NCBI GenBank assembly: GCA_026706895.1
Contig: JAPOXW010000027.1
Location: forward strand, 8,373 to 72,372
Length of the DNA stretch: 64,000 nt
Origin: Gammaproteobacteria bacterium
Lineage (GTDB): Bacteria; Pseudomonadota; Gammaproteobacteria; Poriferisulfidales; Poriferisulfidaceae
Direction of reading: 5' to 3'
Shown one piece after another: positions 1 through 64,000 of this stretch; positions within the stretch are counted from its first letter, which is position 1, and every line of letters starts with the position of its first letter. The notes beneath the pieces are model-generated. The model was not told where the DNA came from, ran no database searches, and worked only from the letters and a program-made list of their open reading frames with translations. Both the position numbers and the translations under genes were made by a program.

Positions 1-176
1 TCGTAAGTTATTCCGCAAAATACCCTTGCAGACCAGAGAACGGATACGTTCCAGAAACTCAGCAGCCGATAGCATGGGCGCCGAGGCAAGCAGGCCGCGA
101 CCGGCACCACGAAAACGGCGGCCAAGGTGGCGACAAGCACCCCCAGATAAAAACCCGTGGAACGGATGGCGGACAT
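1..176 (-). CDS. 1-acyl-sn-glycerol-3-phosphate acyltransferase-like protein, N-terminal fragment running off the window edge
   Basis: Reverse-complement translation from ATG at 174-176 gives MSAIRSTGFYLGVLVATLAAVFVVPVAACLPRRP..., a hydrophobic PlsC-like N-terminus; 10 nt downstream of gmhB stop; plsC-gmhB adjacency is common. Confidence 0.4.
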   Translation of the reverse strand, partial: MSAIRSTGFYLGVLVATLAAVFVVPVAACLPRRPCYRLLSFWNVSVLWSARVFCGITY

Positions 177-186
177 CCCGCTGCGC

Positions 187-729
187 TCAGGAAGATGGCG
201 CCAGCAGTTCGTCTACGAATGAGTACAGGTCGTCGTATATCTCGACGCCGTCCGGCAAGTCCTCGTCCTTTTCGGTCTGCCTACCGTAACCGGTACGCAC
301 GAGAATCGGGCGGGCACCAGCCGCCTTCGCCGCCTGAATGTCCGCCAATTTGTCCCCGACTGCCGGCACATCGGCAAGATCGGTCTCGCAGCGGCTTGCA
401 ATATCCTCGAACATGCCAGGGTTAGGCTTGCGGCAATAACTTCCCGTGTCCGGCGCATCCGGGCAGAAGAAGATGGCATCCACCCAACCGCCAAAGCGAC
501 CCAGCGAGTTATGCATTTTCTGATGAATCCGGTTGAGGGTGTCCATATCGATCATGCCGCGACCGATCCCCGACTGGTTGGTCGCAAGCACCACCCGATA
601 ACCCGCCTCGTTCAAGCGGGACACCGCTTGCATGCTGCTGTCGATCGGCACCCACTCCTCCGGCGTCTTGATGAAGTCCTCCCTTTCCTCGTTCAGGACT
701 CCGTCGCGATCCAGAATTATCAGTTTCAT
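187..729 (-). CDS. gmhB: D-glycero-beta-D-manno-heptose-1,7-bisphosphate 7-phosphatase (HAD family)
   Basis: N-terminal ILDRDGVLN HAD motif, GmhB-like length (180 aa). Confidence 0.85.
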   Translation of the reverse strand: MKLIILDRDGVLNEEREDFIKTPEEWVPIDSSMQAVSRLNEAGYRVVLATNQSGIGRGMIDMDTLNRIHQKMHNSLGRFGGWVDAIFFCPDAPDTGSYCRKPNPGMFEDIASRCETDLADVPAVGDKLADIQAAKAAGARPILVRTGYGRQTEKDEDLPDGVEIYDDLYSFVDELLAPSS

Positions 730-743
730 GGCCAGAATGTCGT

Positions 744-2837
744 TCAGTCCTGCAGGCGAGAGAAATCCGCGATTCCCAGAAACAGGTCCTGTAGACCCCG
801 CAAGAGACGCAGGCGATTATGACGTATTTTTTGATCTTCCGCCATCACCAGCACTTCGTCGAAGAAAGCCGAGACCGGCTCGGCCAATGCGGCGAGCGAA
901 CTCAGCGCTTCTCCGTAGGTGCCTGCCGCACAATTTTCCCGCACTTCCTCGCGTACTGCGACGAGTCGGTCCGCGAGCTCACACTCGGCGGGCTCCGTCA
1001 ACAACTCGGGGTTGATTTCGGCGTCGTTCACATCGGCCTCGCGCAAGATGTTCCGGATTCGCTTGTGTGTCGCGACCAGCACTTTCGCCTGCGGCAAGTT
1101 CCGGAAACCCTCGACCGCCCGCACCCGCCCGAAGGCATCCAGCGGTCGGGCCGACCCGACTGCCAGAACCGCCTCGATGGCGTCCCTGGACTGTCCGCGT
1201 TCGGTGCCGTACCCGTACATCCGGTCGGCCAGATAATCCAACACCGCCTGCGGAATGCCGCCGGCACGAAAGGACTCTGGGTACTCGCTGACCGCCTGCT
1301 CCAAACAGTCTTCCAAGTCCAGGTCCAAGCCGCATTCCACCACCAGGCGCAAAACGCCGTAAGCGGCACGCCGTACGCCCAGCGGGTCCCGAGTCCCAGT
1401 CGGGATTTCGCCTATCGAGAAGACTCCGGCCAGCATGTCCAGACGATCGGCCAAGGCCAGCACCTGGCCCGGCAAAGTTTCCGGCAGCGCATCATCCGCG
1501 TACCGAGGCCGGTAGTGGTCTGAAACAGCTTGGCAGACTGCATCCTCCTCCTCTTCAATTCGGGCGTAATACGCACCCATCAACCCTTGGAGCTTGGGAA
1601 ATGACTGCACGATGTCCGTTCCCAGATCCGCCTTGCACAAATGTGCTGCACGACGCACGGTTTTCACATCCGCATCCACTTTTCGGGCCACGTATTCCGC
1701 CAAACTCTCTATGCGCTGAACGCGCTCGAGAAGGGTGCCCAGTTTGCGGTGAAAGACCACCCGACCCAAGTCTTCCACACGAGAGCCAAACGGCCTTAAG
1801 CGGTCGCGCTCAAGATAAAAGGCGGCATCCTGAAGCCGGGAACACACCACCCGCTCGCAGCCCACCCTAATGTCTCCATTCACGTCCGGAAGGTTGGCAA
1901 CGGCAAAGAAATGCCGGGACAATGCACCGTCCGGCCCACGAGTCGAAAAATATTGCTGCTGATCCTCCAGCACCGCACGGATGACTTCCTCCGGCAAATT
2001 CAAGAATTCCTCATCGAAGCGTCCCGCAACTACGATTGGAAATTCCGCACTGGCGCACACTTCCTCAAGCAGGGATTCTGATCGAACCACTTCTACCTTG
2101 AACTCGGCCTCGAATTCTTCAATTTGCGATACAACCTGCTGCTTGCGTGCCGCTGTCTCTACCAGTACGCGACCCTTCTCCTTCAGGGCATTTTCGTAAG
2201 CTCCCGCATCCTCCAGTTCGACACTTTGTTCGCCAAGAAAGCGGTGGCCCCGCGTGACTGCGCCACAGGGGGTGTTCATGATTTCTCCGGCAATCGGCTC
2301 GCCACCGTACAGCAATGCCACCCATCGGACAGGGCGAAGAAAGCTTGTCTCTTCCGTTCCCCAGCGCATGCGTTTCTCAAGCGGCAATCCCGCCAAAGCT
2401 CGGTCGAAAATCTCCGGGAGCAGTTCCCGGCAATCACGGGGCTCCACCACTTCGTCAAACTTGAGCCATTCTCCCTTGTCCGTCTTCAGGCGATCCTCTC
2501 CAGCTTTCCAACGTTGCATTTGTTCCGAATCGGCTTGACATCCCTTGGCAAAACCCAGTAGTGCCCGGGTGGGTTCACCTTCCGAGTCGAAAGCGGCTTC
2601 CACCGAGGGGCCTTTGCGTATTTCGGTGGCACCGCCCGTTCGTTCCGCCACTCCCGGAATCCGTAGTGCTAGGCGCCTTGACGATGCATACGCTGTCACG
2701 GTCTGGTCGAACGGGAGACCCACTCTCTCCAGTTCGGCAACCACCGCAACGGCCAAAGACTCCTTGAGGGTCTCCAGAGAACGGGGAGGGAGTTCTTCCG
2801 TGCCGAGTTCGAACAGCACGGATCTGGCTTCGGTCAT
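744..2837 (-). CDS. glyS: glycine--tRNA ligase beta subunit
   Basis: 697 aa, typical GlyS N-terminus [11 protein letters not shown]; overlaps glyQ stop by 4 nt. Confidence 0.95.
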
Positions 2838-3715
2838 TCCGCGCCCAAGGGGAAATTCAGGGCTTCGCGCGAAGCGTAGTAGGCTTCCGCGATCTTCTGC
2901 GCCCGGTCACGGATGCGCAAGATGTACTTCTGGCGTTCCGTGACGGAAATCGCATGCCGCGCATCCAGGAGATTGAAGAGATGCGAGCACCAGACCAGTT
3001 GCTCGTAGGCCGGCAATGGGAGATTCTGGTCGATCAACCGATCACATTCCCCCTCTATTTCGTCAAACTGACGAGATAGTTTCTCCGTGTCGGCTTGCTC
3101 GAAATTGTAGGTCGATTGCTCAACTTCATTCTGATGGAATAGCTGCCCGTACGTGATCGCGTCGGCTCCTTCGCCGTGCCAGACCAAGTCGAAGACACTG
3201 TCCGTTTCCTGCAGGAACATCGCGATCCGTTCGATGCCATAGGTCAATTCGCCGAGTGTCGGACGGCATTCCAGCCCTCCTGCCTGCTGAAAATACGTGA
3301 ACTGGCTGATTTCCATACCATTGAGCTGCACTTCCCAACCTAGGCCCCACGCTCCTAACGTCGGGGATTCCCAGTCGTCTTCCACGAAGCGGACATCGTT
3401 CTTGTCCAGCGCGATGCCAAGTTCTCCCAGGGACTGCAAGAACAGATCCTGAATATCGTCCGGCGAGGGCTTGAGCGCAACCTGAAACTGATAGTAACGC
3501 TGAAGACGATTCGGATTTTCTCCGTAACGCCCATCCGTCGGGCGCCGACACGGTTGCGCAAACGCGCACCGCCATGGCTCCGGGCCAATTGCCCGCAGAA
3601 AAGTTTCCGGATGGAAGGTCGCCGCACCAATCGGCAAGTCGTGCGCAGGCAGAATCACGCAACCTTGCGCCGCCCAATATTCTTCCAGTCGACGGATGAG
3701 GTTCTGGAGCGTCAT
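2834..3715 (-). CDS. glyQ: glycine--tRNA ligase alpha subunit
   Basis: 293 aa, QNLIxxLExYWAxQGC N-terminus typical of GlyQ. Confidence 0.95.
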
Positions 3716-3789
3716 GTTGTCAGCAGAAAACGGAGTCCTGTCGAACGATTCGGACCGGTTCGTGCCGGTTAGTTTAGTCGAATATCGAT

Positions 3790-4977
3790 TTATCCCGCCA
3801 CATCGAAAATCTTGCGGTGTTCCGCGAGAATGTGCCGATCGCTCAAGCTAGCAATATAGTCGGCGATCACCCGAGCCTGACCCTCCTCACCGCGAATCTC
3901 TTTCTTCTCACGGGCCCGTTGATGCAATTCCGTCGGCAGTAACTGTGGGCGACTCATGAACGCACGAAACAACTCTCGAATAACGCCGACCGCCTTGTTG
4001 GAGGCCCGCACCAAACGGTAGTGGCAGTAATACTTCTCGTGCAGCAGCCGCGTCACCGGCGCAAGTTCGGCACGCAACTCGTCGCTGAATCCGGCCAATC
4101 GGTCGGAACAGGCACGGACGGCCTGCGGCGAGTCCGGCTGCATCTGTTCAATCCGTTTTTGGGTGGCGAGAATCAGGTCGACCATCATGGCCGTGATCAT
4201 GCGCCGGTTGGCTTCATGCAACAAGGCATGCCGAGACAACTTCGGTGAGGCATTCTCCGCCTCGCCATAGGCGCGGGAAAACAGCGCCAATTCCCGCACC
4301 TCCTTGAGATTCAGGAAACCCAGTCGCAAGCCATCATCCAGATCATGGTTGGTATATGCGATCTGGTCGGCAAAATCCACCAACTGCGCCTCCAAGGTCG
4401 GCGACTCGCCCTTGAGAAAACGTTCTCCCAGCGGACCCAAAGTTTTGGCGATTTCTTTCGGGCAGCGCTTCAGTACTCCTTCACGTGTCTCAAAAGTCAG
4501 ATTGAGGCCACGAAAGTCGGCGTATTTGTACTCCAGTTTGTCGATCACGCGCAATGATTGCAGGTTGTGTTCGAATCCTCCGTACTCTTTCATGCAGTCA
4601 TCCAGCGCATCTTGCCCGGCATGCCCGAATGGCGTATGACCCAGGTCGTGGGCCAGTGCAATCGATTCAGACAGATCTTCATTGAGGCGCAGGGCCCGCG
4701 CCAACGTGCGCGAAAGCTTGGCCACTTCGATGCTGTGCGTCAGTCGGGTCCGGAAAGATCCATCCGCATGATTCACCATGACCTGGGTCTTGTACTCCAG
4801 GCTGCGGAAAGCGGCCGAGTGAATGATCCGGTCGCAATCACGCTGGTACAGCGTCCTGAATTCGTCCGGAGGCTCCGCATGCTGCCGCCCGAGCGAATTG
4901 GATTCGCTGGCTGCGTAAGGGGCAAACCCGGTCTGATCCGACCCGCCGCCCCGCGCTTCCAGCAAATCGACTGCCAC
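3790..4977 (-). CDS. dgt: dGTPase-like HD-domain triphosphohydrolase
   Basis: HD motif region ([10 protein letters not shown]), 395 aa dGTP triphosphohydrolase-like. Confidence 0.8.
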
Positions 4978-4981
4978 GGGT

Positions 4982-6058
4982 TCAGCGCACTCCCGCCAAC
5001 GTGGCCGACAACAGCCGTTCGTCCACCTGATCGGTCACTTCCGCCTGTCCGATCGCGTGCATCAGGATGAAACGCTGCCGTCCTCCAACATTCTTCTTGT
5101 CGTGACGCATATGAGCACGTAACTGTTCGACCCCCAGTTCTTCCGGCAGCCGGGTCGGCAGCCCTGCACGGTCAACCAGTGCCTGTATCCGTTCTGCCGC
5201 CTGAACCTCAAGCCAACCCATTCGAACCGACAGGTCGGCGGCAAGCACTAGGCCGCAGGCTACCGCTTCACCATGACACCATTGTGCATAACCCTGCTCG
5301 GTCTCGATCGCATGTGCGAAAGTGTGGCCCAAGTTCAGCAATGCGCGGGCACCGGTACGTTCGCGCTCGTCGGCAGCCACGATCCGCGCCTTGCTGGCGC
5401 AGGACGTCTTGATCGCATACGTCAAGGCTTCCGTCTCCAGCGCCAAAACCTCCTCAAGGTGGTCTTCCAGCCACTCGAAAAATTCCGCATCGTCAATCAA
5501 ACCGTATTTGATGACCTCGGCCACGCCCGCACGCATCTCGCGTTCCGGCAGACTGCGCAGTGTTATCGGGTCGATCAGTACTGCTTTCGGCTGCCAGAAT
5601 GCGCCGATCATGTTCTTGCCAAGCGGATGGTTGACGCCAGTTTTACCGCCGACCGAGGCATCCACCTGCGCCAGCAACGTCGTCGGAACCTGCACGAAAT
5701 CCACGCCGCGCATGTAGGTGGCGGCAGCAAATCCGGTCATGTCGCCGACCACGCCTCCCCCGACCGCGACGAAGGTCGCGCCGCGCCCGAGTTCCTGCTC
5801 CAGAAGCCAGGTATAAAGCCCGTTCAGGTCCTCCAGCGTCTTGTGCTGCTCCCCGTCCGGCAGCACGTAGCATCCACGGCAAGCCGGACCCAAGGCCTCC
5901 GCGAGAGGCCGGGCATACAGATTTTCCACCCCCGGATGCGTTACCAGCACGGCCTCGGCTCCCATCAAGGGACCCCAGCGCGCGGAATCTTCAAGCAATC
6001 CTTCACCGATCAGGATCGGGTACGAAGCACCCTGAAGAGGAACGGTCAGTTCATGCAC
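4982..6058 (-). CDS. aroB: 3-dehydroquinate synthase
   Basis: 358 aa; GGGVxGDxxGFAAAxYMRGV and NLGHTFxHAIE motifs. Confidence 0.9.
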   Translation of the reverse strand: MHELTVPLQGASYPILIGEGLLEDSARWGPLMGAEAVLVTHPGVENLYARPLAEALGPACRGCYVLPDGEQHKTLEDLNGLYTWLLEQELGRGATFVAVGGGVVGDMTGFAAATYMRGVDFVQVPTTLLAQVDASVGGKTGVNHPLGKNMIGAFWQPKAVLIDPITLRSLPEREMRAGVAEVIKYGLIDDAEFFEWLEDHLEEVLALETEALTYAIKTSCASKARIVAADERERTGARALLNLGHTFAHAIETEQGYAQWCHGEAVACGLVLAADLSVRMGWLEVQAAERIQALVDRAGLPTRLPEELGVEQLRAHMRHDKKNVGGRQRFILMHAIGQAEVTDQVDERLLSATLAGVR

Positions 6059-6316
6059 TAAAACCTCCGTTTCAATTTAAATTATTGTGCCGTTGGAATA
6101 GGCGGAAGATTTCGCCTTACCTCCCAAACTAGCCTCAAGAAGCCACAATGGAAAATCCTATCAATCATTGCAAAATCAAGGCATATTTTCAAGAACAAGT
6201 GTAACTACTTGGATTTTATGAGTATGACAGGCTTAATTGTGATCGTTTCCAACATGTCAACCACCCAAGCCAATCAGAGAAATCCGTTCATGTTGCCGTT
6301 CCAGCTATAGCGCCCC

Positions 6317-8167
6317 TCAAACTTTCTCCAGTCGATTTGGAGACCAGCACAACTTGGCTAGGGCTATGTAGAGTGCCTGCCGATCGTCCAAGTCTGCCTT
6401 CTTGAATGCCTCTTTGGCAGCGAAAGATAGACCTGTTGCCTGCCTGAATTTTTTGAATCCTGGGTTGTTCTTGTAGGCATCAGGGTGTAGCGATTGAGCT
6501 AGCAAATTATGCTTAACGTAGTGATCACGTTTCTTCTCGAATGTCATGTCGCTGTAGCTGGCATTATCTGGTCCAGGCAGCAGGACAAGTCCGCCGATAC
6601 GGTTTCGATAGGCTGCGAAATCTTCCGGGTGATCGAATTCATCCTCAAATTGCTCGGGATGGTCAGCCCAAATATGCTCAATCTGATAGCCATCCTTCTT
6701 GGCCGACCGTTTCGCATATTCTGGATAGCGGGCCGGTTTATTCGACTGAACTTCGGCGTATTCCGTCAGGCGAGCCAATAGGCGATGCACCTGCGGTCCG
6801 TTAGTGCCATGCAAATGAAAGGCCTCCTGCGTCTCGAAGTCGATGTACTCATCACCACGTGTCGCCCCCTGAGGCGATAAGCGGTGGATCAAATCGGCCC
6901 TGAGTGCTTCCAAATCCATCCCCCGAATTGCCTTCATGATGAGAAAGGCTCGGTATTGCATCGTGGAGTGGTCGATGGCTTTGAAGTTCCACATCCGCCG
7001 AGCTAACATGATCTCGACAAACATCGCGACCAACCACATCTTACGGCTCACCGTACCGTCGTCGTCACCTTGCCGCAGCGGTGCCAACATCAAGGGATAT
7101 TGCAGGGTGAAGCTGCTCTGCTCGTTGAAATAGACCGAAGAAGACTCATCGGTGTAATTGCTGGCAGCATGACAAGCACGGGTGTAGGCCCGGGCGTAAA
7201 AGTCAAAATCATTTGTGACGAATGATTCAAACTTGGCACTTGAGGTGAGTTTGATCCGATCCCGGTTCTCTCTTACCCAACGGTGGAATTCGGTTCCAAT
7301 TTTGTCGAAGTCCTCAGGCTTAGCACCTGCTTTCCGTTCCCTGATCTTATCGGCATACTGGCTACGTAGCCATGTCTTAACACAGTAGGCATCCTCGTCC
7401 TTGCCATGGTTTCTGAGCTTTTCCATCTTGTCTTTCCATACGTTATCTGCCCGGTCACGGCTATCATCGTCAGTGATATTCGCGAGCAAATAGCCTTTGA
7501 GCATATCCGTAGGGGTCAGGGATAGACCCCGGTCGTTCATCGTCTCGAAGATCGTGTAAGCATCATCATCGGAAGGCGCCGTGATTTCCACCAGCATAAC
7601 TTTCTCGGTCAACCAGTCAAGAAAGTATGGAAGAGCGTCGCCCCGAAGTTCTTCGGGAAAGATTTCGGCGATGTCACTGTAGCGATTGATTAGATTCTGA
7701 ACGGAGGGAGGTTCATCTGTCAGGTCTGGAACTTCACCGCTGATTAGCGCTTGAAGGCAAGCGTTACGTTCTGGGACATTCAGATTGAAGGACTTGTTGC
7801 CGAACCGAGTCGAGTAAATCAGGTTGGAGACTTCAACTCTTTGTTCTTCAGGGCGATCTTTCTGGAGGCCATTGAGATAGATTAGAAGGAGGGTAAGCGA
7901 GGTCAATCGCTGCTGTCCATCAACGATGAAGCGATCATCATTCTTTTCCGAGATGATTATCGAGCCAAGAAAATACTGCCCATAGTTGGTAACGGCTTTG
8001 CGCTCATGGGTGGATTGATAGTCGCGTATGAATCGGCTAGTCAGATCCTCAATGAGTTCCTTGATTTGCTTGGCCTCCCATTTGTAATCGCGCTGGTAGT
8101 AGTCGATCCGGAACTTCTGCTCCAATAGAAATTTCACAGACTTATCGTTACCTCGAATTCTTCTCAT
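6317..8167 (-). CDS. GmrSD-family DUF262 (ParB-like, DGQQR) + DUF1524 (His-Me finger) nuclease; candidate type IV restriction / defence nuclease
   Basis: N-terminal DGQQRLTSL motif (DUF262); C-terminal QIEHIWADHPEQF... (DUF1524 HNH-like); 616 aa; visibly lower GC than flanks. Confidence 0.8.
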   Translation of the reverse strand: MRRIRGNDKSVKFLLEQKFRIDYYQRDYKWEAKQIKELIEDLTSRFIRDYQSTHERKAVTNYGQYFLGSIIISEKNDDRFIVDGQQRLTSLTLLLIYLNGLQKDRPEEQRVEVSNLIYSTRFGNKSFNLNVPERNACLQALISGEVPDLTDEPPSVQNLINRYSDIAEIFPEELRGDALPYFLDWLTEKVMLVEITAPSDDDAYTIFETMNDRGLSLTPTDMLKGYLLANITDDDSRDRADNVWKDKMEKLRNHGKDEDAYCVKTWLRSQYADKIRERKAGAKPEDFDKIGTEFHRWVRENRDRIKLTSSAKFESFVTNDFDFYARAYTRACHAASNYTDESSSVYFNEQSSFTLQYPLMLAPLRQGDDDGTVSRKMWLVAMFVEIMLARRMWNFKAIDHSTMQYRAFLIMKAIRGMDLEALRADLIHRLSPQGATRGDEYIDFETQEAFHLHGTNGPQVHRLLARLTEYAEVQSNKPARYPEYAKRSAKKDGYQIEHIWADHPEQFEDEFDHPEDFAAYRNRIGGLVLLPGPDNASYSDMTFEKKRDHYVKHNLLAQSLHPDAYKNNPGFKKFRQATGLSFAAKEAFKKADLDDRQALYIALAKLCWSPNRLEKV

Positions 8168-8287
8168 TGGGCATATTCTCCTAGGAGTAATTTGGGTGGA
8201 TTCTAGTCTTTGGCTTGGATGGCTGATATGCTGGAAAAGATCGGAATCGAACTTATTACGCCCACAATGTCCGAGTTGCGAACAAGC

Positions 8288-8773
8288 TTATATTGAGATT
8301 GAGAAAGAACTGTCGGGTCCGTTATAGACCAGAATACATTGCGACAGAACGTCTCTGCCTATAAGTGCTATTAGACCCTGTTCAACAAGATTAACTCCGT
8401 AAGCCCGGTGTGCCAACAGATTGATATTCGCGCCCTGAATAGTCAACGATCCGGCATAGATGGGGACAGTTTCGTTGGCACGCGTGACTGAATGCAGGGG
8501 GCCACTATCAACAACCGGTAAACCAGCTCGACCTGCGGCATCACTGTCAACACAAGTTGCGCTGGCTCCTGTATCTATTAGCGCATAACCCACTACCGGC
8601 ACAGGAACCTCTTCACCCTTTCCACTGATGGCATCGATTTGCTCCTTCAACTGGGCCAAGGTAATTTGTACTCTGGGGCCGATCTGATTCAACGCCATCT
8701 CAAGGGGAACCGGTACATGGTTCCCAATGGCATCGTGCGCTTCTGCTTGGATACGAATGTTAAGTATGGGCAA
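8288..8773 (-). CDS. retropepsin-like (clan AA) aspartic protease
   Basis: LIDTGASATCV catalytic D-T/S-G-A motif preceded by hydrophobic beta-strand VPVPVVGYA; 161 aa. Confidence 0.65.
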   Translation of the reverse strand: MPILNIRIQAEAHDAIGNHVPVPLEMALNQIGPRVQITLAQLKEQIDAISGKGEEVPVPVVGYALIDTGASATCVDSDAAGRAGLPVVDSGPLHSVTRANETVPIYAGSLTIQGANINLLAHRAYGVNLVEQGLIALIGRDVLSQCILVYNGPDSSFSISI

Positions 8774-9026
8774 CGAAGGGTACTCCTACTGAAAGTGCTG
8801 GAATACTGGGAGATTCCACATCATCCGGTTGTAGTACGGACCGAACCAGAAATGGACCTGTCCCAAACAATTTGGCTCCCTCGCTGACACCCTGTTCATA
8901 GGTTTCAAAGCCGCCCATTACCTCCTCTCCCTTTATGAGAAGGTATTTGCCTGGGAACCGATCAGAAAGTTCTTTTTGGTTCTCCTTCAAGAACTTCTTT
9001 TCCCGAATGAGTGGGTCAGCCAACAT
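8760..9026 (-). CDS. small hypothetical protein overlapping protease start (possibly DUF5678-like partner)
   Basis: 88 aa ORF; AGGA RBS; near-consensus promoter upstream; 14-nt out-of-frame overlap with protease gene. Confidence 0.4.
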   Translation of the reverse strand: MLADPLIREKKFLKENQKELSDRFPGKYLLIKGEEVMGGFETYEQGVSEGAKLFGTGPFLVRSVLQPDDVESPSIPALSVGVPFVAHT

Positions 9027-9079
9027 AGGTTCCTGCTTCGCTTGCGAAAAAACACTCCTACCCCCTTTGGAGTGGATTT

Positions 9080-9108
9080 ATTATAGATTTTATTCGCCTG
9101 ACTGTCCA
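9080..9108 (-). promoter_or_regulatory. sigma70-like promoter (TGGACA-N17-TATAAT on minus strand) for small-ORF/protease operon
   Basis: Reverse complement of 9103-9108 = TGGACA, of 9080-9085 = TATAAT, 17-nt spacer, ~50 nt upstream of ORF start at 9026. Confidence 0.45.
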
Positions 9109-9183
9109 CGATTTTGAGCGACAGCACGACAATGAAAACGCTAACCACGGCTGTATACTGGCCGTGTTTGATTCCGCCTACCC

Positions 9184-9555
9184 ATGCCCGAAACCCTGCT
9201 TTTGACTGCCGGCCGTCACACTGCCACGATCACTTGCTACGACACGCCGACCGCGCAGGCGATTTGTGCCGCTCTGCCGATCCAGTCCGAAGTCCACACC
9301 TGGGGGCAGGAAATCTACTTCGGGGTACCCGTCGAAGCCACCCTTGAAACCGATGCTCGCGATGTAGTGGAGGCTGGCGAGATCGCGTTCTGGGTGGAAG
9401 GTCGGTGCATTGCGGTTGGTTTCGGGCCGACTCCCATTTCACGCGGTGACGAGATCCGGCTCGCGGCGGCGGTCAATGTCTGGGGACACGCGGACGACGT
9501 CCACGGTTTCGCCGCCTGCACCCCCGGCGACCCGGTCATGGTGCGCCGCGCATGA
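9184..9555 (+). CDS. cyclophilin-like fold protein (DUF3830-like)
   Basis: 123 aa; AICAALP...WGxEIYF pattern recalled from DUF3830/cyclophilin-like family. Confidence 0.5.
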   Translation: MPETLLLTAGRHTATITCYDTPTAQAICAALPIQSEVHTWGQEIYFGVPVEATLETDARDVVEAGEIAFWVEGRCIAVGFGPTPISRGDEIRLAAAVNVWGHADDVHGFAACTPGDPVMVRRA

Positions 9556-9863
9556 ATCCGGTTCGCGGGAAATTCCCGGCTCCTCCCGAGCCCGAAAAAG
9601 TCGCTTCAGACTGGCAACAGCGCGGTTTCTCCTGCGGCACATTCGAAGACCCCCCGGGACGCGCCTGGCGAGACTTTACTCACGACAGCAACGAACTGAT
9701 TACGGTTGTGGAGGGCCGGCTGCAATTGACCCTGGAAGGGACCGACATGATCCTGGAACCCGGAGACGAAGCTTTCATCCCGCGGAATTGTCTTCATTCG
9801 GTTGTCAATATCGCCCCGACCCGCACCGTCTGGCTGTATGGCTACGACAGGCCAGGCGTCTGA
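9552..9863 (+). CDS. cupin domain protein
   Basis: 103 aa; G-x5-ExGDxxFIPxNxxHS cupin motifs; overlaps the preceding gene by 4 nt and the aroK 3' end (convergent) by 22 nt. Confidence 0.55.
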   Translation: MNPVRGKFPAPPEPEKVASDWQQRGFSCGTFEDPPGRAWRDFTHDSNELITVVEGRLQLTLEGTDMILEPGDEAFIPRNCLHSVVNIAPTRTVWLYGYDRPGV

Positions 9864-10381
9864 TCAAGCCACTCGACGATATTTTCGCAGGCTGCACGCG
9901 CCGTCAGGCCATCCATGTTGACCTGATAGTCGCATAATTCCCGGTATAACGGGTCGCGTTCGAGAGACAGCCGTTTCAAAACCTCTTCCGGATCCCCACT
10001 CTGCAGTAACGGGCGGGTACGGTCGGCACGCAAGTGCTGCAATTGGGCCTCCAGCGGCACGCGAAGGTAGATGACCGTGCCTCGCGAAGCCAAGAGGCGA
10101 CGGTTGTCGGCATCCAGAACGGCGCCCCCACCGGTCGCCAATACGATATTCTTCCGTTCGACCAGTTCCGCGATGACCTCGCGTTCCCGACGACGGAACC
10201 CCTGCTCGCCCTCATGCTCAAAAATTTCCGAGACCGTCACTCCGGTGCGCTCTTGCAAGACTGCATCGCTGTCGAGGAATTCCCGCCCCATCGCTTTCGC
10301 CAGCATGGAGCCGACCGTCGTCTTCCCCGCACCCATCGGGCCGATCAGAAATACATTGGAGGGGTGAACGGGTATGTCCAT
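9842..10381 (-). CDS. aroK: shikimate kinase
   Basis: GPMGAGKTTVG P-loop, 179 aa. Confidence 0.9.
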   Translation of the reverse strand: MDIPVHPSNVFLIGPMGAGKTTVGSMLAKAMGREFLDSDAVLQERTGVTVSEIFEHEGEQGFRRREREVIAELVERKNIVLATGGGAVLDADNRRLLASRGTVIYLRVPLEAQLQHLRADRTRPLLQSGDPEEVLKRLSLERDPLYRELCDYQVNMDGLTARAACENIVEWLDQTPGLS

Positions 10382-10442
10382 AACGCGTCATCATGATCAA
10401 AGCCACACTATACTGTAGCCCTGCCCGTACTCCAGTTCCGAC

Positions 10443-12839
10443 ATGAAGATCGTCCGCCGCCTGCTGAGACTGGTCGCCTTAGGGGTGATGCCGGCCCTGC
10501 TCGCCGTGCTCGGGGCCTATTTGTACATCCAGCCCAGCATGCCGACGGTCCAGGAACTTCGCGATGTTCATCTGCAAACCCCGCTTCGGGTTTACTCCCA
10601 GGATGGTGCATTGCTCGCGGTATACGGCACCAAGCGGCGCATTCCCGTCAGTTTGGACGAAATCCCATTGTCGATGCGCCAAGCCTTCATCGCGTCTGAA
10701 GACGCGCGCTTTGAGCAACATTTCGGAGTGGATTTGCAGGCCTTGGTCCGCGCCGCCGTAGATCTTGCGCGTAGCGGACGGATCCGCCAAGGCGGCAGCA
10801 CCATCACCATGCAGCTGGCACGCAACTTCTACCTGACTCGGCAACGTCATTTCGTCCGTAAATTGCGCGAGATCTTTCTCGCCCTGCGCATTGAGCAAGA
10901 ACTCAGCAAGGACGAAATTCTGGAACTGTACCTGAACAAGATCTTTCTTGGACATCGGGCGTACGGCGTGGGCGCTGCGGCCGAGGTTTACTACGACACT
11001 GCCCCTCGACACCTGACACTGGCCCAGATAGCCACCATCGCCGGCCTGCCCAAAGCGCCCTCAACCCTGAACCCGGTCACCAATCCCGAAGCCTCCCGCG
11101 CGCGCCGCCGCTACGTACTGGATCGCATGCTGCAGGACAGGCATATCACAGACGAACAATTTCAAGAAGCTGCAGAGGCTCCTGTCACCGCACGGCTGGG
11201 CCATTACCGCGGCCAGTCCTCGGCCCCCTACGTCGGAGAGATGGTTCGGGCCGAAATGGTGGAGCGATTCGGGACAGGTGCCTATACCGGGGGCTATACG
11301 GTTTACCTGACGATACGCAATGATTTGCAGACGGCGGCCCGTCAAGCCGTGCGAAGAGCCTTGATTCGCTACGACCTGCGCCACGGCTGGCGCGGTGCGG
11401 AAAATCGCCTGACACCGCTCCCCGAAAGCAAACAGGAACTTGATCGGGTTCTGGCCAACACGCCGACTCGCGGCGGCTTCGAGAACGGCATCGTGATCCA
11501 TGCCGGCCCGGATGTCGCGCATATCTACCTCGGCCGCGACCGTTGGGCAGAACTCACTCTCGACGAGATTCTCTGGGCAAGACCGATGGAGCATGTCGAC
11601 CGGCGTGGGCCCGCGCCAAGGGAGACTTCGGATGTAGTGAATCCGGGCGATATCGTGCATCTGATATTTGAAGACAACGTCTGGCGCCTGCGCCAGATTC
11701 CGGAAGCTTCCGGTGCACTGGTTGCAATCGATCCAACCGACGGCGCAATCCAGGCACTGACCGGCGGCTTCGATTTTGCCTTGAGCAAGTTCAATCGCGC
11801 TACTCAAGCGCATCGCCAGCCAGGCTCAAGCTTCAAACCGTTTCTGTATACCGCGGCCCTGGCCAAGGGCTACACCCCAGCCACGCTGATAAACGATGCG
11901 CCCGTGGTCTACCATGACCAAGGCATCGAAGGGGCCTGGCGCCCTGAAAACTACAGCGGCCGGTTCTACGGACCCACCCGACTCCGCGAAGCGCTGACTT
12001 ATTCCCGAAACGTGGTCTCGATTCGCATGCTCGACGACATCGGAAGCGATTATGCGCGTCATTTCGTAGAGCGGTTCGGCTTTGACGCCTCGACTCTTCC
12101 CGACAACCTGACGCTGGCGCTGGGCTCGGGCGAAGTGACCCCGTTGCAAATGGTGGCGGCATTCGCGATTCTTGCCAATGGCGGCTACCAGATCGAGCCC
12201 TACTTGATCCAGCGCATCGAGGACACAACCGGCGACCTGGTCTACATGGCCAATCCCCGAAAAGTCTGCGACGATGCCTGCCAGATGCAGGTCTTGTCGT
12301 CGCTTACATCCTCTGAACAGGAAATGCCCGCGCTGATGCCGGAAAACTCCGCTTCACGCGTCCTTGAAAAACGGATTCATTACCAGATTGTCAACATGTT
12401 GAGGGATGTCGTGCGGTTTGGGACTGCACGCGCCGCACTGGCACTGGAACGCGGGGATCTGGCTGGAAAAACCGGTACCACGAACGATCAGCGCGATGCC
12501 TGGTTCAGCGGATTCAATTCCCAGTTCGTGGCGACGACTTGGGTTGGCCGGGACGACTTCGGGAAACTCGGACGACGCGAAGTCGGCGGCACGGCGGCAC
12601 TGCCGATGTGGGTCGACTTCATGAAGGTGGCGTTGGCCGGCTTGCCGGAAAAACCGCTGACTATTCCTCCCGGCATCGTCGAGGTGCGCATCGACCCGAA
12701 AAACGGCCTGCTGGCCCCGCCCAACAGCAAGAATAGCGTCGTGGAGACCTTCCGCGAGGAACGCGTGCCCGATCGCCTGTCGAAGGAAACCATTCCGACG
12801 CCCGGAGAAGGCGCCGACATTCCCGAGCAATTGTTTTGA
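10443..12839 (+). CDS. mrcA: penicillin-binding protein 1A (bifunctional transglycosylase/transpeptidase)
   Basis: 798 aa; glycosyltransferase motifs EDxxFxxHxG and transpeptidase SxxK (GSSFKPF); divergent from aroK. Confidence 0.9.
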   Translation: MKIVRRLLRLVALGVMPALLAVLGAYLYIQPSMPTVQELRDVHLQTPLRVYSQDGALLAVYGTKRRIPVSLDEIPLSMRQAFIASEDARFEQHFGVDLQALVRAAVDLARSGRIRQGGSTITMQLARNFYLTRQRHFVRKLREIFLALRIEQELSKDEILELYLNKIFLGHRAYGVGAAAEVYYDTAPRHLTLAQIATIAGLPKAPSTLNPVTNPEASRARRRYVLDRMLQDRHITDEQFQEAAEAPVTARLGHYRGQSSAPYVGEMVRAEMVERFGTGAYTGGYTVYLTIRNDLQTAARQAVRRALIRYDLRHGWRGAENRLTPLPESKQELDRVLANTPTRGGFENGIVIHAGPDVAHIYLGRDRWAELTLDEILWARPMEHVDRRGPAPRETSDVVNPGDIVHLIFEDNVWRLRQIPEASGALVAIDPTDGAIQALTGGFDFALSKFNRATQAHRQPGSSFKPFLYTAALAKGYTPATLINDAPVVYHDQGIEGAWRPENYSGRFYGPTRLREALTYSRNVVSIRMLDDIGSDYARHFVERFGFDASTLPDNLTLALGSGEVTPLQMVAAFAILANGGYQIEPYLIQRIEDTTGDLVYMANPRKVCDDACQMQVLSSLTSSEQEMPALMPENSASRVLEKRIHYQIVNMLRDVVRFGTARAALALERGDLAGKTGTTNDQRDAWFSGFNSQFVATTWVGRDDFGKLGRREVGGTAALPMWVDFMKVALAGLPEKPLTIPPGIVEVRIDPKNGLLAPPNSKNSVVETFREERVPDRLSKETIPTPGEGADIPEQLF

Positions 12840-12930
12840 CTTGGCCAAAGCTGGGGTTTACAATTCCGTCCCTCCGTTTCTCACCCAGTTCCAGCAAACA
12901 GCAGAATTCCTTCCGTAGAGGCCACCGAAA

Positions 12931-13458
12931 ATGAACCGCAACCTGATTCTCCTTCTCGCTGCCGGCGCACTCGGCATCATTCTTTTATCTCTCGTCATGA
13001 AACCCGGTTCTTTTCCCGGGATGGCTCCGTCCGCACCCCTGGATACCCAAAACCAAGCTGAAAGCGCTGACGCAACGGCGGCCAAGTCGATGGTGGCCCA
13101 GGCTCTGGAATATGTGGACCAACGCGGCATGGTCGCCTTGATCGAAAAAGTCAATGCGGCCGCCCCTGAATTTCATCAGGGTCAATTTTACGTTTTCGTT
13201 CTGGACAATGCCGGAACCATCGTGGCTCATCCGATCGATCCCAGTTGGGTAGGAGTGACCGACGAGACCGGAAGGGATGCCGACGGCAATGTCTTTCTTG
13301 CGCAAATGGCCGCGGCAGCCGCTGAAAATCCAGACGGCAGTTGGTTCGACTACCGCTGGCCGCACCCGATCACGAAAGAGGTGGGCACTAAATCCAGTTG
13401 GATCACGATGCGTGACGACCATGTCGTTGGCGTTGGCATCTACCTCGAAGAGGAATAA
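12931..13458 (+). CDS. periplasmic single Cache-like sensor domain protein
   Basis: Signal peptide/TM at N-terminus; YVFVLDNAGTIVAHP Cache-like motif; 175 aa. Confidence 0.45.
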   Translation: MNRNLILLLAAGALGIILLSLVMKPGSFPGMAPSAPLDTQNQAESADATAAKSMVAQALEYVDQRGMVALIEKVNAAAPEFHQGQFYVFVLDNAGTIVAHPIDPSWVGVTDETGRDADGNVFLAQMAAAAAENPDGSWFDYRWPHPITKEVGTKSSWITMRDDHVVGVGIYLEEE

Positions 13459-13493
13459 AAGAACCGGTACGGAGGCCCCTGCCCGGCCAGAGT

Positions 13494-14540
13494 TCAGTTG
13501 GAAGCAGCGCTGAACTGGTGGACTTCGTCGATCAAGCAGGCCAGTCGGTCCGGATCGATATCCGGCGTGATGCCGTGCCCGAGGTTGAACACATGGCCCG
13601 GGTAAGAACCATAATCTTCCAGTAGCGCACGTGCGGCGGCACGCAGGTCCTCCGCATCCTCGCGCAACATGGCCGGATCCAGATTACCCTGCAAGGCGCA
13701 GACTTGCCCCACTTCCTCACGTGCGACGCGCAAATTCACGGTCTCATCCAGGCCAATCGCCTCGCAACCGGTCTTGCTGACTTCGGTCAACTGCCCGCCA
13801 CCTCCACGAGCAAACATGATACGCGGCACAACCGGCCCCAATTTTTCCATGATGCGCTGGATCGGCTGGAGCGAGAAACGGACGTAATCCTCGCCTTCCA
13901 GGATACCCCCCCAACTGTCGAAAATCATAACCACGCCGGCGCCAGCCTCGATTTGCGCTTCCAAATAAAGGGCTACGGATTCCGCCAGAATCGCGAGCAG
14001 GTGCTCAAGCTGATCCGGTTCGGATTGAAGCAGTTCGGCGACATGCGCGAACTCACTGCGGCTGCGACCCTCGATCATGTAGGTTGCCAACGTCCAAGGG
14101 CTGCCGGCAAAACCGATTACCGGGACTTGCTCTCCGATCTCCCGGGACAATAAGGAAACAGCTTCGCTGACATAGCGGAGTTCCTGGTGTGGATCTGGAA
14201 CCCCCAACGCCCTGATATCGGCTGCACTGCGGATCGGACGTTCGAAATGTGGCCCGGTCCCCTCGGAAAACCCGAGTCCCAACCCCATCGCGTCCGGGAT
14301 GGTCAGGATGTCGGAGAACACAATCGCCGCATCCAGCGGATAGCGACGCATCGGCTGCAATGCGGCTTCGCAGGCATAGTCCGGCGTCCGGCATAAATTG
14401 AGGAAGCTTCCGGCGCGCTCGCGCAATTCCCGATATTCCGGAAGGTAACGCCCCGCCTGACGCATGATCCAGACAGGCGTGCGGTCGGTCGGCTGCCGCC
14501 GCAGGGCGCGAAGGAATCGATCGTTTTCTGGGACCACCAT
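13494..14540 (-). CDS. hemE: uroporphyrinogen decarboxylase
   Basis: PVWIMRQAGRYLPEY N-terminal signature. Confidence 0.9.
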   Translation of the reverse strand: MVVPENDRFLRALRRQPTDRTPVWIMRQAGRYLPEYRELRERAGSFLNLCRTPDYACEAALQPMRRYPLDAAIVFSDILTIPDAMGLGLGFSEGTGPHFERPIRSAADIRALGVPDPHQELRYVSEAVSLLSREIGEQVPVIGFAGSPWTLATYMIEGRSRSEFAHVAELLQSEPDQLEHLLAILAESVALYLEAQIEAGAGVVMIFDSWGGILEGEDYVRFSLQPIQRIMEKLGPVVPRIMFARGGGGQLTEVSKTGCEAIGLDETVNLRVAREEVGQVCALQGNLDPAMLREDAEDLRAAARALLEDYGSYPGHVFNLGHGITPDIDPDRLACLIDEVHQFSAASN

Positions 14541-14547
14541 CGGGGCC

Positions 14548-16008
<1,461 letters not shown>

Positions 16009-16218
16009 TTAACGGTAACGCGGTCGCGATTGCTTGGACAGACGCTTGGCATTGCGCTTGATCGCCGCTGCAGCCTTGCGCTTGCGCACCTCGGTCGGTT
16101 TCTCGTAATACTCGCGGCGACGAGCTTCTGAAAGCACTCCTGATCGTTCGCAGGCACGCCGAAAACGACGAATTGCGACGTCAAATGGCTCGTCTTCCTT
16201 GACCCGAATCCCAGGCAT
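16009..16218 (-). CDS. rpsU: 30S ribosomal protein S21
   Basis: [24 protein letters not shown]... near-identical to canonical S21. Confidence 0.9.
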
Positions 16219-16692
16219 ATAGATTCATCAAATGGTTGAAAATGGATTGCGTATTGTACATGTTCAACGAAAACCGGTTGAATCCCAAGTCAGCGCCTTG
16301 CCAAGTGCCCTGGGATGGCTTCGATCGGTGGGAATGTTTCACAACCTATACAGAAACTGCCGCTCCATAGTGGAGATTGACCCGTTATCCTGCTAACCAA
16401 TGAGGTGACTTTTGACAGATTTCCGCCCCATTCTTGCAGCCAGTTGTGCACTGAATCAGGATTTACATGTAACCATGCAGTATCTCGACCGGCTTGACCT
16501 CCATGCTGCGACCCAATCTCGCCGGTTCTCCATTGCTCCATGATGACCTCTTTCGGCAAGACCCAACAGTGGGCATGCAAACGGGCTGTCTGCCCAAATG
16601 TCGAGTTCTCCATACTCTCCCCGGAGGGTTTCGGAGCACGCCACAAGAATGGATACTTCAGGAGCCCTTATTTGAGGCATAGTCTCTCGCGC

Positions 16693-17640
16693 TTATGCTG
16701 TTTTTGCGAAATCGAATGCCGGCAACTCACGTTGATCTGTTTGTTCTACATCGTGCAGGACTGGGCTCGCAAACGCAAGTCGCTCAGCCATCACTTTGAT
16801 TGCCTCGGGATGATTATCGATCAATACCGCATTACGGCCCGCCCGAACAGCAGCTTCTCCTGTCGTTCCGCTGCCTGCAAAAAAATCAAGTATCCGATCT
16901 CCCGGGTTGGAATGGACATTCACAATACGGCTCAGTATCGCCAACGGTTTCTGCGTCGGGTATCCCGTCTTCTCCTTGCCATTTGGGCTGACGATTGTCT
17001 TCCACCACGTGTCGGTTGGCGTTTTTCCTTTGGCTGCTTTCTCGGGCCCGACAAGCCCGGGAGCCATGTAGGGAATCCGGTCGATATCGTCGTGCCGATA
17101 CGTGTAGTCACTCGGATTCTTCACGTACCAGAGAATATTGTCATGCTTGGGCGACCAGCGCTTTTTGGATCGCGCCCCGTAATCGTATGACCAAATGATT
17201 TCGTTGATAAAACATTCCCTGCCAAATATCTGATCCAACAAGACCTTGCAGTAGTGTACTTCCCGGTAATCGATGTGGAAGAAAAACGAGCCACTAGGAG
17301 ACAGGAGCCGATACGCTTCTACGAACCTTGGCTTTAGAAAATCAAGATAATCAGCGAAAGAGTCTGAAAACTCCATGCTGCCGAGTTCCGTTGTCTTGTA
17401 TGTCTTTCCTTGAAACCCCACACGATCCCCATTTTTATCGCGAATGGTTTTCAGGCGTTTTCTCGTTTGCGTCTTACCGGTGTTGAACGGAGGATCGATA
17501 TAGATTAGATCAAATGTTTCTTTATCGAACTCGCGCAGGATAGGAAGGTTGTCCCCGAAATAGATGTCCAATGATGACATCGGTAGAACTTCAGGATTCG
17601 AAGCAAGAAATCGGCTCATCCAGAATCTCCGTCCAGGCAT
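16693..17640 (-). CDS. beta-class site-specific DNA methyltransferase (N6-adenine or N4-cytosine), orphan
   Basis: IYIDPPFN (motif IV) N-terminal and FAGSGTTG (motif I) C-terminal; lower GC; alternative starts at 17619 (GGAG RBS) or 17580. Confidence 0.85.
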   Translation of the reverse strand: MPGRRFWMSRFLASNPEVLPMSSLDIYFGDNLPILREFDKETFDLIYIDPPFNTGKTQTRKRLKTIRDKNGDRVGFQGKTYKTTELGSMEFSDSFADYLDFLKPRFVEAYRLLSPSGSFFFHIDYREVHYCKVLLDQIFGRECFINEIIWSYDYGARSKKRWSPKHDNILWYVKNPSDYTYRHDDIDRIPYMAPGLVGPEKAAKGKTPTDTWWKTIVSPNGKEKTGYPTQKPLAILSRIVNVHSNPGDRILDFFAGSGTTGEAAVRAGRNAVLIDNHPEAIKVMAERLAFASPVLHDVEQTDQRELPAFDFAKTA

Positions 17641-17829
17641 GAACCCTCTCGGGCTTTGGCGATCCTAGAGGTTTCATGTGCGCATATCCCATTATGTCAT
17701 TATTCGAGTTCTGTATGCAGTTCTAGTTCTATCTTGGCACCTAGGCCAAAGAGTCTTGTACGCAATGCAGGAATGCTTGAGAAAACCATGACAATAGCGC
17801 TATAGTTACACTGATTTTGTTGAACGCCC

Positions 17830-18870
17830 ATGACTCAAACCGCCCGGGTACTTGGAATCGAGACCTCCTGCGATGAAACCGGAATCGCGGTATGGGACAG
17901 TGCGCGCGGACTTCTCTCCCATAAGCTCTACAGCCAGGTCAAGACTCACCGGCAGTATGGCGGGGTCGTGCCGGAACTGGCCTCCCGCGATCACGTGCGT
18001 CGTTTGCCGCAGTTGACTGTAGACGCCCTGGAAGAAGCCGGCTGCCTGCCCACGGAACTGGATGCCATCGCCTACACGGCCGGGCCCGGGCTGATCGGCG
18101 CCCTGATGTCCGGTGCCTCGTTCGCCTGCGCCATGGCCTACGCGTTGGACCGGCCGGCACTCGCCATTCACCACATGGAGGCCCATTTGCTGGCCCCTCT
18201 CATGGATAACCCGGATTTTTCACCTCCCTTCGCGGCACTGCTGGTCTCAGGCGGACATAGCCTGTTGATGCAGGTAGATCGAATCGGCCAGTACACCTGT
18301 CTGGGACAAAGCATCGACGATGCCGTCGGTGAAGCTTTCGACAAGACCGCACGCATCCTGGATCTGCCTTATCCGGGCGGACCCGCCCTGGCAAAACTCG
18401 CGGAACGCGGCGACCCTGAACGTTTTCACTTTCCCCGACCGATGCTGGATCGCGAAGGTTGCGACATGAGTTTCAGCGGGCTCAAGACCCATGCCCGCCG
18501 CCTAGCCGAGGCCCACCCGGAAGACGCCCAGGCAGCCGCTGACATCGCGGCCGGCTTTCAGGAAGCCGTCGTCGATGTTCTAGTCGCGAAGTCTCAACGC
18601 GCGCTGGCGCAGAGTGGGCTGGATCACCTGGTCGTGGCGGGAGGGGTCGGGGCGAACCGGCGGCTGCGAAGCCGGCTGGCGCAAGCCCTCGAAGAAAACG
18701 GGCAACAGGTCCTTTGGCCTCCTCCCGAATACTGCACGGACAACGGCGCCATGATCGCCTTTGCCGGTTCGCTGCGCCTGCGAGACCCTGCCGCGCTCAG
18801 CGGGCTGGAAATCCGGAGCCGGGCGCGCTGGCCCCTGGAAGAACTCGCTTCCCCGTCTCCCCTCGCCTGA
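17830..18870 (+). CDS. tsaD: tRNA N6-adenosine threonylcarbamoyltransferase
   Basis: [14 protein letters not shown]-terminus, 346 aa; divergent from rpsU as in E. coli. Confidence 0.9.
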
Positions 18871-18871
18871 G

Positions 18872-19432
18872 TTAGTCCTCGGCTCTGCGCCACTTGATCG
18901 AACAGCCCATGCTGGGAACCTGCTCGCTTGGTCCCTCACCAGTCTTTGCGACCTGAACCATCGCCTCGAACAAATCCCGCCGCGCGTCTGGAACCGGGTG
19001 CATGCCGCTTTCATCCAGACGCCCGCGGTATTGCAATTTCAACTCGGCGTTATATCCGAAGAAATCGGGTGTGCACACCGCGCCGTAGGCCTGCGCGACC
19101 TGTTGCGACTCGTCCAGAAGATAAGGAAATGGAAAATCGTATTCGCGTGCAACTGCGATCATGTTGTCGAACGAGTCTTCCGGATAATCGGTGGGGTCGT
19201 TCGCCATGATGGCCACCGACTGAATACCATGTGCACGCAACTCGCCGACATCCCGCACGATTCGCTCTCGCACCGCCTTCACGTACGGGCAGTGATTGCA
19301 AATGAACATCACCAAGGTCCCGGCTTTGCCACGGCATTCATCCAGCGACCATTCGCGACCGTCAACCCCGGGCAGGGTGAAATCAATTGCCGGCAGGCCA
19401 AAATCGCAGACCGGGGTGTGTTTAAGACTCAC
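18872..19432 (-). CDS. thioredoxin-fold redoxin (thiol-disulfide oxidoreductase)
   Basis: CNHCPYV CxxC motif in AhpC/TSA-redoxin like context. Confidence 0.65.
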   Translation of the reverse strand: MSLKHTPVCDFGLPAIDFTLPGVDGREWSLDECRGKAGTLVMFICNHCPYVKAVRERIVRDVGELRAHGIQSVAIMANDPTDYPEDSFDNMIAVAREYDFPFPYLLDESQQVAQAYGAVCTPDFFGYNAELKLQYRGRLDESGMHPVPDARRDLFEAMVQVAKTGEGPSEQVPSMGCSIKWRRAED

Positions 19433-20199
19433 GAGCGGACTCCTCTGAGCGCCTGCGACGCCGCCTGCGACAGGAACAGGGTGTCCACTCCGATCCCCAC
19501 CAGGGTGAACCCCATATCAATGTATCGGGACACCACGTCCGGCGCAATCCCGAAAATACCCGGAATCTTGCCTACCTCCTGGCAGACTTCCAAGACTTTG
19601 GCAATCGCTTCCTGCACCGCCGGGTTGTGCACTTGGCCCGGGATGCCCATGCTTGTAGACAGGTCGTAGGGCCCGATGAACAGCACGTCCACTCCCTCTA
19701 CGGCGGCCAGATTCCGGACGTTTTCCACTGCGTCCTTATGTTCGACCTGGATCACCGTCAGTAGTGAATCGTTCGCCTGGGCCAGATAAGTCTCGAATTC
19801 CGCCCCGTAACGGTGCGCGCGAGCGATGCCGACGCCTCGCTCGCCCTGGGGCGGGTACTTGGCGTAATTGACGACCTGTTCCGCCTGCGCAACCGTGTTG
19901 ACCTGAGGCGCAATGATTCCGCTCGCCCCAACGTCCAGCATTTTCTCGATCCAGGTCTCCTCGTGCACCGGAATCCGGACCAGGCAAGGTGTCCGGTCTC
20001 CCGTCGCCTGAATCAGGGATTCGACGGCAAGCGGGTCATGCGTACCATGCTCGGCATCGATGAACAGCCAATCGAACCCGGTGTCGCTCAAGATCTCTGC
20101 GGCCTGAGGACTGTTGAGGCTGATGATCGTACCGACTAGCACCTCACCAGCGCAGGCCCGTCGGCGAAAACCGTTTTCGCAAACCAGCGGGCCGCTCAC
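19429..20199 (-). CDS. HpcH/HpaI family aldolase
   Basis: 256 aa; DxEHG and TIM-barrel aldolase pattern of HpcH/HpaI/citrate-lyase beta family. Confidence 0.7.
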
Positions 20200-20849
20200 G
20201 ACAGCGACTCCACGCCCTGCTCGGTCCCGATCAGCAACACATCCGCGCCGCGCCGGGCGAATAATCCGACCGTGACCACTCCGGGAATATCGTTCAAGGT
20301 GTCTTCCATTTTCGGGGGATCCAGAATTTCGAGGTTATGGACATCCAAGATGCAGTTGCCGTGGTCGGTCACGAAGCCTTCGCGCCACTCCGGCATGCCG
20401 CCGTGCTGGACCAGTTCGCGCGCCACCATGGAACGTGCCATCGGAATGACTTCGACCGGCAAGGGGAAAGCGCCTAAACGATTCACTTGCTTGCCGTCGT
20501 CAATGATGCAGACGAAGGTTTCGCTGCATTCGGCGATGATTTTCTCACCCGTCAGTGCGCCGCCGCCGCCTTTGATAAGGCTGCGGTGCCGGGTCGCTTC
20601 ATCAGCCCCGTCCACGTACAGGCGCAAGGGCCCGGCCGTGTTCAAATCCACTACCGGGATGCCGATCTGGCGCAGTCGCTCGGTGCTTGCCTGCGACGAC
20701 GATACGGCGGCATCGATCTTGCTTTTGACGGAAGCCAGAGCGTCGATGAAGAAATTGACCGTCGAACCCGTCCCGACTCCCAGCACTTCGCCCGGTTGGA
20801 TGTAATCCAACGCGGCTTCCGCCGCCCTTCTCTTCTTATCGTCGCTCAT
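20196..20849 (-). CDS. rpiA: ribose-5-phosphate isomerase A
   Basis: GVGTGSTV and DGADE motifs, 217 aa. Confidence 0.9.
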
Positions 20850-20897
20850 CCCGAGAGTCCCTATAATTGGGCTTCAAAGTTTAACATTGGCAACGTC

Positions 20898-21134
20898 ATG
20901 CCTTATTTTGTTTTTCAGGTCGAAGGTGCCAACCCGGAAAACCGGGTGGTCAATTTTTTGCAAGCCTTCGAAAACTACCGAGACGCACGCGCGCTGGCCC
21001 GGGAAGAGCGGGCGAAACAACCGGATTCGGGACCGGAAACAGTCCGCGTGGTCTTCGCGGAATCCCAGGAACTGGCCGAGGGTCTGCTGCGGCAGCGGCG
21101 CGAAGCTCCAATCCTGCAGGAATGGGAGAAGTAG
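20898..21134 (+). CDS. hypothetical small protein (78 aa)
   Basis: ATG at 20898 inside longer ORF-track entry that overlaps rpiA antisense; no recognisable motif. Confidence 0.3.
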   Translation: MPYFVFQVEGANPENRVVNFLQAFENYRDARALAREERAKQPDSGPETVRVVFAESQELAEGLLRQRREAPILQEWEK

Positions 21135-21149
21135 AGCGGAGGCGCCTTA

Positions 21150-21365
21150 ATGTCCAAAAAGGCTCCACCGGATGCATCGGCGGAAGAATGTTCCCGCAAA
21201 CCGCTTCCTTTTCGCGAAGGCCGTGCGGCTGAAGCCGCCAATGCGCATTCTTTCTCGTTCTCACGCATTTTTGGCGCACTTAAAGGACTTAAAGGCACTG
21301 TGACGATCATGCCGGGCGTGGACTTGGCCCGGCCGACCGGCGAAACGTGGGATGCTGAAAGGTAA
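21150..21365 (+). CDS. hypothetical small protein (71 aa)
   Basis: ORF only; no recognisable motif. Confidence 0.2.
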   Translation: MSKKAPPDASAEECSRKPLPFREGRAAEAANAHSFSFSRIFGALKGLKGTVTIMPGVDLARPTGETWDAER

Positions 21366-21452
21366 CCGGCAGAAGCACACCCGAACGGTCCCGCAACGGC
21401 AATAAGGATTCCCAACCGGAGAGCCCGGCCGTCATTCACGCAAACCGCATCC

Positions 21453-21893
21453 ATGGATGAAATCCAGTACCGGGACACCTACCATTCGGTCAACGAGCGA
21501 CGGTGCCATTTCGAAAAGACGATCAACGCGCGGGTCTGCACCTGCCGCCACATGCGGCGATTCAATCTGGCAGACCGGGAAGGCGTCGGCTGCACTCACC
21601 CCGAAGCGCACCAGAACTGCGCCGACTGGCTCCGCGCCCTGCGCCGGGCATCATGTTTCGCGCTGTCGCAACCCAGTCCGGTTGACATCCTGCCCCACCG
21701 CCTGGAGGCAAAAGTCCAGGCAGGCGGCCTGCTGGGCCTCGCCAAGCTGGTCGACAACGCCACCCGTGTCGAAGACATCGCCGGTTTGCTGGGCCGCTCA
21801 CTTGAGCGTTACGGCAACGTATCCGACCTTCCCATGCGGGACATCGTGACGGCAGTCGCGGAATACGAACCGCGCCAACGCAAAAACAAATAG
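21453..21893 (+). CDS. hypothetical Cys-rich protein (146 aa)
   Basis: C-x9-CxC...C...C cluster in N-terminal half; no family recognised. Confidence 0.35.
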   Translation: MDEIQYRDTYHSVNERRCHFEKTINARVCTCRHMRRFNLADREGVGCTHPEAHQNCADWLRALRRASCFALSQPSPVDILPHRLEAKVQAGGLLGLAKLVDNATRVEDIAGLLGRSLERYGNVSDLPMRDIVTAVAEYEPRQRKNK

Positions 21894-21970
21894 ATGGGCA
21901 AAGTCCAAGCGGCGGCTACGCATCGGACGGCTCCCCTTAGATAATATAATTAATATTTTGTAAATTACTA

Positions 21971-21999
21971 TTGATTTGTGTCAACTTTTTTGATACTAT
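21971..21999 (+). promoter_or_regulatory. sigma70-like promoter TTGATT-N17-TACTAT upstream of vapB; TTTGA(A/C)C direct repeat just downstream
   Basis: Read directly in very AT-rich 120-bp intergenic stretch. Confidence 0.4.
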
Positions 22000-22027
22000 C
22001 ATAAAACCCGTTTGAACTCCTTTGACC

Positions 22028-22513
22028 ATGAGCGAACCCATGCAGCCTAATCCTGTCTCGATGAGACGCGTGACGGATGGATTGCCCACGATATCGGCCA
22101 AGATACGGGCGCTGGACGCTGCGGGATATGCTTGCGCAGACATTGCCAGATTCCTGAACCGGCGCTACCAGCACGTGCGCAATGTTCTGGTACAGGGTCC
22201 CCCGAAATCCCAATCCAGCCAGATGGACTCCAACGCACCCGACACGCCTGGGAATATCGAACCCAAAACCCTGCAGGTCGCCCGGAACGGGCGCGTCGTG
22301 ATTCCTGCCGAAATGCGCTCGGCCATGTTGGTTGATGCGACGGGCTATGTTACGGCAAGTGTGGTCGAAGGTGAATTAAGAATTCTTAGCCCCAAGTCTG
22401 CGCTCCTGAAAGCACAGAAGGTGGTTCAGGAGAAAACTTCTGGAGTCGCATCACCGGCCGATGAGCTGATTGCCGAAAGACGTGCCGAAGCGCAACGCGA
22501 GGCTGATGGATGA
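22028..22513 (+). CDS. vapB: antitoxin, N-terminal HTH + C-terminal AbrB/MazE (SpoVT) domain, VapB-like
   Basis: C-terminal RNGRVVIPAEMR...GELRI AbrB-type swapped-hairpin motif; 4-nt ATGA overlap with PIN gene; ATG at 22028 (ORF track gives TTG at 22022). Confidence 0.65.
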   Translation: MSEPMQPNPVSMRRVTDGLPTISAKIRALDAAGYACADIARFLNRRYQHVRNVLVQGPPKSQSSQMDSNAPDTPGNIEPKTLQVARNGRVVIPAEMRSAMLVDATGYVTASVVEGELRILSPKSALLKAQKVVQEKTSGVASPADELIAERRAEAQREADG

Positions 22514-22890
22514 GCGTGGTCATTGACGCTTCGGCAGTACTCGCGGTGCTCAATGGCGAACTTGGCGCGGAAAGGACCGAGGATATTCCGGTGGGCGGTC
22601 TGATCAGCGCCACAAATTTCTCGGAAGTACTCTCGAAACTGGTGGATGTGGGTCTTGACGACGATACAGCCATCGGCGCATTTGATGCACTCATGCTGAC
22701 TGTTGTTCCCGTCGATGCCGCGCAAGCGCAATACGCAGGGCTTCTGCGCCGTCAAACTCGCGAGTACGGCCTGTCCCTGGGTGATCGTGCTTGCCTCGCC
22801 TTGGCGGCCACGCGAGAGTTTCCGGCGGTCACGGCAGACCGCGTCTGGGCGAAGCTGGACCTCGACATCGAGATCAAAGTTATCCGATGA
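22510..22890 (+). CDS. vapC: PIN-domain ribonuclease toxin
   Basis: VIDASAVLA N-terminal PIN motif, 126 aa. Confidence 0.8.
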   Translation: MSVVIDASAVLAVLNGELGAERTEDIPVGGLISATNFSEVLSKLVDVGLDDDTAIGAFDALMLTVVPVDAAQAQYAGLLRRQTREYGLSLGDRACLALAATREFPAVTADRVWAKLDLDIEIKVIR

Positions 22891-22959
22891 GCCAGCCAGC
22901 CGACAGCCACCGGATAAAATTTCCTTCCTCCCTGCCCCATCAATTGCACCGTACTGGCC

Positions 22960-23583
22960 ATGTCTCCGACCCCGGAAGAACTGAGACTCGACCGTCAGGC
23001 GCGTGAACTCCATGTCCGCTTCGACGACGGCGCCGAATTCGTGCTCCCCTGCGAGTACCTGCGCGTCTTTTCCCCCTCCGCCGAGGTGAAAACGGCACGG
23101 GCCCGCGGCGACTTGGTCACGGACAAACAGAGCGTCAACATTGAGCGCATTGAGCCTTGCGGGACATACGCCGTCCGTCTCTATTTCAGCGACGGCCACG
23201 ACACCGGAATCTATTCCTGGGAATCCCTGTACCAGCTGGGCCAAGACCATCAAAAAAACTGGCAACAGTACCTAGCCGATCTCGAACAACGGAAGCAATC
23301 CCCCGCGGAAAGCGAAGAGCGAGTTATCACCCTCCTGCTGTTCGGCGCCTTGGCCGAAGAATTGGAGATGGAGTGGGTGGAGGTGGCCCTGCCCAGCGAA
23401 ACGGCAACGGTTGCCGACTTTTTGTACTGGCTGCGCCAGCGCGGGGACGACTGGCACGAGGCCATCGACCCCAGGCGGCTGACTGTTACGGTCAACCGGC
23501 AATCCGCCGAACCGGCCACTCGCCTGCACAACGGAGACGAGGTCTCGTTGACTCCGACTTACAGAAAGATATCTCACGACTGA
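22960..23583 (+). CDS. DUF971 (GBBH-like N-terminal) domain fused to MoaD/ThiS-like ubiquitin-fold domain lacking C-terminal Gly-Gly
   Basis: N-terminal ~110 aa DUF971-like; C-terminal ~90 aa aligns well to E. coli MoaD (ITLLLFGALAE.../NGDEVSLTP vs IKVLFFAQVRE.../DGDEVAFFPP) but ends ...TPTYRKISHD instead of GG. Confidence 0.55.
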   Translation: MSPTPEELRLDRQARELHVRFDDGAEFVLPCEYLRVFSPSAEVKTARARGDLVTDKQSVNIERIEPCGTYAVRLYFSDGHDTGIYSWESLYQLGQDHQKNWQQYLADLEQRKQSPAESEERVITLLLFGALAEELEMEWVEVALPSETATVADFLYWLRQRGDDWHEAIDPRRLTVTVNRQSAEPATRLHNGDEVSLTPTYRKISHD

Positions 23584-23585
23584 CC

Positions 23586-24908
23586 CTAGCCGGCCATGGA
23601 GCCCAGTTCAGTCAACAGGATTCCGGTCAACGCACAAGTCACCATCACCGGCACCACCGGGACCCGTCCGGCGGAGAGAGCCAGCAATGCCAGCCCGGTC
23701 ATCAGCGCCATGTTGAAGTCGGGTGGAGCCTCCCAACCATGCGTCCAAATGACATGTCCCGCGAACACCACCGCCAGATTCAGCATGACGCCGACGACGG
23801 CTGCGGTGATGGCGGTCAGCGGAGCGGTGAAGGCGGGACGGTGGCGCGTCTGTTCGATATAAGGCGCGCCGATGAAAATGAACAGGAATGAGGGCAGGAA
23901 CGTATACCAAGCCGCGATCATGGCGGCCAAAATCCCGGCCTCCGCCATTCGGTCCGACCCGAATAACTGTCCTTCCCATCCCCCGACGAAGCCGACGAAG
24001 GAGGTGATCACCACCAATGGCCCGGGGATCAGTTCCCGCAACGCGAGCCCGTCGATCATCTGGGCGCCTGTAATCCACTGGAAATGCTCCACCGCGCTCT
24101 GGTACACGTAGGGAAGAACCGCGTAGGCACCGCCGAAAGACAGAACAGCAGCCTTGCTGAAAAACACCGACATGTCCGTCAGCGTGCCGCTGTCGTCGAT
24201 TAAATGGGCAATCACATACACTCCGGCCCACAAACCGGCTCCGGCCACACACAGCCACAAGACTCCGCGCCGGGTGATTGAAAGCGCGGATGTGAAATTG
24301 TCTTCGTCCGCCGTTGCAGTTTGGGAATCGGACGGCGCGACCCAAGCGGGCTTGACCCAATGCACCAACCAGCCCAGAACCCCTGCGGAAATGATGATTA
24401 ATGGAAAAGGAAGGTGAAACACGTACAGTCCGGCAAACGCCGCGATCATCACCGCCCAAAGCAGGGTATTGCGCATGACACGTCGTCCGATCCGCCAAAT
24501 CGCGTACAAAATCACTGCCGTCACTGCCGGCTTGACCCCATACAGCGAGGCAGCCACCCACTCGATGTCCCCGAACGCCAAATACAGCCAGGCCAGCACC
24601 ACGATCATGAGCAGCGAAGGGGCCACGAACAGGATGCCGGCGATCAGCCCTCCCAACCTTCCATGCAGCAGCCAACCGATATAGGTGGCCAACTGTTGCG
24701 CCTCCGGGCCCGGCAGCACCATGGTGTAGTTGAGGGCGTGGAGGAACCGGTGCTCGGAAATCCAGCGCAGGCGCTCCACCAGTTCCAGGTGCATGATCCC
24801 GATCGCACCGCCCGGACCGCCAAAGCTGACCAGTCCCAAACGCAGCCAGTAACGCATGGCCTGCCACAGGCTGAGCGAGGTCGGCATGGTCTTGTATGAC
24901 TCGGTCAT
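23586..24908 (-). CDS. chrA: chromate ion transporter (CHR family)
   Basis: SLWQ..LRLGLVSFGGP motif in both halves; start likely at 24908 or 24887 rather than 24953. Confidence 0.8.
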   Translation of the reverse strand: MTESYKTMPTSLSLWQAMRYWLRLGLVSFGGPGGAIGIMHLELVERLRWISEHRFLHALNYTMVLPGPEAQQLATYIGWLLHGRLGGLIAGILFVAPSLLMIVVLAWLYLAFGDIEWVAASLYGVKPAVTAVILYAIWRIGRRVMRNTLLWAVMIAAFAGLYVFHLPFPLIIISAGVLGWLVHWVKPAWVAPSDSQTATADEDNFTSALSITRRGVLWLCVAGAGLWAGVYVIAHLIDDSGTLTDMSVFFSKAAVLSFGGAYAVLPYVYQSAVEHFQWITGAQMIDGLALRELIPGPLVVITSFVGFVGGWEGQLFGSDRMAEAGILAAMIAAWYTFLPSFLFIFIGAPYIEQTRHRPAFTAPLTAITAAVVGVMLNLAVVFAGHVIWTHGWEAPPDFNMALMTGLALLALSAGRVPVVPVMVTCALTGILLTELGSMAG

Positions 24909-24955
24909 TTGTTGCAAACTAGACTTCCGATTCCTAAACAATACAGGAGGCATTC

Positions 24956-25273
24956 ATGTCGGATAATATCGTTTCCCGTTCCGGTGCCGTGGTCGGACAA
25001 TGGGATGGCAAGGACGTCAAGGATTTGCAGGAAGAACTCGCGCGCATCAAGCGCGAAGTTCCGGGCGACAGGGTGGAGCCTTCCGGGGTTCCGCATCAGG
25101 ATCAATTCCCGGACGACCTGAAGAATTTCACGGCCTATATCCTGTGGGGCTGTGATTTGAACAATGTCTGCCTGGTCGGCTCCGGCGCCAACCGCCCCGA
25201 GTCGGTCGAATCCATTCGAGAGTTCTATGGCAACCAAATCGCCAAGGATGCGATGGCCCGGCACGATGAGTGA
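24956..25273 (+). CDS. hypothetical protein (105 aa)
   Basis: Strong AGGAGG RBS 7 nt upstream; no family recognised. Confidence 0.45.
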   Translation: MSDNIVSRSGAVVGQWDGKDVKDLQEELARIKREVPGDRVEPSGVPHQDQFPDDLKNFTAYILWGCDLNNVCLVGSGANRPESVESIREFYGNQIAKDAMARHDE

Positions 25274-25465
25274 AAATCCAAGTCGAATTTAGCTAGTTAA
25301 AGCGCCTGAAATCCTCCGACAAGAGACAATTGCAGATTACATCCTGCTTCTCAGTCGGAGGTTCCGGCGCCAATCTGTAGCGGACTTTCAAGGGTCACGA
25401 GTCGACGGTAACTCCGTCCCGGCTCATTGTACCGGCAGGCTTGGCCAGGGCTGTACACTGGGATC

Positions 25466-26569
25466 ATGCAAAAGTATCTGGTAGGCGGCGCGGTGCGCGA
25501 TGAGTTGCTGGGGCTCCCAGTCTCGGAACGCGACTGGGTCGTGGTCGGCGTACGTCCGGAACAACTTCTCGAACTCGGCTACCGCCCAATCGGGCGGGAT
25601 TTCCCGGTCTTTCTGCATCCAGAGACTCAGGAAGAATATGCGCTGGCGCGCACGGAACGCAAGACCGGTCGCGGTTATCACGGGTTTTCATTTCATGCCA
25701 GCCCGGAGGTCTCGCTGGAGGAAGACCTGCGCCGTCGGGATTTGACTATCAATGCGATGGCCCAGAACGAGGCCGGGGAATTGATCGACCCGTACGGCGG
25801 GCAACGCGACCTGGAAGCCAAGGTCCTGCGCCATGTCTCTCCCGCCTTCGACGAGGACCCGGTGCGCGTGCTGCGGGTTGCGCGCTTTGCGGCCCGTTTC
25901 CATGGGCTTGGGTTCCAGATCGCCGATGAAACCCTTGAGCGGATGCGCGCCATCGCGGAAACCGGAGAAGTGGGCACCCTGACTCCAGAGCGGGTATTCC
26001 TGGAGCTTCAGCGCGCCCTGATGGAATCCGCCCCAGAAGTGTTTGTTGCCGCTCTCGCCGCCTGCGGCGCCTGGCCCGCAATTTTCCCGCAACTGCCCGA
26101 CACGGCGGCCATCGAACAGACCTTGCGCGAGTCGGCGGCGGCAAAGTCGCCATTGCCCGTGCGTTTCGCCTGTCTCTCCTGGCACAGCCGCGATGCCGAC
26201 GCCTGGTGTCAGGCCATTCGCGCACCGCGCAGGCTCGCCCAAGCCGCCCGGCTGCTGCACCGGCACTTCTCCACCTGGTCCAATCTGGATTCCAATGACC
26301 CCTCGGCCGTGTTGGCCCTGCTTGAATCCCTCGATGCCGTGAGACGACCGCAGCAACTTGAAGATTTCAGTGCCGCCGCTGCCGTTCTCAGCACTGTGCT
26401 CGAACTGGATTGTGAGCGAACCAACCGGCGCGTGCACGCTGCCTGCGTTGCTCTTCGAGATTGCGACGAGAAGTCTGCTGTCCAGCAAACCGACCAAAGG
26501 ACGGTTCGCGAGCGAGTTCACGAGGCACGGCTCGAAGCCGTGCGCGCCGCCTTAATGGAAAGCCAGTAG
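25466..26569 (+). CDS. cca: tRNA nucleotidyltransferase (CCA-adding enzyme)/poly(A) polymerase family
   Basis: GGAVRD and RDxTxN motifs; start likely at [12 protein letters not shown] (25466). Confidence 0.8.
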
Positions 26570-27343
26570 AAGCCCGCCGAGCACCACCCGGTACAGCGCG
26601 AACGGCATCATCCCGATTCGCTCGATCAGGCGCAGGAAGAAGTGGATGCACAGCCAGGCGGAAATTCCCGCGACCAAGGCACCCAGGATTAACGCCCCCC
26701 AATCCACTGCTTGAGTTACGTGCAAAGATTTTTGCAGGGATAAAGTCCCAGCGGCGGCAATCGTCGGAATTGCCAAAAGGAAAGCCACTCGTGCGGCGGC
26801 GGTTCGCTGCAGACCCAGAGCCAAAGCCGCCGTCATCACGATGCCGGCCCGCGACACTCCCGGCACCAGTGCCAGGCACTGCGCGGACCCGATCCATACG
26901 GCATCGCTCCAGCGCAATTGCTCCTCGGTTCGTGCCCGGGAACCTTGAGCGTCTGCAACCCACAGCAAGATGCCGAATCCTAGCGTCGTCCAGGCGATGA
27001 GCTGCACTTCGCGCAGATCAGTCGACACCACGCTAAACATCGCCGCGCCGACGATCACGATCGGAATCGTCGCAACAACCAACCAGACGGCCAGGTAACG
27101 CGCGGATTCCGATTCCGGGGCTTCGCCAGCCACCACGGCATGCAGCATTGCCCCAAGTTCTCGGCGGAAATAGCTCAACATCGCGAGCAGAGCGCCCACA
27201 TGCACGGCAACATCGAATGCGTGGCCCTGGTCTTCCCAGCCGAGCAGCACTGGAGCCAGGATCAAGTGGGCGGAGCTGGAAATCGGCAGGAACTCTGTCG
27301 CCCCCTGCAGCAGTGCCAGAACCAGAACCTCAAGCCAGTTCAT
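26552..27343 (-). CDS. uppP: undecaprenyl-diphosphate phosphatase
   Basis: [28 protein letters not shown]-terminus. Confidence 0.85.
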
Positions 27344-28479
27344 TACAGCCGGTTCCGGTGATCCGGGCAAACGCGATGCGGCAACTCGACCGGAAAATCG
27401 CGAGCCAGCGCCAGCACCCTGAAGCGTTCACCCATGCGGTCGGGATGCGTCAGGGTTTCTATCTGTCCGCGTTGCGCAAGCCACGTGGCTTCATCTGCCG
27501 AGGAGTCGGCAGCCTCCAGCAAGCCGTATTCCAGCAGAAAACCAGCCTGCGAGGTGAACATCAGGATATCGAATCCTCGCTCCGCCGCCAGTTCCGCGAC
27601 TGCCGTGAAATCCACGTCCACGCTGATGTCTTCGTGCCCTGGCTGGCGAAACGGGTCCGAATGCACTTGGTGATCCGCATGGCAGCGCAAGGTGCCGGTG
27701 ACCCGCTGGGAATGGTAATACTCCCGGCGCGGATAGCCGTAATCGATGATCAGCACAACGCCACGTCGCAGAGATTCATCCAACTCATCCAGCCACGCGC
27801 GCAGGTCGTCATGCCGCCACTCCGAGCAATATCCAGCCGCAGGAGCCTCTTCAAGTTCGGCAATTAACCGGTCCAAGTCCGGGCTGGCCGGCGTTCCAAG
27901 TTCCCAGCAGAACTCATCTCCGCCCCGGACGGCAACCATGCGCTCGCGAATGCCTTCGTCGGTCACCTCAAAGCAACGGGCCGGCAAAGCATCCAGAAAT
28001 TCATTGGCTAGCACGATCCCCTCGAATGCCTTGGGCAGCCTGTCAGACCAGCGCAGCGATGTGCCCCGGCCGTCCAAGGTCTCGGCCTGTTGCTTTCGCA
28101 ATCCGGACGAACGCTCCAGCAACCAATAGTCGTCCGGTCGCTCTTTCAGCGCATCCAACACGTCGCGCGCCAGCATGCCGTTACCGGGCCCGTACTCCGC
28201 AATCGCGCCATTGCCCAGTTCTTCCCGGGAAAAATCACAGAAACGCGCCACGCAGCGGGCAAGGAGATCTCCCAACCCCGGCGCGGTGACAAAATCCCCG
28301 GACGTGCCGAATATGGGGTGCACTCGTTCGTAGTACCCGTATTCCGGAGCATACAGTGCCTGTTCCATGTACTGGTCGAACCGCAGCGGACCTTCCTGCC
28401 GGATTTGTTCCGCCAAGCGCATGCGCAAGGCATCCACGGGAATCTCCGATTCGGACACGGGTGAGGAAATGACGGTCAT
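27343..28479 (-). CDS. class I SAM-dependent methyltransferase, DUF185/NDUFAF7-like
   Basis: FGTSGDFVTAPGL motif typical of DUF185 family, 378 aa. Confidence 0.65.
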   Translation of the reverse strand: MTVISSPVSESEIPVDALRMRLAEQIRQEGPLRFDQYMEQALYAPEYGYYERVHPIFGTSGDFVTAPGLGDLLARCVARFCDFSREELGNGAIAEYGPGNGMLARDVLDALKERPDDYWLLERSSGLRKQQAETLDGRGTSLRWSDRLPKAFEGIVLANEFLDALPARCFEVTDEGIRERMVAVRGGDEFCWELGTPASPDLDRLIAELEEAPAAGYCSEWRHDDLRAWLDELDESLRRGVVLIIDYGYPRREYYHSQRVTGTLRCHADHQVHSDPFRQPGHEDISVDVDFTAVAELAAERGFDILMFTSQAGFLLEYGLLEAADSSADEATWLAQRGQIETLTHPDRMGERFRVLALARDFPVELPHRVCPDHRNRL

Positions 28480-28528
28480 GGCGCTGCTATTATCACGTTA
28501 TCATGGACATGAGCGGACAGACAGGAAA

Positions 28529-29281
28529 ATGACCTCCCCCTCTTTGGACGGCCAAACCATCCTGATAACCGGTTCTGCGCGCCGGTTGGGCGCGCATATG
28601 GCACGCCATCTGCACCAGGCCGGCGCCAATATCGTGCTGCATTGCCGGCACTCCATGGTCGAGGCTCAGCAACTGGCGGAAGAACTGCAGGAACAGCGCC
28701 CGGATTCGGTCGCTCTCGTTACCGCCGACCTTCGCGAGGAACAGAGTGAATTTTCCATCATTGCGGCAGCCGTGCAGTCGTTCGGACGGCTGGACGCACT
28801 CGTCAACAATGCCTCTCTGTTCGATCCCGGCGGGGTGGCGCCGGCAAACCCGGAGCAATGGGAAGAAATCCAGGCCGTCAATGTCCGGGCTCCATGGCTG
28901 CTGGCAGAAGCGGCAACGCCGTACCTGCGCGAGACGCAGGGCTGCATTATCAACCTTCTGGACATCTACGCCACGCGCCCGCTGCGCGGCTACCTGTCGT
29001 ACAGTACCAGTCAAGCCGCCTTGGCCGGACTGACCCGCGCTCTGGCGCTGGAACTCGCTCCAGACGTACGTGTCAATGGCATTGCGCCGGGTGCGATCCT
29101 GTGGCCGGATGAGGCTGATGGCCGGGATCGCCAAGCCATTATCGACAGCACGGCACTGAAGTGTCTCGGCCACCCGGACGACATCGCCCGCGCGGCACTA
29201 TTCCTGATTAGAGATGCGGGCTACCTGACAGGAGAAGTCCTGACCGTCGACGGCGGGCGCAGTCTCACGCCCTGGACCTGA
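28529..29281 (+). CDS. short-chain dehydrogenase, pteridine reductase (FolM)-like
   Basis: ILITGSARRLG Rossmann motif; AGGAAA RBS before ATG at 28529; adjacent to folBK. Confidence 0.65.
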   Translation: MTSPSLDGQTILITGSARRLGAHMARHLHQAGANIVLHCRHSMVEAQQLAEELQEQRPDSVALVTADLREEQSEFSIIAAAVQSFGRLDALVNNASLFDPGGVAPANPEQWEEIQAVNVRAPWLLAEAATPYLRETQGCIINLLDIYATRPLRGYLSYSTSQAALAGLTRALALELAPDVRVNGIAPGAILWPDEADGRDRQAIIDSTALKCLGHPDDIARAALFLIRDAGYLTGEVLTVDGGRSLTPWT

Positions 29282-29758
29282 TACCGGGCGCAGGGTGACA
29301 GGGTTGTCGTCCTGCCATTCCTGCCACAGTTGCGCAATGGGGATCCCCAGTATCGGGTGCTCCAGACCCCCGCAGATCTCCGCCAGAGGGCCAAGCACGA
29401 ATTCATGGTGCAGGATTTCCTCGCGCGGCAAGGACAGGACCCCATCCCCCAGTACCCAATCGTCATAGAGCAACACGTCCAGATCGATCGTGCGGGACAC
29501 GAAACGGTCCTTGCCCCGAACCCGTTCCAGTTCGGTTTCGATCCGGTATAAGGCTTTGTTGACGACATGGGGGTGGTCTTGCGTGTCAAACGCCACGACC
29601 ATGTTGTGAAAATCGTCGCCCTCGAATCCCAGCGCCGGGGATTCGTACAGGGTGGACCGGGTCAGCAGCCCATAATGTTCCTCCAGCCGCTCCAAGGCTT
29701 CCGCAATCTTGCGTTCCCGGTCGATGTTGCTGCCGAGGCTGACATACACCCGCGCCAT
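29198..29758 (-). CDS. folK: 2-amino-4-hydroxy-6-hydroxymethyldihydropteridine pyrophosphokinase
   Basis: VYVSLGSNI...RTIDLDVLLYDD HPPK motifs; TAATG overlap with folB; 3' end overlaps convergent SDR gene. Confidence 0.8.
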   Translation of the reverse strand: MARVYVSLGSNIDRERKIAEALERLEEHYGLLTRSTLYESPALGFEGDDFHNMVVAFDTQDHPHVVNKALYRIETELERVRGKDRFVSRTIDLDVLLYDDWVLGDGVLSLPREEILHHEFVLGPLAEICGGLEHPILGIPIAQLWQEWQDDNPVTLRPVSGPGRETAPAVDGQDFSCQVARISNQE

Positions 29759-30108
29759 TAATCCCCTCGCTCGATCTCGACCCCGACTTCCTGCGCGGTC
29801 CGGACTGCAAATGGCTTGGCGATTCGGACTCGTACCCAACTCACCGAGAATTCTTCACGGATCAGGTTCGCCACCGCCTCGGCCAGCGATTCGACCAACT
29901 GATACTGGCTGTTCTCCACGAATTCCACCACACGCTGGCTGATCGCCTTGTAGTCGACGGCCTCCTCCAGCGTATCGCTGACCGCTGAATGCGCCACATC
30001 CGCCCGGAGATCCAGATCCAGCACCAGATTTTGGCGAATCTGCTTCTCCCATTCGAAAACGCCGATTACGGCCTTCGCCTTGAGGCCCCGGATGAAAACG
30101 GTATCCAT
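29758..30108 (-). CDS. folB: dihydroneopterin aldolase
   Basis: MDTVFIRGL...VIGVFEWEK canonical FolB. Confidence 0.8.
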   Translation of the reverse strand: MDTVFIRGLKAKAVIGVFEWEKQIRQNLVLDLDLRADVAHSAVSDTLEEAVDYKAISQRVVEFVENSQYQLVESLAEAVANLIREEFSVSWVRVRIAKPFAVRTAQEVGVEIERGD

Positions 30109-30172
30109 GATTCAGCCGCAGAATGTAGCACAGACGGCCGGGGTACGATAGAATTGCCCGTTCAGGGCGGGC

Positions 30173-30260
<88 letters not shown>

Positions 30261-30384
30261 CTCGGCACCATCGCTCCAAAACCAGAAGGAAAGACCGGGC
30301 AATGCCCGACCCAGCCCAGTCTGCAAGGCAGTGTGTCCGCCTGCCTGACCCAACGCTTTCCGTCAAGACTCCCGTCTCACCGGA

Positions 30385-30765
30385 TCAACTGTGGCGAAGA
30401 TAGGCAAACCGGGGATCATCCGGAGTGCCTTCAAGTGCCGAACCTTCAGGGGGCTGCCATGTCATGGCCTCCTCGATCCGGGTCGCCAACTCAAAGTCCC
30501 GGTTGGTCACCCCTTTCTTCGCATGGGTGGTCAGTTTGACGATCACGAACGCATATGAAACGGTCAGGTCTGGATGATGCCAGCCCTGTTCCGCCAAGTG
30601 TCCAATCGTGGTCACGGCCATGAGCGTACCCTTCCAGCTTGCCGTGCGGTATTTGCGGCGAATCCAGCCGGATTCCAAATACCACTCGGGCAGTTCTTCC
30701 TTGAGCCGCGCCTCGATTTCCTCGTCCGTGTAGGTTGCGTCGTTGTCTTCTTTTTTCAGGCTCAT
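30385..30765 (-). CDS. phhB: pterin-4-alpha-carbinolamine dehydratase
   Basis: EEIEARLKE...WxxxxxxL...THAKKGVTNRD PCD/DCoH pattern; GAGGG RBS before ATG at 30765. Confidence 0.75.
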   Translation of the reverse strand: MSLKKEDNDATYTDEEIEARLKEELPEWYLESGWIRRKYRTASWKGTLMAVTTIGHLAEQGWHHPDLTVSYAFVIVKLTTHAKKGVTNRDFELATRIEEAMTWQPPEGSALEGTPDDPRFAYLRHS

Positions 30766-30932
30766 AATTTTCCCTCGTGCTGCATCCGCCCATTCTACTC
30801 TTGCGCAGTCATAAAATAGGAAATCCTGTACCGGTCCTGCATGCCCCGCACCGTGCGAATGCGGATGTGGAGCCATGTGCCAGTGCCGGCAGAAAGTTTG
30901 GGAAAGAGAATATCCGCCTAGCTGATGCTGAC

Positions 30933-31400
30933 ATGCGCCTGAATCTATGCCGAATCCGGCAGACACTCCTGCCCCCAGCCATCCTTGCGACGGCTGTTTT
31001 CCTGGTGCTGCCCGCATGCAGCGGGGAAAGAACCGACCTGACGGGCGCCCAAGCCTGGGTACTCGAGCCCTCCGCCGAAGGCATTTCCACCGGCGGGCTG
31101 ACCGTGCACAACCGGACCGACGAAGCGCGAATCCTGCTGCACATCATGGCGACTGACTTCAGGCAGGCGAACATCCGCGCAAAAACCGGTTCCAGTTCTC
31201 CGCCTTCCATCGTCATCGAAGCCTACCAAACCATTGAACTGCCGCCGGATGGCGTCGTTTTCTTGCTGGAAGGGCCCGAACGCTCCCTTCACGCCGGCGA
31301 CAAGACCTTGCTCGCACTGCATTTCGACGACAGTCAAGCGATTTTCATCAATGCGGAAGTCCGGGCATCTTCCCCCTCCTCCCCCGGGTCTGAGCCATGA
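30933..31400 (+). CDS. lipoprotein, weak PCu(A)C/DUF461-like beta-sandwich resemblance without the copper ligands
   Basis: Lipobox LVLPAC after basic/hydrophobic signal; AWVxxPS...GGLTVHN...ELPPDGVVFL...GDKTLLALHF...AEVR pattern; 4-nt overlap with downstream permease. Confidence 0.35.
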   Translation: MRLNLCRIRQTLLPPAILATAVFLVLPACSGERTDLTGAQAWVLEPSAEGISTGGLTVHNRTDEARILLHIMATDFRQANIRAKTGSSSPPSIVIEAYQTIELPPDGVVFLLEGPERSLHAGDKTLLALHFDDSQAIFINAEVRASSPSSPGSEP

Positions 31401-32098
31401 GCGATTTCGGCGAAGCCCTGGTCGCCTCAGCCGGTCTTTTGACGGGACTGAATCCTGATCTCCTGGAGATCATCCGACTGTCATTGTTCGTCACCCTGAC
31501 TGCCGTCTGTATTGCAACCATAATCGGCATTCCGCTGGGAGGCCTGCTTGCGGTCAAGCGATTCCCGGGGCGCGGGTTCGTTGTGCTCGTGATCGACACT
31601 TTCATGGGGCTGCCGCCCGTTGTCGTCGGACTGATTGTCTATCTGTGGCTGTCGCGTTCCGGCCCTCTCGGCGTGCTGGGCCTGCTGTACACCCCAACCG
31701 CGATGATCATCGCGCAGTGCCTGTTGGTCACACCCATCATCGCCGCATTGTCCCGCCAGGTCATCGCCGACGCCCACGGTCAATATGACGAACAACTTCG
31801 TTCCTTGGGCGCGGCACGTTGGCAGCGCATCGCCACTTTGCTCTGGGAGACCCGGACCAGTCTTCTTGTGACGGTGCTGGCTGGCTTCGGGCGAGCCAAC
31901 GCGGAGGTCGGTGCCGTCATGATCGTGGGTGGAAACATCAACCATGTCACCCGTGTAATGACTACCAGCGTCGCCTACGAAACCAGCCGCGGCAACCTCA
32001 CCCAAGCCCTGGCACTCGGCATCGTGCTGATCCTGATCGCCATGCTGTTGACCCTGCTGCTGCACCAGTTGCGCAGACTCAACGTGGAGCCCGGATGA
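31397..32098 (+). CDS. ABC transporter permease (TupB/ModB-type anion permease)
   Basis: 233 aa, 5-6 TM segments, EAA-like loop. Confidence 0.7.
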   Translation: MSDFGEALVASAGLLTGLNPDLLEIIRLSLFVTLTAVCIATIIGIPLGGLLAVKRFPGRGFVVLVIDTFMGLPPVVVGLIVYLWLSRSGPLGVLGLLYTPTAMIIAQCLLVTPIIAALSRQVIADAHGQYDEQLRSLGAARWQRIATLLWETRTSLLVTVLAGFGRANAEVGAVMIVGGNINHVTRVMTTSVAYETSRGNLTQALALGIVLILIAMLLTLLLHQLRRLNVEPG

Positions 32099-32838
32099 TG
32101 CGGCACCCCCCGGATTCCCTGTTCCCTCTCGCCGTGTCCGGCCTTGATTTCTCAGTCGGCGGAGAACGGCTGTTGTCCGGATTGTCGTTCGAACTGGAAG
32201 GAAAAGGATGCACGGCAATACTCGGACCCAACGGTTCCGGAAAAACTCTTCTGTTGCGTCTGTGCCACGGCATGCTCACGCCTACTGCCGGGTCTATCCG
32301 GTGGGGGGAAGCCACACCGGTTCAAGCCCTGCCGTCGCAGGCCATGGTTTTTCAATTGCCTGCCATGCTCAACCGCAGCGTGCGAGCCAACATCGACTAT
32401 GCGCTGAGGCTGCGCCGTGTACCTCGCGATGAACGACAACGGCTTGTCCAAGAAGCCGTTGAACTCTGCGGCCTGACAGAAGTCGTCGGGCGCAATGCCC
32501 GGGTTCTGTCCGGTGGTGAGCGGCAAAAGCTGGCCATCGCGCGGGCCTGGGTCACCCGGCCACGCGCCTTGCTGATGGACGAGCCGACTTCGGAACTGGA
32601 CCCCCTCGCCACCCGGGAGATCGAGTCCATGATCCAGCGGGTCGTCGCCCAAGGCGTTCGCGTCATCTTGGCGACGCACGACATGAATCAGGTCCGCCAT
32701 CTGGCAGACGATGTCCTGTTCCTGGAATACGGCCGTTTAAGGGCTCACCTGTCGATCAGGGACTTCCTGAACTATCAGGGCGACGACACGATGCGCGATT
32801 TTGTCGCGCATCCGACCCGTTCCGGAGCCATCTCGTAA
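32095..32838 (+). CDS. ABC transporter ATP-binding protein (TupC-like, no TOBE domain)
   Basis: Walker A GPNGSGKT, signature LSGGERQ, Walker B LLMDEP. Confidence 0.8.
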   Translation: MMRHPPDSLFPLAVSGLDFSVGGERLLSGLSFELEGKGCTAILGPNGSGKTLLLRLCHGMLTPTAGSIRWGEATPVQALPSQAMVFQLPAMLNRSVRANIDYALRLRRVPRDERQRLVQEAVELCGLTEVVGRNARVLSGGERQKLAIARAWVTRPRALLMDEPTSELDPLATREIESMIQRVVAQGVRVILATHDMNQVRHLADDVLFLEYGRLRAHLSIRDFLNYQGDDTMRDFVAHPTRSGAIS

Positions 32839-32843
32839 GTCTC

Positions 32844-33656
32844 ATGCGCCTTACCTTCACTTTCGTCTTGAGCTGTCTGGCTTTTCCTTCCGCAATGGCG
32901 GAATCGGAATTCCTGACCATCGCATCCACTACTTCGACGGATCACTCCGGCCTGTACGATTACCTGTTGCCGATCTACGAGAAGAAATCCGGCGTAAGTT
33001 TCCGGGTTGTGGCCGTCGGTACCGGACAGGCCATCCGCAATGCGATGCGGGGAGATGCCGACTTGCTGATCGTTCACCACCGCGAATCAGAAGAACGTTT
33101 CGTCGCCGAAGGCTATGGATTGCAACGGGATGACCTGATGTACAACGAGTTCATGCTGATCGGGCCACGCGAAGATCCCGCAAAGGTTGCAGAAGTAGAT
33201 GATATTGCAGAAGCTTTCCGTCGCATCTCGCGCTCAGGCGTTACCTTCATCTCTCGCGGCGACGACAGCGGAACCCACAAGCGTGAACTGGAACTATGGG
33301 CAAAAGCGGGCATTCAGGTCCGCCCCGCCAGCGGCGACTGGTACTGGGAGGCCGGAGCCGGCATGGGGCCCACCCTGAACACGGCCGCCGCACGCAATGC
33401 CTATGTGCTGAGCGATGGCGCCACCTGGGCCGCGTTTGGCAACCGGCAGGATTTGGTGGTGGTGTACCAGGACGACCCGCTGCTGCACAACCAGTACGGA
33501 CTCATCGTGGTCAATCCCGACCGTCACCCGCACGTGAAGGGACAGCAGGCGCAGGAATTCGCAGAGTGGCTACTGTCCGAAGAAGGGCAGCAAGCAATCG
33601 CGGCTTTCGAGATCAACGGAAAACGGGTATTTTCTCCAAACGCCAAACCACGTTGA
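32844..33656 (+). CDS. periplasmic substrate-binding protein, tungstate/sulfate-type (TupA/WtpA-like, PBP_like_2)
   Basis: Signal peptide; SISTSTDxSGLYDYL...GTGQAIxxAxxGDADLLxVH pattern of TupA family. Confidence 0.65.
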   Translation: MRLTFTFVLSCLAFPSAMAESEFLTIASTTSTDHSGLYDYLLPIYEKKSGVSFRVVAVGTGQAIRNAMRGDADLLIVHHRESEERFVAEGYGLQRDDLMYNEFMLIGPREDPAKVAEVDDIAEAFRRISRSGVTFISRGDDSGTHKRELELWAKAGIQVRPASGDWYWEAGAGMGPTLNTAAARNAYVLSDGATWAAFGNRQDLVVVYQDDPLLHNQYGLIVVNPDRHPHVKGQQAQEFAEWLLSEEGQQAIAAFEINGKRVFSPNAKPR

Positions 33657-33733
33657 ATCCTCGATTTCTCCTAATCTTGGAAAATTAATAAATTCTGGCT
33701 TATATTCGTAAAATGAATATTTATTGTTGAATA

Positions 33734-33771
33734 ATCTATTTCATACTGTAAAAATATAAATTGAAATAGAT
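33734..33771. promoter_or_regulatory. 10-bp perfect inverted repeat ATCTATTTCA-N18-TGAAATAGAT in AT-rich region 45-80 nt upstream of ATPase gene; candidate operator
   Basis: Read directly from sequence. Confidence 0.4.
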
Positions 33772-33813
33772 ATTATGATAAAATAACGTCGCCTGTTGTG
33801 CGGGAGACGTTTC

Positions 33814-35058
33814 ATGTTGTATAAATTAGAAATTGAAAATTTCCTGTGCTTTCGGGAACGCCAGGTCATTGATTTGACTGCTTCAAAAACGGCGGCTTTG
33901 GATGAAGCCCATTTCGCCTCGATTTTTTCGGGTGCGGCGGTTAAGGCTCCAAAAACTGTCTTTATCTATGGTGCGAACGCCTCGGGCAAATCCACGGTGG
34001 TCAAGGCCATGTCCTTGCTGGCGTACTTCGTTACCAACAGTTATGATGACAGAAATGCCGCCGGGATTATCTGCCAGCCGTTCGCGAGCAGCGACATGCT
34101 GGAAAAACCGGTGCGCCTAGCGGTCGAATTTGGCGATGTGATGAATCCATCCCTTGAAATCGATCCAAAAGGGACTCACAGCAACGTAACCTATGGGGCT
34201 TGGCGATACGAACTCGAATTGATCAGAACCAATCCTAAGACCGTATGGGTGCACATGGAAAGCCTCCGCCAGAAACCAAACGGTGCTGGCAAATGGAAAA
34301 GGGTCTTCGAGCGAAACGGAGGGAGCCTGCAGGGATCGAAAGCATTCCCTCTCAACAACCATACGCGGGAAATCGAGAAAATTCCAGCCGTTTCCAGCGT
34401 TATCAGCACACTGGCATGGTTCGAACACAAGGCATCCAAGGCACTGGCCAATGCCGCACAGGGGATTTTCAGCAATACTTTTTTGGACAAATTCGACAAT
34501 GACAGTCCCTTTTTGAAATATTGCCTGGAGTTTTATCAGGCAAATCCGGAGGCCCTGAAAAGTCTTAATCAGGAAATTCAGCGGCTTGACGTCGGAATCA
34601 GGCAGATGAGTATTTTCTCTGGTTCAACTGATTCGGATGGCCCTTTCGCTACATTCGAACACTCTGGATTGGACTCCCCCATTCTGTGGATGATGGAAAG
34701 CCAAGGAACGCGATCTTTTGTTCGGTCGTTCCCTCGAATCTATGCCGCACTTCAAGCCGGCGGTGTCGCGATTATGGACGAACTAGATCAGTCCCTCCAC
34801 CTCAATCTCCTCACTGAAATCCTGCACTGGTTTCACTCGTCGGCAGAAAACCCTGATGATGCCCAATTGTGGGCGACTTGTCATTCCGCCCCACTGATGG
34901 ATGACCTTCTGAAGGAAGAGATCATCTTTTGCGAAAAAGACTCGCATGGATGCGCGCAAGCGTACTGTCTCAAGGAAATTCAAGGGGTTCGAAGAAACGA
35001 GCGTTTCTCGAAGAAATACCTTGGCGGAGTCTATGGGGGGATTCCAAATATCGGGTAA
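33814..35058 (+). CDS. AAA_21/SMC-like ATPase (AbiLi/RloA-like) of two-gene defence module
   Basis: MLYKLEIENFLCFRE N-terminus, Walker A GANASGKST, Walker B IMDELDQSLH; GGAG RBS; visibly lower GC. Confidence 0.75.
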   Translation: MLYKLEIENFLCFRERQVIDLTASKTAALDEAHFASIFSGAAVKAPKTVFIYGANASGKSTVVKAMSLLAYFVTNSYDDRNAAGIICQPFASSDMLEKPVRLAVEFGDVMNPSLEIDPKGTHSNVTYGAWRYELELIRTNPKTVWVHMESLRQKPNGAGKWKRVFERNGGSLQGSKAFPLNNHTREIEKIPAVSSVISTLAWFEHKASKALANAAQGIFSNTFLDKFDNDSPFLKYCLEFYQANPEALKSLNQEIQRLDVGIRQMSIFSGSTDSDGPFATFEHSGLDSPILWMMESQGTRSFVRSFPRIYAALQAGGVAIMDELDQSLHLNLLTEILHWFHSSAENPDDAQLWATCHSAPLMDDLLKEEIIFCEKDSHGCAQAYCLKEIQGVRRNERFSKKYLGGVYGGIPNIG

Positions 35059-35074
35059 TTTCCCTTAGCTGAAC

Positions 35075-35623
35075 ATGCAGAAAAGAAAGCTGATCCTCCT
35101 CGGCTGCGAGGGGAAGTCCGAGCGCGCATACGCTGCTTTGTTGAACCGATTCGTGCGCGAGGCCAGCCTCCCGGTACAAATCCGATCTCTAAACTTGGAA
35201 CATGCCGGAGATCCTCTGAGTCGAGTGCAACTGTTGCTTAGAAAAACCAGAACCGACAGGAAGCAGTATCCGTGGATGGGTATTCTTTTGGATTCTGATC
35301 AGGTTCAAGGTGGACGCTCGGATTCCCGCTCCCGTGAAGCATGTCGTTTAGCAAAAGAACATGGCATCAACTTAATTTGGCAAAACCCATGCCATGAAGG
35401 ATTGCTTCTCAGACACATGCCAAGACAAGACAAAACCCAACCAGTCAACTGCATTGACGCGCAAAGGAAACTCGTCGCTATCTGGGACAAGTATCAGAAG
35501 CCCATGAACGCAAACCAACTATCCCGGCGAATCGGTCTTGAAGATGTGCAACGGGCGGCTCGCGCAGAGCTCGACCTGGGAAAACTCCTGAAAGCGACAG
35601 GACTACCTCTTTCAACTCGATAG
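35075..35623 (+). CDS. RloB-like (AbiLii/TOPRIM-like) protein
   Basis: KLILLGCEGKSERAYA N-terminal motif characteristic of RloB family; 16 nt downstream of ATPase. Confidence 0.6.
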   Translation: MQKRKLILLGCEGKSERAYAALLNRFVREASLPVQIRSLNLEHAGDPLSRVQLLLRKTRTDRKQYPWMGILLDSDQVQGGRSDSRSREACRLAKEHGINLIWQNPCHEGLLLRHMPRQDKTQPVNCIDAQRKLVAIWDKYQKPMNANQLSRRIGLEDVQRAARAELDLGKLLKATGLPLSTR

Positions 35624-35654
35624 CCCTCGCACACGACCTGTTCTCACGTTTCTT

Positions 35655-35936
35655 TCAACTCTGTGCCTCGCGCTCGCGGGCTTGAGCGATGTCGTAGCTG
35701 TTCTGCATCCTCAGTAACGTGTCTCCGGACACCCCAAACGCCTTTTCGATCCGAGTCGCCATTTCCAACGAAAGGCGCACATGCTCGTGGAACAATGCAG
35801 ACAGTGCGGGGCGCGAAACCCCAAGCATCCGCGCTGCGTCGGTTATCGACAAACCCAACGGTTCAACAATTTCGCTCTTCGCGAATTCTCCCGGATGAAC
35901 TGGGTTCTTCATGCGGATTCCATGTCCTGCGCTCAT
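35655..35936 (-). CDS. HigA-like HTH (XRE) antitoxin-family protein, orphan
   Basis: MKNPVHPGE...GLSITDAARMLGVSRPALS... HigA signature; no upstream higB (only ~50 bp to next gene). Confidence 0.65.
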   Translation of the reverse strand: MSAGHGIRMKNPVHPGEFAKSEIVEPLGLSITDAARMLGVSRPALSALFHEHVRLSLEMATRIEKAFGVSGDTLLRMQNSYDIAQAREREAQS

Positions 35937-36032
35937 GATTGCCTCGTTGCTTCTTTGGATCGCAAGGCCCCGTGTCGGCACGCAATACCCGACAAACGCC
36001 CATATGCGAACATGTTCCGAGATTTTAACCTG

Positions 36033-37259
36033 CTAGTGTGCGGGTACCCCATGCAAACGTTCTGCACGACGGCGCAACAGAGCCACGGTCGCCAGCAAAA
36101 GAATCGAAATCAGGACGAAGATCGTCGCCACCGCCAGAATGGTCGGCGAGATCTGCTCCCGGATGCCGGAGAACATTTGACGCGGGACCGTCCGCTGGGT
36201 CACGTCGCCGAGCTGCAGGATCACGACCACTTCGTCAAATGAAGTGATAAAGGCGAACAGGGCTCCGGATACCACGCCGGGAAGAATGATCGGTGTCTGT
36301 ATCTTGAAGAAAGTTCGCACCGGCGAAGCGCCGAGGCTGGTCGCCGCGCGCACCAGGTTGTGGTCGAATCCCGCCAAGGATGCTGTGACCGTAATGACCA
36401 CGAACGGAACCCCAAGCACTGCATGCGCGAAGATCAATCCGAGGTAGGTCTTCGCGAGCCCGACCTGGCTGAACGCGAAAAACAACCCGGATGCCGTAAT
36501 GACCAACGGCACCACCATCGGTGAAATCAGCAATGCCATCACGGTGCGCTTGAACGGCATTTCCGAGCGGCTGAGGCCGACCGCGGCCATCGTTCCGAGT
36601 GCCGTGGCCAAAAGGGTTGCCGGAATGCCGATGATGAAGCTGTTCTTGATGGAACGCACCCACTGCGCGTTGTTCCACATGTCGGCCCACCAGCCGATCT
36701 CCGCATCCGGCGCCACCATGCCATTGCGCACGATGTCGGCATACCAGCGCAGGCTGAAGGCATCCGCTTCCAGATTCAGCATACCGGCGGTAAAACTGAA
36801 ATACGGTTCCTGGTTGAAGGACAAGGGCACCACGACGAAGATCGGCACCACCAGGAACAGGAAAATCAGCGCGCACGCTCCGCGGAACAGGTAAAACAGG
36901 GATACTTCGCGCGGCCCGGCATACTCCGGCAGGCCCTCTCGGTAGCGCCCGGTGGCGAGCCAAGCGGATGCCGACGCCAAAACCCAGCCAAGCGCTAGCA
37001 TCAGCAAGGCGAAAGCCACGCCGTGCGTCGCGAGCCCCGCCAGCGCGAGTGCGAGCATGCAGAACGAACGCGCGACTCTCGGCGATTCGGGATGAATCGC
37101 GGCAGGAAGCGACAGCAAAGCGAACAGCAAGGCACCTGCCAGCGTGTACGGCAGCATCAACGCGGTGTCACCGTATGCGGTGAGCAGCCCGACCAGGGCA
37201 CCCGCCAGACCGCACCAGGCCGCAGCAAATCGGACCGGGGGGCGGATCGCCTCAAGCAT
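36033..37259 (-). CDS. ABC transporter permease (PotC-like) with long N-terminal hydrophobic extension
   Basis: C-terminal ~260 aa PotC-like with EAA loop; N-terminal ~140 aa extra TM segments (start uncertain). Confidence 0.7.
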   Translation of the reverse strand: MLEAIRPPVRFAAAWCGLAGALVGLLTAYGDTALMLPYTLAGALLFALLSLPAAIHPESPRVARSFCMLALALAGLATHGVAFALLMLALGWVLASASAWLATGRYREGLPEYAGPREVSLFYLFRGACALIFLFLVVPIFVVVPLSFNQEPYFSFTAGMLNLEADAFSLRWYADIVRNGMVAPDAEIGWWADMWNNAQWVRSIKNSFIIGIPATLLATALGTMAAVGLSRSEMPFKRTVMALLISPMVVPLVITASGLFFAFSQVGLAKTYLGLIFAHAVLGVPFVVITVTASLAGFDHNLVRAATSLGASPVRTFFKIQTPIILPGVVSGALFAFITSFDEVVVILQLGDVTQRTVPRQMFSGIREQISPTILAVATIFVLISILLLATVALLRRRAERLHGVPAH

Positions 37260-37262
37260 CCC

Positions 37263-38519
37263 TCAGCCCAACCTCATCCGATCGATGCCGGATACGCGGT
37301 CATACAGCCAGTACAGGAACATGACCAGCACCAGCAGCACGAAGCCCATTGCCGCCGCCAGTGGCCAGTTGAGCGATCTCCGCATGTGGAAATCGATCAG
37401 GTTGGAAATCATCTGCCCATCCTGCCCGCCCACCAAGGCCGGGGTGATGTAGTAGCCGGTAGCAAGGATAAATACCAGCACCACGCCTGCCCCGATGCCC
37501 GGCAGGGTCTGCGGCAGGTAGACCCTCCAGAAGGCCACCCAGCCGTTTGCGCCCAAGCTGTGCGCCGCCTGGACGTACGCCTTCGGGATGGTTCGCATGA
37601 CCGCATACAGCGGCAGGATCATGAACGGCAAGAGAATGTGCGTCATGGCGACCAGGGTCCCGGTCCGGTTGTAGACCATGCTGAACCGGCTGTCGTCGCC
37701 GATGACCCCGAATGCGACAAACAGGTCGTTCAGCACCCCGTTGCCCTGCAGGATTGCGATCCAGGCAGTGGTGCGCACCAGGATCGAGGTCCAGAACGGC
37801 AACAGTACCAAAATCAGGAGCAGGTTCGTGCTTCGCTGGGGCAAGTTGGACAGTAGATAAGCCACCGGATAGCCCAACAACAGGCAGAAGATCGTGACCA
37901 GCGCGGAGATTTCGACCGTGCGCCAAAACAGCGTAAGGTGGATGCGGCGTTTCTCATCCTGACGACGAATCGAACCGTCGCCGCTGTATTTGAGATCTAC
38001 CGAGGTCGCCAGATAGGTTGGCGTATACCGGGCTGCCGCGACACGAAGCGCTTGCCAGGTCTCGAGTCGGCCCCACGCTGGTTTGAGATCAATCAGTGCC
38101 TTCTTATAGGGAGCCTCAAGACGCGCCGCCCTGCGCGCCGTGGAAGTGAGCAGAGACCGACCCCCGGGCAGTTCCCGGTTCACCCGGGTTGCCACTTTGC
38201 CGATGGTTTTGTCTTTCCTCGCCTGCACCAAGTCCTTCTGCAGGGCTTCGTACATTGCTTCGGTCGGCTCCGACGCGCCGTCCCACGCCTCCAATACGGG
38301 AGTGCTGTGCGACATGTATCGTGCGTACGTATCGTCATGAACCCCCTGCCACAGGAATACCAGCACCGGAATAATGAAGGCCGCGAACAGGAAGGCCAGC
38401 AGCGGCATGGTCAGCCCCAGAGCCCTGAGCCGGCGGACCATGAGTGCCCGCGCCAGTTTTGTTTTAAGCGGGATGCCGTCGACGGCGATGACCGACTCTG
38501 GGGAGGCGGATGGAGTCAT
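37263..38519 (-). CDS. ABC transporter permease (PotB-like) with large periplasmic loop
   Basis: TM1 then ~150 aa hydrophilic insert then PotB-like core. Confidence 0.7.
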   Translation of the reverse strand: MTPSASPESVIAVDGIPLKTKLARALMVRRLRALGLTMPLLAFLFAAFIIPVLVFLWQGVHDDTYARYMSHSTPVLEAWDGASEPTEAMYEALQKDLVQARKDKTIGKVATRVNRELPGGRSLLTSTARRAARLEAPYKKALIDLKPAWGRLETWQALRVAAARYTPTYLATSVDLKYSGDGSIRRQDEKRRIHLTLFWRTVEISALVTIFCLLLGYPVAYLLSNLPQRSTNLLLILVLLPFWTSILVRTTAWIAILQGNGVLNDLFVAFGVIGDDSRFSMVYNRTGTLVAMTHILLPFMILPLYAVMRTIPKAYVQAAHSLGANGWVAFWRVYLPQTLPGIGAGVVLVFILATGYYITPALVGGQDGQMISNLIDFHMRRSLNWPLAAAMGFVLLVLVMFLYWLYDRVSGIDRMRLG

Positions 38520-38556
38520 GAATCGAATCTTGAAGAGGCGTCCAAATCCCGGCCGC

Positions 38557-39657
38557 CTATCCCTCGACCAGCCAGGCGTTGAATCTTTCGTTCAACTCAT
38601 CCAGATAATCCGCCCAGAATTCCACGTCCTGCCGAATCACTGTCTTCAGGTTGTCCGGCCAAGTCGGCATATGCGGTCGCATGTCCAGTTCGGGGTTGGA
38701 ATGATGGGATCCAATCATTTCGGAAGCAGTATGCCGTACCGGCGCATAGGAAATCCACGACGCCTGCACCGCCATGTTTTCAGGCTTGGAGGCGAACGCG
38801 ATGAAGTCGAGTGCCAGATCCCGATTCGGGGCGCCCTTCACGATCGCCCAATGCCCAATCTCCAGCACCTGTGCATCCCAAACGATGGTCAGGGAACGGC
38901 CTTCCAGTTCGGATGCGTCGAAGATCCGCCCGTTGTAGGCCATACTCATCACCACTTCGCCGTCCGCCAGCAATTGCGTCGAATGAGAGCTCGCCTCCCA
39001 CCACACGACTTGCTCCTTGATGCCGTCCAGCCGAGCGAAGGCACGATCGACCCCCTCCGGAGTCGCCAGCACCTCGTAGACCCGACCTGGAGGAACTCCG
39101 TCAGCAACCAGCGCCATCTCCAAAGCGGCCTTGGGGCTCCTGCGCATGCCGCGCCGGCCGGGAAATTTTTCCAGATCGAAAAAATCACGGATGGTGGCTG
39201 GCCCCGGTGACAACCGGTCCCGATCGTAGGCGAACACCATTGACGCCACTATGTGCCCGATCATGCAGGGACTGATGGCTCCCTCGGGAAAGTCCTGCTC
39301 GGCGGGAGTCCCGTCCGGTGCCGGGGGCAGGATGGAGGGATCAATCTCCTCCAACAATCCCTCATCGCATCCTAATAGTCCCTCGGCAGCCTCGATATCC
39401 ACGACATCCCAAGTGACGTTTCCGGCCAGAACCTGCGACTTGATTTCGGACAAGCCCCCGCTGTAGTCCTCGGACAGGACCCGGTGGCCGGTGCGGGCCA
39501 TCCATGGCTTGTGGTAAGCCTCCACCTGACTCTGGGTATAGGGGCCACCCCAGGAGACCACAGTCAGGTCGCCCGCGACCGCGCCCGGTGCCGCAAGCCA
39601 AGCTGCCGCGGCAAGAAAAAGAGCAAAGAGCCTCTTTGGCGATCGTGCCCGTGCCAC
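38557..39657 (-). CDS. periplasmic substrate-binding protein, PotD/PotF-like (paralog 1)
   Basis: Signal peptide ...AAPGAVAGDLTVVSWGG; GTG start near 39657; longer ORF-track extension rejected. Confidence 0.75.
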   Translation of the reverse strand: MARARSPKRLFALFLAAAAWLAAPGAVAGDLTVVSWGGPYTQSQVEAYHKPWMARTGHRVLSEDYSGGLSEIKSQVLAGNVTWDVVDIEAAEGLLGCDEGLLEEIDPSILPPAPDGTPAEQDFPEGAISPCMIGHIVASMVFAYDRDRLSPGPATIRDFFDLEKFPGRRGMRRSPKAALEMALVADGVPPGRVYEVLATPEGVDRAFARLDGIKEQVVWWEASSHSTQLLADGEVVMSMAYNGRIFDASELEGRSLTIVWDAQVLEIGHWAIVKGAPNRDLALDFIAFASKPENMAVQASWISYAPVRHTASEMIGSHHSNPELDMRPHMPTWPDNLKTVIRQDVEFWADYLDELNERFNAWLVEG

Positions 39658-39662
39658 CTCGC

Positions 39663-40739
39663 TCACTTGATCAGCCAGGCATTGAAGCGTTCGTTCAATT
39701 CGTCGACATGGTCGGCCCAGAATTCCGCATCGTTCCGAATCGCCGTCTTCATGTTGTCCGGCCAGGTGGGAAGGTGCGGCCCCATCTTCAGGTCGGGGTC
39801 GGCGTGGTAGCTCCCGACCCGTTCGAAGGCAGACCTGCGCACCGGCGAATAGGAAATCCACGAAGCCTGGACGGCCATGTTCTCGGGCATGGAGGCAAAC
39901 CTCAGGAAGTCCAGTGCCAGTTCCAGGTTCGGAGCCCCTTTCACGACCGCCCAGTTGTCGCCTGCCAAGACCTGCGCGTCCCAAACCATGGCGAGCGGTT
40001 GGCCTTCCGCCGCAATCGCATTGAAGATGCGGCCGTTGTAGGCCGTGCTCATGACCACCTCGCCGTCGACCAGCAGTTGCGGCGGCTGGGCGCCCACCTC
40101 CCACCACAGGACATGCTCCTTGATGCTGTCCAGCTTGGCGAAGGCGCGGTCGATCCCCTCCGGGGTCGCCATCACCTCGTAAACCTGGTCCGCCGGGACG
40201 CCGTCGGCCACCAGTGCCATCTCGAGGTTGACCTTGGGGGTCTTGCGCATGCCGCGCCGACCCGGAAATTGCTCCAGGTCGAAGAAGTCCTGAATGGTGC
40301 TCGGAGGCGGCGACAATCGCTCCCGGTTGTAGGCATAGGCCGTCGACCAGGCGACGGTGCCGATGGCGCAGTCGCCGATAGCGCCCTCAAGAAAATCCTC
40401 TTCGGCAGGCGTCCCGTCCGGGGCCGCAGGCAGGATTTCAGGATCAATTTCTTCGAATAGCCCCTCGTCGCATCCCAGAATGGCTTCGGCATCCTCGACA
40501 TCCACGATGTCCCAGGTGACGTTGCCGGCCTCGACCTGCGCCTTGACTTCGGACAGGCCGCCGCTGTAGTCCTCGGACAGGATCCGGTAGCCGGTGCTGG
40601 CCATCCACGGTTTGAAATAAGCCTCGGTCTGGCTCTTGGTGTAGGCGCCGCCCCAGGAGACGATGGTCAGGTCGCCCGCTGCTGCAATTGTTGTCATCAG
40701 GCATGCACCCACAGCGAAGGGAAAAATGGGAAGTTTCAC
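39663..40739 (-). CDS. periplasmic substrate-binding protein, PotD/PotF-like (paralog 2)
   Basis: 358 aa, highly similar to paralog 1 at protein and DNA level. Confidence 0.8.
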   Translation of the reverse strand: MKLPIFPFAVGACLMTTIAAAGDLTIVSWGGAYTKSQTEAYFKPWMASTGYRILSEDYSGGLSEVKAQVEAGNVTWDIVDVEDAEAILGCDEGLFEEIDPEILPAAPDGTPAEEDFLEGAIGDCAIGTVAWSTAYAYNRERLSPPPSTIQDFFDLEQFPGRRGMRKTPKVNLEMALVADGVPADQVYEVMATPEGIDRAFAKLDSIKEHVLWWEVGAQPPQLLVDGEVVMSTAYNGRIFNAIAAEGQPLAMVWDAQVLAGDNWAVVKGAPNLELALDFLRFASMPENMAVQASWISYSPVRRSAFERVGSYHADPDLKMGPHLPTWPDNMKTAIRNDAEFWADHVDELNERFNAWLIK

Positions 40740-40769
40740 GGGTAACTCGGAAAAATTCTAAAAGCCTGA

Positions 40770-41852
40770 TTATGGTAGTGCATCCAGCGCGCGACAGTCC
40801 TCGGTATTCCAGCTGACCGGCGTCTTCTGGCCCACCTTCAGGTGCTCATGACCTGCCGCGTTGGGCATCTTGACAATGAAATCGTCATGTCCCAGCACCC
40901 TCATACGGCAACGAATGTGGTCGCCAAGATAAATCAATTCCTCCACCACCGCATCAAATTGGTTCTCCCCCGCGTCGCCGATGAATACCCGCTCCGGACG
41001 GATCGACAACGTGGTCGGGGTGCCGACCCCGCTGCAGTTGATGGCCAGCGCCCGGCCCTGGCCCATATCTTCGATCGAAACCTCGGCCACGCCATTGTCG
41101 ACACGTTCAACCCGGCCGTACAGCCGGTTGTTCTCTCCGATAAAGCGCGCGACAAATGCCGTCTCCGGACATTCATAAAGCGTTTCCGGATCGGAATCCT
41201 GCTGGATGGAGCCATCCTTGAACACTGCGATCCGGGTCGACATGGTCAACGCTTCGGATTGATCGTGCGTCACATAGACGACGGTCACGCCCAGGTGGTC
41301 GTGCAGGCGCTTGATTTCGTACTGCATGTGCTCACGCAGCTGACGGTCCAGCGCTCCCAAAGGCTCATCCATCAGCACCAGTTCCGGTCGGAACACCAGG
41401 GCGCGGGCCAGTGCGGCGCGTTGCTGCTGCCCTCCCGACAGTTCGGACGGGCGGCGATTGCCGAACCGCCCCATCTCCACCATCTGCAATGCCTCGCGCA
41501 CTCGTTCCTCGATTTCGGAGCGCCCCATCCGGCGCACCTGCAGCGGGAATGCAAGATTCTCATTCACCGTCATATGCGGGAACAAGGCGTAATTCTGGAA
41601 TACCACGCCGATGCCCAGTTGGTGCGGAGGCACGGAATTCACCGGGTGGCCATCGAGACGGATCTCTCCATGCGTGACGGTCTCGAATCCAGCCAACATC
41701 ATCAGGCTGGACGTCTTGCCCGAGCCGGACGGCCCGAGCAGGGTCATGAATTCACCGCGGGGGATGCTCAGGTTGAGATTTGCAACCGCCAGAGTCTCAC
41801 CGTCATAGCTTTTTTGAACCTGGTCGAATTCTACGAACGCAGTATCCGTCAT
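40770..41852 (-). CDS. ABC transporter ATP-binding protein (PotA-like, with C-terminal TOBE-like domain)
   Basis: GPSGSGKT, LSGGQQQR, LLMDEPLGALD; GGGAG RBS before ATG at 41852. Confidence 0.85.
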   Translation of the reverse strand: MTDTAFVEFDQVQKSYDGETLAVANLNLSIPRGEFMTLLGPSGSGKTSSLMMLAGFETVTHGEIRLDGHPVNSVPPHQLGIGVVFQNYALFPHMTVNENLAFPLQVRRMGRSEIEERVREALQMVEMGRFGNRRPSELSGGQQQRAALARALVFRPELVLMDEPLGALDRQLREHMQYEIKRLHDHLGVTVVYVTHDQSEALTMSTRIAVFKDGSIQQDSDPETLYECPETAFVARFIGENNRLYGRVERVDNGVAEVSIEDMGQGRALAINCSGVGTPTTLSIRPERVFIGDAGENQFDAVVEELIYLGDHIRCRMRVLGHDDFIVKMPNAAGHEHLKVGQKTPVSWNTEDCRALDALP

Positions 41853-41967
41853 AATCGGCACTCCCGATGCCGGCAAACCCCTCTCGGTTTCGTCCCGCGG
41901 GTGCCGGAGAGAACACTCCCCTGCTTCAATCTCGCGGCAACCCGCAGTCCGAGGAAAACGATGCGTT

Positions 41968-42255
41968 TTATTCTACTAGACGCGAAGCAGGCAAACCTAC
42001 ACACACGTCGTAGGCACCCCCGAAAGAGTACCCGAAGGTTCCCGCCGTTTCCTCGTGGCTCGATCCGTAGAACGCACCGCGAAGGCTCATGCCCGAAACC
42101 GTGTCCGACCCACTGAACCGGCCAGGGTTGTTGCTGTCCAGACTCAGTTCGTTGGGCTTGAAGGAAATGTCCGACGGGCTGACGGAACTTCCATCGCCCA
42201 AGAAAAACCGCTTTTCGATTGAAACCAGCAGGTCCGGCTCATTGTCAGTGCCCAA
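41968..42255 (-). pseudogene. fragment resembling C-terminal beta-barrel of TbpB-like/Slam-dependent surface lipoprotein
   Basis: ...GAFYGSSHEETAGTFGYSFGG... resembles the G-x-FYG...E-x-aG-x-F tail of TbpB_B_D; no signal peptide, only 95 aa. Confidence 0.2.
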
Positions 42256-42303
42256 TCCGTACGCCCCGTCGGGTGCGACACGGATGTCGAGCCCCGGACC
42301 GGT

Positions 42304-42855
42304 TCAATCTTCCCCGGGGCGGGACGCCCCTTGCCAAAATCGTTCCGGCTCCCCCTTTTCCCTGGCCAGCGTCCGCGCCAGAACAAACAACAGGTCCGAT
42401 AACCGGTTCAGGTAGACCCGCGCCGTCTCCGGCATGTCATCCAGCGCGACCACCCGCCGTTCGGCACGCCGGCAAACCGCCCGCGCCACATGGCACTGCG
42501 CCGCCTCGACGCCCCCGCCCGGAAGGACGAATTCCTCAAGCGGCGGCAACGCGGCATTCAGTTTCTCGATCCAGCGTTCCAGTTGGGCTGATTTCTCTTC
42601 ACCTTTCCACTCCAACTTTCCCTGTGCAATGATTGCGCCCAAGTCGAACAGGTCCTGTTGCACCTCTTCGACCCACCGACAGGCCTCCATACCTGCCGCC
42701 AAGGCGAGCAATAGCCCCAGCTGGCAGTTGAGTTCGTCGACCGTGCCCAGCGCCTCGATTCGAGGATCGTCCTTCGGCAACCGGACGCCCCCCGCGATGC
42801 CGGTCGTCCCGTTGTCTCCGCTTCGGGTCGTCACGCGCGAGATGCGGTAGGCCAT
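42304..42855 (-). CDS. PduO-type ATP:cob(I)alamin adenosyltransferase
   Basis: TRSGDNGTTG N-terminal motif, 183 aa. Confidence 0.8.
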   Translation of the reverse strand: MAYRISRVTTRSGDNGTTGIAGGVRLPKDDPRIEALGTVDELNCQLGLLLALAAGMEACRWVEEVQQDLFDLGAIIAQGKLEWKGEEKSAQLERWIEKLNAALPPLEEFVLPGGGVEAAQCHVARAVCRRAERRVVALDDMPETARVYLNRLSDLLFVLARTLAREKGEPERFWQGASRPGED

Positions 42856-42864
42856 GTTCGAACC

Positions 42865-43350
42865 TTATCGGAAGCTGTCCAAAACGGCGATGACGTCCTG
42901 GGCATGCCCTTTCAGGGGCACCGACCTCCAGATGTGGCGGATGAGGCCCTCCGGGTCGATCAGGAAGGTCTGGCGCTTGGCATACGAGATGCCAAGCAAC
43001 CCGCTGTGCGCACCGTAGCGTTCGGCGACCCTTCCTTCCAGGTCCGACAGCAGCGTGAACGGCAGATCGTATTTGTTGATGAATTTCTGGTGGTTGTCCG
43101 CATTGTCTATGCTGATTCCGACCACCTTGGCGTTCCGCTCGTGGAACAGCGCGATCTCGTCTCGAAATGCACAGGCTTCCATGACACAGCCCGGCGTGTT
43201 GTCCTTCGGGTAGAAGTACAGCACCAGCCACTGCCCGACATAATCCGAAAGGTGATGAGGCACCCTGTTCTCATCGGTCAACGTGAAGCCGGGAGCCGGC
43301 ATGCCCGCCTCCAGGAATTCGGGGGTCGGCGGCGTGCTCAACCCCAGCAT
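42865..43350 (-). CDS. bcp: thiol peroxidase Bcp (peroxiredoxin)
   Basis: YFYPKDNTPGCVMEAC peroxidatic Cys motif; start at 43350 or 43302. Confidence 0.8.
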   Translation of the reverse strand: MLGLSTPPTPEFLEAGMPAPGFTLTDENRVPHHLSDYVGQWLVLYFYPKDNTPGCVMEACAFRDEIALFHERNAKVVGISIDNADNHQKFINKYDLPFTLLSDLEGRVAERYGAHSGLLGISYAKRQTFLIDPEGLIRHIWRSVPLKGHAQDVIAVLDSFR

Positions 43351-43462
43351 GGTCAGGCTCCGGCGGAGCCCCGACAGGAAGTCGCTCACCGAAGCACCTC
43401 CCCTGCCCATCTTGGCATACGGCGACGCGGTTGCCGGAAATTTTCGAGCCGGAAGCGGGAGA

Positions 43463-44863
43463 TCACGGTGCGGCAATATCCCCGCTGGTCTGGAACCAGC
43501 GGAGCTGTTCGCGCAGGCGGACGACCTCGCCGATCACGATGAGGGTCGGCGGCGCCACATCCTGCGATTGGACGAGTTGTGGAAGATCCTCCAGGGTGCC
43601 GGTCAACACTCGTTGCTCCGGCGTGGTGCCCCGGGTAATCAGCGCGGCCGGGGTGCTGGCGTCCAAACCGTGCTGTACCAGCTGCTTGCAGATCTCCGGG
43701 CAGCCGGCCAGACCCATGTAGAACACCAGCGTCTGGCGCGGGTGCGCCAGCATGTCCCAGTTCAGGTTGACGCTTCCGTCCTTGAGGTGGCCAGTGACGA
43801 AGATGCAGGCCTGCGCGTAATCGCGGTGGGTCAGAGGGATGCCCGCATAGCTGGCGCAGCCATTGGCGGCCGTGATTCCGGGAACGATCTGGAACGGGAT
43901 GCCTTCCTCCATCAGGGTCGCGATTTCCTCTCCTCCGCGGCCGAACACCAGCGGGTCGCCCCCCTTCAGGCGCAAGACCCGCTTGCCTTCCCGGGCAAGG
44001 CGGACCAGCAACGCGTTGATCGATTCCTGTTCGATGGCGTGCTGCGCGCGCTCCTTCCCTGCATAGATTTTCTCGATATCGCCCCGGAGCAGGGCCATGA
44101 TCGGATCCGATACCAACCGGTCGTAGACCACCACGTCGGCCTGGTGAATCAGTCGCAATGCCCGGAACGTCAGGAGATCCGGATCACCTGGCCCCGCGCC
44201 GACCAGATAGACCTCCCCGGTGTCGGGGACCTGCCCGCGCTCCAGTTCCTGCTGCAGGGTACTGTCTGCCTCCGCCTCGCGACCGTCCAGCACCTGCTCG
44301 GCGACCGGCCCGGTCAGAACCGCTTCCCAGAAGCGGCGGCGCAACCGGCGTTCGGGGAATTTCTCCCGCGCCGCGCCCCGGAATCTCTCGACCAGAGCCG
44401 CCAATCTCCCGAACGCGCCGGGAATGCGGCTTTCCAAGTGGTTTCGCAGCAACCGCCCGAGTACGGGCGAAGCGCCGTCGGTGCAGATTGCGACCTGAAT
44501 CGGGTCCCGCCGGATTACCGAGGGCAACAATACGTCTCCCGCATCGGCCTTATGGGCGGCATTGACCAGGAGGCCCCGCCCCCGTGCTTCCTCTGCAATC
44601 TTGTCGTTTAGTGCCGCATCGCTGCTGGCAATCACGACCAGGAAGATTCCCTCCAGATCCTTTTCCTGGAAGTCCCGGGCCTGATAATCGATGCGACCCG
44701 CCTCGGCATGATCGCGTATCGAATCGACGGCTTCGGGGGCGACTACGCGTACTGGCGCACCCGCGCGCACCAATGCTTCGATCTTCCGCGCAGCAACCGG
44801 TCCAGCACCGACCACTAGACAGCGGCGATCCGCGACATTGGCAAACAGGGCGAGCGAAGCCAT
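43463..44863 (-). CDS. cysG: siroheme synthase (precorrin-2 dehydrogenase/ferrochelatase + uroporphyrinogen-III C-methyltransferase)
   Basis: N-terminal Rossmann VVGAGPVAARK; C-terminal VYLVGAGPGDPDLLT methylase. Confidence 0.9.
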   Translation of the reverse strand: MASLALFANVADRRCLVVGAGPVAARKIEALVRAGAPVRVVAPEAVDSIRDHAEAGRIDYQARDFQEKDLEGIFLVVIASSDAALNDKIAEEARGRGLLVNAAHKADAGDVLLPSVIRRDPIQVAICTDGASPVLGRLLRNHLESRIPGAFGRLAALVERFRGAAREKFPERRLRRRFWEAVLTGPVAEQVLDGREAEADSTLQQELERGQVPDTGEVYLVGAGPGDPDLLTFRALRLIHQADVVVYDRLVSDPIMALLRGDIEKIYAGKERAQHAIEQESINALLVRLAREGKRVLRLKGGDPLVFGRGGEEIATLMEEGIPFQIVPGITAANGCASYAGIPLTHRDYAQACIFVTGHLKDGSVNLNWDMLAHPRQTLVFYMGLAGCPEICKQLVQHGLDASTPAALITRGTTPEQRVLTGTLEDLPQLVQSQDVAPPTLIVIGEVVRLREQLRWFQTSGDIAAP

Positions 44864-44930
44864 AACCTTCCCAAAACGGAGTTAGAGTAAAATCAATTTT
44901 ATTATCAACCTAAAAGGAATCTTTTGGAGC

Positions 44931-45011
44931 CATGTTTCGACTGATCGCGATCCTGATTGGCCTTGCCATTCTCGCTTCGGCCATCTACTTTGCGCTGGTC
45001 GGCGGCTAAAA
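44931..45011 (+). CDS. candidate 26-aa single-TM hydrophobic peptide (MFRLIAILIGLAILASAIYFALVGG)
   Basis: ATG with GGAG/AAGGAA upstream in AT-rich divergent intergenic region; below ORF-track size cut-off. Confidence 0.2.
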
Positions 45012-45226
45012 GCCGCAACAGCAGGACATGCAAAGTAGGCGGATGTCACCTGTTCAAGGTGGTGTCCGTTTAAACATCTGGCGGCATATGCTTGGACGGA
45101 TGTTTTCATTTTCTCGGTTCAGGGCCTTGAGCTTGAACCTCAAAATCACTCTTAATTTAAGAATGGGGCAAAGTTTCCCCGCGATTTCTATCGTGTCCAC
45201 ACCACTCTCGAATGCGTGGGGAAGAC

Positions 45227-46708
45227 ATGGCTAAGCGGAAAGCGGAAGCAACACGCGTTCCGACAGAAGAAACCAGAGCCCCCGAAAGCCTTCAGATGGA
45301 ACCCGAGGTAATGCGGGACCTTGCACAAAAGGCGGCAGAACTTGTAGTGGAATGGTCCGAAAACCTGCCCGAGAAAGATGCTTGGGAGGGAGAGTTCAAA
45401 AAGGAGCTTGAGGAGCAGTTCATGGAGGATGCTCCTGAGAGCGGGAGGTCCGCGACGGAGGTTCTTGAGCAGGCCGCGCGGGAGATTCTTCCAGTTGCGA
45501 CACGGTTATCGCATCCTCGCACTTTTGCGTTTATCCCATCGTCTCCCACATGGCCCGGAGTGCTGGCCGATTTCATGGCGGCGGGATACAACATCAATTC
45601 GGCTACCTGGCTGACTGCAAGCGGACCCAGCCAGATCGAACTGACAGTCATCGGCTGGTTCCGGCACTGGCTGGGTTACCCAAGTGATGCCGGCGGGCTT
45701 CTCACAAGCGGGGGATCGGCGGCCAGCCTAAATGCCCTCGTTGCGGCACGGGAAGCCGCGGGCAACCCCGAGCAGGGAACCGTGTATATGAGCGATCAGA
45801 GTCATACCGTACAGGTCCGGGCGGCAAAGATCGTGGGTGTTCGGTCGGAACATATACGCATGATTCCATGCGATCAATACTTCCGCATCGACATGAAAGC
45901 CCTGGCTCATGCCGTAGATGAAGACCTTGCTTCAGGGCTCAGTCCCATCGCCGTGTGTGCCAATGCGGGAACCTCCAGTACCGGGGCGATCGATCCGCTT
46001 GAGGCGATGGCAGATTTTTGCGAGAAACAGGGCATCTGGCTGCATGTGGATGCTGCTTACGGGGGGTTTGCAGTCGTAACCGAGAAAGGAAAGACGTTGT
46101 TGCGCGGAATCGAACGTGCTGATTCGGTTGTGCTAGATGCCCACAAGTGGTTTTTCCAGCCATACGAAGCCGGTGGCCTCTTGGTTAAGGACATACGTAC
46201 CCTCGAGCGTACGTTCACAATCCACCATGATGTTCTCCAAGATACGCTTTGGGGCGCGGATCATCCGAATTTTTCCGATCACGGCTTGCAACTGAGCCGT
46301 TCGTTCAGGGCTTTAAAAATCTGGATGTCGGTCCAGACCTTCGGGATGGCGGCATTTCGAAAGGCTGTCGCAAAAGGAATGGAATTGGCCAGCCGGGCGG
46401 GCGAATACGTTGAAGAACACAAAAATTTCGAGCTCCTGAGCCCGGTAACCTTGAGTATTGTATGTTTTCGGATTAATCCCGCTGAGGCTCATCTCGACGA
46501 GAAGGCTTTGGAAGAAATCAACCGGGCCGTGCTGGCTCGCGTCTTCTGGGACGACCGTGCGCTCATGTCGTCGACGACGCTTGGAAGAACTTTTTCGCTC
46601 AGGCTTTGCATCCTGAACCACATGACCACCTGGAGTGATGTGTACGAAACCTTAGAAGCAATTGAACGGTTCGGGGAAGAAGCGCTGGAGGACCAAAAGC
46701 GACCCTGA
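45227..46708 (+). CDS. group II pyridoxal-phosphate-dependent decarboxylase (aromatic amino acid / diaminobutyrate / cysteine sulfinate decarboxylase family)
   Basis: SGGSAASL and LDAHKW (PLP lysine) motifs; start at 45227 (RBS) or 45212. Confidence 0.8.
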   Translation: MAKRKAEATRVPTEETRAPESLQMEPEVMRDLAQKAAELVVEWSENLPEKDAWEGEFKKELEEQFMEDAPESGRSATEVLEQAAREILPVATRLSHPRTFAFIPSSPTWPGVLADFMAAGYNINSATWLTASGPSQIELTVIGWFRHWLGYPSDAGGLLTSGGSAASLNALVAAREAAGNPEQGTVYMSDQSHTVQVRAAKIVGVRSEHIRMIPCDQYFRIDMKALAHAVDEDLASGLSPIAVCANAGTSSTGAIDPLEAMADFCEKQGIWLHVDAAYGGFAVVTEKGKTLLRGIERADSVVLDAHKWFFQPYEAGGLLVKDIRTLERTFTIHHDVLQDTLWGADHPNFSDHGLQLSRSFRALKIWMSVQTFGMAAFRKAVAKGMELASRAGEYVEEHKNFELLSPVTLSIVCFRINPAEAHLDEKALEEINRAVLARVFWDDRALMSSTTLGRTFSLRLCILNHMTTWSDVYETLEAIERFGEEALEDQKRP

Positions 46709-46758
46709 GCATCTGGAACCGGTTTACGCCCTATTCAAGTATTCGTCGACCCGCTACA

Positions 46759-48186
46759 TTAGTTGGAGTAGCCCATGACCGCCTTGACTTCAAGGAACTC
46801 CTCTAGACCGTATCGCCCCGCCTCACGACCGTTGCCAGACCGTTTATATCCTCCGAATGGTGCTTCGCTGGATGGCAGCGCTCCATTGAGGTAAACATTG
46901 CCTGTCCGAATGCGACGGGCTATGGCCTGCGCATGCTCAAGGTTGCCTGAGGAGATATAGCCGGACAATCCATATACCGTGTCGTTCGCAATCCGCACGG
47001 CATCCTCCTCGTCCGCATAACCAATCAGGGAGAGCACCGGACCGAAAATCTCTTGCCGGGCGATCTTCATTTCATTGTTTACACGGGAGAACACTGTCGG
47101 CTTCACATAGTAACCAACATTCAGGCCATCCGGTCGACCGACGCCACCCGTCACCAACTCGGCACCTTCGTCTATGCCAGCCTGGATCAAGTCCTGAACC
47201 CGGTTGAATTGCGATTCGGAGACAACCGGACCCATCGTTGTGTCCGTGGCGCTGGGATCCCCTATCTCCACTCCTTCTGCCGTTTCTCTGGCAATCGCCG
47301 CGGCTTCCTCCATGCGCGATTCAGGCACCAACATCCGCGACGGAGCAATGCAGGACTGACCTGAGTTCGTGCACAACCAAGAGACATCGCGTGGAATCGC
47401 TTCTTGGAAATCCGCGTCGTCGAGCAAAATATTGGCGGACTTGCCGCCCAACTCTTGTGCGACCCGCTTGACGGTCGGCGCCGCATTGCGTGCAACCTCA
47501 ATGCCTGCTCGTGTCGAGCCGGTGAATGAAACCATGTCGATGTCGGGGTGCGAAGCAAGAGCCGCACCGACCGTAGGGCCTTCACCGTTCACAAGGTTGA
47601 ACACTCCCGGCGGGACACCTGCGGCATCCAGAATTTCGGCGAATAGAATTGCGTTGAGCGGAGCAATTTCAGAGGGTTTCAAGATCATCGTGCAGCCCGC
47701 TGCCAGTGCCGGTGCGACCTTGCAGGTAATCTGGTTCATGGGCCAATTCCACGGAGTGATAAACCCGCAGACCCCCACAGGTTCGCGCATGATGCGGGAA
47801 GGGCCCAAGTCTTCCTCGAATTTGAATTCACGCAAAACGTCAAGCGTTGTGGTCAGGTGATCCAGTCCCATGGGGACTTGTGCCGAATGCGCGAGATTGA
47901 TTGGCGCACCCATTTCTTCGCTGATCGTTAACGCAATCTCATCGGAACGAGCCTTGTAGTAATCGATGATGTTCTCCAATAATTCGACCCGTTCCTCTCG
48001 CGAAGTTCGCGAATAGGAATCAAAGGCGGATTTTGCTGCAGCGACGGCTTTGTCGACATCTTTTTGGTTCCCCGCCGTCACGGAACCGATAATTTCCTCT
48101 GTCGCAGGATTAATGACTTCCAAAGCCTGATTTGCCAAGGGCTCGACCCATTCACCATTGATATAAAACTGGGCCCGGTTCTTCAT
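46759..48186 (-). CDS. NAD(P)-dependent aldehyde dehydrogenase
   Basis: FTGSTRAG, ELGGKSAN, catalytic Cys in GQSCIA; GGAG RBS. Confidence 0.9.
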   Translation of the reverse strand: MKNRAQFYINGEWVEPLANQALEVINPATEEIIGSVTAGNQKDVDKAVAAAKSAFDSYSRTSREERVELLENIIDYYKARSDEIALTISEEMGAPINLAHSAQVPMGLDHLTTTLDVLREFKFEEDLGPSRIMREPVGVCGFITPWNWPMNQITCKVAPALAAGCTMILKPSEIAPLNAILFAEILDAAGVPPGVFNLVNGEGPTVGAALASHPDIDMVSFTGSTRAGIEVARNAAPTVKRVAQELGGKSANILLDDADFQEAIPRDVSWLCTNSGQSCIAPSRMLVPESRMEEAAAIARETAEGVEIGDPSATDTTMGPVVSESQFNRVQDLIQAGIDEGAELVTGGVGRPDGLNVGYYVKPTVFSRVNNEMKIARQEIFGPVLSLIGYADEEDAVRIANDTVYGLSGYISSGNLEHAQAIARRIRTGNVYLNGALPSSEAPFGGYKRSGNGREAGRYGLEEFLEVKAVMGYSN

Positions 48187-48397
48187 CAGAATTTCTCCGT
48201 TTTATGCGGAAGACTTCGCAAGCTGCATGAGGGTAAACGAATGTACAAAATTCTACAGGACATTTGAGTCCCGCTCTTTCAAACTAGAGTAGAAGCCGTG
48301 TCCCTCAGGGTCAGGGTCAAATCCCCAAGGTGAAGTGCGGCGAAGACTTGGCGGCCGCGCCCCCAAAATCAGTGCAAGCGGCCGGATCAGCCTCCAT

Positions 48398-49474
48398 TCA
48401 CTTGAGCAGCCAAGCGTTGAATCGTTCGTTCAGTTCGTCGATCCGGTCCGCCCAGAATTCCTTGTCGTTCCAGACTGCATTGCGGATGTTGTCCGGTGCG
48501 GTCGGCATGAGCGGGCGCATGTCCAGTTCCGGGTCAGCATGATAGGCACCGATCATCTCAGACGCGGAGCGGCGCACCGGCGCGTAGGAGATCCACGAAG
48601 CCTGCACCGCCATGTTCTCTGGGACGGAAACGAACGCCAGGAAATCCAGGGCCAGGTCCATGTCCGGCGTATCCTTCACGATCACCCAGCTGTTGACCGT
48701 CAACACCTGCGCGTCCCAAACCACCTCCAGCGACTGTCCTTCCGCTACGGCTGCGTTGAAGATGCGTCCGTTGTAGGCGGTACTCATCACGACCTCGCCA
48801 TCCACCAGCAGTTGCGGAGGCTGCGCCCCGGACTCCCACCATACGACGTGCTCCTTGATGGTGTCCAGCTTGGCAAAGGCGCGGTCCACCCCCTCCGGAG
48901 CCTGCAACACCTCGTAGACCTTCTCCGGCGAGACACCATCGGCAACCAACGCCATCTCCAAGTTGGCCTTGGGAACCTTGCGCATGCCGCGTCGGCCGGG
49001 GAATTTCTCCAGATCGAAAAAGTCGCCGATCGTGGCTGGCGCAGGCGATAACCGTTCCCGGTCGTAGGCGAACACCGTCGACCAAGCGATGGCTCCGACC
49101 GCGCAGTCGCTGATCGTGCCTTCGTAGAAGTCCTCCACGGCCGGAGTGCCGTCTGGTGCCGGCGGCAGGATGGCGGGGTCGATCTCCTCGTGCAACCCTT
49201 CGTCGCAGCCCAGCAACACTTCGGCGGCTTGGGAATCCACAACGTCCCAAGTCACCTGGCCAGCCTGGACCTGCGCCTTGATCTCGGCAAGCCCACCGTT
49301 GTAGTCCTCGGACAGGATTCGGTGTCCGGTCTTGGCCATCCACGGCTTGTGATAGGCCTCGATCTGGCTCTGGGTGTAGGCGCCCCCGAAGGAGACCACG
49401 GTCAGTTCGCCCGCTGACGCAACGCTCGCCGCGAGACCCAAGGCCGCAGCGCAAGGAAACAAATGAAATTTCAT
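48398..49474 (-). CDS. periplasmic substrate-binding protein, PotD/PotF-like (paralog 3)
   Basis: Start MKFHLFPCAAALG signal peptide; ~80% identical by eye to paralogs 1 and 2. Confidence 0.8.
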   Translation of the reverse strand: MKFHLFPCAAALGLAASVASAGELTVVSFGGAYTQSQIEAYHKPWMAKTGHRILSEDYNGGLAEIKAQVQAGQVTWDVVDSQAAEVLLGCDEGLHEEIDPAILPPAPDGTPAVEDFYEGTISDCAVGAIAWSTVFAYDRERLSPAPATIGDFFDLEKFPGRRGMRKVPKANLEMALVADGVSPEKVYEVLQAPEGVDRAFAKLDTIKEHVVWWESGAQPPQLLVDGEVVMSTAYNGRIFNAAVAEGQSLEVVWDAQVLTVNSWVIVKDTPDMDLALDFLAFVSVPENMAVQASWISYAPVRRSASEMIGAYHADPELDMRPLMPTAPDNIRNAVWNDKEFWADRIDELNERFNAWLLK

Positions 49475-49678
49475 AATGGCATCCCAAAAATATCTCAGAT
49501 GAATGGCATTTATATGGCACCACATTCTGGGACGGCAGTCTCAGGCATTTCAACTGACCGGCAAGTACGTCCAGCGTCTGACGGTGAAGTCGTCGTGCCT
49601 CGGGATACCCATGCGACAACGGATTCAAGTATACGACACCGAGCTTAAAAACCACAGGACTGACACATTCCCCTAGCC

Positions 49679-49706
49679 ATTGACAGCCCCAACTACACTC
49701 ATATAA
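49679..49706 (+). promoter_or_regulatory. consensus sigma70 promoter TTGACA-N16-TATAAT upstream of relB, followed by second TTGACA and ACTATAGT palindrome (operator candidate)
   Basis: Read directly; coordinates approximate to +/-2 nt. Confidence 0.5.
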
Positions 49707-49744
49707 TGTTATTGACACTATAGTACATTACACAGGAACTTATT

Positions 49745-49966
49745 ATGTCCCAAATCAGCGCACGCTTGCCAGACCCGTTAGTCAGCGCGCTGGATGCCGC
49801 TGCAAATCAACAAAAACGCAGCCGGGCGGCAATTATCCGCCAGGCGGTTGAACACTATCTTGAAGACTACGAGGATTTATCTATATCCATTGAGCGACTC
49901 CGAGATCCAAACGACCCCGTGCTGGACTGGGAAAAAGTAAAAAATGAGTTGCTCCATACGGATTAA
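49745..49966 (+). CDS. ribbon-helix-helix antitoxin (RelB/DinJ/ParD-like)
   Basis: 73 aa, N-terminal RHH pattern SARLPDPLVSALDAAA...RSRAAIIRQAVEHYL. Confidence 0.7.
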   Translation: MSQISARLPDPLVSALDAAANQQKRSRAAIIRQAVEHYLEDYEDLSISIERLRDPNDPVLDWEKVKNELLHTD

Positions 49967-50198
49967 GCGCAGCGCCCAGAAAGAATTACGGCGGATCGCC
50001 AAATCGGAACGCAAGCGGATCATCGAAGCCATTGGCCAATTGGCAGAAAACCCTTTTGCCGGCTCTATCCTCAAAGGATCACTGCGAGGAATCTATCGGC
50101 TCCGGGTTGGAGACTACCGGGTGTTGTACGAACTTGGAGAAAATGTATTGATCTTGCGCGTTGCCCATCGACGGCAAGCGTACCGCGGATTAGAGTAG
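49944..50198 (+). CDS. RelE/ParE-family toxin
   Basis: IYRLRVGDYRVLYEL...VLILRVAHR signature; overlaps antitoxin 3' end. Confidence 0.75.
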   Translation: MSCSIRIKRSAQKELRRIAKSERKRIIEAIGQLAENPFAGSILKGSLRGIYRLRVGDYRVLYELGENVLILRVAHRRQAYRGLE

Positions 50199-50268
50199 TC
50201 GCGCTTCACGAAGCTGTAATGAGATGGCCCGCTCTTTCCTTAAGTTCAATAAAGTGGAAGAGATGTGT

Positions 50269-50742
50269 CTAGCCGGGAGTCCGGCGCAGGCTCAGAAAGA
50301 TCAAGGCGATGACGCCCAGGGAAATCGCGGCATCGGCCAAGTTGAAGGTCGGCCAATACCAACCGCGGTAATGCAGCACGATAAAGTCCGTTACCGCGCC
50401 CGTGGACAGACGGTCAACCAAATTGCCAGCCGCACCGCCCAAAATTAACGCAAGCGGCCATAGCAACCGCCGTTCCGCGGAGGTCAGGCGATGAATCCAC
50501 ACGCCCAGCCAAATCATGATCGCGATACTGACCGCCGACAGGAATCCACGTTGCCAGCCTCCGGCATCGTGCAAAAGGCTGAACGCGGCCCCTGTGTTGT
50601 AGGTCAGCTGAAAAGACAGGAAGGGAAGCAGCACCAATTCCTGATGTAGTGCAAAAGCACGTTCAATCAAGAATTTACTCAACTGATCCAGCACCAGCAC
50701 TCCGCCCGCCACCGGAAGTGCCACGCGCCACGAATCAGACAT
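50269..50742 (-). CDS. lspA: lipoprotein signal peptidase
   Basis: 157 aa, NxGAAFS and FNLAD motifs. Confidence 0.9.
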
Positions 50743-53569
50743 ATTGCCGTTCCTCGCCTTCTCCCTCTATGTTGGTGTGGCAGCGCGCGCACAGTTCCGG
50801 GTGCGCATCAATGCTGCCAACTGTCGGGTCATGGTGCCAGCAGCGGATGCACTTGGAGTGTGCGCTGGAAACGGCCGCAACATGGAGCGTACCGGCCCGG
50901 GGCATTTGATAGGTTTGAGCATCGGGTGCAGGAGTGTCGCTGAGCCGTGCGTCGGAGGTGATGAACAGAAAATGCAGTTCAGATCCGAGCCGTTCCAGCA
51001 ACCGGACCGTATCGGATTCCGCGGTCAACGTCACTTCGGCATCCAGGGCCGCCCCGATCACTTCCGCCTGACGCAGGGGTTCCAGCGTCTGGCTGACCGC
51101 CTGCCGGACTTCCAGGAGGATCTCCCAGTCATCGTCGGAAAACGTGGAAGACACGTTTCGCCATGCTTCCAGATCAAACCATTCAGTCAGGTGGACCGAA
51201 TCCTCGCGCGGTCCCGGGATATGTTCGTAAATCTCGTCGGCGGTGAACGGGCAAATCGGTGCAAGCCAGCGGCACATCGCTTCAGCCAGAAGGAACATGG
51301 CGCTCTGCGCACTGCGGCGGGCCGGGTGGCTGGCCGGGAGCGTGTAGGTGCGGTCCTTGGTCACGTCGAGATACAGGCTGCCAAGTTCAATAACACAGAA
51401 CGTGTGCAAACGTTGGCAGATCGTGTGGAACCGGTAGCGCTGAAAATCCTCGCGAATTTCCGCATCATGGACAGCGGCTTTCTTCAGGATCCACTGATCC
51501 AAGGCCAACATGTCCTCCGGTGCGCACATGTCAACGGCGGGATCAAAATCGTGCAGGCTCGCCAGCAGGTAGCGTGCAGTATTGCGGATCCGGCGATAGG
51601 TCTCCGCAGTATGTCCGAGGATTTCTTCCGACACCGCCAATTCGCCGCTGGTATCGGTGGATGCCACCCACAGGCGCAGGATGTCCGCGCCCAAGCTATC
51701 CACGATTTTCTGGGGTTCAACGATGTTCCCCCGGGATTTGGACATCTTGTGGCCGTGTGCGTCGACCACGAAACCGTGCGTCAAAACCTGCCGGTACGGC
51801 GGCGCATCGTTCAGCGCCACACCGGTCAACAGCGAAGACTGGAACCAGCCGCGATGCTGATCCGAACCTTCCAGATAAAGATCGACTTGCGTGCCCTCGC
51901 CATATTCTTCGGCCATCACGGTGCGGTGGGTGACTCCCGAATCGAACCAGACGTCCAAAGTGTCTTGCGATTTCGCATATTCGGATGCCTGGTCTCCCAG
52001 CAATTCCTCCGGTTCCAGATCAAACCACGCATCGATGCCGTCCTGCTCGATGCGGCGGGCCACCTCTACGAGCAGTGCTGGCGTGTCCGGATGCAGTTCG
52101 CCGTCGTCGTGACGCCAGAACAACGGGATGGGCGAACCCCAGTTGCGTTGCCGACTGATGCACCAGTCCGGGCGTCCCATCAACATTCCGCGGATGCGCT
52201 CCCGGCCCCAGGCCGGATACCAAGTGACCTGGTTCGTGGCGGCAAGGGCATGATCGCGCAAATCGTTCGTTTCCATATCAATGAACCACTGTGCGGCAGC
52301 ACGAAACAGCAAGGGAGTGTGATGCCGCCAGCAGTGCGGATAACTGTGCGGGTGCGAAGCCTCCGCCAGCAGCCGCCTAGACTGTCTTAATGCTTCAAGG
52401 ATGCGCGGGTTGGCCTCGGCCACGCCGAGGCTGCCGACTACCGGCGTGCCGGCACGGAAGCGTCCGTCCTCCTCCACCGGGCAGTCCACCGGCAGGCCGA
52501 ACCGGAGTCCGACCGCATGGTCTTCCGGCCCGTGCGCCGGCGCCGTATGCACGCAACCGGTGCCTTCTTCGGCAGTGACATGCTCCCCGGTGATGATCGG
52601 CACGGTCTTATCCAGAAATGGATGCCGGAGGGAAATGCCTTCCAACCGATCTCCACGAACTGAAACCCCCTCGACTGCACGGGCGCCGACTCGTTCGCAG
52701 AAAGCTTCGCGAAGAGCCGAGGCCACCAGCAACCGGCACCCTTCCCGCTCGACCAGCACATACTCAAGCCCCGGATGCAGGCATACCGCTTCGTTGGCCA
52801 GAAGAGTCCAGGGAGTAGTCGTCCAAATCACCGCCGAAGTTTTAGAATCTCCTGGTATATCAAAAGCCTGTGCCAATGCCGAATCGGCTGCATCGAAACC
52901 GACATCGATCGATGGAGAAACATGATCCTCGTATTCGACCTCGGCCTCGGCCAAGGCCGAATGGCAGTCGGCACACCAGTACACCGGCTTGTAGCCTCGC
53001 GTCAGATAACCGGACTCCAACAGCGTGCCCAGTGCCCGCACGATGCCAGCCTCGGTCTTGGGAGCCATGGTCAGGTACGGGTCGTCCCACTGCCCCAGCA
53101 CGCCCAAGCGGACGAAATCCTCGCGTTGTTCATCGACCTGCTGGGCGGCATAGTCGCGGCAGGCGGCGCGGAAGGCCCGACCGTCCGCGCAAACTTCATC
53201 CGACAGGGTCTTTTCAATCTGCAACTCGATCGGCAGACCGTGGCAATCCCAGCCCGGGAGGTACGGAGCGTCGAGACCGTCCAGACTCCGCGAACGCACC
53301 ACGATGTCCTTCAAGGTCTTGTTCACCGCATGCCCCATGTGGAGCTTGCCGTTGGCGTACGGCGGGCCGTCGTGCAGGACGAAGCGGTCTCGACCCCGCC
53401 GGGCATCTCTCAAACGCCCGTAGAGATCCAGTTCCTGCCACCGTTGCAGTCGTTCGGGTTCGCGCTTCGCGAGATTCCCGCGCATCGGGAAGTCGGTGCG
53501 CGGCAGATTCAGCGTATCGCGGTACGGGTTAGGCGGAGCCATCAGTGAAGAATTTCCGGGCGGCATCAA
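50735..53569 (-). CDS. ileS: isoleucine--tRNA ligase
   Basis: 944 aa; HMGH and KMSKS motifs; C-terminal Zn-finger cysteines. Confidence 0.95.
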
Positions 53570-54455
53570 TATCGTGGCCGATCTGTTCGCGCAGGCGGTC
53601 GACCGAGTCGAAACGCTGCTCGGCGCGCAGACGCTGGTGAAAGCGCACGGTCATGCGCTGACCGTACAGATCGTCGGCAAAGTCTAACAGGTGGACCTCG
53701 ATCAGCAAGCGCGTGCCGTCCACGGTCGGCCGGGTCCCCACGTTGGCGACGCCTTGGCAAAGACGGTCGCCCAATCGGCAGGTCACCGTGAAGACGCCCC
53801 GCACCGGCGGGTTATGCGGAAAATCAAGGTTGGCGGTCGGGAAACCAAGTTCGCGACCGCGCCGATCCCCCTCGATCACTTCGGCATCAATCTCGAACGG
53901 GTGCCCGAGCAGGCGTTCCGCGACCGGGATGTCGCCATCGGCCAAGACCATGCGAATCCGGGTGCTGCTCACCCGGCTCCCGTCCAGTTCGAAGACGGGC
54001 GCAGCCTCAAGGTCGAAGCCGCAGGCCGAGGATTCGGTCTCGAGCAGTGCGAAATCACCGGCACGGTCGCGACCGAAGCGGAAATCCTCGCCCGCCGTGA
54101 GATAGTGCATGCCGAGACGGCCGATCAGCAGGTCCCGCACGAATTCCCGCGCCCCGATGGCGGCGGTCTGCGCGTTGAACGGAAGTGCAACGAAGTGGTC
54201 GAGCCTGGGGAACAGTTGTTCGGTGAACCGTTTCTTGTCGGCCAGCGAACCGATCCGCGGCGCGTTTTCCATGCCCCTGAAGAATTCCTGCGGCAAGGGC
54301 TCCAAGGTCAGCAGCATGGATTCTAGCCCGCGGGCAGTAGCGGCATCCAAGAGCCGCTCCAGCACCGATTGGTGCCCCCGGTGCAGTCCGTCATAGCTGC
54401 CGACCGTGATCGCGTAGGGCCGGCGGGTCGGCAACACGCCTTCCAGTTCCGGCAT
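53529..54455 (-). CDS. ribF: bifunctional riboflavin kinase/FAD synthetase
   Basis: [14 protein letters not shown] motif 20 aa after ATG at 54455; 308 aa; the longer 538-aa ORF is an out-of-frame overlap artefact. Confidence 0.9.
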
Positions 54456-54493
54456 CCATGCCTGCGCATCGGCAGGGGGTTCGGCGGAGGCGT

Positions 54494-56098
54494 TCACGCA
54501 GCAGCTTTCCCGGTCAGGGATTGAATGCGGAAGTCGCGGATGCGGGTGCCTAAGACCCACAGCACGGCTGCGTAGACGACTGCGCCCAGAATGACCAGTT
54601 CGACCAGTTGAAGCAGGCGACCGGCAAATTCGAGGCGGGTCCACTCGAGAGTCTCCGGGATGAGCGGCCACAGCACGGCCACCATGGCCACGCAGGACAG
54701 GCTGACCCGGACCAGCAAAACCATCGTTGCCCGGTTGCCAAAGTAAAAGCTTTGGGCACGCAGTTTCCAATACAGGAGCCCGGCGTTCAGGTAGGCCGCG
54801 ATGGCGGTCGCAAGCGCCAAGGCAACGTGCGGGCCCTCCAGGTCCGCAGTGAACCAGACCAGCAAGCCAATGCCGGTCAATGCCATGTTGGCCAGCATCG
54901 CGATTACGCCAATTCGCACCGGGGTGCGGGTATCCTGGTGGGCGAAGAATCCGGGTGCGAACACCTTGACCAGGATGAACGCAGGCAGGCCCAGTGCGAA
55001 CGCGGTCAGCGCGAGCCCGGCCATGCGGGTGTCGAACATCGAGAATTCCCGGTATTGCAACAGCGTCGCCAGAATCGGCTCGGCCAGCAACGCCAAGCCG
55101 ACGGCGGACGGCAGCGCGACGGTCAGCCCGACCCGGACCCCCCACTCGAGCCCGGCCTGGAACCCTTCCCCGTCACTTCGGGCGCTACACTCGGACAGCC
55201 GGGGCAACAGGACCGTGGCCGTGGAAATCCCGAACAGCGCCAGCGGCAATTCCACGAACCGGTCCGACAGATACAGCCAACTGATGCTGCCGATTGCCAG
55301 GAAGGAAGCCACCAGGGTGTCGAACAGCAGGTTGATCTGAACCACCGAGGAACCGAACAGAGCCGGCAGCATCAGCTTGGCAATGCGCCGGAAACCGGGG
55401 TGATGCCAATCCAGCCGGGGCCGCGGCAACAGCCCCTGCCGATGCAGCCAGGGCAACTGGATCGCCAGCTGCAGGACGCCGGCCCCGAAGACCCCCCAGG
55501 CCAGCGCGTACACCGGCTGCTCAAGTCTCGGCGCGAGCCACAACACGGCCGCGATCAGCGACAGGTTGAGCAGTGCCGGCGTGATCGCGGGCAAGGCGAA
55601 GCGCCCAAGCGCGTTGAACATGCTCCCCGCCATGGCGGTCAGCGAAATAAACAGGACGTAAGGAAAAGTAATGCGAAGCAGGTCACCGGCAACGTCAGCA
55701 CGCGGGTCGCCGTCCATCGCGAAGCCCGGCGCGAAGATCATGATCAGCAGGGGTGCCGCGAGGATGCCGAGCGCGGTGATGAGGAGCAGCACTGTCGCCA
55801 GTGCACCGGCCGTGGCATCGATGAGGGAATTGAGCTGCTGTGGCTTCTGTTCGCGGTATTCCACAAACACCGGCACGAACGCCTGCGAAAACGCACCTTC
55901 GGCGGACAGGCGACGCAGGAAATTCGGGATGCGGAACGCGACGAAAAACGCATCCAGCGCACCGTGCGCATTGCTGATGAAGATGAACACCACCGCGTCG
56001 CGGGCATAGCCCAACAAGCGGGAAAGCGAAGTCATAAACGCCGTGGTGGCCAAGGAGCGAAAGAGCCGGATCATGGGAAAGGCGGCCAAACGGCGCAA
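54494..56098 (-). CDS. murJ: lipid II flippase MurJ
   Basis: SRLLGYARDAVV...AFRIPNFLRRL...EGAFSQAFVP canonical MurJ N-terminus. Confidence 0.85.
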   Translation of the reverse strand: MRRLAAFPMIRLFRSLATTAFMTSLSRLLGYARDAVVFIFISNAHGALDAFFVAFRIPNFLRRLSAEGAFSQAFVPVFVEYREQKPQQLNSLIDATAGALATVLLLITALGILAAPLLIMIFAPGFAMDGDPRADVAGDLLRITFPYVLFISLTAMAGSMFNALGRFALPAITPALLNLSLIAAVLWLAPRLEQPVYALAWGVFGAGVLQLAIQLPWLHRQGLLPRPRLDWHHPGFRRIAKLMLPALFGSSVVQINLLFDTLVASFLAIGSISWLYLSDRFVELPLALFGISTATVLLPRLSECSARSDGEGFQAGLEWGVRVGLTVALPSAVGLALLAEPILATLLQYREFSMFDTRMAGLALTAFALGLPAFILVKVFAPGFFAHQDTRTPVRIGVIAMLANMALTGIGLLVWFTADLEGPHVALALATAIAAYLNAGLLYWKLRAQSFYFGNRATMVLLVRVSLSCVAMVAVLWPLIPETLEWTRLEFAGRLLQLVELVILGAVVYAAVLWVLGTRIRDFRIQSLTGKAAA

Positions 56099-56302
56099 GT
56101 AGAATCAAACTATTATATGGAGCATAGGCTAAAAAGCCGGGAAATCGGCGACCAAGCACCTGTGTTCACCCCCCGACGTGGGGCTCTCCTTGCCATGGCC
56201 CCTGATCCACCAGACTTAATCTTCAGAAACCGGTTTTTCTCGCGCTTGCCCAGTCTCGTTCAAGACCCGGCCATGGCTTTATTCATCAGTAGGTGATTGT
56301 TT

Positions 56303-57268
56303 TTATTTGCCGTCTTTCGGAACGATCCAGACGGCGTCATAGCCGAGACCCTTCAACTTCGCCTTTGCGTCCTCCACGCTCTGCTCCGAGGCCAATCTCA
56401 TCTTCAGGCGGTGCCACAGCGTGCCATCGTGGTGAAATTCCTCCAGGAACACGTCATGGCCGAGATCCCGAAGCCGCGCAAGCTCCTTCTCCGCCTTTCC
56501 CTTGTCCTTGACGGACAGGATTTGAAGCACGGGCTCGGGAGAAGCCGGGCTGGAAGCCGTCTCGGGCTTCTCGGGGGCCGACTCCTGCTTCTCGTCTGAT
56601 ACAACACGGTCCTGAGGGTCTGCCAAAGCTTCAGAAGATTCCAGATCCTGGCCATCCCGAACTTCCTGCTTCGAAGAAAGCTCGATGGCAGGAGTCTGCT
56701 GCTTGGCGACATCCGCCGGCTTCGGCGTCACCGGTTCGGCTCCCTCGCTTTCCCACGCCTGGGGAAGATCAAGCATCCGCACCGTTTTCTTTTCACCCTC
56801 GAACGGCGGAGGCTCGGGCGGAGTTGTCGATTCCAGATCCGGTTCGAAATCCAGTTCCTTAGACCACCGAAGACCTTCTTCGCCCTCGGAGTCCGATATG
56901 CCTTCTTCCGGCGCCCCCTGACTCGCAGTCGTGACGCGCACCACCTTCTTCTCCTGATCAAGAGCCGTCGAGAATGTGCCTTTGTACGGCGCGAAGATTT
57001 TCGACAGGGCCACATCCAGCGACGGATTGGCCACATCGAAGGGACGAATAATGATGCGGTCCTCGTCGGAAACCCATTCAAGGGACCATCCGTGGGAATG
57101 GACCAGCGCCCGTACGTTCTCGGAAAGATGCCCGATCTCGACTTTGAATGTCGCGCCGCCCTCATTCGCCATCGCGTTCATGCCGATAAGCAAATTCCCG
57201 GCCAGCACAAAGCCCGGCAGAAGGCCAACCGCCTGTTGCCACATTCTCCGGGATTTCGGGGCTTTCAT
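56303..57268 (-). CDS. SPOR domain protein with TcpQ-like N-terminal domain and acidic/Pro-rich linker
   Basis: C-terminal LQILSVKDKGKAEKELARLRDLGHDVFLEE...GLGYDAVWIV SPOR pattern. Confidence 0.55.
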   Translation of the reverse strand: MKAPKSRRMWQQAVGLLPGFVLAGNLLIGMNAMANEGGATFKVEIGHLSENVRALVHSHGWSLEWVSDEDRIIIRPFDVANPSLDVALSKIFAPYKGTFSTALDQEKKVVRVTTASQGAPEEGISDSEGEEGLRWSKELDFEPDLESTTPPEPPPFEGEKKTVRMLDLPQAWESEGAEPVTPKPADVAKQQTPAIELSSKQEVRDGQDLESSEALADPQDRVVSDEKQESAPEKPETASSPASPEPVLQILSVKDKGKAEKELARLRDLGHDVFLEEFHHDGTLWHRLKMRLASEQSVEDAKAKLKGLGYDAVWIVPKDGK

Positions 57269-57470
57269 CGGGCTGGGGGCATTGTACAGGCTAAGTCCCG
57301 GGACTTCGGAAAAATTATTCCGGCAAGATTATGAGATCCGGCGGCTTCAGGCTCAAAGAACGTGCCTGAAACCCCTCTCCCGCCATGCCCGATTCCGGGC
57401 GCAACGGCGCATGGCTATGCTAAAATTTAAAAGTCCGACATCTAGGTGTCGCAGATAAGGGTGCTGATCT

Positions 57471-57830
57471 GTGATGGCGGCATTGCCGGTCGGCCGGATC
57501 CTTGCCGCGCAGCTGCTGATAACCCTGCTCTGTATGGCAGGGGTTTTTTATGACTGGAACCTCGGTCTTTCGGCAGCAGCAGGAGGGGCGCTGTGTCTGT
57601 TTCCCAATGCGTTGGCGGCCTGGAGCCTGTTTCGGAAGGACCGGGCGCGGGGGATTCGGGATGAACAACGACGGATGCATCGCGCCTGGGCGATCCGCTG
57701 GCTTGGCACGTTGCTCGGCCTGGGATTGATCTTCGGGTTCTACCGCGAGGTTCAGCCTTTGGCCCTGTTTGCGGCATATGCGGCGGCCCAGGCAACGCAC
57801 CTGATCGGGCATTTGTCATTTAAAAACTGA
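57471..57830 (+). CDS. atpI: ATP synthase protein I
   Basis: 119 aa hydrophobic protein immediately upstream of atpB. Confidence 0.7.
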   Translation: MMAALPVGRILAAQLLITLLCMAGVFYDWNLGLSAAAGGALCLFPNALAAWSLFRKDRARGIRDEQRRMHRAWAIRWLGTLLGLGLIFGFYREVQPLALFAAYAAAQATHLIGHLSFKN

Positions 57831-57841
57831 CGACGAACTAA

Positions 57842-58708
<867 letters not shown>

Positions 58709-58713
58709 CCTGA

Positions 58714-58986
<273 letters not shown>

Positions 58987-59005
58987 TCCGCGGGGAGACC
59001 TCCCG

Positions 59006-59476
59006 ATGAGCATCAACCTTACGCTGATCGGACAGGCGATTTCGTTCACGATCTTCGTCTGGTTCTGCATGCGGTTCATCTGGCCGCCCGTGATCAACGC
59101 GCTGGAGGCCCGCAAGAAACGCATCGCCGACGGGCTGGCGGACGCGGACGCGGCCAAGACCGAGCGCGAGCGAGCCGAGCAGGAAGCGCAGCAGACCACC
59201 GGGCAGGCCCGGGAAGAAGCGTCCCGAATCCTCGCCCAGGCGGAACGCCGGGCCGGCGAGATCGTGGCGGAAGCCCGGACTACGGCCAAGACCGAAGGCG
59301 AACGCATCCTCACCCAGGCCCAGGAGGAAATCGACAAGAACACCCAGCAGGTGCGTGAGCAACTGCGCGGTGAGGTCGCGGCCCTGGCCGTCGCCGGTGC
59401 CGAAGCGGTGCTGCGACGTGAAGTCGATGCCAAGGCCCACGCCGAGGCCCTGGATCAGTTGGCGGAGCGCCTGTGA
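59006..59476 (+). CDS. atpF: F0F1 ATP synthase subunit b
   Basis: [28 protein letters not shown]; GGGGAG RBS; ORF-track 5' extension from TTG rejected. Confidence 0.9.
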
Positions 59477-60003
59477 GCAACGTCACTGCCGCACGTCCCT
59501 ATGCCCGCGCCGCGTTCGGTTACGCGCGCGAAAGCGGCGTGCTGGACGCGTTTTCGGACATGCTGGAGACGGCTGCAGCGCTGGTCGAAAGCCCGCGTTT
59601 GCGTGCCCTGCTGGGGGATCCCCATTTGAGCCGCGCGCGTCGCGCCGAAATGCTGGAAACAATTGGCGGAGACCGCTTCGACGAATCGATGCGGCAACTT
59701 CTCCGGGTGCTCGGAGAGCGCGACCGGCTTCCGATCCTGCCCGAAGTCCGAGAGCAATTCGAGGAATTGCGGGCCGAACATGAACAACGCCTGACCGCCG
59801 AGGTGGTCAGCGCCCGGGAGCTCGACCCGGCTCAGCAGGAACGCATCCGTGCGGCCCTGACTGAGCGGACCGGGCAAACCGTGGAACTGGTTTCGAAAAT
59901 TGATGAACAATTGCTGGGCGGTGCGGTGGTCCGCGCCGGCGACCGGGTGCTGGACGCCTCGCTCCAGAGGCGCCTGCAGCAGCTTGCGCAAAGCCTGGCC
60001 TGA
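59473..60003 (+). CDS. atpH: F0F1 ATP synthase subunit delta
   Basis: [10 protein letters not shown]-terminus, 176 aa. Confidence 0.9.
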
Positions 60004-60026
60004 CCCCCTGACTGGAGTAGAACCGA

Positions 60027-61571
60027 ATGTCTGCCTTGAATCCGACTGAAATCTCAGACCTGATCAAACAACGAATCGCCGAATTCGATGTTGCGCCGCA
60101 GGCGGCCAGCGAAGGCACCGTGGTCATGGTGACCGACGGCATCGTGCGCATCCACGGCCTCCGCGACGTGATGTCCGGCGAAATGATCGCGCTGCCAGGC
60201 GACAGTTACGCCATTGCGCTCAACCTGGAACGCGACTCGGTCGGCGCGGTGGTGCTCGGCGATTACCGTCACATCCGCGAAGGCGACACGGCCCGATGCA
60301 CCGGACGCATCCTGGAAGTCCCGGTCGGCAAGGGCCTACTCGGGCGGGTCGTCAACTCACTCGGCGAACCGATTGACGGCAAGGGAGACCTGAACCTGGA
60401 GACCCGCTCCCCCATCGAGAAGATCGCCCCCGGCGTAATCGAACGCCAGTCCGTCAGCCAGCCCGTGCAGACCGGCCTGAAGTCCATCGACGCGATGGTC
60501 CCGGTCGGCCGCGGCCAGCGCGAACTGATCATCGGCGACCGCCAGACCGGGAAGACCGCGCTGGCCATCGACACGATCATCAACCAGAAAGGGGCCGATC
60601 TCATCTGCATCTACGTCGCGATCGGCCAGAAGGCCTCCTCGATCGCGGGTGTCGTGCGCAAACTCGAGGAACACGGGGCCATGGAGCACACCATCGTGGT
60701 GGCGGCCTCGGCCTCGGAATCGGCTGCGATGCAGTACATCGCGCCTTATGCCGGCTGCGCGATGGGCGAGTACTTCCGCGACCGCGGCGAAGACGCGCTG
60801 ATCATCTACGACGACCTGACCAAGCAGGCCTGGGCCTACCGCCAAGTTTCGCTTCTGCTTCGCCGCCCGCCGGGCCGCGAGGCGTATCCCGGAGACGTGT
60901 TCTACCTGCACTCGCGCCTGCTGGAGCGGGCGTCCCGCGTCAACGCCGACTACGTGGAGCAGGTGACCAACGGGGAGGTCAAGGGCCGCACCGGCAGCCT
61001 GACCGCCCTTCCGGTCATCGAAACCCAGGCCGGAGACGTCTCGGCGTTCGTGCCGACCAACGTGATCTCCATCACCGACGGCCAGATCTTCCTGGAGACG
61101 GACCTGTTCAACGCCGGCTTCCGCCCGGCGATCAACGCCGGCCTGTCGGTGTCCCGGGTCGGCGGCGCCGCCCAGACCCAGTTGGTCAAGAAACTAGGCG
61201 GAGGCGTTCGCCTAGCCCTCGCGCAGTATCGCGAGTTGGCCGCATTCTCGCAGTTCGCCTCGGACCTTGACGAACAGACCCGCAAACAGCTGGAGCGCGG
61301 CGAGCGCGTGATGGAACTGATGAAACAGCCCCAGTACAAGCCGCTGACCGTCGCCGAGATGGCCCTGTCGCTGTACGCGGTCAACGAGGGTTGGCTGGAC
61401 GAGGTGGAAGTCGAGAAGGTTCGGGCCTTCGAGGCGGCCCTTCACGGCTACGCCAAATCCGAACACGCCGATTTCCTGGATCAGTTGAACGAGACCGGCG
61501 ACTACAACGAGGAAATCCAAGGCCGGTTCAAAGACATCCTCGAAACTTTCGTCAAAACCCAGAGCTGGTAA
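60027..61571 (+). CDS. atpA: F0F1 ATP synthase subunit alpha
   Basis: GDRQTGKT P-loop. Confidence 0.95.
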
Positions 61572-61578
61572 TACGCAA

Positions 61579-62445
61579 ATGGCGGGCGAGAAGGAAATTC
61601 GCAGCAAGATCGCGAGTATTCGCAATACTCAGAAGATCACCAAGGCGATGGAAATGGTCGCGGCCAGCAAGATGCGCAAGGCCCAGGACCGCATGGCCGC
61701 CACCCGCCCGTATGCGATGAAGATTCGCGAAGTGATCGGCCATCTGGCTCATGCCAGCGCTGAATACCGCCATCCGTTCCTCGAGGGTCGCGAAGAAGTG
61801 CGCGGTGTGGGCTTTATCGTGGTTTCCACGGACCGCGGCCTGTGCGGCGGACTCAACATCAACCTGTTCAAGACCGTCCTGCGGGAAATGCACGAATGGC
61901 GACAACAGCAGGTGCCGGTTCGGCTTTGCCTGTTCGGCGCCAAGGGCACCGCGTTCTTCAAGCGCATCGGCGGCATCGAGATCGTCGCGCAAACTTCGCA
62001 CCTGGGCGACGCACCGAGGCTCGAAGAAGTCATCGGGCAGGTCAAGATCATGCTGGACGACTATATCGAGGGGCGCATCGACCGGGTCTACCTGGCCGAG
62101 AACGAGTTCGTCAATACCATGACGCAGAGGCCGAATATCTCGACGCTGCTTCCGACCCCTCCGGCCGAACTGGAAGCACTCGAACACCATTGGGATTACA
62201 TCTACGAGCCCGGCGCACCCGAAGTGCTGGACGGGCTGCTGATGCGCTACATCGAGTCGCTGGTGTACCGCGGCGTGATGGAGAACATCGCCTGCGAGAT
62301 GGCTGCACGCATGGTGGCGATGAAGAGCGCCTCAGACAATGCCGGAAGCCTGATCGACGAGTTGCAGCTGATCTACAACAAGGCGCGACAGGCGTCGATC
62401 ACCCAGGAAATCTCGGAAATCGTCGGCGGAGCCGCTGCCGTATAA
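61579..62445 (+). CDS. atpG: F0F1 ATP synthase subunit gamma
   Basis: [36 protein letters not shown]. Confidence 0.95.
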
Positions 62446-63858
<1,413 letters not shown>

Positions 63859-63866
63859 GCCGGACA

Positions 63867-64000
63867 TGAGCACCCTGCGAGTCGAGATCGTCAGCGCCGA
63901 GCACGAAATCTATTCGGGCGAGGCCCATTGGGTGGTGGCACCGGCCGCCATGGGCGAAGTCGGCATTTATCCCAAGCACACACCGCTCATCACCCACCTC
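63867..64000 (+). CDS. atpC: F0F1 ATP synthase subunit epsilon (5' part, continues beyond window)
   Basis: [20 protein letters not shown]... Confidence 0.85.

Follow-up and report, generated by a model that had tools for sequence, protein, structure and literature searches.

The aroB and aroK genes analysed in this work lie in a window of 64,000 nucleotides, a scaffold of Ca. Porisulfidus, a sponge-associated sulfur-oxidising bacterium. All open reading frames proposed in a first-pass annotation of this DNA were present at its coordinates, and its domain calls (GmrSD, aspartic protease, cyclophilin-like, cupin, aroK and aroB) were borne out by profile matches. The features of the locus are as follows.

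4982-6058, minus strand: aroB (3-dehydroquinate synthase), intact (TIGR01357 8.2e-116)
6059-6085, minus strand: residual ancestral aroB leader, in which junction alignments with empty-site relatives show a 15-nt deletion
6086-9151: low-GC accessory islet, 3,066 bp, GC 0.489, delimited by the empty sites of L006-L010 against the occupied sites of the window, L014 and L095
6207-6273: left arm of an imperfect inverted repeat of 67 nt on either side of the GmrSD gene (arms 70% complementary)
6317-8167, minus strand: GmrSD-family (HEC-06-like) type IV restriction nuclease, 616 aa (Pfam GmrSD_N 3.6e-34, GmrSD_C 1.3e-11)
8194-8202: first copy of a 9-nt direct repeat, GGGTGGATT, paired with GAGTGGATT
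8210-8276: right arm of the same 67-nt repeat, in the gap that separates the GmrSD start from the protease stop
8288-8773, minus strand: retropepsin-like aspartic protease, 161 aa, TTG start (Pfam PF13975, PF13650; gag-asp_proteas 2.3e-6)
8760-9026, minus strand: orf88, a divergent DUF5678-superfamily small protein (alignment, model, profile search, fold match)
9070-9078: second copy of the 9-nt direct repeat, GAGTGGATT, paired with GGGTGGATT
9080-9108, minus strand: near-consensus sigma-70-type promoter upstream of orf88 (TGGACA-17-TATAAT, 11/12 matches)
9152-9160: insertion junction on the backbone side, TGTATACTG, which complements the conserved spacer motif CAGTATACA
9184-9555, plus strand: cyclophilin-like gene (PF04126; Cyclophil_like 1e-31)
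9552-9863, plus strand: cupin gene (Cupin_2 3.7e-12)
9842-10381, minus strand: aroK (shikimate kinase), intact (PF01202 (SKI) 2e-52; NF003456 2.1e-57)

Adjacency of aroK and aroB is indeed the norm, as the first-pass annotation had stated: in 69 of 71 non-Porisulfidus proteobacterial loci the two are same-strand neighbours, with aroK immediately upstream and -1 to 470 nt between them. Across Porisulfidus, where the aroB product of the window is 94-96% identical in amino acids to those of its relatives, tblastn mapping of nine reference loci and L095 revealed six states of the site: aroK and aroB adjacent (L011, L013), a permease between them (L012), the cupin and cyclophilin-like genes only (five species, L006-L010), these two with GmrSD (L095), these two with orf88, protease and GmrSD (the window), and the gene set of the window with an interrupted cupin (L014). 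The aroK-aroB gap in the Ca. Porisulfidus clade is a recurrent landing place for accessory genes, which here form two layers. The older one is the cupin/cyclophilin pair, native in composition (GC3 0.66 and 0.73, respectively, both backbone-like) and fixed across the subclade, the cyclophilin-like gene being present in L006-L010, L014 and L095 and absent from L011-L013. The 3' ends of cupin and aroK converge in a 22-nt overlap, as had been noticed before. This opposite-strand pair would already have separated aroB from aroK before the islet arrived. The earlier idea of a single insert of ~3.8 kb was not sustained, since the cupin/cyclophilin pair is older and backbone-like and the recent islet comprises 3,066 bp within the cyclophilin-aroB spacer.

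The lower GC ascribed earlier to the three islet genes was confirmed, with a drop from ~0.60 to 0.44-0.54 over about 6000-9100, and their codon usage agrees with it: GC3 is 0.58 for GmrSD, 0.46 for the protease and 0.45 for orf88 versus 0.66-0.73 for backbone genes, and CAI against the backbone is 0.52-0.61 versus 0.69-0.72. The islet interrupts the ancestral cyclophilin-aroB spacer between CAGTATACA and ATTT, within the one motif that is conserved there (GCAGTATACA followed by ATTT); homology with the empty sites stops at CAGTATACA and picks up at ATTT...AAACGG ahead of the aroB GTG. This insertion point is common to the window, L014 and L095, which differ among themselves in small deletions, and the residual aroB leader places a GGAGG 6 nt ahead of the GTG. 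A search for target-site duplications at the junctions, which had been proposed as a check, found none that is meaningful, only a 3-nt TGT repeat at the islet edges (6086-6088 and 9152-9154), and the islet contains no integrase, transposase, tRNA or att-like repeat. It is an ordinary small defence/accessory islet.

L014 carries the islet and the five nearest reference species (L006-L010) lack it, in agreement with the view that the three low-GC genes are strain-variable. Because the empty spacers of L006-L008 and of the outgroup L009/L010 are homologous, the empty site is the ancestral state. A contrary reading, in which the five genes are ancestral to the genus and were lost in the other genomes, could draw on L095, which is basal in the tight clade and carries GmrSD too, and on the nucleotide identity of the islet between the window and L014 (0.875-0.94), which resembles that of the flanks (0.89-0.95); the islet is therefore no very recent arrival in these two genomes. 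However, the islet genes are foreign by composition, aroK adjoins aroB in L011, L013 and the 69 of 71 other proteobacteria, and precise deletions would not recreate the intact homologous empty spacer shared by L009/L010 and L006-L008, so that ancestral synteny is extremely improbable. The same five genes with backbone-like composition do not occur in all relatives, as L006-L010 are without the islet. In flank trees, built on 2-3 kb each and without support values, the insert-bearing genomes are non-monophyletic on either flank; the nearest neighbour of the window is the empty L006 (d = 0.047/0.054 on the two flanks), followed by L014 (0.057/0.064) and L095 (0.077/0.084). The islet behaves as a polymorphism, present in some species-level lineages and absent from others, and was most likely exchanged between them by homologous recombination via the conserved flanks; alternatively, the non-monophyly could result from repeated loss or from recombination within the flanks. 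Between the window and L014, orf88 and protease have dS values of 0.32-0.39, roughly double the 0.18-0.19 of GmrSD and aroB, which hints at a partly separate history.

The best PADLOC match of the nuclease is HEC-06 (1.5e-40), so the earlier proposal of a defence islet in the aroK-aroB gap stands as to its content, although not as one 3.8-kb insert. Its DGQQR (residues 83-87) and EHIWA (497-501) motifs are intact, and the DGQQR and EH motifs are essential in HEC-06 (bioRxiv 10.1101/2024.01.29.577857). By homology, the DUF262 (DGQQR) domain would hydrolyse NTP and the DUF1524 His-Me domain would cut DNA, destroying modified phage DNA. The gene is under purifying selection (dN/dS 0.18, window vs L014). 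Close homologues, 81-82% identical, occur in other contexts without the orf88-protease pair, near IS elements and DruA in L096 and embedded in a type I RM operon in L097. The 33-nt core of the inverted repeat is found at just its two sites in the window (0 expected by chance) and is kept in L014; L095 retains a homologue of the left arm. The right arm lies outside the orf88-protease module elsewhere, as the nucleotide homology of L087 ends at the protease stop codon. This repeat around GmrSD alone, unaccounted for in our main reading, could reflect a cassette-type mobility. The 9-nt repeats GGGTGGATT and GAGTGGATT flank the orf88-protease segment missing from L095, which has a single copy, GGGCGGATT; the L095 site, with GmrSD and no pair, is a probable deletion derivative.

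The protease gene overlaps orf88 by 14 nt, and the two are translationally coupled as a bicistron under a near-consensus promoter of their own, whose earlier recognition ahead of the 88-aa ORF proved correct (11/12 matches). At L087, an independent locus, a matching -35/-10 context (TTGACAG...AAAATCTATAATAGATC) precedes orf88, and the overlap of 13-14 nt is repeated in L087, L088/89, L090, L092 and L094. In the protease, D67-T-G-A and G139-R-D are invariant in 46 homologues, and the AF2 model (pLDDT 90.8) matches the fold of the foamy-virus, RSV, Ddi1 and Rickettsia APRc proteases. The orf88 protein is modelled as an alpha/beta core (residues 7-63) followed by a conserved C-terminal tail that is predicted to be disordered. 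The Pfam DUF5678 model did not match orf88 itself even at E <= 10; 28 of its 140 profile relatives match DUF5678, and the best BFVD fold matches of its model are DUF5678 proteins. Its invariant residues are encoded by 2-4 synonymous codons, and part of the conservation at the tail end is due to the overlap with the protease start and its Shine-Dalgarno sequence. Window-L014 dN/dS is 0.026 for orf88 and 0.15 for the protease.

The two genes move together as one unit across many unrelated genomes. The pair was found at eight other independent loci (L087, L088/89, L090, L092, L094 and L098-L100), with zero GmrSD genes within 1-6 kb of flank, and in a soil relative, 33% identical (L101-L104). It is patchily distributed, its neighbourhoods being variable and rich in IS elements, integrases and genes for HigB, PIN and RelB, and at L086 an apparently intact protease stands beside an orf88 cut to about 19 codons. 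Two natural fusions (P0319, P0321) join two DUF5678 modules, N-terminal, to a retropepsin domain and bear a hydrophobic C-terminal segment resembling a membrane anchor. PADLOC and PHROGs models gave no match for either protein, 72,556 plasmids and 50,697 phages contained no match to the pair, and a literature search brought up no published function of either DUF5678 or the DUF5678-retropepsin pair. This uncharacterised pair is the only potentially new biology at the locus.

No minus-strand terminator was predicted over 5900-10500, and a σ70 scan found no promoter in the ancestral spacer either. Since the islet genes and aroB share a strand with no predicted terminator between them, aroB is now probably read through from the islet promoter. 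The single strong upstream promoter and the lack of a predicted terminator would also fit one defence system, a promoter-driven operon of the three low-GC genes in which the nuclease would be processed or activated by the protease, or vice versa; the trio is kept in both the window and L014, two genomes of species-level rank, and all three genes are under purifying selection. Nevertheless, GmrSD stands alone in L095 at the identical site, orf88 and protease occur without GmrSD at the eight loci, the GmrSD homologues of L096 and L097 are without the pair, and HEC-06-type GmrSD proteins provide defence as single genes (bioRxiv 10.1101/2024.01.29.577857). The co-occurrence data largely refute the one-system reading, which we consider highly improbable, and the nuclease-protease combination singled out in the first-pass annotation does not behave as a unit. 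Because the pair recurs without GmrSD and GmrSD without the pair, their adjacency is local and makes no system; from these sequence comparisons, GmrSD and orf88-protease appear to be two independent modules, neighbours only here. Taken together, we regard it as likely that the locus holds two layers, with an islet composed of a nuclease and a DUF5678-retropepsin pair that are independent and only locally adjacent.

Regarding the pair itself, the linkage of the two genes, their fusions and the conservation of the tail suggest that orf88 would most likely bind the cognate protease dimer via its C-terminal tail, predicted to be disordered, and would so regulate proteolysis or serve as its pseudo-substrate. 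Retropepsins (clan AA proteases) recognise extended peptides, a property that would also suit orf88 as a dedicated substrate or in-trans pro-domain, whose tail the protease would cleave to free or activate the DUF5678 core, as in Gag-Pro autoprocessing. The polyprotein-like order of the fusions, the extreme constraint on orf88 and the protein-level selection on its hydrophobic, proline-rich tail are consistent with such maturation, but no cleavage site could be identified computationally, the overlap with the protease start and Shine-Dalgarno sequence explains part of the tail conservation, and the L086 protease is without a partner, which leaves this a rather doubtful alternative. A type II toxin-antitoxin or abortive-infection module, with the protease as toxin and orf88 as labile antitoxin blocking its active site, is somewhat less probable still. 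The likeness is one of architecture only, namely a small upstream gene with its own strong promoter overlapping a larger enzyme gene by 13-14 nt, together with the patchy mobile distribution and frequent IS and TA gene neighbours, the adjoining defence gene in the window and the conserved yet predictedly disordered tail. In contrast to typical modules of this type, orf88 has no recognisable DNA-binding antitoxin fold and is far more conserved than its enzyme partner, a solo protease is tolerated (L086), the fusions carry an anchor-like segment, and the pair has neither TA or defence HMM matches nor plasmid or phage matches.

When compared with known systems, the islet resembles small defence islets and hotspots between core genes in being low-GC cargo at a fixed site with several alternative occupants in relatives (empty, permease, GmrSD, GmrSD plus pair), but it is without integrase, tRNA or att-like repeat and its flanks are the normally co-transcribed aroK and aroB. 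Like HEC-06 and other GmrSD type IV enzymes (Eco94GmrSD, BrxU, SspE), the nuclease unites DUF262 (GmrSD_N) and DUF1524 (GmrSD_C) in one chain, carries the DGQQR and E-H nuclease motifs and has homologues embedded in RM and defence loci. It differs in its nuclease motif (EHIWA, EHICP in HEC-06), in lying among the housekeeping genes of a small symbiont's genome, outside an Hma, BREX or RM system, and in the flanking 67-nt inverted repeat, unseen around homologues. The protease shares D-T-G-A, G-R-D and the retropepsin fold with Rickettsia APRc, the Ddi1 RVP domain and retroviral PR, whereas it is soluble, with no membrane or UBL domains detected, has a ~60-residue N-terminal extension with an invariant MPIL, and is always encoded just downstream of a DUF5678-like gene. 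The closest parallel to the pair is offered by DUF5678 (PF18929) proteins paired or fused with PF13975/PF13650 proteases, the same small-gene/protease bicistron being known from bacteria of both marine and soil origin, alongside fusion proteins, to which orf88 adds a conserved C-terminal tail, PSIPALSVGVP.

In this analysis, the normally co-transcribed aroK-aroB pair of a sponge symbiont with a ~1.6-2.0 Mb genome proved to be a multi-state insertion site. Adjacency of the two genes, taken as the norm in the first-pass annotation, was borne out by a baseline of gamma- and betaproteobacterial loci retrieved with AroB, since in 69 of the 71 loci aroK directly precedes aroB in the same orientation, the two being -1 to 470 nt apart. 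In the window the two genes are separated by five others, and the reading frames, the near-consensus promoter and the overlap between the ends of the cupin and aroK genes are all present as that annotation described them. The features of the site are as follows:

4982-6058, minus strand: aroB, 3-dehydroquinate synthase (domain match)
6086-9151: low-GC islet, 3,066 bp, GC 0.489, delimited by junction comparison with empty sites
6317-8167, minus strand: GmrSD, 616-aa protein with GmrSD_N and GmrSD_C domain matches
8288-8773, minus strand: protease, 161-aa protein matching gag-asp_proteas/Asp_protease_2, 14-nt overlap with orf88
8760-9026, minus strand: orf88, 88 aa, no family match
9108-9080, minus strand: promoter TGGACA-17-TATAAT upstream of orf88, 11 of 12 consensus matches
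9184-9555, plus strand: Cyclophil_like protein, 123 aa (domain match)
9552-9863, plus strand: Cupin_2 protein, 103 aa (domain match)
9842-10381, minus strand: aroK, shikimate kinase, 3' end sharing 22 nt with the cupin gene

The lower GC content attributed to the three islet genes was confirmed by composition and codon usage. GC falls from ~0.60 outside to 0.44-0.54 across ~6000-9100, GC3 is 0.58 in GmrSD, 0.46 in the protease gene and 0.45 in orf88 (0.66-0.73 in the backbone), and the codon adaptation index, with the backbone as reference, is 0.52-0.61 in these genes vs 0.69-0.72 in backbone genes. The composition of the cyclophilin-like and cupin genes is not distinguishable from that of the backbone.

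When the window proteins were mapped on nine Porisulfidus loci and on L095, a contig reached via its GmrSD protein, six states of the aroK-aroB site were found across these loci:

aroK and aroB adjacent: L011 (gap 129 nt) and L013 (gap 63 nt)
a 601-aa xanthine/uracil-family permease gene on the opposite strand: L012
aroK-cupin-cyclophilin-aroB, with only ~75-82 nt from cyclophilin start to aroB start: L006-L010
cupin and cyclophilin genes with GmrSD alone: L095
cupin and cyclophilin genes with orf88-protease-GmrSD: the window
as in the window, with the cupin gene broken by 252 nt: L014

The low-GC segment is strain-variable, as the alignment of relatives revealed: the islet is absent from L006-L010, complete in the window and L014, and represented by GmrSD only in L095. 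Given the six differing states and the foreign composition, we rejected an ancestral five-gene synteny, in which all relatives would carry the same genes with backbone composition. The single insert of ~3.8 kb proposed earlier has to be replaced by two layers, an older one with the cupin and cyclophilin-like genes and a recent islet; the idea of a defence or selfish islet in the aroKB gap holds insofar as the low-GC segment is a strain-variable defence/accessory islet, layered on an older insertion. Both atypical composition and presence or absence at a fixed site in close relatives, by which genomic (defence) islets are recognized, were observed, and the whole is an ordinary small accessory/defence islet. 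The six configurations among species-level relatives imply that exchangeable defence cargo is retained even in reduced symbiont genomes.

Some further variation at the junction was recorded. The permease gene of L012 (8066-9871, minus strand; PF00860, 2.3e-44) belongs to a more distant Porisulfidus species, and this unrelated cargo indicates that the junction was occupied independently there. The 252-nt insertion inside the cupin gene of L014 (~6118-6366; window ~9703) is matched by no Rfam family at E <= 0.1 and occurs only once in the loci compared; it may be a MITE-like element. Three short contigs from different assemblies (L002, L003 and L004; 98.8-99.3% identity to the window) all stop at window position 9818, 24 nt beyond the aroK stop and within the cupin 3' end, as would be expected if strain variation here repeatedly broke the assembly graph.

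The empty spacers of L006-L010 are strongly diverged, save for a block GCAGTATACAATTT and the stretch right before the aroB GTG; the block was considered as a divergent promoter, without support, as promoter scanning of the empty L006 and L009 spacers gave no σ70-type call. The window, L014 and L095 all read CAGTATACA|GCCGTGG...(islet)...GCACA|, beyond which lie differing remnants of the ancestral ATTT...AAACG...GTTCGAGTCC...TTTTCGTG, ~15 nt next to aroB being missing in the window and L014 and 15 nt at the ATTT end in L095. All three thus go back to one insertion, between CAGTATACA and ATTT. A search for target-site duplications and terminal repeats of the islet gave only TGT, repeated at the two ends (6086-6088 and 9152-9154), which is hardly a meaningful duplication. 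The only three ORFs of 6086-9151 include no recombinase domain, and Rfam at gathering threshold returned for the whole window a single tRNA (30183-30267), with no tRNA or ncRNA anchor near the islet.

Neighbour-joining trees of both flanks, computed without support values, group the window, L006, L014, L007, L095 and L008 in a tight clade (distances 0.05-0.09), with L009/L010 as sister group and L011 as outgroup. The nearest locus to the window is L006, which has an empty site, followed by L014, with the full islet, and L095 has a near-basal position. Homology of the empty spacer between L006-L008 and the outgroup makes the empty allele the ancestral one, which deletion could not easily restore. 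The non-monophyly of the occupied genomes is best explained by a putative exchange of occupied and empty alleles, for which the conserved flanks would have recombined homologously. Identity between the window and L014 is 0.875-0.94 in the islet and 0.89-0.95 in the flanks, a similar divergence that argues against a very recent arrival of the islet; synonymous divergence is higher for orf88 and the protease gene (0.32-0.39) than for GmrSD and aroB (0.18-0.19). The values for the cyclophilin-like gene were left aside, as its coordinates were out of frame.

The identification of the largest islet gene as a GmrSD-like DUF262/DUF1524 nuclease was supported by both Pfam domains and their motifs. The N-terminus matches DUF262/GmrSD_N (PF03235, 3.6e-34, residues 17-227) and carries the NTPase motif DGQQR at 83-87, and the C-terminus matches DUF1524/GmrSD_C (PF07510, 1.3e-11, residues 447-561), of His-Me (HNH-like) type, with EHIWA at 497-501. 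A PADLOC search with the three genes gave HEC-06 (PDLC04157, 1.5e-40) as the best match of GmrSD, SspE and mREase_IV being much weaker, and no match for orf88 or the protease. In HEC-06, a GmrSD-like defence made up of one protein and validated by experiment, the matching Q, R, E and H are essential, among them E471 and H472, which correspond to the EH of the EHIWA motif (bioRxiv 10.1101/2024.01.29.577857). The family is large (>7,900 matches at E <= 1e-20), and full-length homologues of 55-85% identity are annotated from Rhodobacteraceae, Pelomicrobium and Firmicutes; an 81%-identical homologue lies within a type I RM operon, HsdM-GmrSD-ATPase-HsdS-HsdR (L097), and an 82%-identical one amid IS elements, near DruA (L096). 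The gene is intact in the window and L014, with a dN/dS of 0.18 between them, and like the other two islet genes it is under purifying selection. By homology, GmrSD is predicted to be a stand-alone type IV restriction enzyme, which would restrict modified foreign DNA by itself. A second low-GC (0.45-0.53) strain-variable segment, without homology in L006 and L008, was observed at ~16263-17828, between rpsU (ribosomal protein S21) and tsaD; its ORF 16693-17640, on the minus strand, encodes a solitary N6_N4 DNA methyltransferase (PF01555). This orphan methyltransferase, with a modification-dependent (type IV) nuclease at a distance of ~8 kb, may be relevant to self-compatibility.

The nuclease-protease combination had been singled out as a possible undescribed defence system, and the distribution of the genes does not sustain this unit. 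The orf88-protease pair has eight other independent loci, and in the flanks of none of them does a GmrSD homologue occur. Conversely, the pair is missing from both loci with GmrSD homologues outside the site (L096 and L097), and at the aroK-aroB site itself L095 carries GmrSD alone. This separate occurrence argues strongly against a joint nuclease-protease system and removes a tempting false lead. Compared with L095, the window has an extra 876-881 nt (~8203-9083) comprising the -10 element, orf88, the protease gene and one arm, the right one, of an inverted repeat. A 9-nt direct repeat delimits the segment, as GGGTGGATT at 8194-8202 and GAGTGGATT at 9070-9078, and occurs once in L095. The promoter context, -35 TTGACAG/TGGACAG...AAAATCTATAATA, also precedes orf88 in L087, an unrelated locus, and L095 keeps the -35 part of it, not the pair genes. 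We therefore read L095 as having probably lost the pair by deletion from an ancestral islet with promoter, orf88, protease and GmrSD; alternatively, the pair could have been inserted into a GmrSD-only islet. The two modules are separable under either direction of change, deletion in L095 being the reading we favor.

The inverted repeat just mentioned is imperfect and has the following arms, which bracket the GmrSD ORF at 43-44 nt from each end:

6207-6273: inverted-repeat arm, 67 nt
8210-8276: inverted-repeat arm, 67 nt

Complementarity extends to 47 of the 67 positions (28/33 in a 33-nt core), the mismatches are nearly all transitions, and the repeat is kept in L014. The repeats recorded at the islet are the 3-nt TGT at its ends, the 67-nt inverted repeat around GmrSD only and the 9-nt direct repeat around the pair segment. 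Further copies of the inverted repeat were found neither in the window nor in the 94 loci searched, and at other loci it is linked neither to GmrSD homologues nor to the orf88-protease pair. Its arms could pair in a polycistronic RNA (duplex of -64.6 kcal/mol); a function as RNA stem was nevertheless rejected, because both strands pair about equally and the mismatches are transitions, which leaves no strand-specific signal.

The only potentially new biology of the islet is the pair formed by orf88 and the protease. The assignment of the latter as a retropepsin-like aspartic protease proved correct. It has ~200 homologues of ~160 aa, and D67-T68-G69-A70 and G139-R140-D141 are invariant across 46 homologues, together with an MPIL N-terminus and YNG near the C-terminus. 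A monomer model (pLDDT 90.8) matches the proteases of foamy virus, RSV and FIV, Ddi1 and Rickettsia APRc with a Foldseek probability of 1.0, and a profile search matches HIV-1 protease. Motifs and modeled fold therefore indicate a retropepsin-like protease (clan AA, family A2-like) of predicted activity; no signal peptide or membrane segment was evident on inspection of the sequence.

The orf88 protein has 66 close homologues, nearly all of 87 aa (58-91% identity), and no match in Pfam, including DUF5678 (PF18929), even at E <= 10. A profile search gave 1,325 representatives, and DUF5678 was matched by 28 of the 140 scanned (best 5.2e-9); the top BFVD matches of the orf88 model include DUF5678 proteins (probability 0.99-1.0, TM 0.47-0.6), and nothing significant was obtained with the profile against PDB sequences. 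Transitive profile homology and a common predicted fold, not a direct Pfam match, thus suggest that orf88 belongs with DUF5678. In the model, residues 7-63 form a small alpha/beta core, and disorder is predicted for the C-terminal tail (pLDDT <50 from residue 75), which is, despite this prediction, near-invariant in homologues: GPFLVRSVL..D...P.IPAL..G.P. Its invariant residues are encoded by 2-4 different synonymous codons, which indicates selection at the protein level; the sole nucleotide-invariant codon among them is that of G86 (GGA), which fits a role in the protease Shine-Dalgarno, the last four codons of orf88 overlapping the protease start.

The pair recurs widely. A small gene overlaps the protease gene by 13-14 nt in L087, L088/89, L090, L092 and L094, the pair is also present at L098-L100, and the arrangement is repeated around a 33%-identical soil relative (L101-L104), with a 47-nt overlap in L101. 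In positions 1731-3718 of L101, from a soil metagenome, two retropepsin genes (123 and 161 aa) lie beside two DUF5678-like genes (84 and 92 aa), and these side-by-side copies suggest that the pair is open to local duplication. In two natural fusion proteins, P0319 (385 aa) and P0321 (376 aa), a retropepsin domain is joined to two tandem DUF5678-like modules, and the C-terminus is a hydrophobic stretch resembling a membrane anchor; they are an apparently membrane-tethered single-chain form of the bicistron. The neighborhoods vary: four or five loci have IS elements, integrases, TA genes or methyltransferase-HNH genes, and the remaining ones housekeeping neighbors. A metagenome scan with the orf88 alignment found only three loci, and neither PADLOC, PHROGs nor tblastn against phages and plasmids gave a match for the two proteins. 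Several homologues of orf88 and the protease, among them P0146 and P0095, come from sponge-associated MAGs of unrelated phyla, e.g., a Nitrospira sp. bin and an Iophon sponge symbiont of the Methylococcales, a hint that the pair may have spread horizontally among sponge microbes. Its recurrence at eight further independent loci, around a soil relative and in two fusions defines a pair that is conserved, widespread and unstudied; in the literature searched, no paper was found that ties retropepsin-like proteases or DUF5678 to TA, defence or any prokaryotic function. It could give DUF5678 and soluble bacterial retropepsins their first functional context.

Based on gene fusion, translational coupling and co-inheritance, we hypothesize that the retropepsin works jointly with the DUF5678-like protein, the orf88 tail most plausibly occupying the substrate cleft of the protease as regulator, pseudo-substrate or substrate. 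The islet may also affect its host gene: orf88, protease, GmrSD and aroB are all on one strand with no terminator predicted among them, and the insertion displaced the sequence ancestrally upstream of aroB, so that aroB is probably read, at least in part, from the islet promoter. A GGAGG ribosome-binding site was acquired 6 nt before its GTG.

Compared with known systems, the pair has a TA-like architecture, in that a small gene and an effector gene overlap and are kept as a pair across independent loci. The classical TA reading is weakened, however, by the absence of a DNA-binding domain (HTH, RHH or AbrB) in orf88, by its stronger constraint (dN/dS 0.026 vs 0.15 for the protease) and by a protease that persists without full orf88, contrary to a toxin with an obligate antitoxin. 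This single case was observed in L086 (5856-6486), a Porisulfidus locus on the same chromosome as L012, where the protease is apparently intact, with DTGA and GRD, orf88 is cut to its last ~19 codons, and the neighbors are a methyltransferase-HNH fusion gene and a PIF1/WYL helicase. The pair likewise has no match to known TA or defence families in PADLOC or PHROGs. We regard as unlikely the proposal that the pair is a new mobile two-gene conflict module, of TA or abortive-infection type, in which the conserved orf88 tail would serve as the gate of a soluble aspartic protease and which would make the islet a two-system defence islet; if true, it would represent the first aspartic-protease-based immune or addiction module in prokaryotes.

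Follow-up and report, generated by a model that had tools for sequence, protein, structure and literature searches.

The islet at positions 33657-36032 of the window (the whole 64,000-nucleotide stretch of DNA that was analyzed) holds three genes: an ABC ATPase gene, an RloB gene and a convergent gene of the HigA family. The features of the locus are the following (plus and minus refer to the strand):

33657..33813, plus: AT-rich stretch with the promoter and 5'-UTR of the predicted AbiL operon (GC 0.39; conserved blocks aligned across 8 related loci)
33727..33732, plus: predicted -35 box TTGAAT, in a conserved TTGTTGAAT block
33734-33743 / 33762-33771, no strand: perfect 10-bp inverted repeat ATCTATTTCA-N18-TGAAATAGAT, a candidate operator that brackets the predicted -10/+1
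33785..33811, plus: hairpin pairing the Shine-Dalgarno sequence GGGAGA (33802-33807) just 5' of the start codon (MFE -16.6 kcal/mol, z -2.6)
33814..35058, plus: AbiLi, ABC (Rad50/SMC/PtuA-like) ATPase of 414 aa (PADLOC, Pfam, motifs, AF2 model)
35075..35623, plus: AbiLii, RloB-family protein of 182 aa and predicted nuclease effector (Pfam RloB, PADLOC, motifs, AF2)
35655..35936, minus: orphan HigA-family HTH protein of 93 aa, convergent with AbiLii (TIGR02607, identity to plasmid HigA)
36008..36017, no strand: palindrome of 10 bp, GAACATGTTC, in the gap that separates the stop of the Pot-like permease from the HigA-like start (read from the sequence)

All the features listed in a preliminary description of this DNA were recovered where it had placed them, with small corrections such as an ATPase of 414 aa instead of 415. 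Its low-GC islet amid two ABC transporter operons, Tup-like and Pot-like, is borne out by base composition (GC of 0.39-0.52 over 33600-35400 vs. ~0.60 in the flanking DNA) and by flank annotation, with TupA/TupB-like genes on one side and a PotC-like gene on the other. The word "inserted", implying a recent event, did not hold up, as all sampled members of the symbiont clade carry the islet at the identical site. When metagenomes were scanned with the TupA-like protein, no clade relative with an empty site came up, and around remoter TupA-like homologs (44-54% identity) the gene order differs. Sponge-symbiont sulfur-oxidizing gammaproteobacteria carry the islet as an accessory locus that is old and lineage-wide, and it documents a defense/accessory hotspot in uncultured sponge symbionts, organisms reported as enriched in defense features (PMC5099237). 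An Rfam scan of 33500-36200 gave no match even at E<=1, the only match in the 64-kb window being a tRNA elsewhere.

The ATPase open reading frame spans 33796-35058 and its real start is the ATG at 33814, after the GGGAGA sequence; gene callers agree on the 414-aa product. The protein is matched by the PADLOC AbiLi model PDLC02335 (2e-64, 215.7 bits) and by Pfam AAA_21 (4.8e-17, 63.4 bits, cut-off 27), as well as by AAA_23 and AAA_15. It contains a Walker A motif at G53-T61 (GANASGKST), a signature at S296-x-G298, a Walker B motif at D322-E323 and an H-loop at H357, the residues of which are all invariant across the AbiLi alignment, and its C-terminal tail (361-414) is conserved too, the last part of it (aa 391-414) being invariant and of low pLDDT. 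The AF2 model (pLDDT 80) matches Rad50, SMC and PtuA in Foldseek at ~1e-11, and dN/dS values of 0.11-0.18 indicate purifying selection.

The second protein, AbiLii, scores above the cut-off of Pfam RloB (PF13707; 1.3e-12, 48.7 bits vs. 31.5) and weakly matches the PADLOC AbiLii model (8.1e-8, 31 bits). Toprim-type motifs are found as E12 after strand 1 and D73-x-D75 after strand 3, together with conserved E16, H107, E108 and H114; in the alignment E12, E16, D73, D75, E108 and H114 are invariant or nearly so. The AF2 model (pLDDT 92) has a b-a-b-a-b-a-b arrangement with a four-stranded alpha/beta core that places E12 and D73/D75 at the ends of strands 1 and 3, and its best structural match in BFVD is a phage RloB-like protein (probability 1.00). 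The EGKSE motif corresponds to EGKTE at the start of the P2 Old Toprim domain. When AbiLii was compared with OLD/Toprim proteins, neither sequence searches nor Foldseek gave a statistically significant match, and the PADLOC AriB/DUF4435 models did not match it. With these Toprim-type acidic motifs AbiLii is a predicted nuclease, and it evolves under purifying selection (dN/dS 0.08-0.14). The protein had been described as unusually short; its 182 aa turn out to be normal for a large subfamily, since an exhaustive profile search at E<=1e-30 retrieved 217 RloB cluster representatives, nearly all of 177-196 aa. All the RloB homologs found measure 173-204 aa, and the Pfam RloB model itself has 195 positions.

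The two genes are separate reading frames, with the ATPase stop at 35056-35058 and the RloB start at 35075, leaving a 16-nt gap where relatives show a 4-nt overlap. The gene immediately downstream of the ATPase is RloB in 9/9 relatives at ~40% identity and in many at 24-29%, and the linkage of both genes is kept from 25% to 81% identity. Plasmid genes 39-43% identical are annotated as "ATP-binding protein" followed by "RloB domain-containing protein", and the neighbors of relatives include defense-type genes (CHAT, NACHT, WYL-nucleotidyltransferase, GmrSD-HNH). The locus thus has the AbiL membership features, namely an AbiLi-type ATPase first and an RloB protein second, adjacent, on the same strand and with conserved linkage, and the split AbiLi/AbiLii (RloA/RloB-like) pair proposed earlier is confirmed by the PADLOC (2e-64 and 8e-8) and Pfam RloB matches. 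Judged by its sequence, the pair is an ordinary AbiL-type family member in a sponge-symbiont chromosome, with no variant architecture. The "variant of the family" of the preliminary description was abandoned because RloB length is normal, the HigA-like gene is variable and dispensable, and the core of the inverted repeat is independent of that gene, being kept where it is missing. In itself this assignment matters little, as AbiL is already included in PADLOC/DefenseFinder and the NCBI pipeline routinely labels close members of the subfamily "RloB domain-containing protein". In several relatives (L092, L094/L095, L090) AbiLii is frameshifted, truncated or fragmented but AbiLi is intact; maintenance of the AbiL system is therefore not universal, and AbiLi may serve some function that does not need the nuclease.

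The pair resembles the AbiL system of the Lactococcus lactis plasmid pND861, on which the PADLOC/DefenseFinder models draw, and Campylobacter RloA/RloB in its co-directional genes, with an AAA_15/21-type ABC ATPase followed by an RloB-domain protein. The sequences of these founders are distant, however; the pair described here is one of a compact proteobacterial subfamily with an ATPase of ~403-415 aa and an RloB of ~180-195 aa, and occupies a fixed chromosomal site in a symbiont lineage, whereas the founders are carried by a plasmid or an hsd locus. PARIS (AriA/AriB) shares the split organization, with an ABC ATPase as the sensor and, putatively in AbiLii, an effector of the Toprim class, and the PADLOC AriA model matches AbiLi at 1e-20, far below the AbiLi model (2e-64); the effector is here RloB (PF13707) and not DUF4435/AriB. 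The combination of ABC ATPase and Toprim, the latter putative in AbiLii, is also that of P2 Old, class 1 and 2 OLD proteins and Gabija GajA, and the EGK(S/T)E and DxD arrangement of AbiLii mirrors the P2 Old Toprim domain, but in OLD proteins and GajA these domains are fused in one polypeptide. Among solved relatives, the one closest to AbiLi in sequence is PtuA (8ee4, 2.7e-6) of the Septu/retron PtuA-PtuB systems; PtuA also ranks among the top structural matches of AbiLi, while the effector PtuB is an HNH nuclease rather than an RloB/Toprim protein.

AbiL confers abortive infection in Lactococcus and has been classed with PARIS among the systems that combine an ABC ATPase with a TOPRIM protein (PMC11464382, PMC13064643, PMC12409363). 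The phage-resistance phenotype of the founding AbiL was described by Deng et al. (1999), as summarized in PMC13064643, the Lactococcus founder being the sole AbiL with a phenotype in that summary. RloB was related to OLD_TOPRIM by HHpred, and ATPase/TOPRIM pairs act as antitoxin and toxin (PMC10440598). A search of the PDB for an AbiL structure returned none. PARIS was taken as the model for sequestration and release because it alone among split systems of its kind has a solved mechanism (PMC11464382, PMC12409363). By analogy with AriA/AriB and with the NetFlax ATPase/TOPRIM toxin-antitoxin pairs, AbiLi would oligomerize and keep AbiLii inactive until it senses a cue coming from the phage; this sensing, coupled to ATP binding or hydrolysis, would release or activate AbiLii, which would cleave nucleic acid and abort the infection. 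Its target might be either tRNA, which AriB and P2 OLD act on, or DNA, the substrate of Gabija and class 2 OLD. As a whole, the locus is probably best explained as an AbiL-type anti-phage module (33814-35058 and 35075-35623) with a PARIS-like mechanism and a dispensable orphan HigA, located in an old islet in which AbiLi recombines.

Recombination is suggested by the uneven divergence across the locus. Between the window and the related locus L085, dS is 0.20-0.28 in the flanks and reaches 0.87 in AbiLi and 0.91 in AbiLii. In the comparison of L089 with L091, identity drops to 60-85% over a tract with sharp boundaries that covers the 3' half of the TupA-like gene, the promoter and AbiLi, and is 95-100% around it. 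Homologous recombination appears to exchange AbiLi alleles, and to do so independently of the nuclease gene. A more specific proposal, to which we give a little under an even chance, is that AbiLi is a swappable allele cassette: old and divergent alleles (74-83% nucleotide identity, dS ~0.9) would be exchanged without the nuclease, with breakpoints in the TupA-like gene and the conserved abiLi 3' end, and the hypervariable residues 76-150, 226-240 and 271-285 would form the trigger-sensing surface. If true, the alleles of the clade would form a natural series from which the AbiL family's way of recognizing infection could be worked out. In this clade a compact pair (414 + 182 aa) occurs as many natural alleles whose genomic backgrounds are otherwise near-identical, and this could help map the ATPase surfaces that evolve with phage pressure.

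The pair could also be a selfish toxin-antitoxin system only, with AbiLii as toxin, the AbiLi ATPase as antitoxin and no role in phage defense, in which case the orphan HigA would serve as an anti-addiction factor against higBA plasmids. NetFlax validated ATPase/TOPRIM pairs as antitoxin and toxin in toxicity-neutralization assays (PMC10440598), the pair stays at one chromosomal site across the clade, and plasmid antitoxins share 72% identity with the orphan HigA, all of which agrees with such a system. We nevertheless consider it unlikely, in view of the phenotype of the founding AbiL (Deng et al., 1999, as summarized in PMC13064643) and of the defense-type genes that adjoin the relatives. 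Furthermore, turnover focused on the ATPase is more in keeping with arms-race or balancing dynamics than with simple addiction, and in several relatives it is the supposed toxin gene that was lost first. Addiction and defense roles are, in any case, not mutually exclusive.

Expression of the proposed anti-phage module is probably directed from the AT-rich region upstream of AbiLi, where 7 sigma-70-like sites were found vs. 1.8 expected. After the predicted -35 box and a 17-nt spacer, the predicted -10 box (~33749-33760) reads AAAAAT, with TATAAT in relatives; L087, L092 and L090 carry TTG(A/T)AT-N17-TATAAT at the aligned position. We infer that a sigma-70-type AT-rich promoter drives the AbiL operon. 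The perfect 10-bp inverted repeat that had been noted over the putative promoter is indeed present and brackets the predicted -10 box. Perfect repeats of at least 10 bp occurred in 28/2000 dinucleotide-preserving shuffles of the 157-nt intergenic region, and a chance origin is moderately unlikely, not overwhelmingly so. Only the core TTTCA...TGAAA is conserved, including in loci with no HigA-like gene (L088, L085, L090), and L092 has a 9-bp repeat at the same place; the repeat is a possible operator for some factor. The Shine-Dalgarno hairpin shows compensatory changes in L085 and L088 and is absent from L087 and L089. It was rejected as a universal feature of the family because it is common to only 3/8 lineages, the others having a different hairpin.

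The HTH reading frame covers 35655-35981 on the minus strand, and a conserved ATG at 35936 gives the 93-aa protein, which is a full-core HigA member (TIGR02607, 89.3 bits vs. a cut-off of 47.7) under purifying selection (dN/dS 0.08-0.20). The plasmid HigA antitoxins 72% identical to it sit 10 nt behind a RelE/ParE (HigB) toxin. In contrast to these type II HigBA modules, the protein lacks the C-terminal ~17 residues (93 vs. 110 aa), its gene lies downstream of a transporter operon, and it has no HigB partner. Only 96 nt separate its start from the Pot-like permease stop (36033), and tblastn with the plasmid HigB found none in the 64-kb window or in 7 relatives, in agreement with the orphan status assigned earlier. 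No terminator was predicted in the 31-nt gap between AbiLii and this gene.

The HigA-like protein had been put forward as a possible dedicated regulator. In such a three-gene variant it would bind the inverted repeat (33734-33771) and de-repress AbiL on infection, like CapH and defense-linked Xre regulators. The position of the repeat around the predicted -10 box, its rarity relative to chance, the purifying selection on the HTH gene, the presence of this gene in 5/8 syntenic loci and weak PADLOC matches to the capH and HTH_VI models (E ~0.01) would fit this proposal, which we nonetheless regard as very unlikely. The gene is next to 0/9 loci at ~40% identity and adjoins none of 80 more distant loci, and it is missing from all loci at 24-29%; the 147 neighbor ORFs of the nine ~40% relatives are heterogeneous and include a single HTH_3 protein. 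In L088 the gene is cleanly deleted while AbiLi, AbiLii and the repeat core are retained, and L085 and L090 likewise keep the core. Elsewhere its slot is occupied by a Sel1-repeat gene (L085) or a GmrSD_N-HNH nuclease (L094), and AbiLi persists. In addition, the nearest annotated relatives are genuine HigA antitoxins from higBA modules with a different-looking operator, and an arm spacing of 18 nt (~28 bp center to center) is atypical of a simple HTH dimer. On sequence and gene-neighborhood grounds, the HigA-like gene is an orphan antitoxin-type HTH in a variable accessory slot, not required by the AbiL pair, and maintained by selection at this symbiont defense/accessory hotspot. The HTH antitoxin found beside the AbiL pair of a Lichenicola plasmid is unrelated to it.

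A restriction-modification accessory, like Campylobacter rloA/rloB in type I hsd loci from which RloB was named (PMC10440598), or a housekeeping repair ATPase of the RecF/SMC type, suggested by weak P-loop-level matches of AbiLi to RecF, SMC_N and DndD, is scarcely credible and already contradicted by the data: no restriction-modification genes occur in the islet or in its Tup-like and Pot-like transporter flanks, the RecF model (TIGR00611) reaches 16.4 bits against a cut-off of 172, and all repair-family matches are confined to the Walker A region. With RloB above its cut-off as well, the pairing of a housekeeping ATPase with a non-RloB second gene, which the preliminary description had named as the finding that would overturn its reading, is not what the locus contains.

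Upstream of the HigA-like gene, the palindrome at 36008..36017 is a possible HigA autoregulatory site; L089 and L091 retain its GAAC-N2-GTTC, and L088 retains part of it.

The low-GC islet at window positions 33657-36032, where GC is 0.39-0.52 (33600-35400) as against about 0.60 outside, was found by ORF, GC and repeat checks to contain the three genes and the perfect 10-bp inverted repeat of the preliminary description:

33796-35058, + strand, ORF of the ABC ATPase AbiLi (actual start ATG 33814, 414 aa)
35075-35623, + strand, ORF of the RloB-family protein AbiLii (182 aa)
35655-35981, - strand, ORF of the HigA-like HTH protein (conserved start ATG 35936, 93 aa)
33785-33811, hairpin pairing with the Shine-Dalgarno sequence of abiLi (-16.6 kcal/mol, z -2.6 by folding)

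The ATPase gene is present as described, but its product has 414 aa rather than 415; ATG 33814 stands eight bases past GGGAGA, and gene callers likewise give 414 aa on identical metagenome contigs. The flanking proteins are termed TupA/TupB-like and PotC-like because their scores fall under the equivalog cut-offs. abiLii and the HigA-like gene converge, their stop codons only 31 nt apart (35624-35654) and no terminator-like site predicted between them, so that their transcripts would overlap. A tRNA gene at 30183-30267 (+), the sole Rfam gathering-level match in the whole window, lies about 3.4 kb upstream and does not adjoin the islet.

The locus belongs to the known AbiL family, as had been proposed from its RloA/RloB-like arrangement. 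AbiLi matches PADLOC AbiLi (2e-64) and Pfam AAA_21, AAA_23 and AAA_15. A housekeeping identity is ruled out, since RecF, DndD and SMC profiles match the P-loop only, far under their cut-offs. In alignments with homologues down to 42% identity the Walker A motif GANASGKST (G53-T61), the signature S296-x-G298, Walker B D322-E323 and the H-loop H357 are invariant, and the C-terminal tail is strikingly conserved: residues 391-414 (34984-35058; RRNERFSKKYLGGVYGGIPNIG) are near-invariant yet modelled with pLDDT <50, and constitute a candidate partner-binding or oligomerization peptide. The AlphaFold model (pLDDT 80) resembles Rad50/SMC heads and Septu/retron PtuA (E about 1e-11 in structure search), the latter being also the nearest solved relative by sequence.

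AbiLii matches Pfam RloB (48.7 bits against a gathering threshold of 31.5) and PADLOC AbiLii (8e-8). Its model (pLDDT 92) shows a four-stranded b-a-b-a-b-a-b core and a helical C-terminal part, with conserved acidic residues placed as Toprim catalytic residues (E12 past strand 1, D73-x-D75 past strand 3); E16, H107, E108 and H114 likewise vary little or not at all among homologues, and EGKSE mirrors the EGKTE that begins the Toprim domain of P2 Old. Foldseek of the model against the PDB gave no significant match, a profile search of PDB sequences gave none, and the top viral-structure match was another RloB-like protein; the putative Toprim assignment is by motif placement, and these searches did not confirm the fold statistically.

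The novelty earlier proposed, an unusually short RloB protein with a dedicated HTH regulator, is not supported by the length survey and the relatives. The 33 word-indexed AbiLii homologues all measure 173-204 aa, fragments excepted, and when 1.84 billion representatives were scanned exhaustively with HMMER, 1967 relatives were returned, of which 217 at E<=1e-30 are almost all 177-196 aa; 182 aa is thus an ordinary length. Pairs 39-43% identical occur on plasmids of Rhizobium, Agrobacterium, Burkholderia and Sphingobium, already annotated as "ATP-binding protein" and "RloB domain-containing protein". The partner ATPases have 400-415 aa.

The HTH protein is a HigA family member (TIGR02607, 89 bits against a cut-off of 47.7), and along its whole length it shares 72% identity with HigA antitoxins of plasmids. 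Whereas those are encoded 10 nt behind a RelE/ParE-type HigB, a search of the 64-kb window and of seven relatives found neither HigB nor a remnant of it, in agreement with the preliminary description. The gene does not co-vary with the AbiL pair: phmmer found it at none of the 80 more distant loci, and only one of 147 neighbor ORFs in nine loci of about 40% identity carries HTH_3, others including integrases, Fic and PIN. Syntenic relatives differ: L087, L089, L091 and L092 have the gene; L088 shows a clean deletion of it (L088:7805-7893) with AbiLi and AbiLii intact; the Theonella symbiont locus L085 has a Sel1-repeat protein gene in its place (L085:7887-9023, -); and L094/L095, from an Aplysina metagenome, have there a gene for a GmrSD_N-HNH nuclease (L094:5344-6438, -; PADLOC REase_II, 4e-140) together with an abiLii truncated to 67 aa.

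Upstream of abiLi lies the repeat ATCTATTTCA-N18-TGAAATAGAT (arms 33734-33743 and 33762-33771); shuffling the 157-nt intergenic region 2000 times with dinucleotides preserved gave a perfect repeat >=10 bp in 28 cases. When eight upstream regions were aligned, only the core TTTCA...TGAAA was conserved, and equally so in L085, L088 and L090, all of which lack the HTH gene. Because of this and the missing co-variation, the HTH protein is an accessory neighbor and not a demonstrated regulator of the AbiL system. TTGAAT (33727-33732), within a conserved TTGTTGAAT block, is the predicted -35 element; 17 nt past it stands TATAAT in L087, L092 and L090, and AAAAAT in the window. The arms would then lie in the spacer and at about +1, an operator-like position that makes the repeat a candidate operator. 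L085 and L088 have the hairpin too, with compensatory changes; other lineages do not, L087 and L092 having instead another, upstream hairpin; Rfam gave no match in the islet region. The stop codon of the Pot-like permease and the start codon of the HigA-like gene enclose a perfect 10-bp palindrome, GAACATGTTC, at 36008-36017, which may serve HigA in autoregulation; L089 and L091 keep its GAAC-N2-GTTC, and L088, without the HigA-like gene, keeps part of it.

The analysis shows the ABC ATPase to be intact and the RloB protein to carry Toprim-type acidic motifs; the two are tightly linked and under purifying selection. By analogy with PARIS (AriA/AriB), the basis for the AbiL model (PMC11464382, PMC12409363), and with validated ATPase/TOPRIM toxin-antitoxin pairs (PMC10440598), AbiLi oligomers would keep AbiLii sequestered until AbiLi senses a phage cue and releases the nuclease, which would then cleave tRNA or DNA, aborting infection. 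Given AriB and the recently reported P2 OLD tRNA finding (bioRxiv 10.64898/2026.07.10.737580), tRNA would be an attractive substrate; the present data favor neither tRNA nor DNA. In reviews up to 2026 the AbiL mechanism is still to be determined (PMC13064643). Caution comes from relatives with decayed AbiLii and intact AbiLi (L090, L092, L094/L095). In L092 a frameshift divides abiLii between two frames (L092:7119-7806) and makes it a pseudogene, with abiLi and the HigA-like gene intact. L090:1-13236 carries a 74%-identical abiLi allele among transposases, RelB, HipA + HTH and an EcoRV-type R-M system, with abiLii fragments only, about 800-1300 nt downstream, and an unassigned 181-aa ORF between.

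Sponge metagenomes contain contigs identical to the window, and syntenic relatives include MRSX01, which is TsSOB, a symbiont of Theonella that Candidatus List No. 7 gives under the genus name Poriferisulfidus (PMC12451612), and contigs of Sarcotragus, Petrosia and Aplysina metagenomes (PMC5099237). The islet occupies the same site in every sampled clade member with enough sequence, and no empty site was found among them. Identity to the window is 86-100% for flanking proteins, 74-81% for AbiLi, 77-90% for AbiLii and 70-79% for HigA; nucleotide identity falls at the islet borders, near 33650 and 36040, and in L087 and L092 the fall sets in already within the PBP gene, in its 3' half. This excess divergence is mostly synonymous: against L085, dS is 0.20-0.28 in the flanks, 0.87 in AbiLi and 0.91 in AbiLii, with dN/dS of 0.08-0.20 for all three islet genes. 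The islet genes are functional, with alleles that predate the genome around them.

Of most interest is the evidence that sensor alleles have been shuffled by recombination at a symbiont locus that itself is fixed. Flank genes form two clades; the AbiLi pattern, at 74-83%, is star-like, and AbiLii shows a different grouping. The symbiont genomes L089 and L091 are 95-100% identical everywhere (AbiLii and HigA, 95-98%) but for one sharply bounded tract of 60-85% identity (L089:5300-7100, equivalent to window ~33100-34900), which takes in the promoter, almost the whole of abiLi and, upstream, the 3' half of the TupA-like gene, and looks like replacement of the sensor ATPase allele by recombination. 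In a set of 21 close alleles, residues 1-60 and 361-414 are conserved and variability is concentrated in residues 76-150, 226-240 and 271-285, which partly coincide with low-confidence loops of the model.
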